From Mobula birostris (taxonomy: Eukaryota), in the NCBI RefSeq assembly GCF_030028105.1, contig NC_092372.1, positions 160,400,058 to 160,464,057 on the forward strand: a stretch of DNA of 64,000 nt, written 5' to 3'. A program made the translations under genes and the position numbers. The notes below the pieces were generated by a model. That model was not told the DNA's origin, did not search any database, and was given only the letters and a program-made list of their open reading frames with translations. Positions 1 through 64,000 of this stretch are shown piece by piece. How positions within the stretch are numbered: position 1 is the stretch's first letter; each line of letters starts with the position of its first letter.

Positions 1-3000
1 TTAATGCTTACGTCATGCCCTCTCGTACTAGATTCCTCCACCATGGGAAACGATTTTGCCACATCCACTCTGTCCATGCCTTTCAATATTCGAAATGTTT
101 CGATGAGGTCCCCTCTCATTCTTCTAAGTTCTAAGGAATACAGTCCAAGAGCGGACAAACGTTCCTCATATGTTAATCCTCTCATTCCCAGAATCATTCT
201 AGTGAATCTTCTCTGAACCCTCTCCAACGTCAGCACATCCTTTCTTAAATAAGGAGCCCAAAACTGCCCACAGTACTCCAAGTGAGGTCTCACCAGCGCC
301 TTATAGAGCTCAACATCACATCCCTGCTCCTATGCTTTATTCCTCTAGAAATGAATGCCAACATTGCATTCGTCTTCTTCACCACTGACTCAACCTGGAG
401 GTTAACCTTAAGTGTATCCTGCACGAGGACACCAAGTCCCGTTGCATCTCAGAACTTTGAATTCTGTCCCCATTTAAATAATAGTCTGCCCGTTTATTTC
501 TTCTGCCAAAGTGCATAACCATACACTTTCCAACATCGTATTTCATTTGCCACTTCTTTGCCCATTCTCCTAATCTATCCAAGTCTCTATGCAGACTCTG
601 TTCCCTCAGCACTACCGGCCCCTCCACCTATGTTTGCATCAAAAGCAAACTTAGCCACAAAGCCACCTGTTCCATAATCCAAATCGTTGATGTACAACGT
701 AAAAAGAAGCGGCCCCAACACGGACCCCTGTGGAAAACCACTGGTAACCAGCAGCCAACCAGAATAGGATCCCTTTATTTCCACTCTCTATTTCCTGCCA
801 ATCAGCCAATGCTCTATCCACGTATGTAACTTTCCTATAATTCCATGGGCTCTTATCTTGTTAAGCAGCCTCATGTGTGGCAGCTTGTTAAAGGTCTTCT
901 GAAAATCCAAATATACAACATTCACTGCATCTCCCTTGTCTAGCCTACTTGTAATTTCCTCAAAAAATTGCAATGGGTTTGTCAGGCAGGATTTTCTTTT
1001 AAGGAAACCGTGCTGAGTTCCGCCTATCTTTCATATCCTTCCAGGTACTCCGTAACCTTATCCTTGACAATCGACTCCAACAACTTCCCAACTACCAATG
1101 TCAAGTTAACAGGTCTATAATTTCCTTTTTGCTTCCTTGCCCCCCTCTTAAATAGTGAAGTGACATTGCAATCTTCCAGTCCTCCAGAACCATGCCAGAA
1201 TCTATTGACTAAGATCATTGCTAATGCCTCTGCAATCTCCACAGCTATTTCCTTCAGAACATGAGGGTGCATTCCATCTGGTCCGGGAGATTTATCTACC
1301 CTTAGATTATTCAGCTACCTGAGTACTTTCTCTGTCGTAATTGTGACTGCGCACACTTCTCTTCCCTGATACCCTTGAGTGTCCAGTGTACTGCTGATGT
1401 CTTCCTCAGTGAAGACATGCAAAATACTCGTTCAATTCCTCTGCAATCCCCTTATCCCCCATACAATTTCTCCAGCATCATTTTCTATTGGTCCTATATC
1501 CACTCTCACCTGTCTTTTACTCTTTATATACTTGAAAAAGCTTTTAGTATCCTCTTTGATATTATTTGCTAGCTTCCTTTCATAGTTCATCTTTCCCCTC
1601 TTAATGACCTTCTTATAGTTTCCTTTTGTAAGCTTTTAAAAACTTCCCAATCCTCTGTCTTCCCACTAATTTTTGCTTCCTTGTATGCCCTCTGCTTTAA
1701 CTTTGGCTTTGATTTCTCTTGTCAACCATGGTTGCATCCTTTTTCCATTCGAAAATTTCTTCTTTCTTGGAATATATCTGTCTTGCACCTTCCTCACTTC
1801 TCGCATATACTCCTTGCTGCTCTGCCATCCTTCCCGCCAGTGCCCCTTTCCTGTCAACATTGGCCAGTTCCTTTCTCGTGCCACTGTAATTTCCTTTACT
1901 CCACTGAAATACTGACACATCGGATTTCGGCTTCTCTTTCTCAAATTTCACAGTGAACTCAGTCATGTTATGGTCACGGTCTTCTAGGGGTTCCTTCACC
2001 TCAATCTCTCTAATCACCTCTGGTTCATTACACAACACCCAATCCAGTACAGCCGATCTCCTAGTGGGCTCAACAACAAGCTGTTCTAAAAAGCCATCTC
2101 GCAGACATTCTACAAATTCTCTCTCTTGAGATCCAGTGCCGACCTGATTTTCCCAATCCACTCGCATGTTAAAATCCCCCACAATTATCATAACACTGCC
2201 CTTCTGACAAGCCTTTTCCAGTTCCTGTTGTAGTTTGTAGTCCACATCACTGCAGCTGTTTGGAGGCCTATAAATAACTGGCATTAGGGTCCTTTTACCC
2301 CTGCGATTTCTTAGCTCAACCTTTAAAGATTCTGCACCTTCCGATCCTATGTCACCTCTTTCTAATGATTTGATATCATTTCTTACCAATAAAGCCACGC
2401 CACCCCCTCTGCCTACCTTCCTGTCCTTCCAATACACCGTGTATCCTTGGACGTTCAGCTCCCAGAGACATGCATCCTTTAGCCACGTCTCAGTGATGGC
2501 CACAATATCATACCTGCCAATCTGTAACTGTACGACAATATCATCCACCTTATTCCTTATGCTGCGTGCATTTAAGTATAACACTTTAAGACCAGTATTT
2601 GGTACTTATTGCTTTGATTGCACTGCAACTCATCCCAATGGCTGTAAATTTGCCCCATCACCTGCCTGTCCTCCCTGACATCGTTACTGCTCACTATCTT
2701 AGATTTATTTCTGTTTTCCCCTTCCTCCGCTCTATCATTCTGGTTCCCATCCCCCTGCCAAATTAGTTTAAACCCTCCCTAACAGCTCTATTAAACCTTC
2801 CCGCCAGGATATTGGTCCCCTTCGGGTTCAGGTGTAGCCCGTCCTTTTTGAACAGGTCATACTTCCCCCAGAAGAGATCCCAATGATCCAAGAATCTGAA
2901 GCCCTGCCCCCTACACCAGTCTCTCAGCCACACATTCATCTGCCTGATCCTACTATTCTTGCCCTCGCTAGCACGTGGCACAGGTAGCAATCCTGAGATT

Positions 3001-3880
3001 ACTACCCTGGAGGTCCTGCTTCTCAGCTTCCTTCCTATCTCCCGGAATCTCTCTTCGGGATCTCCTGCCTTTTCCTATCTATATCATTGGTACCAACATG
3101 TACCAAGACAACTGGCTGCTCGCCCTCTCCCTTCAGAATATTCTGGACCTGATCCGAGACATTCTGTACCCTGGTACCTGGGAGGCAACACACCATGCGG
3201 GTATCTCTATCAGGCTCACAGAATCTCCTGTCTGTTCCCCTAACTATGGAATCCCCTATGACTACCGCATTCCTCTTCTTCCCCCCTGCACAACAGCACC
3301 AGGCTCAGTGCCAGAGACCCGGTCACCGTTGGCGTCCCCTGTCAGGTCATCCCCCTCAACAGCATCCAAAACGAGATACTTGTTGAGGGGGGCAGCCACA
3401 GGAGTACTTTCCACTATCCCGGCATTTCCCTTCCCTCTTCTGACAGTCACCCAGTTTTCTGACCCCTGTAGCTTAGGGATGACTGCCTCCCTGTAGCTCC
3501 TGTCTGTTACCTCTTCACTTTCCCTAATAAGCAGTAGGTCATCAAGCTGCAGCTCCAAATCCCTAACACGATCTCTGGGGACCTGGTGCAGATGTGGCCA
3601 TCAGTGAGGCTGGAGGTCTCTCAGGATTCCCACATCTGACACTCTGAACAAAGCACTAACCCTGCAGGCATGCTACCTAATTCTACAGGAATGAAACAAG
3701 GAAAAATAAGACTACTCACCCACTTTACCTCGCCAAACACACAAACTTTTTAAACCGTTAGCTCGTACCATTAGCTGTGTGAGCCCTGCTGTTCTTGTGT
3801 CTGTCAGGGCCGACTCGCCAAGGGGAAAAAAAAAGAGTTGGTGCCTTGCTCTCACCTCTTCCCGTTACCACCTAAGCCCC
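1..3880 (-). mobile_element. CR1 LINE with ORF1 and ORF2, degenerate; 3' end runs off the window
   Basis: ORF1 fragments with an SGNH/GDSL-esterase-like C-terminus (DGLHLN, 2763-2990). APE endonuclease (YLNARSI, AITETW, VGDFN; 1697-2584). RT fragments (NYRPVNL, YLDFQK, GFPQGSVLGP, INDLD) broken by frameshifts. Confidence 0.92.
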
Positions 3881-4996
3881 TGATTATTTGCTCCCCTGAT
3901 TATTTTTATATATTAGAGAATGCATAATGCCTAATCTTTCAGAAGGAATACACTTGAAGCTCGAAGCAACTTCTCTGGATTCACATTTTCTCTTCTGGTT
4001 TTTGTCAAAAACCACATTGTGTCTTCCAGCTGAAGATGGTAGTTATTAATATTCAAGATAATATATATAAAGGATCAGTTTCCCTTATTAAACAATTGCA
4101 TATTAAACTATTGTAAAATATTAACAATAAATTTATAACTTATTCAAAAATATTTCTTTCAATTTGGATGAAGTCTAGAGAATACCAATTTTTTTTTTAT
4201 GCTCCAGAACAAGAGAGTATGAAAGTTGATCCTTGTAAATTTGGCAAAGTTAAAGAGTAATTTTCTGAAGTCTGAATTGAAGTAACTGGAAAAAAATGGC
4301 CTTCGAGATGGTTTGCAGCCAATAAAAACAATACTGTTTTCCAGAAATAATTAGAACTCATTTCAAGAATTGATGATGGAGCCACAAAGCAAAAGGTGAG
4401 GTAAGGATATAAAAACTAAATAAAGCCTTGTCAGAATTTGTAGAGTAGGGAATATAACATTTAATGTAAAACAAATAGGACAATGAACAGGTGGTAATGT
4501 AATGAATGGCTCAGCCAGTCAGGAGCAGAGTAAGGTCAAAGAAAAAAACTAAAATTGATGCATTAATTAAAAGAAAACATATAAAGTCACTGAACAAACT
4601 ATGTTATCAGACCTGTTATGTCAATTAAACTATGGCAATTATTGCATTTCCACAAAATAAGCTCTTCTTTTCCAGTCAATTTTACAAATTGTATCCTATT
4701 GAAATGTATCACATTCTTTGGTTGACAGAATATGTGCATCACTCTTTGAATAAGAAACAAGAATGTGACGATTTTGAGTGCAGATGGCTGTTTACTGTAA
4801 CTGAACTTCAACTTGTCAAAGTGACAGCCAATATTGCTCAGTCATCTGGGCCCTAATCTAGAGATTAAGTCATGGAAAACAAGATATCACTGCTGAAGCG
4901 CTATAGTGTTTGTCATGAAAAAGCAAGTAGAAACAATGTACTGTTTATTTGTGGATGCTCGTTACAAAGCAGATGCAATATATTTAGGTGAAATAA

Positions 4997-6420
4997 ACAT
5001 AGAACACTACATCACAGGAACAGGCCATTCAGCCCACAATGTTGTGTCAAACCAATTAGTTATCAAATAGCCCACTAAACTGATCTCCTCTACTTTCACA
5101 ACATCCACATCCTTCTATTTTCCTCACATTCATGTGCCTATCTAAATAGCTCTTAAAAGTCTCTAACGTATCTGCCTCTACTATCCCAAGCACTGCTTAC
5201 CGGGAACCTACCACTCCCTGTGTAAAACAAAAATGCCCTTCACATTTCCTTTGAAGTTATTCCTTCTCACCTTAAATGCATGCCTTCTAGTATTAGTCAT
5301 TTCAACCACGGGAATAAGTTGCTGTCTGTCTACTTTATTAATGCCTCTTGTAATCTTATAGACCTCTATCAGATCTCCCCTCAGCCTCTGCTGCTCCAGA
5401 GAAAACAACCCAAGTTTGTCCAACCTCCCTTTATAGCATATACCCCCTAATCCAGGCAACATCCTGTTAGGTCCCTTCTGCACCCTCTCCGAAGCCATAG
5501 CATCCTTTCTATAATGGGGCAACCAGAACTGTATGCAATGCAATACTCCAGAAGTGGCCTAACTTTTGTTTTATAAAGCTGCAACATAACTTCCTGACTT
5601 TGAACTCAATGCTTCAATTAAAAGGGCAAACATGCCATATGCCTTCTTAACCACCCTATTAGCATGTGTAGCAACTTCTAAGGAACAATGAACTTGGACC
5701 TCAAGATCGCTCTGCTCATCAATACTGTTAAGGGTGGATTGTTCATTTACTTCTGGCCTACCAAGTGCAACAGTTCATATTTGCCTGGGTTAAACTCCAT
5801 CTGAGATTTCTCTACCCAAATCTGCAGATTCTTTGTCAGTCTTCTACACTATCCACAACACTAACGATCTTCGTATTATCTGCAAACTAACTAACCAACC
5901 CATTTACATTTTCATCCATGCCATTTATATACATCACAAACAGCAGAGATCCCAGTGCAGATCCCCGTGGAACACCATTAACCACAGACCTCCTGCTAAA
6001 ATAAGTTGCTTTGACCACTATCATACCCACCACATGGCTAATTCATCATGGATCCCATACATTTTAATCTTCTGGATGACCCTCCCATAAGGGACCTTGT
6101 CAAATGCCTTACTAAAATCCATATAGACAATATCTGTAACTCTTCCATCATGAACCACCCTCGTTACCTCACCAAAAAACCCAATCTAGTCAGAAAGAAA
6201 TGGCTTGCCCCACACAAAGCCAAGCTGGCTCTCCCTAATTTGGCCATAGTTTGCCAAATGAGCATAAATCCTATCCCTAAGAAAGCACAGTATCCAACAC
6301 CATGTCCAATATAGCTGTTCCTCTTTTTGGACTAGCTACATATTGATTTAAAACACCCTCCTGGATGCACCAAACAAACTCTGCCCCAACTAAACCTTTT
6401 GCACTAAGAAGATCCCAGTT
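4997..6420 (-). mobile_element. CR1 LINE 3' part, degenerate
   Basis: catagaaca-type tail at ~4997; ORF2 C-terminus (IQFWLPHYRKD...RLRGDLIEVYKI) at 5208-5543; further RT and endonuclease remnants. Confidence 0.85.
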
Positions 6421-8480
6421 TGGTGGTTAACCACCAGGAGAAGTAAGGAGAGTGAGTAGAATTCACACGTGGCCACAAAGTCCCACAATGCAATAGAGGT
6501 TCAAGACCTGATCGGGGCGTGGATAGGAGTTTCTGTGGCCTAGAAAGAGTCACAAGAATTGCCTGCTGCCTCCCAAGTGCCAGGTGCCAGAGTCCAGGAT
6601 GTCTCAGAGTGGCTGCAGAATATTCTCAGAGGAGTGGTTAAGGATTGGCTTCAATGACATCGATAGAAAGAGGCAGCTGGCTTTGGGCAAGGTGCATCAG
6701 TGCTGAGAGAACTGATATGCTAAGACATTTCAAGATAAAGGAGGAGGTAGTGTTGGGTCTCCTAAAGAGCATTAAGGTGGTTAAGTCCCTAGGGCCTGAT
6801 GGGATTTACTCCAGGTTGTTGAGAGAGGCTAGAGAAGAGATTGCTAGGACCTTGACCAATATCTTTGTGTCCACTCTAGCCACAAGCAAAGTCTCGGAGG
6901 ACTGACTAGTAGCTAATATTGTTACATTAATCAAGAAAGGAACCATGGATAACCCTGGAAACTGTAGATCAGTGAGTTTCACATCAATGGTAGGGAAGTT
7001 ACTGGAGAGAATTCTTGGGAGTAGGGTTTATGAGCATTTGGAAAACCATGCCCTAATTAGGAAGAGCCAGCATGGCTTTGTCCAGGGCAAGTCAGATTTT
7101 ACTAACTTGATTGGGTTCTTTGATGAGGTGATGAAGGTAGAGTTCTGAATGTTGTCTATGTAGAGTTTAGGAAGGTGCTTGACAAGGTTCCTCACGGGAG
7201 GGTCATCCAGAAGATTAAGATGCTTTTTGAGGGAAAAGGTTAGTGATCAGTTGGAAAGGCAATAATAATACAGAGACAGCCAACGTGCTTCATGCAGAAC
7301 AGATCCTGCCTGCTCAATTTGCTTAAATTCTTTGAACTTACACTGAATGTATCAATGAAGGCAGGGCAATAGTGATGATTTACTTCATCTTCAGTAAGGC
7401 ATCTGACAAGGACCCCACAGGACACTGGTTCTAAAATTAGGTTGCTTGTGATCCAGGGCAAAATGACAAACTGGACCCAGAATTGGTTTGGAAAAATGGG
7501 GCTAAAGGGTTGTTTCTGAATTGGATGCCTGTGAATAGTGGTGTTCCATAGGATCAGTACTGGGATACTCGCTGTTTGTAATGTACACGAATCACCTGTA
7601 TGTGGATGTGGGAGGCATGATTGGTAACCTTGCAGACGACACAGGCATTGGTGTTGTAATTGAAAGCAAGGAAGGTAGTCTTAGGCTGCATGTGTTATCC
7701 ATGTGTTGGAGAAATGGGCTGAAAAATGGCAAGGCAAGTTTATTTGAGATAAACATGTGGTGATATATGTATTTGGGAATACTAGTGAATTTATGACATA
7801 CAACATGTATGATAGGGACTTTAGGAGTATTGAGGAACAGAAAGACCTTGGAGTACAATTCCACGGAACTGAATGCAGATTGGTAACACGTTTGGAAGGC
7901 ACATGGGATATTGGCCTTCCTTATTCAGGGCATCCGAGAAAGAAGCATGGACATTGTGCTTCTACTTTTCAAACCTTCATCAGGCTTCAGCTGGATCCAA
8001 TTCTGGTCACCACGAAATGCCAAAGATATGATATTGCTGGAGGTGATACAAAGGAGATACACCAGGTTTTTGCCTAGAATGGGGAAGCTGAGTTATGAGA
8101 GGAGACTGCAGAAACTGTGTTTGTTCTCCCTGGAGCAGAAGAGGTTAAAAAGGGATACAACTGATATATTTTAAATTGACAGGTATAGGTAGAGCAGACA
8201 CACTGTTACTCCAAATCAGAGGAAGACAAACCCAGAAGACACATATCTAGCGTAATGGAGAAAGGATGCAGAAGGGTATCCTCGGGGGGCCTTCATCACC
8301 CAGGGAGTGCAAAGTAACTGGAATGCGCCGACTGAGATAATGGTTCAAGCCAAGTTATTGTCACCATTAAGAAGTGTATAGCTGAGAATTTGAATTGCTT
8401 AGGCTGACAGAGCTATGAACTAAGTGCTGAGAGATAGATTAATATGGATGGTCCCATGGATGGGCTGGGCCATCTGGCCT
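6421..8480 (+). mobile_element. CR1 LINE fragments (ORF1 remnant, RT pieces, older 3' part)
   Basis: KSLGPDGIYSRLLREA, QHGFVQGKS, LADDTG, IQFWSP and LFSLEQKRL fragments. Confidence 0.82.
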
Positions 8481-8489
8481 GTGGAACCA

Positions 8490-9140
8490 AGTATTCCAAG
8501 GATAATGCCTCCTATCCCACTGGGGAGCAAACTGAATTTTCCAATTTCAGATAACTTACATTCAATGATCCTTTCCCACATCTACCAATTCACGAAGGTT
8601 TCCTCTCCTATTATTCACCTTTTCCATTCTACCCTCTCCCACCTATTAGCTAGCTTCATCATCCTGCCTCACCTGGTTCCATCTATGCATTACTCACACA
8701 TCTATCCACCTGTATTTCTTCTCCCTTGCTTTATCTTTTCTATCTCTCCCTAATCTGGTTTGATCTGTTCATCATCAAACCCATAATTGGTTCCACTTAT
8801 CACCTTCCACCCTCTGTCTCCTCCCCATCAGGCTCAATAGTATTTTCTTATCTCATTTCAGTCATCATTCATCAACCTCTGTCTCAAAACTCCCTCCTCA
8901 CTCTCTCCCACCTGCCTATTATCCACCACCACATCTGGTTTCCCCTGACGCCTACTATTTCTCATCTCATCCCTGTCCTTCACCTCTTTAAATTGGCCAA
9001 GTTCCCTTTACCCTCTAATTCCTGATGCAGTGTCTTGACCCATGAGGTTGACCATCCCTTTGTCACTACAGATTTTGCACAAGTACTGATCTCCTCCAGC
9101 AGTTGTTCATTTGCTTTCGATTCCACATCTGCAGCTTATT
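8490..9140 (+). repeat. Old Penelope-like 3' region remnant (pyrimidine-rich, decayed hammerhead motif at ~9020)
   Basis: Resembles 23690-24048; contains cctgatgcagtgtcttgaccc...ctcctccagcag. Confidence 0.6.
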
Positions 9141-9176
9141 TTGTCACCAATTACTTCAAGTGGCTATAGCCTATGG

Positions 9177-9991
9177 TCAAAATTTCAAAAATTCAATTAT
9201 TATTGAAGTAAACAACTCTGAAATTCTTCTTCTGTGGGTAGCCATGAAACCAAAAATGCAAAGAAAAATAACATGATCATCAACCCCCAAATCCCCCACC
9301 CCGCACAAAACAGAGAACAGGCACGTCAACCCGTAAATCCCTCCTCACACACAAAAAAACCCAAATCAAACTGAACAGGCATGCACAAAAAAACCCAAAC
9401 AAAACTGAACAGGCCCATTGACACCCAAATCTCCTTCCCTGCACAAAATAAACAAAGATTGGTGAAAAATACAGAATCATATTAAAAAAAACTGTAAGAT
9501 TGAAGAAAAGTCTATTGTCCAAGTACATATCCAAAATGCAGAAAACCTGGGTAACATTCTCTGGGTAAAGCGGCAGTCTCTCCCCTCTCTGGTAGCATAG
9601 CAAATTGATCCTCAGAGTTCAAAAGGCAAGCAGCCAGTGCTCATCTTCTGTATTTGCCCCAATGTTTCAGTCTTCCCCAACATTGTAATTGGTGAACAAT
9701 GGAAGCTTTAATCTGCAAAATAGAGTCAAACATTGGCTCATGCCCCATCCCGCAACCTGCCCACCATGAGGTTTGTACATGCTGCATTTGCCTCCCAGAA
9801 TTCTCTCGGAGGTTGCAGAGTGCTGGAACACCTAAATGATCTTCAGACAGCAAGTCACAGCTCCAACAGTTCCAGAATCACATCCAAGAAGAAAAACAAA
9901 CGTAAAAGATAAAAAAGAAGTGAAATATATGGTGTCGCGATCCATTCAGTGGATGCCAACTGAAGGAGCATTGCATGCAGGCACCATCTTG
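9177..9991 (-). mobile_element. Non-autonomous retroposon with Rex1/L2-type 3' tail
   Basis: Minus strand begins caagatggtgcc and ends aagaatttcagagttgt...tttgaaattttga; internal 35-50 bp imperfect tandem units at 9280-9460; no credible ORF. Confidence 0.55.
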
Positions 9992-10384
9992 TCAAGTTTT
10001 GGTAGTTTGTGTCAGAACAGTGCATCGGCTAACCAAATAGATAAAAGAACTCTGTTGACACAGCTGCACCTGGAATTTTAATTGTGTACTTTTCAGCGCT
10101 TCACAATAAGAGAAGGTAAAGTCTCTAATACGTCAAGAAATACAGTAGAAATGCTGTAGGTTTATCACTGGTGCTCATCTTTTTATTGTTAATGGATGTT
10201 ATCTTCTCTATCCCTCTTGCCTGAAAGACGTAAGGTGAAAAGAGCTTCATGGAGTTATTGATGTTCAATAGAGGAAATTATGACCTGAATATGTACAAGA
10301 CTGTAATATGCTGACCTAACAATCTACAAGAAGACATTGTCAGGTTGGCAAATTGCATTTGATAAAGTGAAAGAGAATGATATA

Positions 10385-10740
10385 GAACCATAGAGTTATA
10401 TAGAGACACAGCATAATAGCAATAAGGTTTGTGTTATCCACCAAGCATCAATTGGTACTAATAATTCTGCATTAATCCCATTTATTATTCTCTGCACACT
10501 CTCGACAACTTCCTGCTGCCCCCTACACTCACCCACACACTGGGGGCAACTTACAGTAGTGATTTAACCTACCAAATCATGTCTTTTGAGGGTATAGGAA
10601 ATGGATGCACCCAAAGGAAACCTACATGTTCACAGGGAGAAGGTGCAAACTTCACATGGGCAGCATCTGAGTTCAGGATTACACCTGGATTTTTGGCACT
10701 GTGAAGCAGCAGTTCTATTAGATGCACCCTTGTGTTGCTG
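10385..10740 (-). mobile_element. tRNA-derived SINE (V-SINE/HE1-like), diverged
   Basis: gtgaagtttgcaccttctccctgtg...gtttcctttgggtgc central domain shared with the copies at 38205 and 41820. Confidence 0.65.
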
Positions 10741-11465
10741 TGGAAGAGTTACTGGAAATGAGGAAATGTAGGAAATAAGCAACAGAAGATACTGGAGGAG
10801 AATGAAATGCGGCACAAAAGTAATTCATAATGGAGAAGTTTATGGAGATCTTCTGGTACGATGCGAGTGACATCTGCAAAGACATCAATCTCATCATGAG
10901 CACAGTATTAGAAGTGGTTGTGTGATGGAAGATGCATTATCCAATGAAGAAGTAGTCTTGATCATCGGCCAACCAAGAAAAGAATGTCATTTACATTCAA
11001 TATTACAATCTCAGATTTATCAGTACTACCATCATCTAAACACTACTGAAAGCTCTGCTTTTCATCTTACCCCTCCCCTGTCACTACCTCAACATGCAAA
11101 GCAACCACAAATTAGAACAAGTGTAGACAGCTCCAATGGCCTAATATATGAATACATGTTGTGTTGTGCAATTGAACATATGCAAGAGAACATGAACATT
11201 TCAAGTTTATTCTGGGCAGAGTCATCTGATTTATTATGGGGCCAACTCTGATCTCATTACTATCCAACCGTTTACCTTTCAGAATGATTATAGTTATTAT
11301 TTGCTGTAAGTATGATTGTAAGGAAGAATTAAAGGTACAAAGGATGGAAGAGATCAACTGCAATGGAACAAAAGAGAAATAAATTCTGTATGCAGATTAA
11401 GTTTAAACTGTGCTTTCAAGCATACACAAAAACCTACAAAGTGTAGTAAAGATAGCTGCTGGCAC

Positions 11466-11672
11466 TGTAGGGTAATGTAATTGGTGGGACCAATTACCGA
11501 CCACCAACATTGAGATGTGATTCACTTTAAGAGGCTGTCTGATTTAATGGCATAATTACGTAAAGTACTTTTACTGCACTCTTTGTTCAGTATTTGCAGT
11601 ACAATAAGTGAGTTGATGTGGCTTTTCTTAAACATAAAACACCTCATGCTATTTTATTTGCAAAAATCTACA
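11466..11672 (+). repeat. 5' LTR
   Basis: TG...CA termini; homologous to 15310-15522; followed by the PBS. Confidence 0.9.
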
Positions 11673-14600
11673 TTGGTGACCCCAATGTTCTAGGATGATT
11701 CTAGTTATTGAACAGGTTGGTCAATGCAGTCACTATGAAATTGCCAGAATTTTGGGAGCAAAATGCAGTTGCTTAGTTTGTACAAGCCGAGGCCCAATTT
11801 GCACTGTGAGAAATCACCACAATACCAAATTTTACATTGTGGTAACGTCGCTTGGCAACTACACTGTTGTGAGGGTGCTGAGTTTATTAGAAAACCTGCC
11901 TGAACATGATAAATACCAATCGCTGACAACTCACCTTTTGCAGACCTTTGGACTATCAGAGTCTGAGCGTGCCTAACAGTTGCTTTCCTTGCCCAGCCTC
12001 AGTGATGCAAAATCATCGGAGCTAATGGACCACATGCTGTCTCTCCTGGGAGATCACCAGTCTTGTTTTATTCTTAAAAATCTCTTCAATCAGCAAATGC
12101 CAGATCAAGTTTGCATAACCCTCACAAATGCACCCGTGAAGGACTATAGAGAGCTTGCTAAAATGGCTGACAGTTTGCACTCAGCTAGGCAGCAGTGTAT
12201 CACTCCTTCCCCTTTCTCTACCTCATTTAGCCTGGTCAACAAGGCCCCCTACAAAACGATGCTGGGCCTATGTTTTTACCACATTTGCTTTGGTTCGAAT
12301 GCTAGGAAGTGCCAATTGCCTTGCAGCTTCGACAGTGCCAACGCATTGGGACATCACAGGTCTGTGAACACCATGGGTTTCAACTGCCAGGGACATCTAC
12401 TGTTCAGTATGGACACCCTTTTAGGGCAACGCTTTCTGTGTGACGTGCTGAAGTGAGTGTGCCCCCGGCATTGCCTATTGATGAGAATGCATAGTGATAA
12501 AACCTCGCTGGAGGCCACCAAGAGCAATGGGATGCAGACTTACGGAACATGACAGGTGATGCTCTGCTTCGGTGGATGACGTCATACATGGGACTTCATC
12601 CTGGTAAAAATGGCTCGACCCCTGCTTGGTGCTGATTTCCTGTGTCCCCAAGGACTATTAGTTGATCATAAGAACTGCTGGCCTGTCGATGTCAAGGACT
12701 TGGGGTTGTTACCCAGCTCCCCCAGTAAATTCCCCACAATGACTCAGTATGCATCACCACACGTGGATTACTTGACTGCCAGCCGAACTCCCAAACCTCA
12801 CCAAGTGCACATTCTTCACTACTTTAACAAAACATGGCGTTGAGCCCCACATTTCTACAACTGGTTCGCCAGTGCAGGGGCCTGCATGCATAGACTGGAT
12901 CCAGCAAAGTTGGCAACAGTGAACGCTGAGTTTGTCTACACGGAAAGACTTGGCATTGTATGCTGGTCAAATGTCCCCTGGGCTTTGCCCCTCCATATGG
13001 TCACAGAGTCCAGTAATGGTAACTGTTGCTTGATCGAGGCCACCAACCGCCGATTGTCACCCAGTCCCACACATCCAAGACTTTTCAGCATGATTAGCTG
13101 GAAGGTAAATTTTTTCCAAAGTCAGTCTAATTAGGGACTATGATTAGGTGCCTGTGTTTAGGAGGACTTCCCCAAAATGCCTGTGATAACCCCTTTTGGT
13201 TTCTGAGTACGCTTGTCTTTTGGGCTGAAAAAATGCAGCACAGACTTTCCAATGGCTAATGGAGTCTGTAGTAAAAGACCTAGGTTTTCTTTTTTGTTTA
13301 CCTGGATGACATGCTTGGGTTGTCAACCACTGACTTTCTCAGCCATCACACCTCCGCAGAAGGTGTGAAACCCCTCCCATTAAAAGTAGCCACTATTTTG
13401 CACCACCCCACACCACTGAAAATCTACCAGAGTTTATCGTCATGGTGAATCTTTAAAGCAGTTTCATTCCGTGAGCTGCTGAACTTACGTTCCCCCTGTA
13501 TAGAGTGCTTAAAGGCAATATTCCTAATCATGTGCTCGACTGGTCAGCAGGCATGACCGGGACATTTGTTGACACCAAATGAGCTCTTTCCAATGCGACC
13601 TTACTAGTGCACCCACTCCTCAATGTGCCTGTAGCCATAATTACTGACAATTCAGACTATGCTGTGGGATGCTGTGCATGAACTTCTGGCCAGAGGCATG
13701 TGGCAGCCGCTCACCTTCTTCAGTTAGCAGCTCTGTCCCCCTGAAAGGAAGTACACCACGTTAGACCCTGAGCTTCTCGGTCTCTATCTGGTTGTCCGCC
13801 ATTCTTGTTTTCTTCTACAGGGTTGCCATTTCACATCTCCATTGACCACAAACCCTTTGTGCATGTCATGGCCAAACTATCAGATCCTTGGTCTGCATGG
13901 CAGCAACACCAGCTGGCCTACATATCAGAGTTCACAATGGATATACGACAAATCAAGGTGAAAAATAATGCTGTGGCAATTGCCTCTCATGGCCAGCCTT
14001 TGAGGGCATATACATAAGGGTTGACTATGCTGGCATGGCAGTCAACCAAGCTACTCCAGGCTTACTGAACAGCAGTCACGGGGCTGCGATTGACTGACAT
14101 TAAGTTCAGAGAAGCTGGGGCTTCTCTCTGGTATGATGGCTCAGCTGGTCATGCTCACCCCATAGGGCCCGCAACCTGGAGTTGGACTGTTTTTGGTTCC
14201 ATACATGGTCTATCGCTTCCGGGCCAGAGGGCCTCACAGAAAATGGTTGCACTAAAGTTTGTGTGGCACAGCCTTAGAAAGGACTTGCATGATTGGACCT
14301 CAGTCTGTGTGGAGAGCCAGTGGGCAAAAATTAACCATCATGTTCAGACGCCATTGGCACCTATGAGGTCCTTGAGCGATGGTTTGATCATGTCAATGTG
14401 TACCGTGTTGGTCCTCTTCCCCCTCCAGTGGTTTAACGCACCTCCTTACCACCAGGTAGCCACAGGCATCGATGACAGCTGCAGACGTGGCTCAAAGTGT
14501 TCAGCACCTAGGCTGTTTCATTTGGTGCCCCATCTGATATTTCTTCTGACCACGGTCCCTGATTCATTACACACCTCTGGGCTGTGATGGCCCAGGACCT

Positions 14601-15309
14601 TGGTGTTAGGCTACATTGCACCATGGTGTATGACCCATAAACCAATGGCCTTTGTGAGTGGTTTCACCGCCCCTTAAAGGCTGCTCTGAGGGCTTCCTGA
14701 CAGATGAGTGTTGGCGTGATCATCTCCCATGGGTCCTGCTGGAGCTCAGAACAGTTCTAAAAGAGGCCTGTAGTTATCCACGGCTGAGCTGGTCTACGGG
14801 CAGCCATTATGAGTGCCAGGTGATTTCATTCCTGTCACCAGGACTGCCTGGTTGACCTCTCAACAGCGTTCCACCCTCCTCAATAAATTCAATTCCTTTG
14901 CACCTATTCCATCCTCCCATTGCAGTGTACACCACTCTTGGGCTCCTGTTGACCTACATTTGTTTTCGTTCACCATGATGCACACCAATGACCCCTTAAG
15001 CCGCCTCACAATGGCCTGTTCCACATCGTGGAATGGAGGGAAAAGATTTTTGTCATAAATAAGAGGAGTAAATCTGAATGTATTTTGGTAGATCACCCAC
15101 CAAGATTTGGAAGATTCCGCTATCATGGTCCTGCCATCACAACATGACCATGAGCGTGTCAACACATCTCTGGACGATCCTTTGCTGTTCTTCCACCCAT
15201 GGAAAATAGGACCTGAGCCAGGTGGCTCATCCGAGCTCTGAACAGGCTGCCAACATCAGTTTTAGTGAATTCTGGGGTTGGGGGGGGGGGGCGGTTGGAG
15301 AAAGGGTAT

Positions 15310-15522
15310 TGTAGGGTATTGTAATTGGTGGAAATGTACGTATTTCACAACCACCGACATAGAGTTGGGGTTCACCGTAACAGGCTGTCTGATGTGATGA
15401 TGTAATTATTTAAAATACTTGTACTGTACTTTATGTTCAGTGTTTGGAGTACAATAAATGAGTTGTTACAGTTTTTCCTAAACATAAAATGCGTCATGCA
15501 GATTTATTTGCAAAAGCCTACA
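15310..15522 (+). repeat. 3' LTR
   Basis: TG...CA termini; preceded by the polypurine tract; contains aataaa; followed by the gcac TSD. Confidence 0.9.
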
Positions 15523-16553
15523 GCACAATTAACCATATAGAATTCCAATGTCACAGCAGTAAGTGAGACCTAGATTGAAAAAAAGGAATGAGATCTAAGT
15601 ATATTCCTGGAGATAGGATGGTCAAGAATGTTAGGGAAAAGAAGCAAGTAGGGATATACCATTGTTAATTAATTTGAATATTGCTGGTCTGGAGAGTAAG
15701 CTGGAATGACCAAAGAGATGGATGTGTCTGTTTAGGATTAAAAAGCAATAAAGATGGAATTACATTACAGGCTGCCAACAAGTTTTCAGAAAAGCTACAG
15801 ATATGAAAACAAAAGCCCTACTGGGGTGACAACTATACAAATATATCCTGGGACAAAGAGAGGGAGGAGTTTCCACAATGTGTTCAGGAGAACTTCCTTG
15901 ATCAGTTTGCTTCTACTTTAGCAAAGAAGGGAGCATTGTTGGACTTGGATCAAGAAAATGTGGCAGAACAAGTGGAGCAAATATTACTTGGAGAAGCTAG
16001 AAGCAAACTGATCAAGAAAGTCCTCCTGAACACATTGTAGAAACTCCTCCCTCTCTTTGCCTCAGGATTTATTTGTATAGTTGTAGATATCACTCTGATA
16101 GGGCTTTTGTTTTCATATCTGTAGCTTCTCTGAAAACTTGCTCCTTAATGTCCTCCCTCAGCGCAGTTGGCAGCCTGTAATGTAATTCCATCTTTATTGC
16201 TTTTTAATCCTAAACAGACACATCCATCTCTTTGGTCATTCCAGCACACCATTACTCTCCAGATCAGCGATATTCAAATTAAACAACGATGGTACAACCC
16301 TGCTTTCTTCTTTTCCCTAATATTCTTGACAATCCTATCTCCAGCAATACATTTAGATCTCATTTCTTTTTTTTAAGCTAGGTCTCACATTGCTGTGACA
16401 TTGGAATTGTATATGGTTAATTATACTGTAGGTTTATGTAAATAAAGTAGCACAAAGCATCTGATGTTTAAGAACTGTAACAACTCATTTCTTTTACTTC
16501 AACCACTGAATATAAAGCACAGTAAAAGTACTTCACGTAATTACATCATTACA
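15393..16553. repeat. Long inverted repeat (arms ~15393-15915 and ~15998-16553, spacer ~82 bp)
   Basis: Direct reverse-complement comparison; 15700-15779 is the exact reverse complement of 16166-16245. Confidence 0.93.
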
Positions 16554-17080
16554 ATAAGATCATTAGACATAGGAGCAGAATTTGTCCATTTTGGCAATCG
16601 AGTCTGTTCCACCATTTCATCATGGCTGATCCTTTTTCCCTCTCTACCCTATTCTCTTGCCTTCCTCCCATAACTTTTCACCCCCAACTTGTCAAGCATT
16701 TATCAACTTCCACCTTAAATACACCCAATGACCTGACCTCATAGCTGCCTGTGGCAAGGAATTTCACAGATTTACCACCCTCCAGCTAAAGAAGTTCCTC
16801 CTCATCGCCACCCTAAATGGACTTCCCTCTATTCTGAGGTTGTGCCCTCTGGTCCCCCACTATAGGAAGCATCCTCTCCACATCTACTCTATTTGGGCTT
16901 TTCAACATACGATAAGTTTCAATGAGATCCCCCTCCCTCATTCTTCTAAATTCCAGTTACTATAGGCCCAGAGCCATCAAACATCCTCATATGTTAGTCC
17001 TTTCATTCCCGGGGTCATTCTCATGAGCTTCCTCTGAACCCTCTTCAATGTCAGCACATCTTTTCTTAGAAAAGGGGCCT
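16554..17080 (-). mobile_element. CR1 LINE 3' fragment
   Basis: Tail ataagatcattagacataggagcagaat; similar to 1-260 and 60175-60935. Confidence 0.8.
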
Positions 17081-17109
17081 GAAGTGGTAGAGAGTTTAGT
17101 TCCACTTAA

Positions 17110-17914
17110 ATAAACACGGAGACTGCTGGAAATACTCAGATCAGCTTGTGAAGCTGCCAGGAGGATGGGGGTGGAACAATGTCTCTAATATGATAGCGAG
17201 GGTGAGCATGGAGATAACCTGTAAACAAACTCAGCTGATCATTGGGTGAATGGGAACAGAAGGAGGGTGGGAGTATTGACAAAAGAACACTGGAGACACA
17301 TGAGACTGCAGATGCTGAAACCTGATGCAACACACAAAAAGCTGGAGGAACTCAGTGGGCACACAGCACTTATGGAGGGAAATGGACAGTCAAGGTTAAG
17401 GTCCTTCATCAGGATTGAAAAATAGTGGAGAGATAGCCAATATTAAAAGGTGAAGGGAAGGGGATTTGGAGTGACAGCTGGCAGGTAATTGGTGGATCCA
17501 GGTGAAGGGGTCATTGGCAGATGAGGGAATGGAGAGTGAGAAGAGCTCCTGAAGCTGGGAGGTGGTAGCTGAAAGTGATAAAGGTGAAATGTCGACTGTA
17601 CACGGAGATGTTGCCTGTCCTGCTGAGTATCTCCCCCAGTTCTTTTTTATTGGATTCCATCATCTTTAGGCCTTTATCACGTTCATCTAGCTGGGCTTGT
17701 CCCCGTACTTTGTATTTCACAACTCTTTTGTCCGTGTTCTTTTTGCCCATGTTCTCACTAACTGCTCCCATTCACAAATCAACCAGCTAATTTTGTTTAC
17801 AGCTTATTTCCATGATTACTCTGGCTTTAACCTATCAGAGACATCACCATTCCCCACTCCCTCCCTCCATCCATCTACTTTATTACCTGCTTTAGTCTCC
17901 TTTTTAGTTCTGAT
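17110..17914. repeat. Cluster of Penelope-like 3' region remnants in both orientations; the last continues at 20280-20365
   Basis: actgcagatgctg, gctggaggaactcag and ccttcatcagga on the minus strand; ttagttctgat...tgacctgacatattgac...ttgctgagta on the plus strand, split by a CR1. Confidence 0.65.
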
Positions 17915-17920
17915 ATTATA

Positions 17921-20273
17921 CATAGAACATAGAACAGTACAGCACTGTACAGGCCCTTCGGCCCACAATGTCGTGCCGACCCTCAAACCCTGCCTCCCAT
18001 ATAAGCCCCCACCTTAGATTCCTCTATATACCTGTCTAGTAGTCTCTTAAACTTCACTAGTGTATCTGCCTCCACCACTGACTCAGGCAGTGCATTCCAC
18101 ACACCAACCACTCTCTGAGTAAAAAACCTTCCTCTAATATCCCCCTTGAACTTCCCACCCCTTACCTTAAAGCCATGTCCTCTTGTATTGAGCAGTGGTG
18201 CGCTGGGGAAGAGGCGCTGGCTATCCACTCTATCTATTCCTCTTATTATCTTGTACACTTCTATCATGTCTCCTCTCATCCTCCTCCTCTCCAAAGAGTA
18301 AAGCCCTAGCTCCCTTAATCTCTGTTCATAATGCATACTTTCTAAATCAGCCAGCATCCTGGTAAATCTCCTCTGTACCCTTTCCAATGCTTCCACATCC
18401 TTCCTATAGTGAGGTGACCAGAACTGGACACAGTACTCCAAGTGTGGCCTAACCAGAGTTTTATAGAGCTGCATCATTACATCGCGACTCTTAAACTCTA
18501 TCCCTCGACTTATGAAAGCTAACACCCCATAAGCTTTCTTAACTACCCTATCCACCTGTGAGGCAACTTTCAGGGATATGTGGACATGTACCCCGAGATC
18601 CCTCTGCTCCTCCACACTACCAAGTATCCTGCCATTTACTTTGTACTCTGCCTTGGAGTTTGTCCTTCCAAAGTGTACCACCTCACACTTCTCCGGGTTG
18701 AACTCCATCTGCCACTTCTCAGCCCACTTCTGCATCCTATCAATGTCTCTCTGCAATCTTTGACAATCCTCTACACTATCCACAACACCACCAACCTTTG
18801 TGTCGTCTGCAAACTTGCCAACCCACCCTTCTACCCCCACATCCAGGTTGTTAATAAAAATCACGAAAAGTAGAGGTCCCATAACAGGTCCTTGTGGGAC
18901 ACCACTAGTTACAATCCTCCAATCTGAATGTACTCCCTCCACCACCACCCTCTGCCTTCTGCAGGCAAGCCAATTCTGAATCTACCTGGCCAAACTTCCC
19001 TGGATCCCATGCCTTTAACTTTCTGAATAAGCCTACCGTGTGGAACCTTGTCAAATGCCTTACTAAAATCCATATAGATCACATCCACTGCACTACCCTC
19101 ATCTATATGCCTGGTCATCTCCTCAAAGAACTCTATCAGGCTTATTAGACACAATCTGCCCTTCACAAAGCCATGCTGACTGTCCCTGATCAGACCATGA
19201 TTCTCTAAATGCCTATAGATCCTATCTCTAAGAATCTTTTCCAATAGCTTTCCCACCACAGATGTAAGGCTCACTGGTCTATAATTACCCAGACTATCCC
19301 TATTACCTTTTTTGAACAAGGGGACAACATTCGCCTCCCTCCAATCCTCCGGTACCATTCCCGTGGACAACAAGAACATAAAGATCCTAGCCAGAGGTTC
19401 AGCAGTCTCTTCTCTCGCCTCGCGGAGCAGCTTGGGGAATATTCTGTCAGGCCCCGGGGACTTAACCGTCCTAATGTATTTTAACAACTTCAAAACCTCC
19501 TCTCCCTTAATATCAACATGCTCCAGAACATCAACCTCACTCATATTGTCCTCACCATCATCAAGTTCCCTCTCATTGGTGAATACTGAAGAGAAGTATT
19601 CATTGAGGACCTCGCTCACTTCCACAGCCTCTAGGCAAATCTTCCCACCTTTATCTCTAATCGGTCCTACTTTCACTCCTGTCATCCTTTTTTTCTTCAC
19701 ATAATTGAAGAATGCCTTGGGGTTTTCCTTTACCCTACTCACCAAGGCCTTCTCATGCCCCCTTCTTGCTCTTCTCAGCCCCTTCTTAAGCTCCTTTCTT
19801 GCTTCCCTATATTCCTCAATAGACCCATCTGATCCTTGCTTCCTAAACCTCATGTATGCTGCCTTCTTCCACCTGACTATATTTTCCACCTCACTTGTCA
19901 CCCATGGTTCCTTCACCCTACCATTCTTTATCTTCCTCACCGGGACAAATTTATCCCTAACATCCTGCAAGAGATCTCTAAACATCGACCACATGTCCAT
20001 AGTACATTTCCCTGCAAAAACATCACCCCAATTCACACCCGCAAGTTCTAGCCTTATAGCCTCATAATTTGCCTTTCCCGAATTAAAAATTTTCCTGTCC
20101 TGTTTGATTCTATCCTTTTCCAAGATAATTATAAAGGCCAGGGAGCGGTGGTCACTGTCCCCCCGATGCTCACCCACTGAGAGATTTGTGACCTGACCCG
20201 GTTCATTACCTAGTACTAGATCTAGTATGGCATTCCCCCTGGTTGGCCTATCCACATAACGTGACAGGAATCC
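17921..20273 (-). mobile_element. Young 5'-truncated CR1 LINE; ORF2 open except one frameshift
   Basis: ORFs 18909-20255 and 17983-18948 join through a frameshift near 19010. Motifs NYRPVSLTS, YMDFSKAFD, GVPQG, KFADDTK. (ttctatg)n tail; attata at 17915-17920 and 20274-20279. Confidence 0.95.
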
Positions 20274-22219
20274 ATTATATTATTGACCTGACATATTGAC
20301 ACTGTTTCTCGTCCCGCAGATATAACCTGACTTGCTGAGTATGTCCAGTATTTTCTGTTTTATCGTAGTGCAGTGCGGGAACAGGCCCTTTGGTCACAGC
20401 GTGATGGTACACTAAATAAGTGAATGACACCCAATGAAACTAATCAGCTCTGCGTCTGGTTTTGCAGCTCTTCTGCCCATGCTGCAAGAAACTGCAGGAA
20501 GTTGTGCTGAGCCACGCTCACATCATGAAAACCAGCTCCATGGACTGTATCTACATTTCTCAGTGCCTCAAATGTAATCAAAGAATTATATAGCATGGAA
20601 ACACAGCATTCACACCAACCAGTGGGAACCCTTCTGTATTGGTCTCTTCTCCCAGAACTTCAATACCAGGTGATTCAGGAATTCATCAAGATGATTCACG
20701 TGCTCATCCAAACACATCTTAAGTGTTGTCAAGTGACACAGCTTTTTTGTATAGAGTGTAAAGGAGAGCCAAGAGTGGACAACAGAACACTGAAAAATGT
20801 TGCTGGAGAGGTAGAACAAAGAAATGGTCGACAAACTGAATAATTATTTTGGATCAGTCTTCATTGTGGAAGACACCAGAGAGAGTCAGGGGGAAGAAGT
20901 GAGTGTAGTCACTACTACTAAAGCAGGGGTCCTTGCAAGGATTAAAGGTCTGAAAAGAGCAGTTCTGATGGGACAGGTCCCACCTGAAACATGTTGGCAC
21001 CAAGGTCATGGCCAATCACATAACTAGGGCTCTAGATATTGCTTTAAACTAAATAGAAGTGGGGGGCGGGGTTCAACAGCTTGGAAAAGTATTGATAAAT
21101 AGGAAGGAGAATGTAGGAAAGGTTAGACGTCTCCAAACTAAAGAATAAGAGAGGAAGTTTAGAAAGGGTTAAGAATTTAGTTTCCGGCAACATGGAGTGA
21201 AGGTGATGTATTCATTCACACAGTATACAAAATAAGATAGATGATTTTGTTCTGCAGCAAGAAATTGGCAGTATGATGCTGTGGGCATCACAGAGTCATG
21301 GCTAAAAGAAGATCACAGTTGGGAGTTTAACATCCAGGAATAAACTTCATACCAAAAGAACAGACAAGTGGGTGGCTTTGTTGGTAAAAAATGAAACCAT
21401 ATACTTAGAAAGATGTGATATAGAATCAGAAGGGTTAGTATTCTTGTGGGTAGAGTTGAGAAACTACAAGGGTAAAAGACCCTTCCGCAAATTTATATGC
21501 AGGCCTCCGAACTAGCCAGGATGTGGGATACAAATAGCAATGGACAATTGAAAAGCCATGTAAAAATGACATTTTTATGATGGTTATGGAGGAATTCAAT
21601 ATGTAGGTAGTTTGGAAAATCAAATTGGTGCTGAATCCCCGGAGAAGGAATTTGTGGAACGTCTATGAAATGTCTTTTAAGAGCAGATTGTGTTCGAGCC
21701 GTATGGGGAAAAGGAAATCCTGGATTGTGTTTTGTATAATGAACCAGATTTGATTACTGAGTTTAATGTAAAGGAACTCTTAGGAGGCAGTGATCATAAT
21801 TCATCCTGCAGTTTGAGAGGGAGAAGCTAAAATTAGATTTATCAGTATTAGTGCTGAGCAAAAGTTAAAATAGAGTTTGAGAGGGGAGCTGGCCAAATTT
21901 AATTCGAAAGGTAAACTAGCAAGGATGATGGTAGAGCAGCAAGGCTGGAGTTTCCGGGAGTAACTCAAAAGATGCAGGATTGGTTCATCCCAAAGAAGAA
22001 GAATCATTCTAAAGGGAGGATGCGGTAACTGTGGTTGACAAGCGAAGTCAAAGACAACAAAAAAGGCAAAAGGGAGGGCATACAATATAGCAAAAATTAG
22101 TGGGAAGCTAGAGGATTGGGAATCTATTAAAAACAACAGTAGGCAACTAAAATAGAAATGAGAAAAAAAATGAAATATGAAGGTAAGCTGACCAATAACA
22201 TAAAACAGGATAGTGAAAG

Positions 22220-24048
22220 AAGTAGGTTCAGGTGTAGCACTTGCGCTTACAGGCATAAGTGCCAGGTGGGAAGTCTGTGGGGAGGGACATGTGGACCAGG
22301 GAGTCGCGGAGGGACCGATCCCTGCGGAAAGCGGAGAGTGGTGGAGAGGGAAAAGTGTGCTTAATGGTTCACTATGGATGTCCAAACCCTATACACCTCC
22401 ATTCCCCATCAAGAAGGCCTCAAAGCCCTCCGCTATCTTCTGGATAATAGACCTCACCAGTACCCCACCACCACTACCCTCCTCCGGTTGGCAGAACTGG
22501 TTCTCACACTCAATAACTTCTCTTTTGGCTCTTCTCACTTTCTTCAGACTAAGGGTGTAGCTATGGGAACTCGCATGAGCTCTAGCTATGCCTGCCTCTT
22601 CGTTGGTTATGTGGAACAGTCTGTGCTCCAAACCTATTCTGGTACTGCTCCCCAACTTTTCCTTCGCTACATTGACGACTACATTGGTGCTGCTTCCTGC
22701 ACCCATGCTGAGCTCGTCAATTTCATCGACTTTACTTCTAACTTACACCCAGCCCTCAAATTCACTTGGTCTATCTCGGATACTTCTTTCCCCTTTCTCG
22801 ATCTCTCGGTCTCCATCTCTGGAGACAGACTGTCCACTGACATCTTCTACAAGCCCACTGACTCTCATAACTACCTCAACTATACCTTTTCCCACTCAAC
22901 CAAATGCAAAAATACCATTCCCTATTCCCAGTTCCTCTGTCTCCACCACATCTGCTCCGGGGATGAGGTTTTCCATTCTAGGACATCTCAAATGTCCTCT
23001 TTCGTTAAGGATCGTGGTTTCCTTTCTGCTGTCATCACTGACGCCCCCACCTGCATCTATTCCATTTCTCGCACTTCGGCTCTCACCCCATCCTCCCGCC
23101 ACCACAACAGGGACAGAGTTCCTCTTGTCCTCACCTAGCACCCCACCAGCCTCCGGATCTAGCACATTATCCTCCGCAACTTCCGCCACCTTCAACAGGA
23201 CCCCACCACTAAGCACATCTTTCCCTCTCCACCACTCTCCGCTTTCCGCAAGGATCGGTACCTCCCCACGGATCTCCCACCTGGCACTTATCCCTGTAAG
23301 CCCAAGTGCTACACCTGTCCCTACACCTCCTCTCTTGCCACCATTCAGGGCCCCAAACAGTCCTTCCAGGTGAGGCAACACTTCACTTGTGAGTCTGTTG
23401 GGGTCATCTATTGCATCCGGTGCTGCTGGTGTGGCCTGCTCTACATCGGTGAAACCCGACGCAGATTGGGGGACCGCTTCGTCGAGCGCCTCCGCTCAGT
23501 CCACCAAAACAGACAGGATCTCCCTGTAGCCACCCACTTCAACTCTGCTTCCCACTCCCATTCAGATATGTCCATACATGGCCTCCACTACTGCCATAAT
23601 GAGGCTAAACTCAGGTTGGAGGAGCAACACCTCATATACCGTCTAGGTAGTCTCCAGCCCTTTGGTATGAACATAGAATTCTCCAACTTCCGGTAATTCC
23701 CTCCCCTTCCCTTCCCCTATCCCTATGTCACTCTGCCCCCTCCCCCAGTTGCCTATCACCTCCCTCATAGTTCTGCCTCCTTCTACTATCCATTGTGTTT
23801 TCCCCTATTCTTTCTTCACCTTTCCTGCCTATCACCTCCCTGCCTCCCCTCCCCCACCCCTTTATCTTTACCCTTACTGGTTTTTCACCTGGAACCTACC
23901 AGCCTTCTCCTTCCCACTGTCCCCCACCTTCTTTATAGGGCCTCTGCCCCTTCCCTCTACAGTCCTGATGAAGGGTTCCAGCCCAAAACATCGACCGATC
24001 TTTTCCACAGATGCTGCCCGACCTGCTGAGTTCCTCCAGTGTGTTATG
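22220..24048 (+). mobile_element. Penelope-like retroelement (RT + GIY-YIG), 5'-truncated, with an inverted 5' segment
   Basis: RT 22374-23138 (MDVQTLYTSIPH, KGVAMGT, RYIDD, PFLD, FYKPTD). GIY-YIG endonuclease 23370-23696 (VIYCIRC..CGLLYIGET). In-frame stops between them. 13-bp TSD aggatagtgaaag at 22207-22219 and 24049-24061. Confidence 0.93.
23960..23997 (+). ncRNA. Minimal type I hammerhead-ribozyme relic in the PLE 3' region (core mutated)
   Basis: cagtc-CTGATGA-a-gggt-tcca-gccc-AAAA-catc-gaccg. CUGAUGA box intact, stems I and II present; GAAA and GUC altered by G>A at CpG positions. Confidence 0.7.
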
Positions 24049-24660
24049 AGGATAGTGAAAGTATTTTTAGATATATAAGGAGTGAACGAGAGGTAAGAGA
24101 ACTGGAAAAATGATACTGGAGAGGTAAGGATACGGAAACAAGAAATGGTGAACAAATTGAAAGTATTTTGTGTAAGTTTTTCCTGTGGAAGATTGGACAA
24201 GTTACTTGGACCAGATGGACTACACCCCAGGGTTCTGAAAGAAGTTGAAGAAGAGATTGTAGAGGAATTAGTAATGATCTAACAAGATTCACTAGGTTCT
24301 GGAATGGTTCCAGAGGGCTGAAAAATCTCGAAAGTAACTCCATCTTAAAGAACAGAGGGAGGCAAAAGATAGGAAATTTCACACCAATTAGCCTTACTTT
24401 AGCAGTTGGCAAGATGTTAGAGTCCATTATCAAGAATGAGGTTTTGGGTACTTGGAGGCACACAATAAAATAGGCATAGTTTCCTTCAGGGAAAATGTTG
24501 CCTGACAAATCTGTTGGCATTTTTTGAGGAAATAACAGGCAGTGGGAATAAAGGGGGCCATTTCTGGTTGGCTCTGGTGACTAGTGGTGTCCCTCTGGGC
24601 AGGGATCGGTATTGTGTCTGATAGTTTTCGCGTTATATTCCATAAAGACCTGCATTACAG

Positions 24661-24934
24661 GTATGGCGCGTGGCCAAGTGGTTAGGGCGTTGGACTAGCC
24701 ATCTGAAGGTCGTGGGTTCGAGCCTCGGCCGAGGCAGCATGTGTGTCCTTGAGCAAGGCACTTAACCACACAATGCTCCAGTCTACCCAGCTGAGAATGG
24801 GTACCGGCAAAAAATGCTGGGTTAACCTTGCGACAGACTGGCGTCCTATCCGGTGGGGGGGTGGGGGGGAGGAGTTTCGTAGTCTCACGTCACGGAAACT
24901 GGCATAAGCCACAGGGCTCGTGACAGACTTTAAT
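24661..24934 (+). mobile_element. Young tRNA-derived SINE with CORE-like domain
   Basis: A box tggccaagtgg, B box ggttcgagcc; CORE-like gtgtccttgagcaaggcacttaacc; CpG-rich; 11-bp TSD ctgcattacag at 24650-24660 and 24935-24945. Confidence 0.88.
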
Positions 24935-25180
24935 CTGCATTACAGAATTAATGGTTCTGTAGCCGGGTTTGTGGCCAATATAGATAGGTGGAGGGGTAGT
25001 GAGTGTTAAGGAGACAGGAAGTTGGCAGAAGTTGATATCTTCTTGATTAGTAAAAGCATCAAAGGTTATGGAGAGAAGGCATGGGACTGCAGTTGAGAGG
25101 GAAAATAAATCAGCTACGAATAGATGGCAGAGCAGACTCAATGTGCTGAGTGACCTAATTCTGCTCCTGTGTCTTATGGA

Positions 25181-25530
25181 CTTATTCAAGTGCCTGTCTA
25201 AGTCTTTTGCCAACACAGATTCCACTACCTCCTGGCACAAAGTACTAAATATAAACCACACAACAAAAAAAAACTCTAAACCTCCTTCCACTCAGCTTAA
25301 ACCTATGCCCTCTTGTTTTAAATACCCCCACTGCAGGAAAAAGATTCTGACTATCTACTCTGTCCTTCATATAATATTATATACATCTTTCAAGCCTCTT
25401 TTGTTCCAGGGAAAACAAGCTCAGCCTACCCAATCCCCTTGCATAACAAATCATCCTTGCGAGTCACCTCTGCAACCTCTTCAGTGCAATCACATCCTTC
25501 CTAATGTGTTGACCAGAATACTCCAAGCAC
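25181..25530 (-). mobile_element. Old CR1 3' fragment
   Basis: Similar to 5140-5540 (ccagggaaaacaa, gaccagaa). Confidence 0.6.
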
Positions 25531-25859
25531 AAAATTTGATCTTCATTGTTACCAAGTGATTATGATAGTCTCTGTTCCACTTTTACTGTTTATTTTTCAA
25601 ATATTATCAACTTATCATATATTCCAGTCTTGAACAATGATTCCAAATGCATAAAGAACAGCTGTGGTTTCCTGATGAATGTCAGCTGAATGTTTAGACA
25701 AATTTATTTGTCTTCTTTCACAATTTAGTTCAAACATACTTGAGCAGTAGCTGGACGTGTTTGATGTTTTATGTTTTGAATAATATTCTTAACTTTGCAT
25801 ATTCCATTTCAATTTTGCACTAATAAACAAGGTTTTTTTTTGATGTGTGATTGTGGTCT

Positions 25860-26135
25860 GGTAACTGCGAATCTGGGCGAGAGACTGGAGGCTGGAGGCC
25901 TGGAGATATTGCGTTGGTGGGAGAGAGGAAAGAAGCTTACTTTGTCATTGTTGGTTTGTTTTGTTGTTTGATTTGTTCTCCTGAACATTGTGGACAAGCT
26001 CTATTTGCGCCAAAATGTGTGACGATACCTGCAGGCTGCCCCCAGCACATCTTGGGTGGTGTTGGTTGTTAACGCAAACACCACATTGTACTGTATGCTT
26101 TGATGTGCAAGTGTTAAATAAACAGATTTGAATGC
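25860..26135 (+). repeat. Retroposon 3' fragment (related copy on the minus strand at ~63663-63770)
   Basis: gctgcccccagcaca...tgatgtgcaagtgttaaataaa tail resembles the reverse complement of 63663-63770. Confidence 0.45.
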
Positions 26136-26707
26136 AGTCCTAAAAAGGAAACCAATAGTGGGATACTAAAGACCATGAAAACTTCAAGCACATTGTCCAT
26201 TCTAACTGTCTGGCATTTGAAAGCTGGAATTGAAACTCAATAATAATATTTTATCATTGCAGTCATTGAATATGGCTCAGTTGTTTCTGCCTGTACTCAT
26301 TCTACTTGGGATTTACACCAAAGATGTCCTGTAATATAAAAGAGTCATCAATCTCACATTATAATATTGAAAAATTAGTTCTCCATTGCGACATATCATT
26401 TCTGTGCTTCCTTGCATTTAGGGAACAAAAGGTGCAACTGTTTTATTAGTTAATGTTCCAGTGCCTCACAACTCGTTCAATAACTTGTAGGCTAACTGCT
26501 CACCTTGGTTCCAGTTGTAGGTACAAGCCCAACTGCTCCCATGTAAGTGCTGCCAATTGTTTTGATTTTCTCTATATCCTTGTAGCAATCTTTGTCCATT
26601 AGCTGCAGTACCAAAAGAAAGACGTAAACTAAATTTATGAGCAAATGCAGTGTTCAAATGTTTTTTAAAATTAATGCATATTATGACTAATAAAGAATTA
26701 AATGTAC

Positions 26708-26854
26708 CTCATCGAAGTCAGCTATTATTTCATTCAAAAGGCGTAAACATTCAACTCCCATGTTATTACCATCTAGTTCAATATAAAAGTCATTAAAATT
26801 GGGAATTGAGGCAAACATCACACCCACTTGTGAATATGACTGGTAGTAGAGATC
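26708..26854 (-). CDS. ADCY1: ADCY1 coding exon ([20 protein letters not shown]...[17 protein letters not shown]; start of catalytic C2a)
   Basis: 147 bp; acceptor ttcattgcag, donor gtacat, phase 0 to 0; VMFASI and [14 protein letters not shown] class III cyclase motifs. The next expected exon (IKTIGSTYMAA) was not found in 1-26707. Confidence 0.97.
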
Positions 26855-28964
26855 CTGCAATGAACAACATGTAGAGGTTAAGTGCAACATCACAGAAAAA
26901 TAGCTGAGGGAATAACATGTGTATCCCCTACTGATCAGATTAAGAGCACATTAAGATTGTCACAGATCTAATTTTATCTTTGAGTCTTTAATGGTCAATT
27001 AAGAACCAAGCTGTGTGCAATTCCTGCCTATTACTCTTTGGTCCTAAGGCAATTGCCAACTAAATATATTTTGAACTGTTGATTCTTCCATGATTAATTG
27101 AGAACTACCCTATATCAGCAACAGAAGGCAATATTCCTTTGGGCCTGGTCACATCTATCTACAACCTGTCATCTGCCTTGTGGTTAGGGCTGCAACATTC
27201 ATCACTGGAGGGGCATCTGCAACCTTGCTAAATGTGGACAAGTTGCTGCAGGCCAACCAATGGCATACATCATGCCACTCATAATTATTGGAATGTGATT
27301 TACCTTCATGTAACCCAAGTTAATTAAACGCAAAGATGTTATGTTAGAAAGCTTCACCTGTGGAGGGAAGCTTTACCATTTTTTTCAAAAAAGAGAACTT
27401 GGGGTAAAAAAGCTACGTGAGAGTGAGGTGTGGCTGACGGACGTGGCGAACAAGTGAGAAAAACACATCAATCTAATAGAAACTAAATATGTAACCTGTT
27501 TAAAAAAGTGGAATTAGTAGTATCTCTATCCTACTTGAACACTGCAGGGTGGCACGATATCAATAAAAGATCTATTGAAGTTACAGCTGTAACAAGCAGC
27601 AGAGACGAGTGTCCAAGATCTCTACTGTATAACCAGGAATTAGATCTGTTAAATCATACCAGGGGATTTGGTCAGTTAAAATTTTTACTGTTCCGAGTGT
27701 TTAATTTGTGTGTGAAATATGTTCAGTGGGGTTGTAACAGAAATGTTTGGAAGTGACAGTGTAATATTGAGTTATATTGAAATAGACATCAGAACGTGTA
27801 TAAAAACTTATGGATTGTAATCCTGTTTTATACAGCTCAGGTTTTTTCTTTGTGTATGTTTGTCAATCAACTTTTCCTAGATGATCAACTATTTCATCCC
27901 ACAAACCAAGAAACAAGATAGTGAGCTACCCAAGATGGGAAAAACCAGTGCAGGAATGAAATGTTTAATAACGTAGAGGATTTAATACGGTTGAATGTTT
28001 AAGCTTATTTTCATTCAAAGGATCTGAATTTGACTTTCTGGAAGACTTTGATGAGTTACTGAATGAGATTTACTTTGTTTAAAAGTTGTAATGTTAGAGA
28101 ATTGTCCTGAAAGGTATAAAGCTGTATATATATAATTTTTGAATTTGAATTTATAGACATACTGACTGGAACTGAAACTGAAGTTAACCATAATACTTAA
28201 GAATAGGAATTTAATTAGTTTCTAACTAATTAGGAATAAATTAGTCTGTAAAGCTTTAAATAGAGAATAAGACTAGATCTAATTAGTTAGAGAAATTGGA
28301 GTAATAAAGGTTATTCTAGTGAATCTCACTGATTCTAACTGAAAAGGAACATGGTTTTAGTTTGATATCTGCAATTTGGAACCTAAACAGAATGTTGGAA
28401 TTTTGAATTGTTCTTACTCTTATAAATATTTTGTATATATTGCTTTTTTATAAGCAAAACCTACCTCCTGAAGTGTGTGTTTTCTATTCACTGTCTTCTG
28501 ATACCGAGAGTTTCTGATGGCCTACTAGCACCTAGTTCGTAGTGCTATGTAATTTGATTTTTTTTTTCTTAAAGTGTGCAGCGACCAGTCACACAAGATA
28601 AGACCAGCATTACACAAGTGTTACACTCAGCATTGCCGAAGATGTTCCATCCTTTGATTCACATGTGATTGACATGGAATCCTCGGTGACTTCTCTCAGC
28701 AATGTTTCCTTGGGTTGGGACTGGTCTTAAATCCACATGCACAGTCCAAGAAAGGTCTCAGAGAAACATCACTGGAGTTTCCATGTCAATCAACTGGAAG
28801 GCGGTAGATATCAGACAACTTATAAGCATATTTTAAAAAGTTATTAGGGACAAACCTTATTTTCATTTAACTTCTTAGCAAAAATACCATTGCATTTTTG
28901 GTGCAACCAACCACACGAGTCCAGCCTAGCCTTGGCCAGTGACCGTGGAGATGGTCTGAGTATG

Positions 28965-29140
28965 GTCCTGAGCAGGTTCGATGTTGTCGTTTAAAGTTAA
29001 ATTGGATAGATATATGGACAGGAAAGGAATGGAGGGTTATGGGCTGAGTGCAGGTCAGTGGGATTAGGTGAGAGTAAGAGTTCGGCACGGACTAGAAGGG
29101 CCAAGATGGCCTGTTTCTGTGCTGTAATTGTTATATGGCA
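28965..29140 (+). mobile_element. CR1 3' terminal fragment
   Basis: ttggatagatatatgga...gaagggccaagatggcctgtttctgtgctgta. Confidence 0.7.
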
Positions 29141-30074
29141 TTAGAGGCCAGTGCAGTACCCAGGAAATTCCAGCTCCTAGCGGTGTAGCAAGGAAGTGGC
29201 TTTGCCAGAGAACAGGTGTCTAGACAGTACCTGGATCAACAGTCAGCAAGCCTTTCCTCCAAGCCATTAACCTTCTAACTAGAAGTGAAATCTGCTGGGA
29301 TCCTTTGACACAGCTGAATGGCCAAGGCCTCTAACTGAATGGAATTTACACCAACTGATTGAAGTTAGAACAGGGGATAAATGACAGGTTAGGCTTGGGT
29401 GTGGTTGGCTTGGCCAAAGAAAATGCAATGGCATGTTGGATAAATAGTTAAGTGACATTAAGACTTGTCTATGATGTTTTAAAAATATTCCAGTTGATTG
29501 ACATAGAAACCCAAGTGACATTTATCTGTAAAGACTTCTGGTGGATAGGTAAATATTAAAACAGTATTTATGCCAGTAACAGTTGATTGTTGAGTCAGAT
29601 TATCTGATACCTTGCCTTTAAATTCCCTCACCAATTCTCCCAATAAGGAAGACAGTGGGTTGGTGTGGTACGGTTACAGCAATGAGCCACAAGAGGGCCT
29701 CAGAGTTACAGCAATGCTGCAGATAACAGCCAGAGGCTTTAATTGTTCAGTAGCGTTCCATTTATAAAATAAACTCCAGCAAACAGCTCAACAAAGTGCT
29801 TTCTATTTTAAGCTCTACTGTTGACAATGTAACTGTACAGTCCTTTCAAAAAAAAAGAGAAAAGGATAAACTAGGAATTATAGGCCAGTCAGGCCACTGT
29901 CACTGGTGGAGAAATAAATTGGGAAACAGCCTTGAAATTTGATTCTGCCACACATCTATTCCTGGGCTTGGTGATTGAATAGAGGAAGATGGAATAATAA
30001 TTATTTCTGGTTGTTTTGGAAATTCAACATGAACACTACCTGATGGGGAATATATTTTGACATTGTTCCCTGAA

Positions 30075-31060
30075 TGATATTTCCCTGCTCTACTCGCCTT
30101 ACTCCTATGACTGTGTGACTAAATACAGCTCCAACACCATATACAAGTTTGCTGACAACGCCACTGTTGTGGGCCGCATCAAAGGTGGTGATAGAAACAG
30201 GATGCAGGAGGGGGAATGAAAGCTTGGCTGAGCTGTGTAATAACAACAACCTCTCACTCAATGTCAATAAGACCAAGGAACTGATTGTAGACCTCAGGAG
30301 AGGGAAACCAGAAGTCCATGAGCCAGTACTCATCAGAGAATCAGAGGTGAAGAGAGCCATAATTTTAAATTCCTGGGGTGTCACTATCTCAGGGGACCAG
30401 TCCTAGACCCATAGTATAAATATGATTGCAAAGAAAGCACAACAATGCCTCTAATTCCTCAGGAGTCTGCAAAGAGTTGGCAAGTTTCAAAAACCTTGGC
30501 AAACTTTCATAGATGGGTGGTGGAAAGCGTGCTGACTGGCTCTATTACAGTCTGGTATGGGAACACCAATGCCTTTGAGTGGGAAATCCTACAAAAAGTA
30601 GTAGATTCGGTTCAGTACATCATGGGTAAAACCCTCCCAACCATTGAGCCCATCTACATGAAACATTGCCGTAGAAAAGCAGCATCCATCATCACTCAGG
30701 CCATTCTCTTTTCTTGCTGCTGCTATCAGATGGAAGGTACAGGTGCTTCAGGACTTGCACCACCAGTTTCAAGAACAGTTACTACCCCTCAACCATCAGG
30801 CTCCTGAACAAAAGGGTAATATCTACACTCATTCTGTTTCTGGTGTTCCCACAACCAATGGCCTCACATTAAGGACTTTTTATCTTGTTATTTATAGCTA
30901 TTTACTTATCTTTGCATTTGCACAATTTATTGTCTATTGATCCTGTTTACAGTTACTGTTCTATACATTTGCTAGTTATACCCACAGGAAAAAGAATTTC
31001 AGAGTTGTATATGGTGACAAGTATGTACAATAATAATAACTTTTACTTTTAAATTTGATA
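30075..31060 (+). mobile_element. Rex1/Babar-like (L2-group) LINE 3' part
   Basis: RT remnant YKFAD.., NNLSLNVNKTKELIVD, VESVLTGSITVWYG; 3' tail aagaatttcagagttgtatatggtgac. Confidence 0.8.
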
Positions 31061-31734
31061 TTTCTTCTGGAGTGTATTGGGAGAAACTAAATCACCTTAT
31101 CGATAGAATTACCAATTTTAATTACCAGAGCAACCACTGCCTGGAAGTTTGCCCCATTTCTATTTAAAAAAGGTTTAATGAGTGAATTCAAGGAACTGCA
31201 TCGACGCCCATGAGAAATGGCACCCATTGTGAATCACATTCATGCTCCATCTGCCTTTGCATGGAGAGAAAATAACAGCAGTTATGTGCACAGTTAATGA
31301 TATCCTCATGTACCAATGATACAGGATTAACACTAAGAATTTGGCTTTTTGGGTTCAAATTTCTACTTTCAAGGAAGTTCATTGTACTTTAACACAAGTT
31401 CAGTGCAGTTGAGCAACCACTATCAGGAATTATGGTGGGCTGCTCACACACCACCTGAACCCTGAAGCACACAGTCAGTGACCTTTCCTGTATCTGGTAG
31501 ATGAACTGGCTACCTTATCCTTTCCCTGGTGTAGGTGAGTGACAGGAGAACTAAAGGTAGTTGATGGAGATGTGGCTACAAAGAAGAGCTTATTGGAAAA
31601 TAACCGGGGGAATGGGATGCATGGGATCCATCTGAGACTGGAATAAAGTTGACAGGTCAAATGGCTCCATACTATGTTATCAAGGAATGTAAACTTGTAA
31701 CAGCTCCAACACTCATGCAACGGATCTCAGGTTA

Positions 31735-32105
31735 AACACCAATGAGAGGTGTGCAAGATGTTAAAGGACATTGACAGAATGTCTGGCCAGTATCTTAACC
31801 CCAGGGTAGAAATGGCTAACATGAGAGGGCATAAATTGAAGGTGATTGTAGGAAAGTATGGTGGGGATATCAGAGGTTAAGATTTTTACAAGGGGATTGA
31901 GGGGTGCATGGAAGGTGTCCGGGGTGGTGCTGGAGCAATAAATACATTAGGGACATTTAACACTTAGACAGACACATGTTTGAACAAAAAAGTGGGAGCT
32001 ATGTGGAAGGGAAGCATTACGGTTGATCTTGGAGTAGGTTAAAAAGTCACAGAGCATCATGGGCTAAAGTACCTGTACTGTGCTGTAGTGTTCTATGTTC
32101 TATGA
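31735..32105 (+). mobile_element. CR1 3' fragment
   Basis: Ends cctgtactgtgctgtagtgttctatgttctatg. Confidence 0.75.
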
Positions 32106-32684
32106 GAGTTATCTTTTATTGACGATGCTGATATGATTGTGATTGAACTATCCACACAAATTTCTGGAGGAGCTCAGGAGGTCAGGCATTACCTCTGGAG
32201 GGAAATAAACAGGTGACATTTTGGCCCAAGACCCTACCATGGTTGCTGTATTCCTCCATCATTTTGTTTGTGTTGCTCAACACTTCCAACATCTGCAACA
32301 TCTCCTGTCTATGATGGCGATAGGCTGCGCGATCTGGGTGGGGGTTTTATTCCTGGAGGTACTCTTATCTTCAAAGGAGAATATATTCCAGAACGTCATC
32401 AGACCCCTAGGCAGAATGCTCAAAAGGTCAATGTCTTTAGAGGCTCAGTTTTTCATCAGCAGTCGAGGTAGAAATGTGTGACCCAATGAGGGAACACATG
32501 ATGATCATGCTCTCGTGCCTGGGCAGCCCTCCTCTTGAGGTCTCAGTCATCTGGAATATCAGACTCTTTAGTGCAGGATCATTCCAAGGGATCCCAGCAG
32601 ATCTCTGCTGCATCTCTCAGTTGTTTTCCACCAATGTATCAAGGAATCACGTGGGAAGATTCCTCACAAAGGGATGAATATACC

Positions 32685-34690
32685 TTTTCAAAGTTTAAGG
32701 TAAATTTTATCATCAAAGTACACATATGTTGCCATATACAATCCTGAGATTCATTTTCTTGTGGGCATACTCAGCAAATCTATTGAATAATAACCATACC
32801 AGAATCAACGAAATGCCACCCAAATAGGGCATTCAACCAGAGTGCAGAAGACAACAAATTGTGCAAATCCAATGATAATAAATATGCAATAAATATCGAG
32901 AACATGAAATGAATAGATTTTGAAAAAGAGTCCATTGCTTGTGAGAACATTTCAATGATGGGGCAAGTGAAGGTGAGTGAAGGCATTCCTGAACCTGGTA
33001 GTGTGAGTCCTGAGTCTCTTGTAGCTTCTTCCTGAAGGCGGCAGTGAGAAGAGTGTATGTCTTGGATGGAAGGGGTCCCTGATAATGGATGCTTCTTTCC
33101 TGTGACAACACTCCATGTAGATGTGCTCATTTATTGGGAGGGCTTTACCCATGATGGACTGAGCCACCTCCACTATTTTTTGTAGGATTTTCCATTCAAG
33201 GGCATTGGTGTTTCCATACCAGGCCGTTACGCAGCCAGTAAATATACTCTGCACTCCACATCTATAGATACTTGTCAAAGTTTTAGACAGCATGCTAAAT
33301 CTCTGCAAATTGCTAAGCAAGTAGAGGCACTGCTGTGCTTTTTTCATAATTGCACTTGCATGCTAGGCCCAGGACAGGTTCTTCAAAATAATAATACCCA
33401 GGAATTTTAAGTTGCTAACTCTCTCTGCCTCTGATTTCTGATGAGTATTGGCACATGGACCTCTGGATTCCTTCTCCTGAAGTCTATAATCATCTCTTGA
33501 TGCTGATGGTTATTGCTGATAGTCTTGCTGACATTGAGTACGAGGTTGTCGTTACGACACCACTCAGCCATGTCTTGCTGACATTGAGTACAAGGTTGTC
33601 GTTACGACACCACTCAGCCATGTCTTGCTGACATTGAGTACGAGGTTGTCGTTATGACACCACTCAGCCATATTTTTAATCTCCTTCCTGTATGTTGATT
33701 CATTATCACCTTTGATTCAGCCTACAACAGTGGTGTCATCAGCAAACTTGAATATGGCATCGGAGCCGTGCTTAGCCACACAGTCATAAGTGTAAAGCGA
33801 GTAGAGCAGGGTACTAAGCCTACAGAATTGTGGTGCACTTGTGCTAATTGAGATTTTGGAGGAGGTGTTGCTGCCAATCTGAATTGACTGGGCTCTGCAA
33901 GTGTGGAAATCCAGGATCCAATTGCACAAGGAGGTATTGAGGCCTAGGTCTTGGAGCTCATTAATTAGTTTTGAGGGGAAGTTGGTATTGAATGCTGAGC
34001 TGTAGTTGATAGAGAGCATCCTGATGTATACACCTTTGCTGTTGAGATGTTTTAGGGTTGAGTGAAGAGCCAATGAGATGGCATTTGCTGTTGTCCTGTT
34101 GCTCCATTAGACAAACTGGAGTGGATCTAGGCCATTTTTCAGGCACGAGTTGATACGTTTCATCACCAGCCTCTCAAAACACTTCATCACTGTGGATGTA
34201 GGTGTTACTGGGCAATAGTCATTGAGGAAGGTCACCACAGTCTTCTTGGGCACTGGTGTAATTGAAGCCTGCTTGAAGCAGATGACTACATCCGACAGCC
34301 AAAGCGGGAGGTTAAAGATCTCAGTGAACCACTAGCCAGTTGATCAGCACAGAGCCTTATTACAGATATCCTATCTGGGATGGATGCTTCTCGTGGGTTC
34401 ACCCTCCTGAAAGCTACTCACACATCAGCTTTAGAGATTGATCATGGAATCATCAGGGGGATGTGGGCATTTGTAATGGTTCCTCCATATTTTGATAGTC
34501 AAAGCGAGCATAGAAGGAATTGAGCTCATCTGGAAGTGAAGCCCTGCTGTGTTACTTGATTTAGCTTTATAAGAAGTGAAAGTATTCAAGCCCTGCCATA
34601 ACTGTCAAACATCCTTCATTGATTGAAGTTTGGTCCAGAATTGCTAATTTGCCCATGAAATGGCTTTAGTGCAGCAAACAGCCAGATCCT
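32685..34690 (-). mobile_element. Rex1/Babar-like LINE, degenerate 3' half
   Basis: RT motifs RMLSINYSSAFNT, LCNWILDF, FKFADDTTVVG (33717-34073); C-terminus KKAQQCLYLL...HTTRFRN; same 3' tail family as 30075-31060. Confidence 0.85.
33522..33671. repeat. Tandem triplication of a 50-bp unit inside the LINE
   Basis: gtcttgctgacattgagtacgaggttgtcgttacgacaccactcagccat x3; copies differ only at two CpG positions. Confidence 0.97.
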
Positions 34691-35604
34691 CCTAGTTTCT
34701 TCTGTAAGTAGCCCAGCACACCAACCAGCCTCATCCCCCACAGCGTGGACATCTCTCCTTGTTTTTATGGGGTTAAGTAGCATTCATAATTCAGTCTGGA
34801 TACATAATAAAACTCTCTCCCTTTCAGTTGGGCCCCATTAGCATTGCTGTTATACATATTGGCTGGAGAAGGGCCACTTGAGGGCCAATAATCTTGTGGG
34901 ATTGGTGCACAGCAAAATGTGTGCGGGTACACAAAATGTATTCATATACCTTGCAGGACAGTGAAACAGTGGCTCCCCTATTTTTGTCACACAAATCTGG
35001 ATGAAAAACACTGTATTTAAAAACTGCCATTTTGCCCAATTTCTCATGGATACACTATGGTTCTTAGTACTATATGCAGCAACTATTTAGTACACAAAGT
35101 CATTTGTTTTCATTTCACAGTAGCAGATGAGATCACCAGAGTAAGTTCCATATTTATGTTTAGTCCAGCCCCAAAAGTACCCTCCACCAAAATTTCTCAA
35201 ACCTTAACTACAGGTTGGCCCAGAACCCAACATCCTGAAAGCCTTATCATTCTGAGATCCTAACTTTCTGATGCCCAAGCTGCTAATGGTCTACCCAGTG
35301 GCCTTGACTTCAGACCATCTGAAGTCTAGATGTCTTGATGGTCTCAATTTCTTTAATGGCCACAACTCCCATTCCCCTCCCTTCTGTGGCTCAGTGAGGA
35401 TCCTGATCTCACCCACACTCCTTTTTCCTCCCCTACATATTGCTGATTTGTTTAGGCCATTAATTACTCTTCCTCAGACCTACCTTCCATCCTTCAATGT
35501 CCAATGACAGTCACAATGACCTAATGACGAAGTTGACTGAAAGCACCATCCAGACTCCAATGAACTACTGCATATCTTCACCCTGTCTCTAATGCACAAC
35601 CTCC

Positions 35605-36180
35605 TGGACTCAGACTCAAAGTACATAGCATATTTATTTTGGAAGTACATAAATGTAAGCACATATTATGTTGAGATTCATTTTCTTGCTGGCATTCACA
35701 ATAGAATAAAAAAAACAATAGAATCAATGGAAAACAGCACACAAAGATTGACAAATAACCAATGTGCAACAGAAGACAAATTGTGCAAATACAAAAAAAA
35801 ATTAAATAATACTGAGAATATGAGTTGCAGAGTCATTGAAAGTGAGTCTATAGGTTGTAGAATCAGTTCAGAGTGGAGGTGAGTGAGGTTAACCACGCTG
35901 GTTCAGGTGCCTGATTGTTGAAAGGTAATAAGTGTTCTTGAACTTGGTGGTGTTATACCTAAGGCTCTTGTGCCTCCTTCCTGACGGCAAAGCAAGAGGA
36001 GACCATGGCCTGGATGGTGGGGGACTTTGATAATGGATGCTGCTTTCTTTTGGCAGTACTCCTTGTAGATGCACACAATGGTGGGGAGGGCTTTCCCTGT
36101 GTTGGACTAGGCTGTATTCACCACTTTTTGTAGGCTTTTACATTCTTGGGCATTGGTGTTTTCATACCAGCCCATCATTC
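35605..36180 (-). mobile_element. Rex1/Babar-like LINE 3' fragment
   Basis: LPSGRRHKSLRYNTTKFKN remnant and the shared 3' tail. Confidence 0.78.
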
Positions 36181-36424
36181 CTGGATGTTTAATTTTACTT
36201 TATGGCCTTAACATAAAAAGTGAAGTCTTATACTTATTCGGAAGTGCCCGAGACAATGAATGCAACTGAAGTTCACAGGGCAAGGTCCTGCTTTGTAAAG
36301 GTCAGCAATGCACTGCATCATTACCAAGTTGCCTTCTGCCTATCCTAGCCCAATACCCAAAACAAAACTGGGTTAATAAAATGGCAAGCCACCCAGATCT
36401 GTTATAGAAAAATCCTGCCTGAGT

Positions 36425-36540
36425 CTTCCCCCTTCCTTACCAGTCCTGAACAAGGGTCTCAGCCCAAAATATTAACTGTTTATTCCTTTCCATAGATGCT
36501 TCCTGACCTGCTGAGTTCCTCCGGCATTTGGTGAGATTTG
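36425..36540 (+). repeat. Short PLE-terminus-like repeat with decayed hammerhead motif
   Basis: cagtcctgaacaagggtctcagcccaaaatattaactg...atagatgcttcctgacctgctgagttcctcc. Confidence 0.7.
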
Positions 36541-37627
36541 CTTCTGCTGGGTTAATTTCACTGATGTTTTTGATGATGTAGCAGAAAGTGTTGATGAAGA
36601 TAATGTGGTTACAGAGAACACGACTTTTCAAAAATAATCTGATAATTAGAATGTACAATCAGTGTGAGAAAAACTGAAACCTCCAAAATAAAAGTGTTAG
36701 AGGAGGCATAGATGCAAATTTGGTCAAGGGATAGAAAACAGAGAACATTTGGAATATAGCAGCAAACCAGAGGTGGTAAGGGTAGAGAGCCTGGTAAGAC
36801 AAGTAGACCCATGGAAGGTGCATCTCAATCTAAAAGTGAGGTTGTATACTTTGATGGAAAAGTGTGGCTTGTATTTATATGGCACCTTTCACAACCCCAA
36901 AATATCCCAAAGAATCTTGCAACAAATGTAAGTAAAACAGAACATGCCAGAAATATTCACCAGCTCTGATATATATGGAGGGAGGTAGAACTCTCTCTCG
37001 TTCTCTTTTCCACATATGCTGCTCAAATTGCTGAATATTTCCAGCATTTCCATTTAGTTTTGGATTTTCATCATCTGCAGTATTTTGCTATTGACATTGC
37101 TTTGAAGTCAAGTTCATTATCGAAGTATGTATCTGTTACCATATACTACCTTGTGATTCATTCTGAGTGCTGAAATAGAGGAAATAGAATAGCATTTCAA
37201 AAAGCTCTCCCAGCAAGTCATAACACCCAGGTAATCTGTTGGTAATGATGTTGTTTAAGGGCTGAATATTGGCAAGGCTGCCTCTTTATCCTTGAAATTG
37301 TCACAGGGGAACTTTCCTCTCTGCAATATTTGCTCCAAATTTACGACAGGGTCTCAGATGATACCTTTCTGTATTGCCAATTTATCATGCTTTCTAGTTG
37401 CACAGATGTTTGGGTCTTTTTACTTAAAATAATGTTCAAAATAAGGAACAGCTGCAGCATTCTCAAATACAACAATATTGTGATTCAGGTAAAGAGAACA
37501 CTACGTGCTCGCAGGTAACATTCTATCACAGTATTGTTCAGTGAAAAGAAATATTGCCTGCATTTTAAGGAACGATCATATTACTGAAGTGCCACATGAA
37601 TTTACTCCGTAATAAAATTTTTCTCAC

Positions 37628-37744
37628 CATATTCCGAGGATTGGACAACAGAAAATGTTGTGCGACATGTGCTGGCAGTAAATTAAAGAGAATCCGTTTG
37701 TTATCAAGCTTTACTCTTTCCATATCATCTCTCTCTTCTTCTGC
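37628..37744 (-). CDS. ADCY1: ADCY1 coding exon (AEEERDDMERVKLDNKRILFNLLPAHVAQHFLLSNPRNM; helical linker)
   Basis: 117 bp; acceptor ttctctttcag, donor gtgaga, phase 0 to 0; NLLPAHVA motif. Confidence 0.97.
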
Positions 37745-38204
37745 CTGAAAGAGAAAATGCAGTAAAAAAGCTGACAGCTCCATTAACTTTTAACAATGAG
37801 GTGAACAGTGAGACAAATATTGTGTAAAAGAAAGGAAGCCTTGTCTTTATTAGCTGACTTGTTTAATATGCTGCAAAAGATGTAGAATTTATCTGCATTA
37901 CATGAGCTCAGGGCTTCATCTGGGTTCCAAAGCTCCTCTCATCTAACTTTGGCAGAAACACCTTTTATACATATAAACTTGGCACTGATACCTGGATTAC
38001 AGAGGCAGAGTAGCGGTGGGTGGGTGGGGATGGGCAGGGTTGGGGAACTACAAAAAAATTCTGATGCATTTGTAACTGAGTGGGGCTTTTTAACCTCTTC
38101 TTCGACTGGGTTTAATCAAAAAATTGGTGTACCAAGTATTTTCATAATTCTTGTTTTCTGTATACAACTGTGAATGAAAACTTCTCAAATATCTGTCAAA
38201 AATG

Positions 38205-38470
38205 CACAGTAGCACAGCAGCTAGCATAACGCTACTACAGCGACGATGACTCAAGTTCAATTCCGTCACTGCCTGTAAGGAGTTTGTACGTTCCCGCCGA
38301 GATCGTGTTGTCTTCCTCCCAGTGCTCTGGTTTCCTCCCACGTACCAAAGACATGTGGGTTGATTGGCCACATGGGTGTAATTGGGTGGCACAGACTCAC
38401 CGGGCTCGAAGGGCCTGTTCTCGTGCTGTATTCATCAATCAATAAATCAATAAACAAATAACAAATGAAT
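38205..38470 (+). mobile_element. tRNA-derived V-SINE/HE1-like SINE
   Basis: B-box-like agttcaattcc; ggagtttgtacgttc...gtgctctggtttcctcccac; CR1-like 3' end gaagggcctgttc...gtgctgta. Confidence 0.75.
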
Positions 38471-41283
38471 AAAGAGTTACAAACAAACTGAATTTAGAAT
38501 TTTATGGTTACTATTGGGGAGATCACGAATCATAATTTTGCCAAACAATGTTTAAAAGGAACAGTGACAACTTGGTAATATACCGTCATAATGATTCATA
38601 CACCATAGATAAGAATGATTTGGTTCACGATATGAGCAAATGACTTTTAAAGGAGATATTCATTTAGACTAGTCCCATTCTCCTTTCCATGAACTTGTTA
38701 AAACACTTATCCAGTATGCTTCTGTAAGTTGTTGTCCAACTGGACTGAGGTTCAGTTGGTAATTATGCAGAGAACTAGCTGTAGTATCTTGGTCACTGGT
38801 TCCTATCTTCCAAGTCTTCTCATCTGCACATTTGATATCCTCCTCTTTCACTGCACACAACACTAATTTTGGTAAGAGCACAGGCATACTGTGTTGAGGG
38901 AGTGGATATTGTCGTGTCCAGCCCCACAACTTGGCTAAAAAAAACTAGTGTAAGCAAGTGGATTGCTTTGCATTTGGTTGCTATATCTTGATGGTTTACA
39001 CAAGTTTTTATCATAAGGGTGTTCTTAAGTGAATGTTTTTAAATAATTATTTAAATGATTAAACCCACTTGAATAGGTTTTGATCGTTAGTGCATTTCAA
39101 AGCAGGTCAGGAAGCCATTGACATCAATGAATTGTCAAAAGGTAATTGGCTCAGTCTGGGGCAGGTTGTCAGGGACAGCTGCCTGTGGATTGACCAGAGT
39201 TCATGAACTGTTCCAACTTGCTTCAGGGACATTTGCTCAGGCAGGGCCAATTATCAATAAACAGAGAAGCTAAGTATTATGCTTGTCTTAAATTTCATTT
39301 ATACACATGTTCATATAAGGTGTCATGACAGAAGCTGGAAGTTAGGAAGTTAAAGGATCCTGTGCATCCAATAAGAGCACCCAAGATGGCCATTGTAGGT
39401 GATCTTTCAATGCTCAGACTGGGCACGTGTGGGCATCAGCCTGATCAGACTGAGGTTTCTGGCACCAACATTGGCACAGATCAGGGAGCTATCAAGAAGG
39501 CATTATGTCTGTGATGCCCTGAGGAATCCAAATGTAAGTGCTTCTGACTCTAACCAATATGGGTGAAAATAAGTCCTAATGCAGGATTTCTACCTGAAAT
39601 ATTGACAATTCACCTCATGCCACGAATGCTGTTTGACTCATTGAGTTATTCCAATCATCCAGCATCTGTGGTCTCTTGTATTTCCATTGGTTATTTTTAT
39701 GTGTAAATAAGATTTAGAAAATCATGATATCTTGTTTCCCTACAGCTGGAATAAACTGGAGGATATATGAAGCCCATGACCACTGTAGCAGTGGCCAGAG
39801 GTTCTATTCAACTGACTACCAAGGGCCTGAAAGTGGCTTTGAAGTGGAGTGTGTGGTGGTTGGATACTGCATGGAGCCTGCAGTGACTCAATGGCAAGGA
39901 CAAGGTCCTCAGTTTTCAACATTATGCACTGGTCATTGCAAAACATCTACTCTTCTATAGGTTAGGTCACACTTCCTATGTTGAACCTCCTACTGACCTT
40001 CAATTCTTCAAGGTGGTTCTTGTCAGTGGTCAGCAGCATGTTAATCCTGATATTTAAGCAAAGCCCTGTGGACATTTGCATCTCTGGTGATATAGTCATA
40101 ATGAAGGAAGTTTCATGAGAATCTTTACCTTTGAAATTCAGGATGGTTGGTTTCACATTACTGCAGCTTTAAACTGCAGAATAGAATACTGAAAGTCAAA
40201 CATTTCTGTTCAGTCCACCGTCTTCTCTTTTATCTCCCAGCACTTTGCCTAACCAGTGTTATTTCTACATCTGCCAGCATATACACTTACTATCTTTTCT
40301 GAAAATTATTCCCGTAAGGTTCTCTTTAATCCTTACTAACACCACCAAAAGGTTTTCCAGATGAGCTTTCTTGCTGAGGGTTACATTTAAGATTACAATC
40401 ATTTCTCTATCATCTCTGCTGCAGTTTGATAAACCTTGGATCTGTAAGTTTATCTGCAGATCCGATATAAATCAGCCAAAGAATTGCATTATTGAGTAGC
40501 CATATCCTGTCTTTTCATAAAACATCAAATATATGCGGGTGTCTGTATCAATTGGTTTTTCCTCCACTGAACCAAATGACAGCACTAAGCTCACTAACAG
40601 GAAACGAAATACGGCATTCATGTGGTACATAACTGAACAAATCTAACAGTCCTGATTCATTAGTGACTCCTGAATTTAAAGTAGCAACATTTTTTAGTAT
40701 TTACAAATTAGATAATTCTAAGTATTGATCACTCATGCAGGCAATGGATAGACATGGTTGTCTGATACAGCTCAACTAGCAATGCAGCAGAATTTTAGGA
40801 AAACAATCATGGAATTAAGTCCTTGTTAAAAATGTCTCAATTCAGACATGCTATTGTTTTAGTGGCACTTCTATTTTGTAACTTACTGCTACAGAACAAA
40901 GTTAAGTTAACTTGAAGCTAATGTGATTCAACGCTTTTTACAATTAACACAGGGGTAATCTTCATCAGTTTATTATTGGATTATATTCAAACACAGGAAT
41001 GCAAGGCCAGCAAACACATGCATGTCATATCTGAGTTTCTACAAACAGACTATTATCAATACATGGGTACCAAAACAAGATGTTCTTAAATAGCTTAGAG
41101 TTTTCTTTAGGATCTTTCCAAATTACAAGCCAAAACAGTGATGAAAATGTATTTTTTTCAAGGGCTGTGCAGGCATCGCCTTCTGCTGTCTCTGAAATTG
41201 TGAATTTTATTATCCAAGCAGATTATGAGTCCTTCACAAAAAGGTCAAGTCCATTTTTATTTAACCAAGCTGTTGCTCACGTG

Positions 41284-41330
41284 GTGTGTGTGTGTGTGTG
41301 TGTGTGTGTGTGGAGAGGGAGAGAGAGAGA
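41284..41330. repeat. (GT)n/(GA)n microsatellite
   Basis: Seen directly. Confidence 0.95.
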
Positions 41331-41404
41331 CCTGTTCCTCTCAACTTTGAGTTAAATGGTTGCTGGCTCATCCCATTTCTGAAATAGCTCTCAAGAGTTG
41401 CCAC

Positions 41405-41600
41405 ACTTCCAGCCCACAACTCACTAACCCTAACTGTATCTCTTTGGACGTGGTTGAAAACCGAAGCACCTCACTGAAAGCCACGCGGTCGCAAGGAGAA
41501 TGAACAAACTCCTTAACGGCAGTGGTGGGGATTGAACCCTGGCTGATGATTACTGCTGCTGTAACAGCATTCCACTAACTGTTACACTACCGTGCCACCC
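41405..41600 (-). mobile_element. V-SINE/HE1-like SINE
   Basis: Minus strand gggtggcacggtagtgta...gggttcaatccc...ggagtttgttcattctcc. Confidence 0.7.
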
Positions 41601-41824
41601 CAACTCATGCACTCTTTGCCCTAATCAGTGAAGGCACCCTAGCTAAGTATATCATCACTTTTAGGCAACTATGTATTTGTACCCTTAGCTCTCTCTATTC
41701 TACAACGTTCTCCAGGTTATTACCATTTACTTGTTAAGTCTTTCCCTTAACTTTCCAAAATGCAGCATGTCACACTTGTTCCGATGCACATTCTCATCCA
41801 GACTATTTTACAGAGGGCAAACAA

Positions 41825-42070
41825 AAGGGAAGCACCGTATCATTGCAGTTAGCATAACACTATTACAGGGACAACAACCTGGACTCAATGCTGCTGATGT
41901 CCTTAAGGCGTTTTGTGTGTTTTCCCCTGGACCATGTGGGTCTCCTCAGGGTGTTCCAGTTTCACCCTACATTCCAAAGACAATCCAGGTTGCTAGGTTA
42001 AGCGGTCACTTGGGTGTAATTGGCCAGTACATGCACATTGGGTCATCGTGCTGTATCTCTAAGTAAAATT
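41825..42070 (+). mobile_element. V-SINE/HE1-like SINE within an old CR1 fragment (~41600-42230)
   Basis: Homologous to 38205-38470. Confidence 0.65.
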
Positions 42071-42779
42071 ACAAAATAAAAAGTGGACCCAGTACCAATC
42101 CCATGGCACACTACTAGTCACAGGCTTCCATTCGGGAAAAAATGGCCCTCCTCAATCATCCTTGGACGCTTTCCACCACACCAATTTTGTATCCAAATAG
42201 CTAGCTCACCCTGGATCCCACATGACCTGTGTGCAGGTATCTAGGTAGGAAAACACCAGTCTAGTATTGAGGGAACTCCACAGCACCCAGAGTGAGCTGT
42301 AGGTCCAAAAGCATTTTGCAGTACTGATATTGTAGAGCATCACTGAGCAAACTTTGCTGTACTGACGGAGTGATATTAATTGGGGAATGCTACCATACCT
42401 TTGTCCAGTTGAGTGAATCTGTCACGACCTACCCTTACTGCAATTGCACCTTTGCAATTCTAAGAATATAATCTTGCTCCCTTTCCATCCACCCATGCAG
42501 TTCATAGTAACACTGTTGAGAAAAGATTGCTGGGTCCCACATATGACGACAACACTCAATCCTGTCTGACTACCACCACTCTCAGCTTCCTGCTCTGTAT
42601 GTGATTCACCACAGCACCCATCGTTCAATCCACAGAAATGCCCTTCCAATAAATATTGGGAACCTCAGACCCAAGTTATTGGCCCTGCTTAAAGTTCCAT
42701 TTGCTGAACACTGTTTGATTTCTCTCACTGGTAACTTTCTATTGAGTTTGAGCCCAAGATTAACTGTTCCATCACTATG

Positions 42780-43335
42780 AGCGGTCCTATAAAATGTAGT
42801 GAATATGGTCCATTCCATCAGGGGTAAAGCCTTTCTCACCATTGAGCACATCTACACAGAATGCTGTTGCAGGAAAGCAGCATCCATCATCAAGGACCCT
42901 CACCACCCAGGCTATGCTCTCTTCTCATTGCCACCATCACAGACAAGGTACAGGAGGTTCAGGATCCACACCGCCAGGTTCAGGAACAGTTATTACACCT
43001 CAACTATCAGGCTCTTGAACCACGGGTATAACTTCACTCGCCCCATTACTTAACTGTTCCCTCAATGTATGGACTCACATTCAAGGACTCCTCATCTCAT
43101 GCTTACATTATTTATTGTTTATTTATTTATTTATTTATTCTCTCTTTTCCTCTTCCATATTTGCATAGTTTGTTGTTCCACTGGCCGTTTGTCCATCCTT
43201 TTGGGCGTGGTCTTTCATTGATTCTATTGCGATTCTTGGATTTACTGTGTGTGCCCACAAGAAAGTGAATCTCAGGGTTGTATATGGTGACATTATCTAC
43301 TTTGATAAAAAATTTACTTTCCACTTTTGCACTTT
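42780..43335 (+). mobile_element. Rex1/Babar-like LINE 3' fragment
   Basis: RKAASIIKDPHHPGYALFSLPPS...HTARFRNSY; tail gaatctcagggttgtatatggtgac...actttga. Confidence 0.82.
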
Positions 43336-46300
43336 GAAGAACATCTATTTCACCTTGGTTATGTTATCAATTCCCTCCTGCTCAAAGCTTTATTCGTGTC
43401 CTTGTTCCCTATAAATACAACCAATACAATGTTGCTTGGACTGCATGGATCAGTTGGGCCGACGAGACCATTTCAATGCTGTCTCTTTTCTATGTACAGA
43501 CCTTTTCTGTGTAAAGGTGTGTTCGGCTGAAGTTCTGCAGTCTATACCTCAATTCACAACAACTTTGCTCCCCAAACCTCCCTTTGATTTCGATGTTTGT
43601 CTCCTGCCTTGACAAACTCTCAGTTTTGAAATAATCTACTGCGTGACTTGTGCTAACTTCGTAACTCCCAGCTCTTCGAGCATTTGTGGCTTTCACTGTT
43701 CTCAATTCCAACAACATGTGCACCTTCATTTTGGAATGGTATAGAGGATGTTTTGGTCCATTGTGTTTATGGCACTTTATAGTAGAGTTCTTCAAGCAAT
43801 TCCATCTCCTATATGCAAGGAGATATGCTTTTATAGAAATTGTCGAATAATAAAATTTAGATATTTAGGAAAGTGTAATGGAATATTTAAGAAATATAAA
43901 ACTCCCCTCTACCAAATGTACACAACCTACACCATTTATCCATTTACAGTATGTATCATTTTAGCAATCAGTTTTATTTTACTTGAGGATATTTACTATT
44001 TACAAATAACCCTCCACTTTGACTTCCCTCCTTTTCCCACAGTTGTAACCAACCACCATAGTATTACAGAAATTTGTATTCAATATTAATAAAACAAAGT
44101 GAAAATAGATATAAAGGAAAGCACGCTGGTACGAGATAATATGATAAGTAATATTTCACTAAAAACCAAATATATGTCATACATTTACTGAATATTCTAT
44201 AAAATAGAACAATTTCAGTTTAAAGCATGTTTGCATTGATCTTCTTTTCTATTTTAGGTTGAGTCATTTTATTTCTCTCTCAGAATATGATCTAATGTTA
44301 TTAAAGCCACAGGGAGTACAAAACATCTTTCTAAAAAAAAGATACAGTTTCATGCTCTTCTTTTTTAATCTTGACTTTACTTTTATTGGAAAATATACAA
44401 TGTTTTTAAATTCTAAGGAACGATCTACATTGGCCAACCTATAAATATGGGCATTGGTGAGGGAAATTCATTCAAGTTAAACAATGGGCAGCACAATAAA
44501 CTTCCAAAGGTCTAACAAATAAATTTGTGTCAACATTACACAATGTTTGTCATTTTATGCAATAGGATGTGGAGCTGTGAACTCTTTTATTGATATCACT
44601 GAGAATCTTGCACTGCAAGCTTATTACTTCCCTAGATTTTTGTTGCTCTTTAAACACTCTGTATTCTGTCGATGCAATTGATTTCTTTTTATTCTGTTCT
44701 TTGCGCTATCAGATGTAGCATCTTACTTAAATTAACTCCAGTGAGCACCAGTGTAATTTCCACCACTTCAGCATCCTTCCTTACTCTTTCTCATTGAAAC
44801 TTTTAAATAGTAATCAACTAGGGGCATTTTCTATGCTTTTGAAACCAATTTAATTTAATTTGTCATTTTCGCAACAAGCAGATATTGAATATGGTGTCAT
44901 TTGTGTAGCCTTAATTTGCAGTCGACTCCCGGCAATAATTTTAGGTAGATCTGAAACCATAGATTTACACGATTCCCTATTTCTAGGCAATGTAAATTTT
45001 CACATCAGCTATACACATTTCATATGCAAATAACTTACTTGGTTAATGTTGACAAGCCATTAATAACTATATTACAACTTTTGTTACTGAAACAGTTCAA
45101 TCCTGAACATCCATAATTCTATTTACATTATAGCTGGACCAGTGGGACAGGATTTCCCATCACTTATCATCTGTCATTGTCAGACAGGGCCAGCTACTTC
45201 AAATGGTCACTGATGTTAGCACAAGGTTACTTTGTTGAGAGTTGATCGGGGCCAGAGGGTTTCTGAGGCTAGAAATACTGTATGTTAGGCAGGTCAGGAA
45301 AAATACAAGCAAAGAGGGAGAGCAGTGATAGTAACTGATAGGACATCACACAGCTTTTCAAAAATTTTATGGAGCCTATGGATCCTGTTTGCAAGAAGAC
45401 GAAATGATAAAGGCTCCCAAACAAAAGAAAGAGACACAGCAAGAAGGTAGAAAAAAAACACAGAATGTTTACATCTGATAGCTAGACAAAGCAAGCATGA
45501 GAACAGGAATGAGAGAGACAGAGAGAAGCATAGAGGCAGACAGAAAGACAGCATGGTATGAGTTGGTTTGCAAGAGGAGCAAGAGTGGGAAATAAAAATA
45601 ATAGTACAATAGCAGAAATCTCAGAGAACTACTTCATGTGTCATGTGCAGAGAGGTGGTGGTGCTATTAAGAGATCTGGAGTTACTCAAGGGTTAAAGGT
45701 GCTGATAGTGAAAAACCAGTGCTGGCAGAGACACCCACCCTAGTTTTCTTACCCATGATCATTAACCACATGACCACATTGAAGACGTAAAAGTAAGGGT
45801 GCGTCTGTCTAATGTGTCAGTTACTGGATGAGGAAATTTCTGGCAATCTCCATGGGTGGCATTTCACAATTCCCCAGAAATTGCTTGAAATGAACAAATT
45901 ACACAAATGGGGGATTGTTTTTGCAGAGGATGATCCTGAGCAGATAACCCAGCTCTGGCTGCCACAGGATTCTTAGTGTATTGTTTTCAAATCTTCAAAA
46001 ACTTAGTTTATTTCAAAAATTTGAAAGTTTTGAACCTCTATTCATATAAGTTATGAGAAATATTACAGCACCTGGGAAAAGTGTTTGGTGCAATCCGTCG
46101 CTTCTTGATGGAAATTTAGGGAGTGTTGTTGCACAATTTGCCTCGCAAAAGAACTAGTGACCCTTTACTTCATTCTTCTTCATTCTGGACAGTTTCTTCT
46201 GCTACACAAAGTAGGGAGGCTATTGTGATTTCAAAATTGCGTGGCTAAGGAAAAAGTGTATTTGAAATGTACAAGGCACCTTATGAAGAGTATTATTCAA

Positions 46301-47165
46301 TCACTGGAAACTATTTTTTCCTGTGTTGTAAGCTCTGTGTATTTTTTTACACCTTCATGGGAGGGAGGGAACGAACAAATGGCTATTTTCATGCTTGATA
46401 TTCAGAGCTCCTTAATAACTGTAGAAGCAAAGATATCGCTATGATCAAAGGGAACTTCAAACCATCCTACACAAGTGAAGCAGTGACTAATTAGAGGAAA
46501 ATAAAATGCTACTAAATACTGTTATCTCCAATAATCAAGGTCAAATTTTCTTCAGTCTCCAGGTCCCGAAATAACAATTCCATCAATCTCAGTCATTAGA
46601 AATAAAAGATACATCTCATTTTCATTACATTTTATACTAATGCATTATCACAGGTATAGAGAGGTAGCTAAACAAAACAATATTAAAATTACTTAATACA
46701 ACAAAGTGCTTGAAATGTTTCTATTCTGTAAAACGTACTTCTAATTAATCATCATATTAATTCAGCAAACAGCTATTTTCTTTTTCAACTTATCAAATAT
46801 TAATGAACATCATGTTTATATGACACTCTGCATTCCACTGAAAATTTTGAACCCTGTGGATATTTTATGGTGCTTTCAGAGCACTTTTTCAAATGGGAAG
46901 ACTTGAAAAGTATTATTAAAAATTCCAAATGTGAATTTAAATTCCAGATCTTACATCTGCTTTATTTTCTAATCATCTCAACACAAAACTGGTTGTGTTT
47001 TTGTAATTTATCAATTTCATATATGCCCCAAATCAAAATTATGGTAATAAATGTGTGCGTATGTATTATTGCATCATTATGTTCTTAATCCCATTCACTT
47101 ACCTCCATAACAGAACACTTCAACTTTGACTGCAACTCCTGAATGATTATCTGAAAATGATAAAA

Positions 47166-47168
<3 letters not shown>

Positions 47169-47211
<43 letters not shown>
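47169..47211. repeat. (GT)n microsatellite
   Basis: Perfect dinucleotide run ~230 nt past the donor of exon 47444-47570. Confidence 0.97.
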
Positions 47212-47217
<6 letters not shown>

Positions 47218-47443
47218 AGAAAATAATATGAAGTAAAATAAACTAATTACCATTAATTTGGTTAACCACAAATCAAAATTAAATAACCTACCCTAAAAAT
47301 AATTGATTAGAGTTGTTTATTTGAATCTGCTGTAGATCTTGCCTTCTATCAACTTCAGATTTCCAGCATTTTTCTCTTTATGATTCAGAAGAACATCTCA
47401 CTCTCACTCTATGCTTTGAACCCAAAGCCAGGTCCCATCTTAC

Positions 47444-47570
47444 CTGCACTGCCCAGAGGTAGTCTAATCGCAACTTTAGGTCTAATTGTCTAGAGTGAAG
47501 TCCAAGAGCACAAGCGAAAAGCAGGATTGCCAAAATAGATTCATATCCTCGTATGTAAAATGAACTGCCT
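47444..47570 (-). CDS. ADCY1: ADCY1 coding exon (GSSFYIRGYESILAILLFACAL...LRLDYLWAVQ; last TM)
   Basis: 127 bp; acceptor atttctgcag, donor gtaaga, phase 2 to 0; RLDYLW motif of membrane adenylyl cyclases. Confidence 0.95.
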
Positions 47571-48715
47571 CTGCAGAAATCATAGAACAAGGAACAACTT
47601 GACATTTCAGTAGTAGTTCTTCAGGTGAAAAATATATTAATGCAATTTTAATATATGTATGAAATTTTAAATAGAATCAATGAATTTAGAAAAGAATTAA
47701 GTTTCCTTGATTAAAATAAATCAGAAGACACTGTCATATAGCTGAACGATTGATGAAAAATAAACTCTTACTTCTGTTTTACAGATTTACTACACATTAC
47801 AGTCAATGATGTTATGCTTTTATTCGCTCTTTTTAAATATGTAGCTAATTGGCTTACATTGAACAATTGAGAATTTTATTTAGGTAGTAAAGAAAATAGT
47901 TTTGAGTGAATGGGATATGTACATTTCTTTGATGGTACTTCTAAGGATCACTAGTTAAATGATAAAAAATTATGTCCTTTTAACGACTATCCATAAAGAA
48001 TTCTAACTGCCACTGTTGCAAAGTTTGGGCTAGAAATTTCATGTGTAATGTAACACTTCCATGTTCCATCTGACTGAATTAATCGAAAACCCAGCCATTA
48101 AATAGAACTGGATACATCATCTCCTCGCAACACACTTCTGGACATTCAATGGCATTATTGCATGTCTTCACACACTGAAGCCTTTGAGTGAGAATAATCA
48201 GCGTGGGGAGAATGACTGACATCACTCTTGCTGTCGTCTACAGCAAAAAATAAAGTGAATGAATGAATGAACGAGCAAGGTTTCAGATCTAAAAGCTTAC
48301 CTCCAGATGGTTCACTTAAAAGACAAGTTCAGCAGTGAAGGTGCTTTCAAGAGGGGCAGATCTTCATTAATATTGTGTCTTATTTTCTTCCTGGCATATG
48401 GGGCCACAGTTGGGTAGGCCTAACCATCATGATTCTTATCCCAGTGGCAAAGATGCACACATCCATACACAGCCAAATTTCCCTAACAGTGGTCTCTGTA
48501 AGGGAGTTTCTCTTTAAGAATGTCCCTGAAGAAAATCACCTCGGTAAGATCATGCTTCATTAGTACAAGCCCTGGATGGCTGAAAAGAAGCTTCAAATAA
48601 GTGGGTCCAGGGCTCCAAGCAGCATCATATCTAATCCCATGTTGAGGTATTTCTAGACAACTTAGTTGAGTGTTAAATATAATATGCATTTAAGTTAAGA
48701 TATATAATTACTTAC

Positions 48716-48972
48716 CCCATTGCTCTTCTGTATCCACTAATCTCAAAAACTACTATGTATAAAATAGTGACGATGAACAGGAGGATCATTTTTGGTAATG
48801 AAGATACACGAAGGAATATTGCAAGACTTAGTGTTCCGACAACACATGCAAGGAAAGCATAATGCGCTGCATCACAGGGCAATTCATTCATTGTTTTATT
48901 GAATCCATCAGGAGCAACAATAACAATAGAGGTGCTGGAGTTGGTAGTCCATACCCAAGGCATGCAGCCAAC
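48716..48972 (-). CDS. ADCY1: ADCY1 coding exon (VGCMPWVW...RVSSLPKMILL...GYRRAM; extracellular loop and TM helices)
   Basis: 257 bp; acceptor ttttatacag, donor gtaagt, phase 0 to 2; contains the AC1 motif LAIFLRVSSLPKMILL. Confidence 0.95.
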
Positions 48973-49104
48973 CTGTATAAAACATAATAAGGTATCAAAA
49001 GCAAAGCAAACAGCATTGGTATTTCTTCCTGAAACCTCCAGAGACAAATTAAAATGCAATTCTGTAGTATTACTGGGTTTCCTCTAATTAAGTGCAACAC
49101 AACT

Positions 49105-49365
49105 TTGAGAGACAGCAGAGACTGCAGATGCTGGATCAACACACACAAAATAGAAACCTTCAATAAGACTGGAACAGAAGGACATAGAAGCCAGAATAAA
49201 AGGGTGGGGGAGGGAGAGCAGTAGGAACTGTCAGACCTAACCATTTTCCCTTTACTGCTCCCTTTGTGCCTTCTTTTCTAATCCTCATGAAAGGTGTCAG
49301 CCTAGAACTTTGACTGTTAATTTTCTTCCATAGATACTTCCTCCAGCATTTTGTGTGTGTTGATC
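49105..49365. repeat. Pair of divergent PLE-terminus-like repeats
   Basis: Minus copy 49105-49230 (actgcagatgctgg); plus copy 49270-49365 (atcctcatgaaaggtgtcagcc...tgactg...ctccagcattttgtgtgtg). Confidence 0.6.
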
Positions 49366-50544
49366 CATAATTTTAATGCTTTAAACAACACATACGGTAT
49401 GTTCTAATGGTGAGATTGCACTTTAGCTGTTAATTTTCCATAAATGATAAATTTAGTAGTTAAAAAGTCTTCCTGGTAATAAAATCAAAGAGAAGTTGAA
49501 TATCCCAGATTAACCTATCAGACCATCAAGGTAATTCATAAAGTCAAGTTCTCCTTGCCAAGATCTTCATTAGTATATTAAGGAGTTTCATGATTGACAT
49601 GCGTGTGTCTTAATCCATTGGTGAGGACCACAGAAGAACAAATGCTTCAAGACAAGCTTCAATTTAAATAGGATGAATTTGATGAATTCAGCAGTTGATG
49701 AGTGATCTCTTCTGCTATATTCTGCCCAATGTAAAGATGAAACATATGATAACTACAGGACTGACCATCAACCTGAACTCACATGATCCTTCACTGACTA
49801 TTTGAAGACAAGCATCAGTTTTTGTGCAAGGAGCTGTAGTAATTTTATTTGCACACGAACACTAATGCAGCTGTTCACCCACCCCTTTTCCTAGTCATGA
49901 AAGGAATACTGATCATTTTGTATCTCTTTGAATTCATCTCTTCTTCAAATATTGGCATATAATTGAGTGATCTCTGAATGAATGGCCATCACCAGCAATT
50001 TAAGCAATTTATCCTAAGTACACTAGTATTAAATTAATAATAACCTGCCCCTAATGTTACTCTTCCTCCCATGGAAAATTTGACATTTCAAGATAAAGAA
50101 TTTCATGAATTAAATTTCACAGGCAAATAAGCAACAAACAAATTCAGGCTTGGGATGTGCAAACATGGTGAAAGAGAACAGTTCTCAGACGTGGAAATCA
50201 GTGATATATTAGTGCTGCTGTCCTGAGTAATGATGAAGCATACCAAGTCTTAGTTGGTGAATGTCATTCCATTCTATTCGGTGGTTGAACTACATCAACC
50301 AATTGGAAGAAAAGTCCTTGTATATTTCATAAATGAAATAATCCTATAATTCTTAAAAAAGTCACTAAAGCTGATAGACAAGTCATGCACAGAAGTGTAC
50401 CCTATAATACAGTGTGAAATGGAGTTGGCAACTACTGTTTTCACAAAGACAGCTGGTTTGTACTGGTTGAAATTCTTAAGAAATTTTGATGGTGATTTTC
50501 ATCTACAAGGCTTTGATTTACAAGTATGTTCAAAGATTAAGTCT

Positions 50545-52020
50545 TATGTGTGGCACCTTGTCAAATGCCTTCTGAAAATCTAAGTACACAACATCAACCA
50601 ATTCTCCTTTCTTCAAAAAATTCCCACAGATTTGTCAAGCAAGATTTTCCCTTGAGGAAGCTATGCTGACTATGGCCTATTTTATCAGGTGCCTCCAAGT
50701 ACCCCAAAATCATATCCTTAACAATTGACTCCAACATCTTTCCAACCACTGAGGTCAGACTAACTGGCTTATAGTTTTATTTCTTTTGCATCTCTCCCTT
50801 CTTGAAGAGTGTAGTGACATTGCAATTTCCCAGTCTTCCAGAACTATTCCAGATTCTGGAAAAAAAACACTACAAGTGCCTCCACAATCTCTTCAACCAC
50901 TTCCTTCAGAATCTTGGGGTGTAAACCATCTTGTCCAGGTGACTTTTCTACCTTAGGTCTTTCTGTATCTCTAGAACCCTTTCCCTAGTTCTGGTGGCTT
51001 CACACCCTTCATGACCCTGACACCTAGAACTTCCACCATACTGCTGGTGTCTTCCACAGTGAAGACTAATGAAAAATACTTATTCAGTTTGTCTGCCATT
51101 TCCTTGCCCCTCATTACTACCTTTACAGCATAATGTTCCAGCAGTCTGATATCCCTCTCGCCTTTCTTTTACACTTTATGTATCTGAAGGAACTTCTAGT
51201 ATCCTCTTTAATATTATTGGTTAGCTTACTTTCGTATTCCATCTTTACCTTCTCAATGACTTATTTAGTTGCATTTTGTTGTTTTTTTAAAAGCTTCCTA
51301 ATCCTCTAACTTCCCACTAATTTTTGCTTTACTATATGCCCTCTCTTTGGCTCTGACTTCTCTTATGAGCCACGGTTGTGTCATCTTGCCTTTAGAATAC
51401 TGCTTCTTCTTTGGGATGTATATATCCTGTGCCTTCCGAATTGCTTCCAGAAATTCCAGCCATTGTTGCTCTGCCATCATCCCTGCTAGCATTCTTTTTC
51501 AGTCAATTCTGGCCAACTCCTCTCTCATGCCTCTGTAATTCCTTTTACTCCACTGGAATACTGATACATCTGACTTTAGCTTCTCCTTCTCAAAATTCAG
51601 GGTGAATTCAATCAGATCATGATCAATTGCTCCTAAGGGTTCTTTTACATTAAGCTCTCCGATCAATTCTACTTCATTGCAGAACAACCAATCCAGAAAA
51701 ACTGTCCCCTAGTGGGCTCAATTATGAGTTGTTCTAAAAACCTATCTTGTAGGCATTCTAGAAATTCTCTCTTTGGAATACAGCCCCAACATGATTTTCC
51801 CAAACTACCTGCATATTGAAATCTCCCATGACTATTGTAATATTGCCCTTTTGGCATGCATTTTCTATCTCTCATTGTTTTTTTTTATAGACCACATCCT
51901 TACTACTGTTTGGAGGTCTGTATACAACTCCCATCAGGGTCTTTTACTCTTGCAGTTCCTTAGCTCTATCGACAATGATTCAACATTTTCCGATCCTATG
52001 TCACCTCTTTCTAATGATTC
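50545..52020 (-). mobile_element. CR1 LINE ORF2 fragment (endonuclease to N-terminal RT)
   Basis: EFLECLQDRFLEQLIIEPTRG, KEPLG..DHDLIEF, QPWL; homologous to 870-2380. Confidence 0.85.
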
Positions 52021-52558
52021 TTTCTCATCTTCCAGTGGAAAGATCCTAGTCTGTATTAAAATAATATGCAGAAAGCGCAGGCAGAGAAACATGGAGGGCT
52101 CTAGAAAGTGTGTCTGGTTGATTCAAGATTATCTGCAGCCTATGTAAACAGACACAATGGTACATTTTGAGTAAAGAGTTGAACCATGGACTTTCCTGGT
52201 CTTTATAAAATATTGAGCAACCAGACTCGTCTGGATTCCTATGGACTTCTATCTATTGGCAGATAATAACAATATGAGCAATAACAAATGAATGGCAATT
52301 CAAGTCAGAATAGTAACATAGCTGTCAAATTCAATGAATCTACCTCTCCGCCTTTTATAGGGTAAATTTCAAAACTGAAAATTACTCATGCGGATCCTAA
52401 ACCCAAGCTGACCAACACAAAATTAAACATTGAAAGCTAAAGTTACTCAGATTTTAGGATTTGTATTCATTGCCAAAGGCTATACTATATTGATGTAATT
52501 TCTACTGAATTTATGTATTTGGTATAGTTAAAAGGTTAAATAAATGACATTTGCTTAC

Positions 52559-52648
52559 CACACATCCCTGGGCCACAGCATAAGTTAACACAGCTATGAA
52601 GATGCAGATAATAGTTCGAATTTGTATTGTCAGGCATCCTGGAAAACA
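52559..52648 (-). CDS. ADCY1: ADCY1 coding exon (CFPGCLTIQIRTIICIFIAVLTYAVAQGCV)
   Basis: 90 bp; acceptor tatctcttcag, donor gtaagc, phase 0 to 0. Confidence 0.95.
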
Positions 52649-54112
52649 CTGAAGAGATAATGAATTAGATTTCTGTAAACTATACTTTGCATACTTTACC
52701 TCTCTAATACTTTTAGTTAACATTTGGTAACGCATACCTTATGATTTGGTTGATATCAATGTAAACATTTCAGTAGCCATTTAAATAGTTATTCTGTGCT
52801 TCTTAACTGCACAATACATTGGTGGGGAACAGCACATAACATGATGTAATCCTGTTTGTCAAATATCACAGAATCACTCCTGAAGGTAATACAAGCTATT
52901 TATTTCAATCCAGAGATCAGCTTTTACAGATTAAGAAAGCCTCACTGTAATTGATCTCAGAGATCAAAATTTTCCAAACAGAAATTAACCACTACTGTAT
53001 CTTGGGATGTTACAGATGTGAACGAACAGACTGGTTAGCTAACTGCTGTTACCATGACTGATTAATATATTGCATATTACCTGATGTAATACTTCTAAAT
53101 TGAAAACAAAATAAACAATATCCCTTGGCTCTTATAACTGATAGACAGTAGACACATTGTTATTTACTTGAAGGAATTTCATACACAGGCCATTAAATGG
53201 GTTGCACTCTCAGGAAAACCCATAGCAGAGCCAAATGCTAGTTTCTGAGAAATACACTCAGTCAAATAATTTTATTATGTTTTGGATGATGACCAATTTA
53301 GAATAACAATCAGTTTTAATGTCTATACCTTTCACAGAACCTTCTATACCTTTCACTTTATGTACATAACCAGGATTCTTTTAATTTACCTGAACCCTTC
53401 AGCTTTCATATGCATTCTCAATTCTAACAACTAGGTTATTGTAACTGTATATTGTGACAGAAAATTTTATTAGGAATGAATTAATTCTCATCAACTGTCT
53501 AATTTTGGAGGCATAATCATCCTTAAACTGATCTGGGCAAAACGTAGGAAAAGCACCTGCACAAGGAGAAAGGTCCAGGAGATACGAACAAACTTTGCAT
53601 GCAGGCATTTTGGAAATGGAATTGCTAAGGCTATTTTGAAGTAATTTTGAAGCACTCTCTGTAATTGTGTTGTGGGTGAGCAGGCACTTACAATAAAATT
53701 CCACTTCCAATTAGATTGGAAATATGCAATTGGACCACAAGCTTGATTAACCTATTTAATGCAAGCAAATGAATGATAGGTGTGCCAAGGAATGTTCCCT
53801 TCGCAACAACAATGATTTTTACTTCAGTTAGTACATTAAGCTTATCAAAAGTTTTAAACTTGAAAACCAAGTTCTACTTCAGCAAAATTAATGACCTGTA
53901 AGTTTATCTGATATTATTAACATAGAATCTTGGAGAAACTAAAAGACCTGGTTGTTCAACTGCAAATATCTTAAGGTTCTTTCAGGCCAGAGATGGTCTC
54001 TGGCAAATGCTGCAGGCTAAGGTCATGTAATAATCTTGTCTACTAAAACAAAATACTTTACTTGTACTCTGACCAACTCAAATCACAAAATGAAAAACAA
54101 AATTTATTTCAC

Positions 54113-54197
54113 CTGCACTCGTGTGACATGGAGATACATGATACAAGCGACCAGGAAACAAATGCAAAACACCAGAAGGACAAGGACCACTGTGCTC
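54113..54197 (-). CDS. ADCY1: ADCY1 coding exon (STVVLVLLVFCICFLVACIMYLHVTRVQ)
   Basis: 85 bp; acceptor tactttttcag, donor gtgaaa, phase 2 to 0; hydrophobic transmembrane segment matching AC1. Confidence 0.94.
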
Positions 54198-54227
54198 CTG
54201 AAAAAGTAATAATACAAGAGGTATATA

Positions 54228-54394
54228 AGAACATAGAACATAGAACAGTACAGCACAGTACAGGCTCTTCTGCCCACAATGTTGTGCCGACCCTTAAACC
54301 CTGCCTCCCATATAACTTCCCCACCTTAAATTCCTCCATATACCTGTCTAGTAGTCTCTTAAATTTCACTAGTGTATCTGCCTCCACCACTGAC
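54228..54394 (-). mobile_element. Short young CR1 3' end next to an ADCY1 acceptor
   Basis: Near-identical to 17921-18082, including the (ttctatg)n tail. Confidence 0.9.
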
Positions 54395-54399
54395 ACAGT

Positions 54400-55080
54400 G
54401 ATAGGAAACATAAACAGAATTAGGCCTGGACCCTGCTGCACAATTCAATAAGTTTGTTACAACTGATCCACTCCTGGCCCATCACTGTCCTACTTTCTCC
54501 CCCTGGACTCTCTTATAGTTCAAATATATGTCAAACTCTGCCTTCAATATATATTCAATTTCACCCTATCCACTGCTCTCTGGGGAAGAGAGCTACAAAG
54601 ATTCATGTCCATCTGAGGCAAGAAACTTATTTCTTTTTTGTCTGAGGTGAGTGACTTTCATGCTAAAACCAGGCCCCAAAATTCCAGATACCTCCACCAG
54701 GAAAAAGCATTCTTCCCAATCACTTTATTAACCCTGTTTGTTGCATCCTGAAAAGAACTCTAGCAAATTTTTTTGACAATTTCTTTTTCATAAAAACACA
54801 CTGACTCGGCATTATTGTCTCATGATTTAAGTATCCTGCTATTACCTCCTTAATATTGGATTCCAGCTATTTTTCCCCAAATGACAGATAAGAGACTAAG
54901 TATTCTACAATTTTCTACTTTCTGTCTCCTCCTTTCCTGAAGTGAAGTGGTGCATTTATGGGTTTCCAATCTCTGGGACCTCTCCAGAATCTAATCAAAT
55001 TTTATAGATAACTACCAATGCATCCATTCTACGGAGTTCATGAGGCAGGTCATAAGTTCCAGGGGATCTTACCATGTCTA
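54400..55080 (-). mobile_element. Old CR1 fragments
   Basis: Degenerate similarity to 16554-17080 and 50640-50940. Confidence 0.55.
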
Positions 55081-55176
55081 ATACTTTCTCTGTGCCTACA
55101 TAAGCAGTATATGCTAACTTACATACAATCATGTTCATTTTAGATCAGAGGGATAAAAAGTATAAACAATACTTAC

Positions 55177-55274
55177 TGTGGTATTATGAGAAGATACAGA
55201 AGGCCAAATAAGGCAGCAAGTATCAACGAGAGGATGACTGCACTCGTAAAATATTCATCATGAAGCTGATGATA
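55177..55274 (-). CDS. ADCY1: ADCY1 coding exon (start of M2, YHQLHDEYFTSAVILSLILAALFGLLYLLIIP)
   Basis: 98 bp, not in the ORF track, read manually. Acceptor cttccacccacag, donor gtaagt, phase 0 to 2; continues the previous exon in frame. Confidence 0.95.
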
Positions 55275-55489
55275 CTGTGGGTGGAAGAGCTAAAGTGAAT
55301 CTTTTCTGCGAACATGATATAAATCACGATGCAATGCCTTAGGATCAAAATTTATTGAACACTGATTTAGAAATTGGCTGCATTTTAGCAAAAATTATTT
55401 TAAAACAAGACACCAGTGTAGGACTTCTTTTGACAGGGTTAAAAGTAATGTCAACATTTTGGCCTTGATGTCGTGTTTATTTATTATAA

Positions 55490-56660
55490 CCATAACATAT
55501 GCCAGGGTTTTGTTCATCAGCCTTAGCTCAGTGTTTAACATAATCATCCCTCAGAGGCTGGTGGGTAAACTGTCCTCATTGGAACTCAACACTCCTCTCT
55601 GTAATTGGACCTTGGACTTCTTGACAGAAAGACCCCAGTCAGTCCGAGTTGGCAGCAATGTCTCAAGCTCCATCAGGCTGAGCACTGGTGCCCCCTGGGT
55701 AGTGTGCTCAGCCCACTGCTCTTCATACTGTTGACTCACGACTGCACTGCCTGATCCAGCTCAACCACTTCATCATGTTCACTGATCGGTGGTTGGTTTC
55801 ATCAGCAACAATGATGACTTGGCATACAGAGAGGAGGTAGAGAGGCTCGTCAAATGTTGTGATAACAACAAATTGAGTCTCAATGTGGACAAGACAAAGG
55901 AGAGGATTGTGGACTTCAGGAAGGCACAAGTCAACCACTCTCCATTGCACTTCAATGGCTCTGGCATGGAAAGAGTGAAGAACACAAAGTTCCTTTGTGT
56001 GCACATAATGGACGATCTAACCTGGACCCACAACACCTCTTCAATAGGTACAGCAGTGCCTACACTTTCAGAGCAGATTGAGGCATGCAAGGCTCCCCAC
56101 CCCCATTCTAATAACTTTTTACAGGAGCACCATCGGAAGTGTCCTGTCTGCCTGCATCAGTGTGAGGTATGGGAGCTGCGAACAGTAAAAACTGCTGAGG
56201 GAATCACCAGAGTTTCCCTTCGCTCTATTTGTGACATTTACTGGGAGCATTGTAGACAAAGGGCCCAAAGGATTGTTGAGGATCCCTACCACCCATCCCA
56301 TAACTCTTTGACCTACTACCAACAGGGAGGAGGTACAGGAGCATTAGGAAGAAGACACAGGAGCATCATGGATGAGGTACAGGAGCAGCAGGCCTGGGAA
56401 TGCCTATCTGAATAACAGCTTCTTCCCTCCAGCTGTAGATTAATACTCTGCCACCACTGAGTTCTCGTCACTAGGACAGCGACTCTGTTACTGTTTATTG
56501 TACTGTTTACATGTGCTGTACACCACATGCATTTTAAATTATATTTTATTTACGACAACATTTTGCTTTATATGCTGTGTATGATATATATTTTGTGGAT
56601 GCACTGTGGTCTAGATGAGTTGTGTTTTATTTGGTTGTATATATGTAGTCAGAGGAACTT
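55490..56660 (+). mobile_element. Rex1/Babar-like LINE 3' part
   Basis: [58 protein letters not shown]. Confidence 0.85.
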
Positions 56661-57937
56661 GATCTATGATAAATGGATGTTATCATGTATTGCCCTCATA
56701 CTTGCCCTCAGTTTTCCTGTAAACATTAAAGTGATTTGCAATAATTAGAGAGCTAAGCTAAGACAGTATGGTGTCCTCTGTAAGTGACCTGAGACCTAAG
56801 TGACACAGCAAACATTAACATATCACATATTCATACATTAAGACCTCTCCGAGACATGATGCAAAGTCGCGGCAAGACAGTGCTTAAGTAAGAACGTTAA
56901 ATTCAGAGCAAAGCTATGGAAATAAAGCAAGAAAGGGGGAAAAAAGATGACATTAGGGAGAGTTAAAAAAATTGAACTAAAGATATGAAACAATACCTGT
57001 ATATATATTTTAAACTTTAAAAAATTCTAATAATTATTGTACTATTGCCGGGTAAAAGTTATGGACAAGCGAGGCTCACACTTTGTATAACACCACATTT
57101 TTTGCTCTCTTTATTGGGCACCTAATGAGTAAATGTTGCAACTTCATGCTGTTACATGTATGTGAATGCTGTTTACCTGAACGAATAACCCATGTGGTGT
57201 AGTGGAGCGATTTGGAAACATGGACAGCAGCTGTTGATTTCTGTGTTTAATTGTGTATGTGCAGTCAGAACTTGCAGTTTGATTTACTGCTTAATAATGT
57301 TGAGTGCCGGTAGTTTCAACATTATTGCAATTATATGGAGAACAATGAATTATGCATCTGCAGTCCAACGAAATGCCATGCCAGGCAGCACAGTCTGAAG
57401 TTAACTAGACCTGTTAATGTAATCTTAAATCTATTAAATACCAGATTTCTTTCAATTATACAGAAAAGAGTACAGTACAAAATTCAAACTCAATATGAAA
57501 TTCAATGCTTTTAGTAGATGGTTATTGCACTTAAACAGTAGGAAGATAGACACTAATCTCACATAATTGTCAACAGCTATCAGTAATCAAATAGCAAACA
57601 GCTTCAGCCATGTTATGATAATATATGACACATATCAGTAAGCACTTCAACAAAAAAGAAATAACACCATTGCACAACAATAATAGATTTAACTGGTACA
57701 GGGTCATGCAACGTGGAGAGGTAAATCACTGGGATAAATTGCCTGCACTTCAACAAGCTGCTTTATTAGTCATTAAGGGAAACATTGTTTATCAAACTGC
57801 AGTATTTGAGAAGAAAATTAATTCTATCAATGAGCCAGTTATTGTCTAAATAATGGGAAATCTCTCAGATGAAGTGCAATAGGGATTTCAATAGCACATA
57901 CAGTGTCTCTTCAATGCCTCTTCTTTCTGACTGAAAG

Positions 57938-58335
57938 CACTGGATAACAAAGATTTTGCTTCCTGAATGCTGTTGAGTGTGTCTATGGATTTTGGGCTGC
58001 TAATCATGATAATCACCATGAAATTTCGATATATCACACCAATTTTTTTGGAATCACCTATAATGGTTATTTCAATTAATAATTCAGTCAGAATAATTGA
58101 TGCCAAGATTAAGGAAGGTGTTTTTGTTGGTCCACAAATCAAGCAGGTTATCAATGACAGGCAATTCGAAGAAACTTCTAGTGGGACTGGAGAAAAGTGC
58201 ATGCAAGACATTCAAGGATGTTGTTGAAAATTTTCTGGGCTATAACAAGGCACTAAACTACATGCAGCTGGTTGACAACATACTTCAAGCATACAAAACC
58301 ACGAAGTGCAACATGTCACTGAAGACTCATCTTTC
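57938..58335 (+). mobile_element. Chapaev-like (CMC) DNA transposon fragment
   Basis: Transposase remnant DAKIKEGVFVGPQIKQ...FKDVVENFLG.NK..NY...V...LQAY...CNMSLK.H across a frameshift; terminus-like cactggataacaaa at 57938. Confidence 0.7.
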
Positions 58336-58843
58336 TATCAATTACTAAAAATCTATGTCCTCTGGTTTTTGATTGCACTGCAAGGAGAAATGAGGTCATC
58401 CATCTTTACATTAAGCACCTCAAATCTTATAACAGCTCTGCCTCCTTTGTTCCTAAAAAAGAATCAACTCTGAATTATCCAATCTTTTCAGCTGTAAATC
58501 TACTCTGCACCATACCCAGTGGAATGCAATTTCTCTGATAATATGCCAAATACAGGGTATGCACAATTGAAGCTGTGGATTGACTGACATATTCACTGCC
58601 TCGGTGAATGTCACAATGAATGATCCCGGCTTCCTTTTAAGGATCTGTGGACCTGCATTCCAAGGTAACTCTGTTGCTTTGAATTATTTATTTTTATGTC
58701 TTTATTTCCATGTTGCACCTCCCAGATCGATTGCTGCACATTTCTTGTAATTTTTTTCAGTTTGATGGAATATTCTTATAAATGACCAATACCTTCATAG
58801 GAGTATTACTTTTAATCCTCAATTAAGGAAACATGCTGAATTT

Positions 58844-58932
58844 CTGAAGGGTCTCGGCCCAAAACATCAACTGTACTCTTTTCCATAGATGCTGTCTGGC
58901 CTGCTGAATTCCTCCAGCATTTTGTGTGTGTT
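58844..58932 (+). repeat. Short PLE-terminus-like repeat with partial hammerhead motif
   Basis: ctgaagggtctcggcccaaaacatcaactg...atagatgctgtctggcctgctgaattcctccagcattttgtgtgtg. Confidence 0.75.
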
Positions 58933-59040
58933 AATTAGTTTAGTTATGTTATGCTTTTTATGTTAGTTTAGTTGTATATTTTTTTCAGATCTCAAAGTCC
59001 ATTTAACATGCAATGAGGCATTTTTTGATGTACTGTCACA

Positions 59041-60060
59041 ATTCAAAGTTCAAAGTAAATTTATTAACAAATACACATATATTACCATATACAACTCTGA
59101 GATCCATTTTCTTGTGGACATACTCAATAAGTCTATAATAGAATAATAACCATAACAGAATTAATGCAAAACCACACGAACCTGAGTATTCAACCAGTCT
59201 GTAAAAGACAACAAACTGTGAAAATACAAAAAGAAAGAAATAATAAAAAATAAATTAAAAAAAAATAAGCAATAAATAATCAAGAACATGAGATGAATGT
59301 CCTTGAAAGCAAGTCCATAGGTTGTGAGAATATTCCAATGATGTGGCAAGTGAAATTGAGTGAAGTGATCTCCTTTGGTACAAAAGCCTCTTTACTGAGG
59401 TGTAATAACTGTTTCTGAACAAAGTGGTGCGAGTACCGAGTGTTCTGCACCTTCTTGGCAGCAGTGAGAAGAAAGCATGTCTGGGTGATGGGGATTTCTG
59501 ACGATGGAAGCTGCTTTCCTGCGACAACATTTCATGTAGATGTGCTCAGTGGTGGGGAAGATTCAACCCGTGATGGACTGGGCCATATCCGCTATTTTCA
59601 TGTGATTTTCCATTCAAGCGCATTGGTGCATCCATAACAGGCTGTCATGCAGTCAGACAATATAGTCTCCACCCCACATCTATAGAAGCTTGTCAAAGTT
59701 TTGGCTGTCATGCCAAATCTTTGCAAACTTCTAAAGAAGTAGAGGTGCTGCCATGCTTTCTTCATTACTGCACTTGCATGCTGTACTCCACCTCTGATCT
59801 TTGATGAGGACTGGCTCAGGGACCTCTGTTTTCCTTCTCCCCAAGTCAAGAAGCAGCTTCTTGATCTTGCTGACATTGACTAAGAGGTTGTTGTCACCAC
59901 ACACGCAGCCATTTTTAATCTCCCTCCAGAATTCCGATTCGTCACTCCCTTTGATTCGGCTTACGACAGTGGTGTCATCAGCAAACTTGAATATAGCACT
60001 GGAGCTGTGCATAGCCACACAGTCATTAGTGTAAAGTGAGTGGTGCACCTGTGCTGATGC
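59041..60060 (-). mobile_element. Rex1/Babar-like LINE 3' part
   Basis: FKFADDTTVV, KKAWQHLYFFRSL; tail ttcaaagttcaaagtaaatttatt. Confidence 0.85.
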
Positions 60061-60174
60061 AATGTGGGAAATGTGATTCTAAGCTTCTGCAAATCACAAT
60101 CTAGCAAAAGCATATAGTTGATTTTAGGATACTGATTGGCTGAAAAATATTAGCCAGAACATTGGAGACAGTTC

Positions 60175-60935
60175 TTAGACCATAAGACCATAACATGACG
60201 GAGCAAAATTAGGCCATTCAGGCCATCAAGTCCACTCCACCATTTCATTATGGCTGATCCCGGAGCCCACTCAACCCCATACACCTGCCCTCTCACCATA
60301 TCCCCTGATGCTGCAACCAATCAAGAATCCATCAACTTCTGCTTTAAATTGCCTCCACCACAGTCTGAGGCAGAGTATTCCACAGATTCACTATTCTCTA
60401 CCTAAAAAAATTCCTCCTTACTTCTGTTCTAAAAGGTCGCCACTGAATTTTGAGGCTGTGCCCTCTAGTTCTGGATACCCCAACCATAGGAAACATACTC
60501 TCAACATCCAACGTTGACTGTACCTCTCCCTAGAGATGCTGCCTGGCCTGCTGTGTTCACCAGCAGCTTTGATGTGTGTTGCTTGAATTTCCAGCATCTG
60601 CAGAATTCCCTGTGTTTGCGCTCTCAACATCCACCTTATTTAATCCTTTCAGCAGTCGGTAGGTTTCAATGAGTTCCCCACACATTCTAAATTCCAGTGA
60701 GTACAGAGCAAAAGCAGCTAAACGCTCCTCATATGTTAATCCCTTCGTTCCCATAATCATCCTCGTGACCTTCCTCTGAACTCTCCCCAATGACAATACA
60801 TCAAGTGTGGCCTGACTAGAGTCTTATAAAGCTTCAGCATTATCTCCTTTTTTAAAATATTCTATTCCCCTTGAAATAAATGCCAATGCTGCATTTGTCT
60901 TCTTTACCACAGACTATCCCTGTGAATTAACCTTG
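60175..60935 (-). mobile_element. CR1 3' fragment, interrupted at 60511-60620
   Basis: Tail agaccataagaccata; RVQRKVTRMI, YEERL, LYSLEFR remnants. Confidence 0.82.
60511..60620 (+). mobile_element. 110-bp non-autonomous PLE-terminus-like insertion with 13-bp TSD
   Basis: TSD ctctcaacatcca at 60498-60510 and 60621-60633. Body acgttgactg...agatgctgcctggcctgctg...ccagcatctgcag is homologous to 23988-24045. Confidence 0.85.
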
Positions 60936-61282
60936 ATTTTCTTTGAAAACTACCTCCATACAAGACTCTAGGCAAAACATATTGGAAACAAGATATATAT
61001 ATATATATACACAAGATAAATCTTGTCTCATGCAGGCAAACTAAGGGTCCAGTTACTGAATGGAAGTCAGCTTTGAGACTGCTGGATGATTGTTCCTATT
61101 CAACCCCCAGGAGATATTGAGACAAACTGTGGATCAAAATGGATGTTTATAATGCAATCTTCATAACTTTACCAAATATGTAGCGCCCAAGAAACTGAAT
61201 AAAAACACAGAAGACTTTGTGCACTATCCAAACCTTTAAATCAAAATTTAACTGGTTACTTGACTTTATAAACATAACTTAC

Positions 61283-61477
61283 TTTTTTCTCCCTTTCACT
61301 TTGTTTGTATGTTAAAGTAACAAAATGTAAATCTGCCATTTCAGACTCTGTTTGCCGAGCTTCAATTAGGCGACTGATGTATCGATTCACTCGAGTTCCT
61401 GGAGTGTTATGTATAACATTTGTGGAAAATGATGATCGATTCCTGACTTTTTCAGATGCTGTCCTCAGTGCTCTTCT
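61283..61477 (-). CDS. ADCY1: Adenylate cyclase type 1 coding exon (C1b, RRALRTASEK...SEREKK)
   Basis: 195 bp, 65 codons; acceptor ttttattcacag, donor gtaagt, phase 0. Peptide RNRSSFSTNV..TPGTRVNRYISRLIEARQTE recognised as vertebrate AC1 C1b. Confidence 0.95.
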
Positions 61478-61654
61478 CTGTGAATAAAACAAGGTACTTT
61501 AATTAATGATGGGCTGAGAAAGAATTGTTCTGCTACAATTCTAACTCGGTTTGCGATACCTATGCAGAGTACAAAATTCATACGTTCAGAACCTTATTAC
61601 CACATGAAGGTTAATACATCAGTTACCAAAAGATGCCATTGTTGTACTTCAGGG

Positions 61655-62600
61655 AAGTTCAAAATAAATTTATTATCAAAGTACATTTATATCACCACTT
61701 ACTGCATATTAATTTTCCTGCAAGCGTTCACAGCAAATACAAAGAAACCCAACAGAATCAATGAAAACTCACGCAATGTCAAACAAACAACCAGTGTGCA
61801 AAAGCAACAAACTGCAAATTCAGATAAGAGAAAAATAATAATAAATAACTAAATTATATTAAGAATGTGAGTTAAAGAGTCCTTGAAAGTGAGTCCATAT
61901 GATGTGAATCAGTTCAGTGTTGGGGTGAGTTAAGTTATCCCCACTGGTTCAGGAGCCTGATGTTTTAGGGGCAATAACTGTTCCAGAACCTGGTGGTGTA
62001 GGACCTGAGGCTCCCATACCTTCTTTCTGATGGCAGCAGTCAGAAGAGACCATGGCCTGGGTGGTGGGGTTCCTTGATAATGGATGCTGCTTTCCTGCGA
62101 CAGCGCTCCTTACAGATGTGCTCATTGGTGAGGAAGGCTTTACATGTGATTGAATGGGCTGTATCCATTACATTTTGTAGGCTTTTCCATTCAAGGGCAG
62201 TGGTGTTTCTGTATCAGGCAGTGATACAACCAGCTGGTATACGCTTCATGCTGATTCCTCGCAAACATCTAAGAAAGTAGAGGCCCTGCTGTGTCTTCTT
62301 CATGGTGGAACTTTTGTGCTGGACGCAGGACAGATCCTCTGAAATGATGATGCTAAGGAATTTAAAGTTGCCGACCCTTCCCACTTCTGTCGCCCATGAT
62401 AAGGACAGACTCATGGGCCTCCAGTTTCCTCCTCCTGAAGGCAAGAATGGCATTGAGTGATAGTCTCTAATGGCACCACTCAGCTAGATTTTCAGTCTTC
62501 CTCCTATATGCTGATTTGTCACCACAGTTGATTCAGCCAACAACAGTGGTATCAATAGCAAACTTACATATGACAGTGGAATAGCACAGGCAGAGCTAAG
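61655..62600 (-). mobile_element. Rex1/Babar-like LINE 3' part
   Basis: FKFLSIIISEDLS, KKTQQGLYFLR; shared tail aagttcaaaataaatttattatcaaagtac. Confidence 0.8.
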
Positions 62601-62602
62601 TA

Positions 62603-63405
62603 GTTATGGCACCCAACAGCGACTCCTTTGCTTGCATCTTCAGAAACAGCTCTATTTCCATCTTTAATATCTCTATTTTTCCCTTTCAGGGTGCTTTTGA
62701 AGAGCCTGACCTGGAGTTACACACTGACTACAGTTCTTTGTGGGAATGGGACCCGATCTCGGGGTTCCACAATCGGCCGCTATTTGGCATGCCAAAGTCG
62801 CAGTCTAAGACTTCGGCACGGATTCAGAAGTGTGGGATCTTGAGGAACTGGAGACGGGCGGATCAAGGGTCGGTGTCCCCTCGGGAGACCCATGTGTTAT
62901 TGGGGGAGTCGGAACATCTGCTGTGTGCCTGGGGAACCGGGATCTTTGCGATCTTCAGGCACTGAGCTCAAAAAAGCGATGTAACGGACTTTTAACATCG
63001 TAAAACAGCGATTGTTTGTTATGTCTCCCCGCTCATTGGAAAATGAAGTCACCTCTTTCTCCCTTATTAGGACAGAGAGAGCCAGCAGCATGCCAAATTA
63101 TCGGGTGAACAATGTAGTCTTTGGGGTAACTGCAAGTCTGTGTCCTTGCTATTACTTTGTGCATGCTTGAGTGTTGGTAGCAGGTGCGCTTTAGTTTTGC
63201 CGGTAGGGAGGGGGATTGATGCTCACTGCCGCTTATGCGCGGAAGAGAGGGAAGCTGGGGAGGGGACTTTGGGGTTCTTACATTTAACTGTCATTCATTC
63301 TTGGGGGACTGTTCTGTTTTCGTGGATGGTTGCGAAGAAAAAGAATTTCAGGATGTATGTTGTATACATTTCTCTGACATTAAATTGTATCTTTGAACAT
63401 TTGAA
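62603..63405 (+). mobile_element. Young non-autonomous retroposon with Rex1/L2-type tail
   Basis: CpG-rich, no credible ORF; begins atggcacccaacagcgactcc and ends aagaatttcaggatgtatg...ctttgaacatttgaa; architecture parallels 9177-9991. Confidence 0.6.
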
Positions 63406-64000
63406 AGGATAAATGAAGGGAACAACAAAACGATCAGAGCCAAGGACAGTTTTAGGTGTCTTGAAAAGTAATGCACCTTTAAGAGTATAACATTGGAAAA
63501 GAAAGAATATTCATGGTGGAGCACTTGCAAATGCAGGATTTTCTATTGAAGATTATCTTTGAAGAATAATAACAAGAAATATTCTGCATGTGTAATATAT
63601 AGAAATACCATTTGACAGCAAGGATTCCAAACACAAGCAAATTTACTACAAATTGAAAGCACTAAAGATTAAAGATTAGCTTTATTTGTAACATGTACAC
63701 TCAACCATTGAAACCTACAGTGAAGTGCATTCACTGAGCACGCAACATTCTGAAGCTGCTTGGCAGCAGTAAGATGTTTCCTCGAGTGGGACATTCCAGA
63801 ACTACATGACAATCTCATGAAGAGGGGTCAGCCGCTCATGACTCAATAGATTGTGGATCTTAAGAGTTTTCTTTCGGGTTAATTTTGGATGCAGAGCCAT
63901 TTATATTCAAAGCCAAGACAAGCAGATACTCAGACTACCAGCTAATCAAGGGCGATGGAGATTTGGAAGAAAACAGACACGATCACCACAGCTACAATGC

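Follow-up and report, generated by a model that had tools for sequence, protein, structure and literature searches.

The minimal type I hammerhead ribozyme (min-HHR) was defined in the end repeats of Penelope-like elements (PLEs) by Cervera and de la Pena in 2014 (PMC4209133). In this motif, an unpaired base separates positions 9 and 10.1, G10.1 pairs with C11.1, positions 15.2-16.2 are palindromic and loop 3 is lacking; it is present in Xena, Poseidon and Neptune elements of fish (PMC4209133). In the Poseidon element PAc from Anolis carolinensis (Frangieh et al. 2024, PMC11167929), reverse transcription starts internally at two sites on uncut RNA, the hammerhead cuts only when protein is present, and catalytic mutants insert equally well in vitro. 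Neptune/Nematis PLEs (Craig et al. 2021, PMC8557442) comprise a reverse transcriptase (RT), a CX2-5CxxC linker and, at the C-terminus, a GIY-YIG endonuclease, and display 5' truncation, inverted 5' copies and an optional tail of 30-40 nt. Non-LTR retrozymes, which have been reported in the one cartilaginous fish sampled (bioRxiv 10.64898/2026.07.22.740005), are tandem arrays whose hammerheads are of type I and have a link to the end repeats of PLEs. PMC8557442 and PMC11167929 treat the role of the PLE hammerhead as an open question. Titles and abstract openings carried no mention of hammerhead CpG decay, of shark PLE hammerheads or of truncation at the ribozyme, which subscription papers and supplements may report.

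The kind of ribozyme that we describe here is one already known since 2014, and the motif in the window (the whole 64,000-nt stretch of Mobula birostris DNA that was analyzed) is a mutated, likely dead copy of it in a new family. The family shares with the min-HHR of PMC4209133 the type I topology, the CUGANGA and GAAA core, the NUH triplet and the location in an end repeat, as well as the occurrence mostly as single dispersed copies from truncated elements. It differs from the motifs described there in that: 1) stem II has 4 bp, whereas that of the Schistosoma families has 7-8; 2) position 7 is a C; 3) the window copy is decayed. As in PAc (PMC11167929), the 3' ends downstream of the ribozyme fall into two clusters separated by 30-40 nt, insertions likely derive from uncut RNA and ends do not accumulate at the cleavage site; unlike PAc, the protein carries a Cys linker of the Neptune/Nematis type, with which the element also shares RT, C-terminal GIY-YIG, 5' truncation, inverted 5' copies and the optional tail (PMC8557442). 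Judged solely by this linker, the element may be assigned to the Neptune/Nematis type. In contrast to the tandem arrays of the non-LTR retrozymes (bioRxiv 10.64898/2026.07.22.740005), whose type I hammerheads it resembles, this locus has just one copy, set in a coding element that is truncated. The explanation that we favor, with a probability of about 0.88, is a decayed end-repeat minimal hammerhead of a very abundant PLE, likely copied from uncut RNA and then subjected to ordinary CpG decay.

The insertion and its decayed hammerhead

The motif resides on the plus strand in a 5'-truncated PLE insertion of 1.83 kb (22220-24048), bordered by an exact 13-bp target-site duplication (22207-22219 on the left, 24049-24061 on the right). 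The host sequence is a decayed LINE, seen as inverted repeat pairs, with flanks showing homology to the endonuclease/RT LINE copies of the window; a tRNA-like SINE head is inserted in the same LINE at 24660-24740, where ARAGORN found no tRNA gene. The insertion begins with an inverted piece of the RT-to-endonuclease linker region on the minus strand (22220-22368; blastn of 23205-23324 against 22368-22222), with 87% identity to the subfamily reference. This piece is followed by a 5'-truncated RT frame ending in a premature stop (22365-23138, plus strand), for which 148 scored genome relatives showed 84-90% identity, and by the Cys linker (CX3CX2C) with the GIY-YIG endonuclease (23163-23696, stop codon at 23694-23696), to which 94 C-termini in the sampled loci are related. 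The RT and GIY-YIG motifs are visible in the translations, with Pfam scores below cutoff (RVT_1, E=7e-5) or weak (GIY-YIG, E=0.065). Downstream lie a pyrimidine-rich 3' UTR or pseudo-LTR (23697-23959; 89-93% identity in subfamily-B loci), the hammerhead itself (23960-23997) and a conserved 3' segment of 51 bases (23998-24048); of the two 3' ends known in the family, it stops at the shorter one (about +58). Irrespective of its ribozyme, the copy is also dead in its ORF, owing to truncation and stops.

The 5' side of the hammerhead consists of one stem I strand (23960-23964), the core (23965-23971) and the extra A (23972), followed by a stem II of 4 bp with a 4-nt loop (23973-23984) in which a fold check showed pairing to be retained. 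An A replaces G12 at 23985 and another replaces G16.2 at 23990, with the 3' strand of stem I at 23993-23997. Under hammerhead numbering, the predicted cleavage site C17/G1.1 falls at 23992/23993, and the window copy reads through it. The same numbering is used in PMC4209133. The initial annotation, made from the letters of the window, had described these letters as a type I minimal hammerhead in a PLE ~265 nt past the GIY-YIG stop; both the letters and the PLE hammerhead assignment are borne out, with a distance of 264 nt, and intact copies of the family carry the core GAAACGUC and agree that there is no loop 3, only the ACGU palindrome.

That annotation had also ascribed the damage to CpG sites, and the comparison with related copies supports this point. 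Compared with the most frequent letter at each position in 83 B-like segments (subfamily B is defined below), the window copy displays four CpG transitions, at 23969 (position 7), 23980 (loop), 23985 (G12) and 23990 (16.2), and these are all four of its private differences from intact copies of its subfamily. The one further difference is a C interrupting stem I, a shared variant (28 C and 34 T, n=62) also found in the natural copies L088, L097, L099 and L100; since it is common to many copies, it does not represent damage. Only two of the four palindrome pairs are left, so that the window motif lacks both G12 and a pairing stem III. Loss of G12 would abolish hammerhead catalysis, and with G12 and the ACGU palindrome both lost via CpG transitions, the window copy is predicted to be inactive. 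Rfam gave no hammerhead match in the window at E<=10, nor in four loci with intact cores; as it missed even the latter, Rfam is blind to this minimal form.

An ancestral sequence had been proposed by supplying the missing bases from three other copies in the window, at 39596, 58849 and 60511. While all three bases are present at these positions, the reconstruction is wrong at position 7, which should be C, and its loop was borrowed from another subfamily; the proposed ancestor is therefore a mixture, the donors lying outside the subfamily of the window copy. One donor is a 5'-truncated copy beginning within the core at -23 (58846-58933, plus strand), which aligned best with subfamily A; the second is a subfamily-A stub, recognized by alignment, beginning 6 nt upstream of the cleavage site (60510-60609, plus strand); and the third is an old and heavily diverged copy (39574-39653, plus strand; blastn and alignment). 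Another ribozyme with its tail, older and more decayed than the motif under study, was found by blastn and alignment at 36441-36534 on the plus strand.

Three further features of the window were recorded. On the minus strand at 48715-49083, there is a frame with a hydrophobic stretch, which in our estimation resembles an adenylate cyclase transmembrane exon; Pfam and PDB returned no match for this frame. Nested inverted repeats at 15393-16553 form a palindrome of more than 1 kb with one pair of 80-nt arms that is 100% complementary, and three tandem copies of 50 nt with 95-100% identity lie within a LINE fragment at 33522-33676.

Abundance, subfamilies and structure of the family

An exact pattern for the intact core yielded 11,631 and 11,592 matches, or 23,223 in the 4.01-Gb genome, with none in the reversed control; PMC4209133 gives ~4,000-9,000 copies for coelacanth and Xenopus, with descriptors that differ from ours. 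To avoid selecting on the ribozyme itself, we built a profile of the tail downstream of it, which gave 161 hits when run over 1.11 Mb of DNA sampled at even spacing (reversed control 0). Of these, 155 could be aligned and 96 had an ungapped ribozyme region, with an intact core in 28. Enlarging the sample to 1.30 Mb gave 185 tail matches and 32 relaxed intact cores, which extrapolate to ~570,000 PLE end fragments and ~100,000 intact cores in the genome. The word "relic" in the initial annotation thus fits the window copy but not the family, given tens of thousands of intact family cores. Among the 94 C-termini listed, 59 are followed by the hammerhead 195-312 nt past the GIY-YIG end, and the strict motif was not matched within 420 nt of the other 35.

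The family comprises at least two young subfamilies, A and B, which differ in stem II loop, UTR and tail, with exact A-type tails numbering ~64,000 genome-wide vs. ~9,000 for B-type tails. The window copy belongs to subfamily B, in which position 7 is C in 50/59 copies; the T of the window copy is therefore a further CpG change, with G8 lying within the same CpG. The unpaired A between 9 and 10.1 is found in 94/96 tail-selected copies. Position 11.1 is C in 55/63 B copies and U in a young A subfamily, and positions 15.2-16.2 have CG in 47/63 B copies, the others displaying mostly CpG decay. In the most abundant young subfamily (L037, L074, L131 and others), the U at 11.1 leads to a G.U pair at the base of stem II, with the other CpGs kept. 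Two individual loci deserve separate mention. L088 (minus strand, 3274-6348) harbors an open frame of 1025 codons in a near full-length element with an inverted 5' copy, and L010/L011/L227 (G000:C1:2642185-2642251) consists of three ribozyme units in direct tandem at a 40-nt period, two of them with intact cores, which is the sole tandem among all sampled loci.

Intact copies have a stem I of 3-5 bp, a stem II of 4 bp and all of the published features, namely the unpaired base between 9 and 10.1, the G10.1-C11.1 pair and the palindromic 15.2-16.2. Compensatory stem changes within the family were found in 0/9 pairs (11 sequences), as would be expected of recent copies. Structural support comes instead from comparison between families, where it is clear. 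With a pattern in which only the core was fixed and the second stem II pair of the main family was forbidden, a search gave 289 matches vs. 18 in the control. Among these are no fewer than four other repeat families that share the core and have a wholly different stem II that still pairs. In 30 fetched loci, some decayed main-family copies included, stem II had a mean of 5.9 pairs vs. 2.6 after shuffling, and in families D and E stem I, too, is complementary with letters of its own. Loci L168-L197 contain at least four repeat families besides the main one that have the hammerhead core, a stem II of 6-8 bp and upstream peptides that by eye look like Poseidon-type GIY-YIG ends; Pfam and tblastn gave no significant match for a PLE identity of the other hammerhead families.

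In folding predictions for intact monomers, the lowest energy belongs to an inactive rod, formed by pairing of G5-G8 with 15.2-17; the hammerhead fold is 2-5.5 kcal/mol less favorable, and a double hammerhead lies 14-19 kcal/mol above the best predicted dimer. The fold z-scores are weak (-0.4 to -2.0). The rod and dimer predictions accord with the low activity reported in 2014.

Read-through, 3' ends and 5' ends

Among 52 copies found by the UTR alone, 51 continue past the cleavage site and 49 end at +56 to +98 in two clusters, as would be expected of insertions copied from uncut RNA. The single copy that ends exactly at the cleavage site (1/52) is L079 (minus strand, 3143; G000:C9, ~33158790), a subfamily-B copy with an intact core that adjoins an older element end, with a clear target duplication being absent. 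For short stubs, 5/20 share at least 7 target letters vs. 21/380 control pairs, suggesting that many stubs are simple insertions, though most are not resolvable. An old diverged copy with unique flanks, used as a query, matched no RNA run; the three runs that matched were contigs, probably DNA.

In L088, the tail after the ribozyme leads into the ATG of the long frame. In tandem transcripts of an active element, the motif thus lies ~95-100 nt upstream of the start codon of the next unit, whereas the ORF of PAc starts inside its ribozyme (PMC11167929). Based on published work, we infer that cleavage of such transcripts would likely be weak, taking place as a dimer or with the assistance of protein, and would serve to process them into units. 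The template of most insertions was likely uncut RNA, on which reverse transcription would begin at either of two sites, 55-72 and 92-100 nt beyond the cleavage site, and an inserted copy would thereafter mutate as any methylated DNA does, rapidly and at the ordinary CpG rate.

The 5' ends were examined in 105 young copies, left from a set of 202 after removal of 97 older ones, with 30 loci picked by the B tail at one chromosome end. Among 82 copies at risk, 33 end at -35 to -18 from the cut, corresponding to 2.2% per base vs. ~0.5% on either side, and the peak persists without inverted junctions (16/57). The ends thus pile up at the upstream edge of the ribozyme and not at the cut site, within 2 nt of which only 2/105 young copies have their 5' end. 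Genome-wide, we counted junctions that had three non-matching flank letters and scaled the counts by the chance of such flanks; as the patterns differ in length and specificity, the resulting numbers are rough, with 359 ends at -38, 6,075 at -31, 235 at -12, 1,419 at 0 and 651 at +6 for subfamily A, and 48 at -38 and 651 at -31 for subfamily B.

The ends at the cleavage site had been considered as a sign of cutting in vivo, a reading that we rejected upon inspection of the junctions. Of the 266 raw matches genome-wide, 100 were listed, and 54 of these are an inverted-copy flank joined through stem I letters, with 11 more showing a second such flank; the remainder scales to ~600, like the +6 control. 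Inverted junctions at the cut site would look the same if cutting had preceded a template switch. Recognizing that inverted junctions via stem I letters account for most of the excess at 0 and that pieces of the ribozyme itself make up many of the flanks at -31, we consider template switching on short shared words to be the likeliest source of the 5'-end pile-up, with the balance tipped slightly in its favor. Transcription start at a motif at -32, which we take to match the initiator consensus, comes second and is a good deal less likely. Internal promoters and Inr-like sites of PLEs have been described (PMC2377424, PMC3846280). A splice acceptor, with an intron from the stop codon to the ribozyme edge, was not supported, as none of the 94 GIY-YIG ends joins the ribozyme directly; a donor-like splice site after the stop is found in subfamily B only.

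We also observed frequent head-to-head fold-back mini-insertions comprising ribozyme and tail (L013/L014, L049, L068, L073, L126, L155), which join within the ribozyme or at its edge. One may speculate that the hammerhead is the true 5' end of the RNA, with transcription starting at an initiator-like motif in the opening bases of stem I and reverse transcription starting internally 90-130 nt downstream and running off at this end, so that a short circuit rather than self-cleavage made the mini-insertions; we hold this scenario to be doubtful. Were it true, tens of thousands of junctions would show where the RNA starts and that it is uncut in the germline, while L079 and other rare copies would be records of real cuts in vivo.

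The read-through of nearly all UTR-anchored copies bears on a broader alternative, in which the main reason for retention of the motif is a role as a signal, structural or protein-binding, at the RNA 5' end (a start site, a pause or a template-switch point), and the motif rarely or never cleaves in this family. The predicted dominance of the rod, the replacement of G10.1-C11.1 by a G.U pair in the most prolific young subfamily and the gathering of 5' ends at the upstream edge of the motif are all compatible with such a role, as is the undiminished insertion of anole PLE catalytic mutants in vitro (PMC11167929). However, a signal of this kind does not readily account for an exact catalytic core that is conserved among subfamilies and in unrelated families whose stems differ, nor for the termination of L079 at the cut site; in addition, the anole motif does cleave when protein is present (PMC11167929). 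We therefore regard this alternative as unlikely, and retain the reading of a minimal hammerhead whose element is mostly copied from uncut RNA.

CpG decay and its meaning

The initial annotation had proposed that host methylation and deamination disable the ribozyme in particular, with the catalytic G12 and the G of GUC sitting in CpGs. CpGs do lie at G12 and in the palindrome, but the motif harbors five of them, not two. A specific off-switch that preferentially hits catalytic CpGs might be suspected from the CpG density of the ribozyme (5 in 38 nt vs. 55 in 1774 nt elsewhere), from the minority of sampled copies that kept their core and from the window copy, which lost 4/5 ribozyme CpGs vs. 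11/52 elsewhere (Fisher 0.014, binomial 0.024). The window copy, however, is the most extreme of 27 and was chosen after the fact, and its excess is within chance given 27 copies. In a matched test on these 27 copies, which span both ribozyme and ORF, 38/133 CpG sites were decayed in the ribozyme vs. 374/1343 outside it (28.6% vs. 27.8%, Fisher p=0.84), with non-CpG transitions at 402/20,922. Over all 83 segments, decay was 27.2% inside and 28.4% outside, and CpG sites where a change does no harm (loop, position 7, position 17) decayed equally. As loss inside the ribozyme equals element-wide loss, the damage is neutral CpG decay and not a specific disabling, and, with the window copy dead anyway by ORF truncation and stops, we consider the off-switch to be very improbable. 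The consensus CpGs at G12 and the palindrome mean that the core is lost quickly after insertion; at this age, a little over half of the copies are expected to have kept all four exposed core positions.

Two patterns at CpG sites concern the elements rather than their dead copies. The 11.1/G12 site of young A copies reads TG (34 copies), CA (5) or CG (13), and the T at 11.1 is linked to a second diagnostic site in 17/18. This linkage indicates that a parent element fixed the change on the harmless side while G12 was kept, a single event that constitutes mild evidence of selection. Separately, in ~7/96 old copies examined by eye (e.g. window 36441, L074, L116, L117), both CpG letters of stem III are changed and the palindrome is restored as AUAU, with only 1-3 double changes at other CpGs; these copies could be an older compensated subfamily or could be due to chance.

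A chance resemblance of the 3' UTR to a hammerhead, for which one could cite the lack of an Rfam match and of covariation within the family, is refuted in practice by families that share the core while their differing stems still pair, and by a position that agrees with published PLE hammerheads.

The value of the decayed window copy lies in the scale of the family to which it belongs. With ~570,000 end fragments in the genome, the mechanism can be read from junctions, and the same genome supplies thousands of natural intact variants for cleavage assays. Finally, such motifs are quickly lost once inserted, owing to the CpGs of their consensus and without special targeting by the host.

Follow-up and report, generated by a model that had tools for sequence, protein, structure and literature searches.

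The 110-bp insert at positions 60511-60620 (plus strand) of the window, by which we mean the whole 64,000-nucleotide stretch of Mobula birostris DNA that was analysed, is a 5'-truncated copy of an EN+ PLE and works like one. Very probably, it corresponds to the final 110 bases of an abundant PLE that encodes an endonuclease, and was written by the element's own RT and GIY-YIG from uncut RNA. The initial annotation had described a retrozyme-like insertion that starts at the hammerhead core and stems from short RNAs bounded by the ribozyme. Truncated PLE ends of this kind number in the tens of thousands, and by itself the insert is of little importance. The family behind it displays a pile-up of 5' ends at the upstream edge of the hammerhead and coupled ends in its two-armed copies, and a short template class probably exists for this PLE subfamily.

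The insert and its target site

The insert is located between two identical 13-mers on the plus strand, the left TSD copy at 60498-60510 and the right one at 60621-60633, and the repeat is not extendable on either side. By our own arithmetic, the chance of such identity exactly at both junctions is 4^-13 per placement. Upon deletion of the insert together with one TSD copy, the flanks align straight through the junction to a paralog at window positions 16551-17060 with 68-70% identity. This paralog holds a single copy of the target and represents the empty site. On the minus strand, the insert-free junction translates as a continuous ORF2 C-terminus. Paralog alignment and translation place the host, the C-terminal ORF2 region of a LINE, at 60179-60802 on the minus strand, opposite in orientation to the insert. 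The earlier reading of a 110-bp insert with a perfect 13-bp TSD inside a CR1 fragment is borne out by these data; we call the LINE CR1-like by its motif rather than by a library scan.

Positions within the element are numbered relative to the predicted hammerhead cut, with +1 as the first base 3' of GUC. The motif model given in the accessible text of Cervera and De la Pena 2014 (PMC4209133) puts this cut between 60515 and 60516 on the plus strand. The insert begins with ACGTT-GACTG, confirming a start about 5 nt from the cut, at -5 or at -6, as the last TSD base also fits -6. It covers -5 to +105, the last 110 nt of the 3' UTR/pLTR in a PLE subfamily of high copy number, and is one-armed and 5'-truncated. 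Sequence, the fold of an intact family copy and the same motif model (PMC4209133) identify 60511-60520 (plus strand) as a hammerhead remnant composed of the ACGU palindrome and the 3' strand of helix I. The insert does not start at the hammerhead core as had been claimed: CUGANGA, helix II and the 5' strand of helix I are all missing from it, and CUGANGA is also absent from the 60 bases 5' of it. An Rfam scan of the window returned 0 matches at the gathering score, and the folding stability of the insert and of the family end is not unusual (z of -0.68 and -0.19, respectively). Further downstream, 60578-60584 (+63 to +69, plus strand) corresponds to the commonest start of inverted arms in two-armed family copies, the putative inner start of reverse transcription. 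The stretch from this inner start to the insert end (60578 to 60620, plus strand) constitutes the PLE 'tail'.

The source subfamily

In the 4.0-Gb genome (G000), the best matches show 95-97% identity to the insert, and nearly all of them extend 5' through a complete hammerhead. Among its matches is the terminus of a copy with RT and GIY-YIG (L026:1501-1609), and seven differences separate it from the natural copy L098. An exact 32-base motif of the tail occurs 33,399 times in the genome, corresponding to at least 33,399 tail copies. The longest stretch shared among the loci, 2.6 kb common to L321 and L324, does not reach the start of the ORF. In L324, Pfam detects RVT_1 with an E value of 2.5e-4, below the curated cut-off, and GIY-YIG with 1.2e-4, at the cut-off. 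The insert is the 3' terminus of an element with RT as well as GIY-YIG at the C-terminus, the RT match being the one below cut-off. Its 3' end at +105 falls within the family mode of +100 to +105, where 101 of 129 direct arms end, and both this end and its TSD length agree with coding copies of its own subfamily.

A minimal hammerhead is predicted within the terminal repeat of the family, and its core is intact in 79 of the 105 copies that span it. In the minimum-energy fold of an intact family copy, the motif adopts a 5-bp helix I and a 4-bp helix II, and it carries an extra base after A9 and the ACGU palindrome. The minimal type I PLE hammerheads described in the accessible text of PMC4209133 are alike in all of these respects, with 5 bp in helix I, 4 bp in helix II, an extra base between 9 and 10.1 and a palindromic ACGU that replaces helix III. 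Unlike those motifs, the insert retains the last ~10 bases only, with cleavage being predicted. The same source describes metazoan PLE hammerheads as mostly single motifs of truncated PLEs, and reports pairs on opposite strands 100-700 bp apart in PLEs.

Canonical EN+ PLEs (Penelope/Poseidon, Neptune, Nematis) encode a C-terminal GIY-YIG, as summarized in the accessible account of Craig et al. 2021 (PMC8557442). The source family has in common with them an ORF with RT and GIY-YIG, frequent 5' truncation, a hammerhead in the terminal repeat and an inverted, 5'-truncated copy at the 5' end, with the 30-40 bp tail present on one arm; inverted 5' copies that lack this tail are indeed found in the family. 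Unlike the EN+ PLEs of that account, no full pLTR-ORF-pLTR tandem was found among the loci here (longest shared stretch 2.6 kb).

Homology of the insert to a PLE 3' terminus therefore holds for its own high-copy subfamily, but not for the coding PLE of the window (22220-24048, plus strand), which was rejected as the source: it matches the insert over 25 bp only (88%) and belongs to a different subfamily, with 75% identity to L324 over 1391 nt. This 5'-truncated coding PLE does have a TSD of the same 13 bp, as the initial annotation stated, at 22207-22219 and 24049-24061. Its 5' end bears an inverted ORF piece of 147 bp, its hammerhead near 23961-23997 is decayed (core AAAAC-ATC), and it terminates close to the inner start site, lacking the tail. 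Decayed 3'-end fragments of other PLE subfamilies are found at 36424-36543, 58845-58932, 17306-17396 (minus strand), 17549-17640, 32147-32199 (minus strand) and 37004-37080; the one at 58845-58932 starts near the hammerhead edge.

TSDs and 5' ends across the family

Family statistics were collected on 200 copies picked by the tail alone, namely the first 100 that matched it exactly and the first 100 among 434 with one variant. Half of these copies lie within the first 8 Mb of a single contig, and anchoring on the tail leaves out copies primed at +66. The first 60 loci, selected by best match, were kept out of all counts. TSDs were called in 135 of the 200 copies, 106 of them 12-16 bp long, and none was called in the other 65. 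Perfect TSDs average 13.1 bp both in 56 short and in 23 ORF-reaching copies (p = 0.43), so that the comparison of TSD lengths came out as the initial annotation had expected. Together with a 3' end common to ORF-bearing copies, this equality supports its proposal of insertion by PLE machinery, but does not separate action in cis from action in trans. All 9 polymorphic columns are common to 101 short and 81 long copies in like proportions (p between 0.22 and 0.74), and divergence is 2.6% in both.

For the 5' ends, three of the 200 copies extended beyond the retrieved sequence and were excluded, leaving n = 197. The plot of 5' ends, a check put forward with the original claim, displays no peak at -5 or in the cut window; the peak is found at -41 to -18, the 5' edge of the hammerhead. 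In this region 58 copies start, as compared with 7 at -10 to +5 and a single one at -10 to -1. Per nucleotide, the stop rate at -10 to +5 (0.0030) is similar to that at +11 to +60 (0.0027; p = 0.82, 197 copies), and it rises to 0.0196 at -41 to -18 (58 copies, p = 3e-18). When the ends were called anew against a cleaner natural copy free of CpG decay, 8 starts fell in the cut window, 58 at -41 to -18 and none at -7 to -4. Stops are concentrated where helix I (-33 to -29) and helix II (-20) have their 5' edges, the -33 to -29 peak being a feature of the 200-copy sample, as the genome-wide pattern is not subfamily-specific. Truncation in the family is not random, though plain 5' truncation, the simple alternative that the annotation had offered, fits the focal insert.

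Genome-wide, junction patterns gave 680 counts at -9 to -5 and 531 at -4 to +1, versus 1157 in the control interval at -18 to -14, with pattern recoveries of 0.50, 0.46 and 0.44, respectively. The 680 junctions amount to 1.0% of the 66,870 arms that match -5 to +15, uncorrected for a pattern detection of ~40% (our own estimate). Of the 75 junction loci that were examined, most represent small deletions or the inner joints of two-armed insertions. Among 69 resolved one-armed copies there is no start at -15 to -1, and none of 30 junction loci at -9 to -5 is a one-armed copy ending near +104. The exact form of the insert is hence rare among one-armed copies, and its insertion route is deduced from two-armed relatives.

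Exactly at +1 start 11 of the first 30 junctions in the -4 to +1 window, where ~6 would be expected under uniformity. Most of these are inverted junctions with 1-4 bases common to the other arm. They represent a possible small excess, which might reflect a minor class of cleaved templates. In L187, L188 and L191, an inverted arm ending at about -32 overlaps a direct arm starting at +1 via helix I bases, a recurrent junction that could reflect either microhomology or a cleaved template.

Two-armed copies and coupled arm ends

An inverted 5' piece is present in 125 of the 200 copies. In 101 of these it starts at +55 to +76, and in 75 at +63 to +69, ~35 nt inside the 3' end; 28 of the 101 inverted arms run out at -35 to -26. 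Both arms reach -15 in 58 two-armed copies, which fall into two groups: in 26 both arms stop within -15 to -50, in 29 both pass, and just 3 are mixed (Fisher p = 6e-13). Within the 29 long pairs, the end positions of the two arms are uncorrelated (rho 0.04). The coupled stops, taken with these uncorrelated ends, indicate that the boundary is a property of the insertion event and not of each polymerase. In 38 of the 44 two-armed copies with one arm stopping 3' of -15, the other arm ends within -50.

Several individual loci illustrate the variety of these structures. L120, L125, L248, L261 and L301 are palindromic insertions of ~220 bp with both arms stopping at -26 to -35. L152, L159, L164-L166, L172, L182 and L184, some with TSDs of 7-12 bp, appear one-armed and end at +60 to +72, and were apparently primed at the inner site only. 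In L095 (oriented 2212-2706), an inverted arm extends to -33 and is followed by 5 extra bases and then ~495 bp of far-upstream ORF sequence, which is a template jump within one TSD-bounded insertion. Short local tandem arrays of hammerhead-adjacent pieces occur at arm junctions of L167, L168-L170 and L203-L204, with units of about -19 to +21, -8 to +25 and +1 to +31. Six matches of one internally deleted copy, spaced 53-69 kb apart on G000:C3:198563877-198881208, suggest a large tandem segmental array.

In other subfamilies, ~8 of some 33 core-bearing copies among the loci collected also start at the hammerhead edge by a rough reading of our own. In most of their UTR-bearing copies, helix I is immediately preceded by a pyrimidine tract and AG, an arrangement similar to a 3' splice acceptor. 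In contigs of four sequencing runs, loose ends pile up at -32/-31, +66 to +68 and +102/+103; these contigs mix subfamilies and may include the assembled sample, and the piles were therefore not counted as independent. One contig in each of two runs (X1 and X2) carries a junction leading from +74 to +1 (L098:221-294), with 0 matches in G000 for the exact pattern with a gap of 0-6 bases, and it is too weak to be read as a circle.

Proposed origin of the insert

The 5-6 bases that the insert retains 5' of the cut show that its template ran uninterrupted through the cut site. We hold with high confidence that priming took place at the outer site, that copying proceeded through an uncut hammerhead, and that the copy stopped or was trimmed at -5/-6. 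The closest experimental model is the Poseidon element of Anolis carolinensis (PAc; Frangieh et al. 2024, PMC11167929), whose accessible report describes two internal priming sites in vitro, extension of both strands and use of uncut RNA. As in the source family, two RT starts bracket the tail of PAc. Both target strands are cut and extended there, uncut RNA is the dominant template, and the accessible report records no RNA reads ending at the cut; a genomic map of 5' ends is not part of it. PAc is a different family of the Poseidon clade, whereas the CxxC linker of the source subfamily tentatively suggests Neptune/Nematis.

By analogy with PAc (PMC11167929), the PLE protein would nick both target strands ~13 bp apart, and cDNA would be primed at internal RNA sites, the outer one in case of the insert, with the second site of the family near +66. 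The cDNA may have stopped early or been trimmed, and its joining to the target would then have involved no more than 1 base of microhomology. A start at -5 would have no special status. The template would most likely have belonged to a short class that never passes about -50, arising from source elements common to long copies, a step of which we are less sure. The partner rule of 38 in 44 makes an origin of the focal insert from the short class more likely, by analogy only. Its relatives mostly stop ~30 bases upstream of the cut and were hence likely copied from short, uncut RNAs. The proposal of short ribozyme-bounded RNAs survives in its first part, as a short class of templates is probable, but not in its second, as bounding by the cut is not supported (7 of 197 starts at -10 to +5).

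A short RNA class with a 5' end at about -45 to -28 is the simplest account of the coupled arm stops. We tentatively hypothesize that about half of the PLE insertions were copied from an RNA of ~135-150 nt or longer, with its 5' end just upstream of an uncut hammerhead, and that both strands were primed on that class at two fixed internal sites. On the same guarded footing, this 5' end could be a start of transcription in the terminal repeat, or the point where an exonuclease stopped at a ribozyme-protein complex. Putative promoters have been described in the pLTRs of rotifer PLEs (accessible text of PMC3846280).

Alternative explanations

A full-length PLE transcript truncated randomly from its 5' side, in the absence of any short class and with the pile-up near -30 produced by independent polymerase pauses at RNA or cDNA structure, would account for the focal insert without any extra assumption, as a background of ~0.003 per nt covers -5. 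Stops at the 5' edges of helices I and II are what cDNA snap-back or hairpin trimming would give, and the cDNA of L095 that reaches -33 goes on into far-upstream ORF sequence. Independent pauses, however, predict many mixed pairs, as opposed to the 3 found next to 26 pairs that both stop and 29 that both pass, and the lack of correlation between the ends of long pairs also speaks against them. We therefore regard this explanation as unlikely.

Slightly less likely still, the -30 boundary might reflect a block at the level of the event, or else a 3' splice site, on a long RNA, instead of a free RNA 5' end. In the block version, to which we give the same low weight, a protein bound to the polypyrimidine tract or the hammerhead would stop both cDNAs, and coupled arms are likewise expected if the block acts on a shared RNA. 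The pyrimidine tract ending in AG that adjoins helix I in other subfamilies fits this explanation, as does the intron of D. virilis Penelope, the end of which maps to the 5' end of helix I (accessible text of PMC4209133). Against it, one-armed copies join the target directly or via a few extra bases with no upstream exon, and their ends spread over -41 to -18 instead of falling on one base, with many keeping the AG. Capture of a spliced exon at -30 was rejected, given one-armed copies without an upstream exon. Short RNA, block and splice acceptor stay rivals that genomic data do not separate.

Non-LTR retrozymes, as described in the accessible parts of Cervera and De la Pena 2020 (PMC7229834) and Li et al. 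(bioRxiv 10.64898/2026.07.22.740005), resemble the insert in being short and non-coding, in their kinship to PLE terminal repeats and in TSDs of >4 bp. Unlike them, the insert has no hammerhead, tandem units, ends at the cut site or separate lineage: the unit lacks a complete type I hammerhead, a single unit instead of at least two tandem hammerhead units lies between the TSDs, self-cleavage does not set its ends (apart from the possible small excess at exactly +1), and no non-autonomous lineage amplifies independently of the coding element. A monomer that is non-autonomous, bounded by the ribozyme and copied in trans, with circular or multimeric RNA as its template, would explain the bases 5' of the cut but is highly improbable: the start 5-6 nt from the predicted cut, the 11 of 30 junctions at +1, the intact cores in 79 of 105 copies and the relation of animal retrozymes to PLE pLTRs (bioRxiv 10.64898/2026.07.22.740005) are set against an insert that lacks the core and has the PLE tail rather than a second cut site as its 3' end, 5' ends with no peak in the cut window, and short copies that form no lineage of their own. 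A head-to-tail tandem unit upstream was found in 0 of 200 copies, which leaves the circular or multimeric template without support, and retrozyme identity failed on tandem organisation and on end position.

Implications for PLE biology

The accessible account of EN+ PLEs (PMC8557442) makes no mention of a pile-up at the hammerhead edge or of arm coupling, and neither was found in the freely accessible papers and passages on PLEs that were consulted. The family statistics agree with the in vitro result that uncut RNA serves as the template, and they bear on two open points of PLE biology, the role of the hammerhead and the origin of inverted, tail-less arms. The coupling of arm ends leads to a prediction that is cheap to test, namely RNA 5' ends or a shared block at -45 to -28. 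If the short-RNA reading is true, the hammerhead would act as a boundary or assembly element and not as a cutter, and genomic copies in their tens of thousands would be a record of two-strand PLE integration in vivo.
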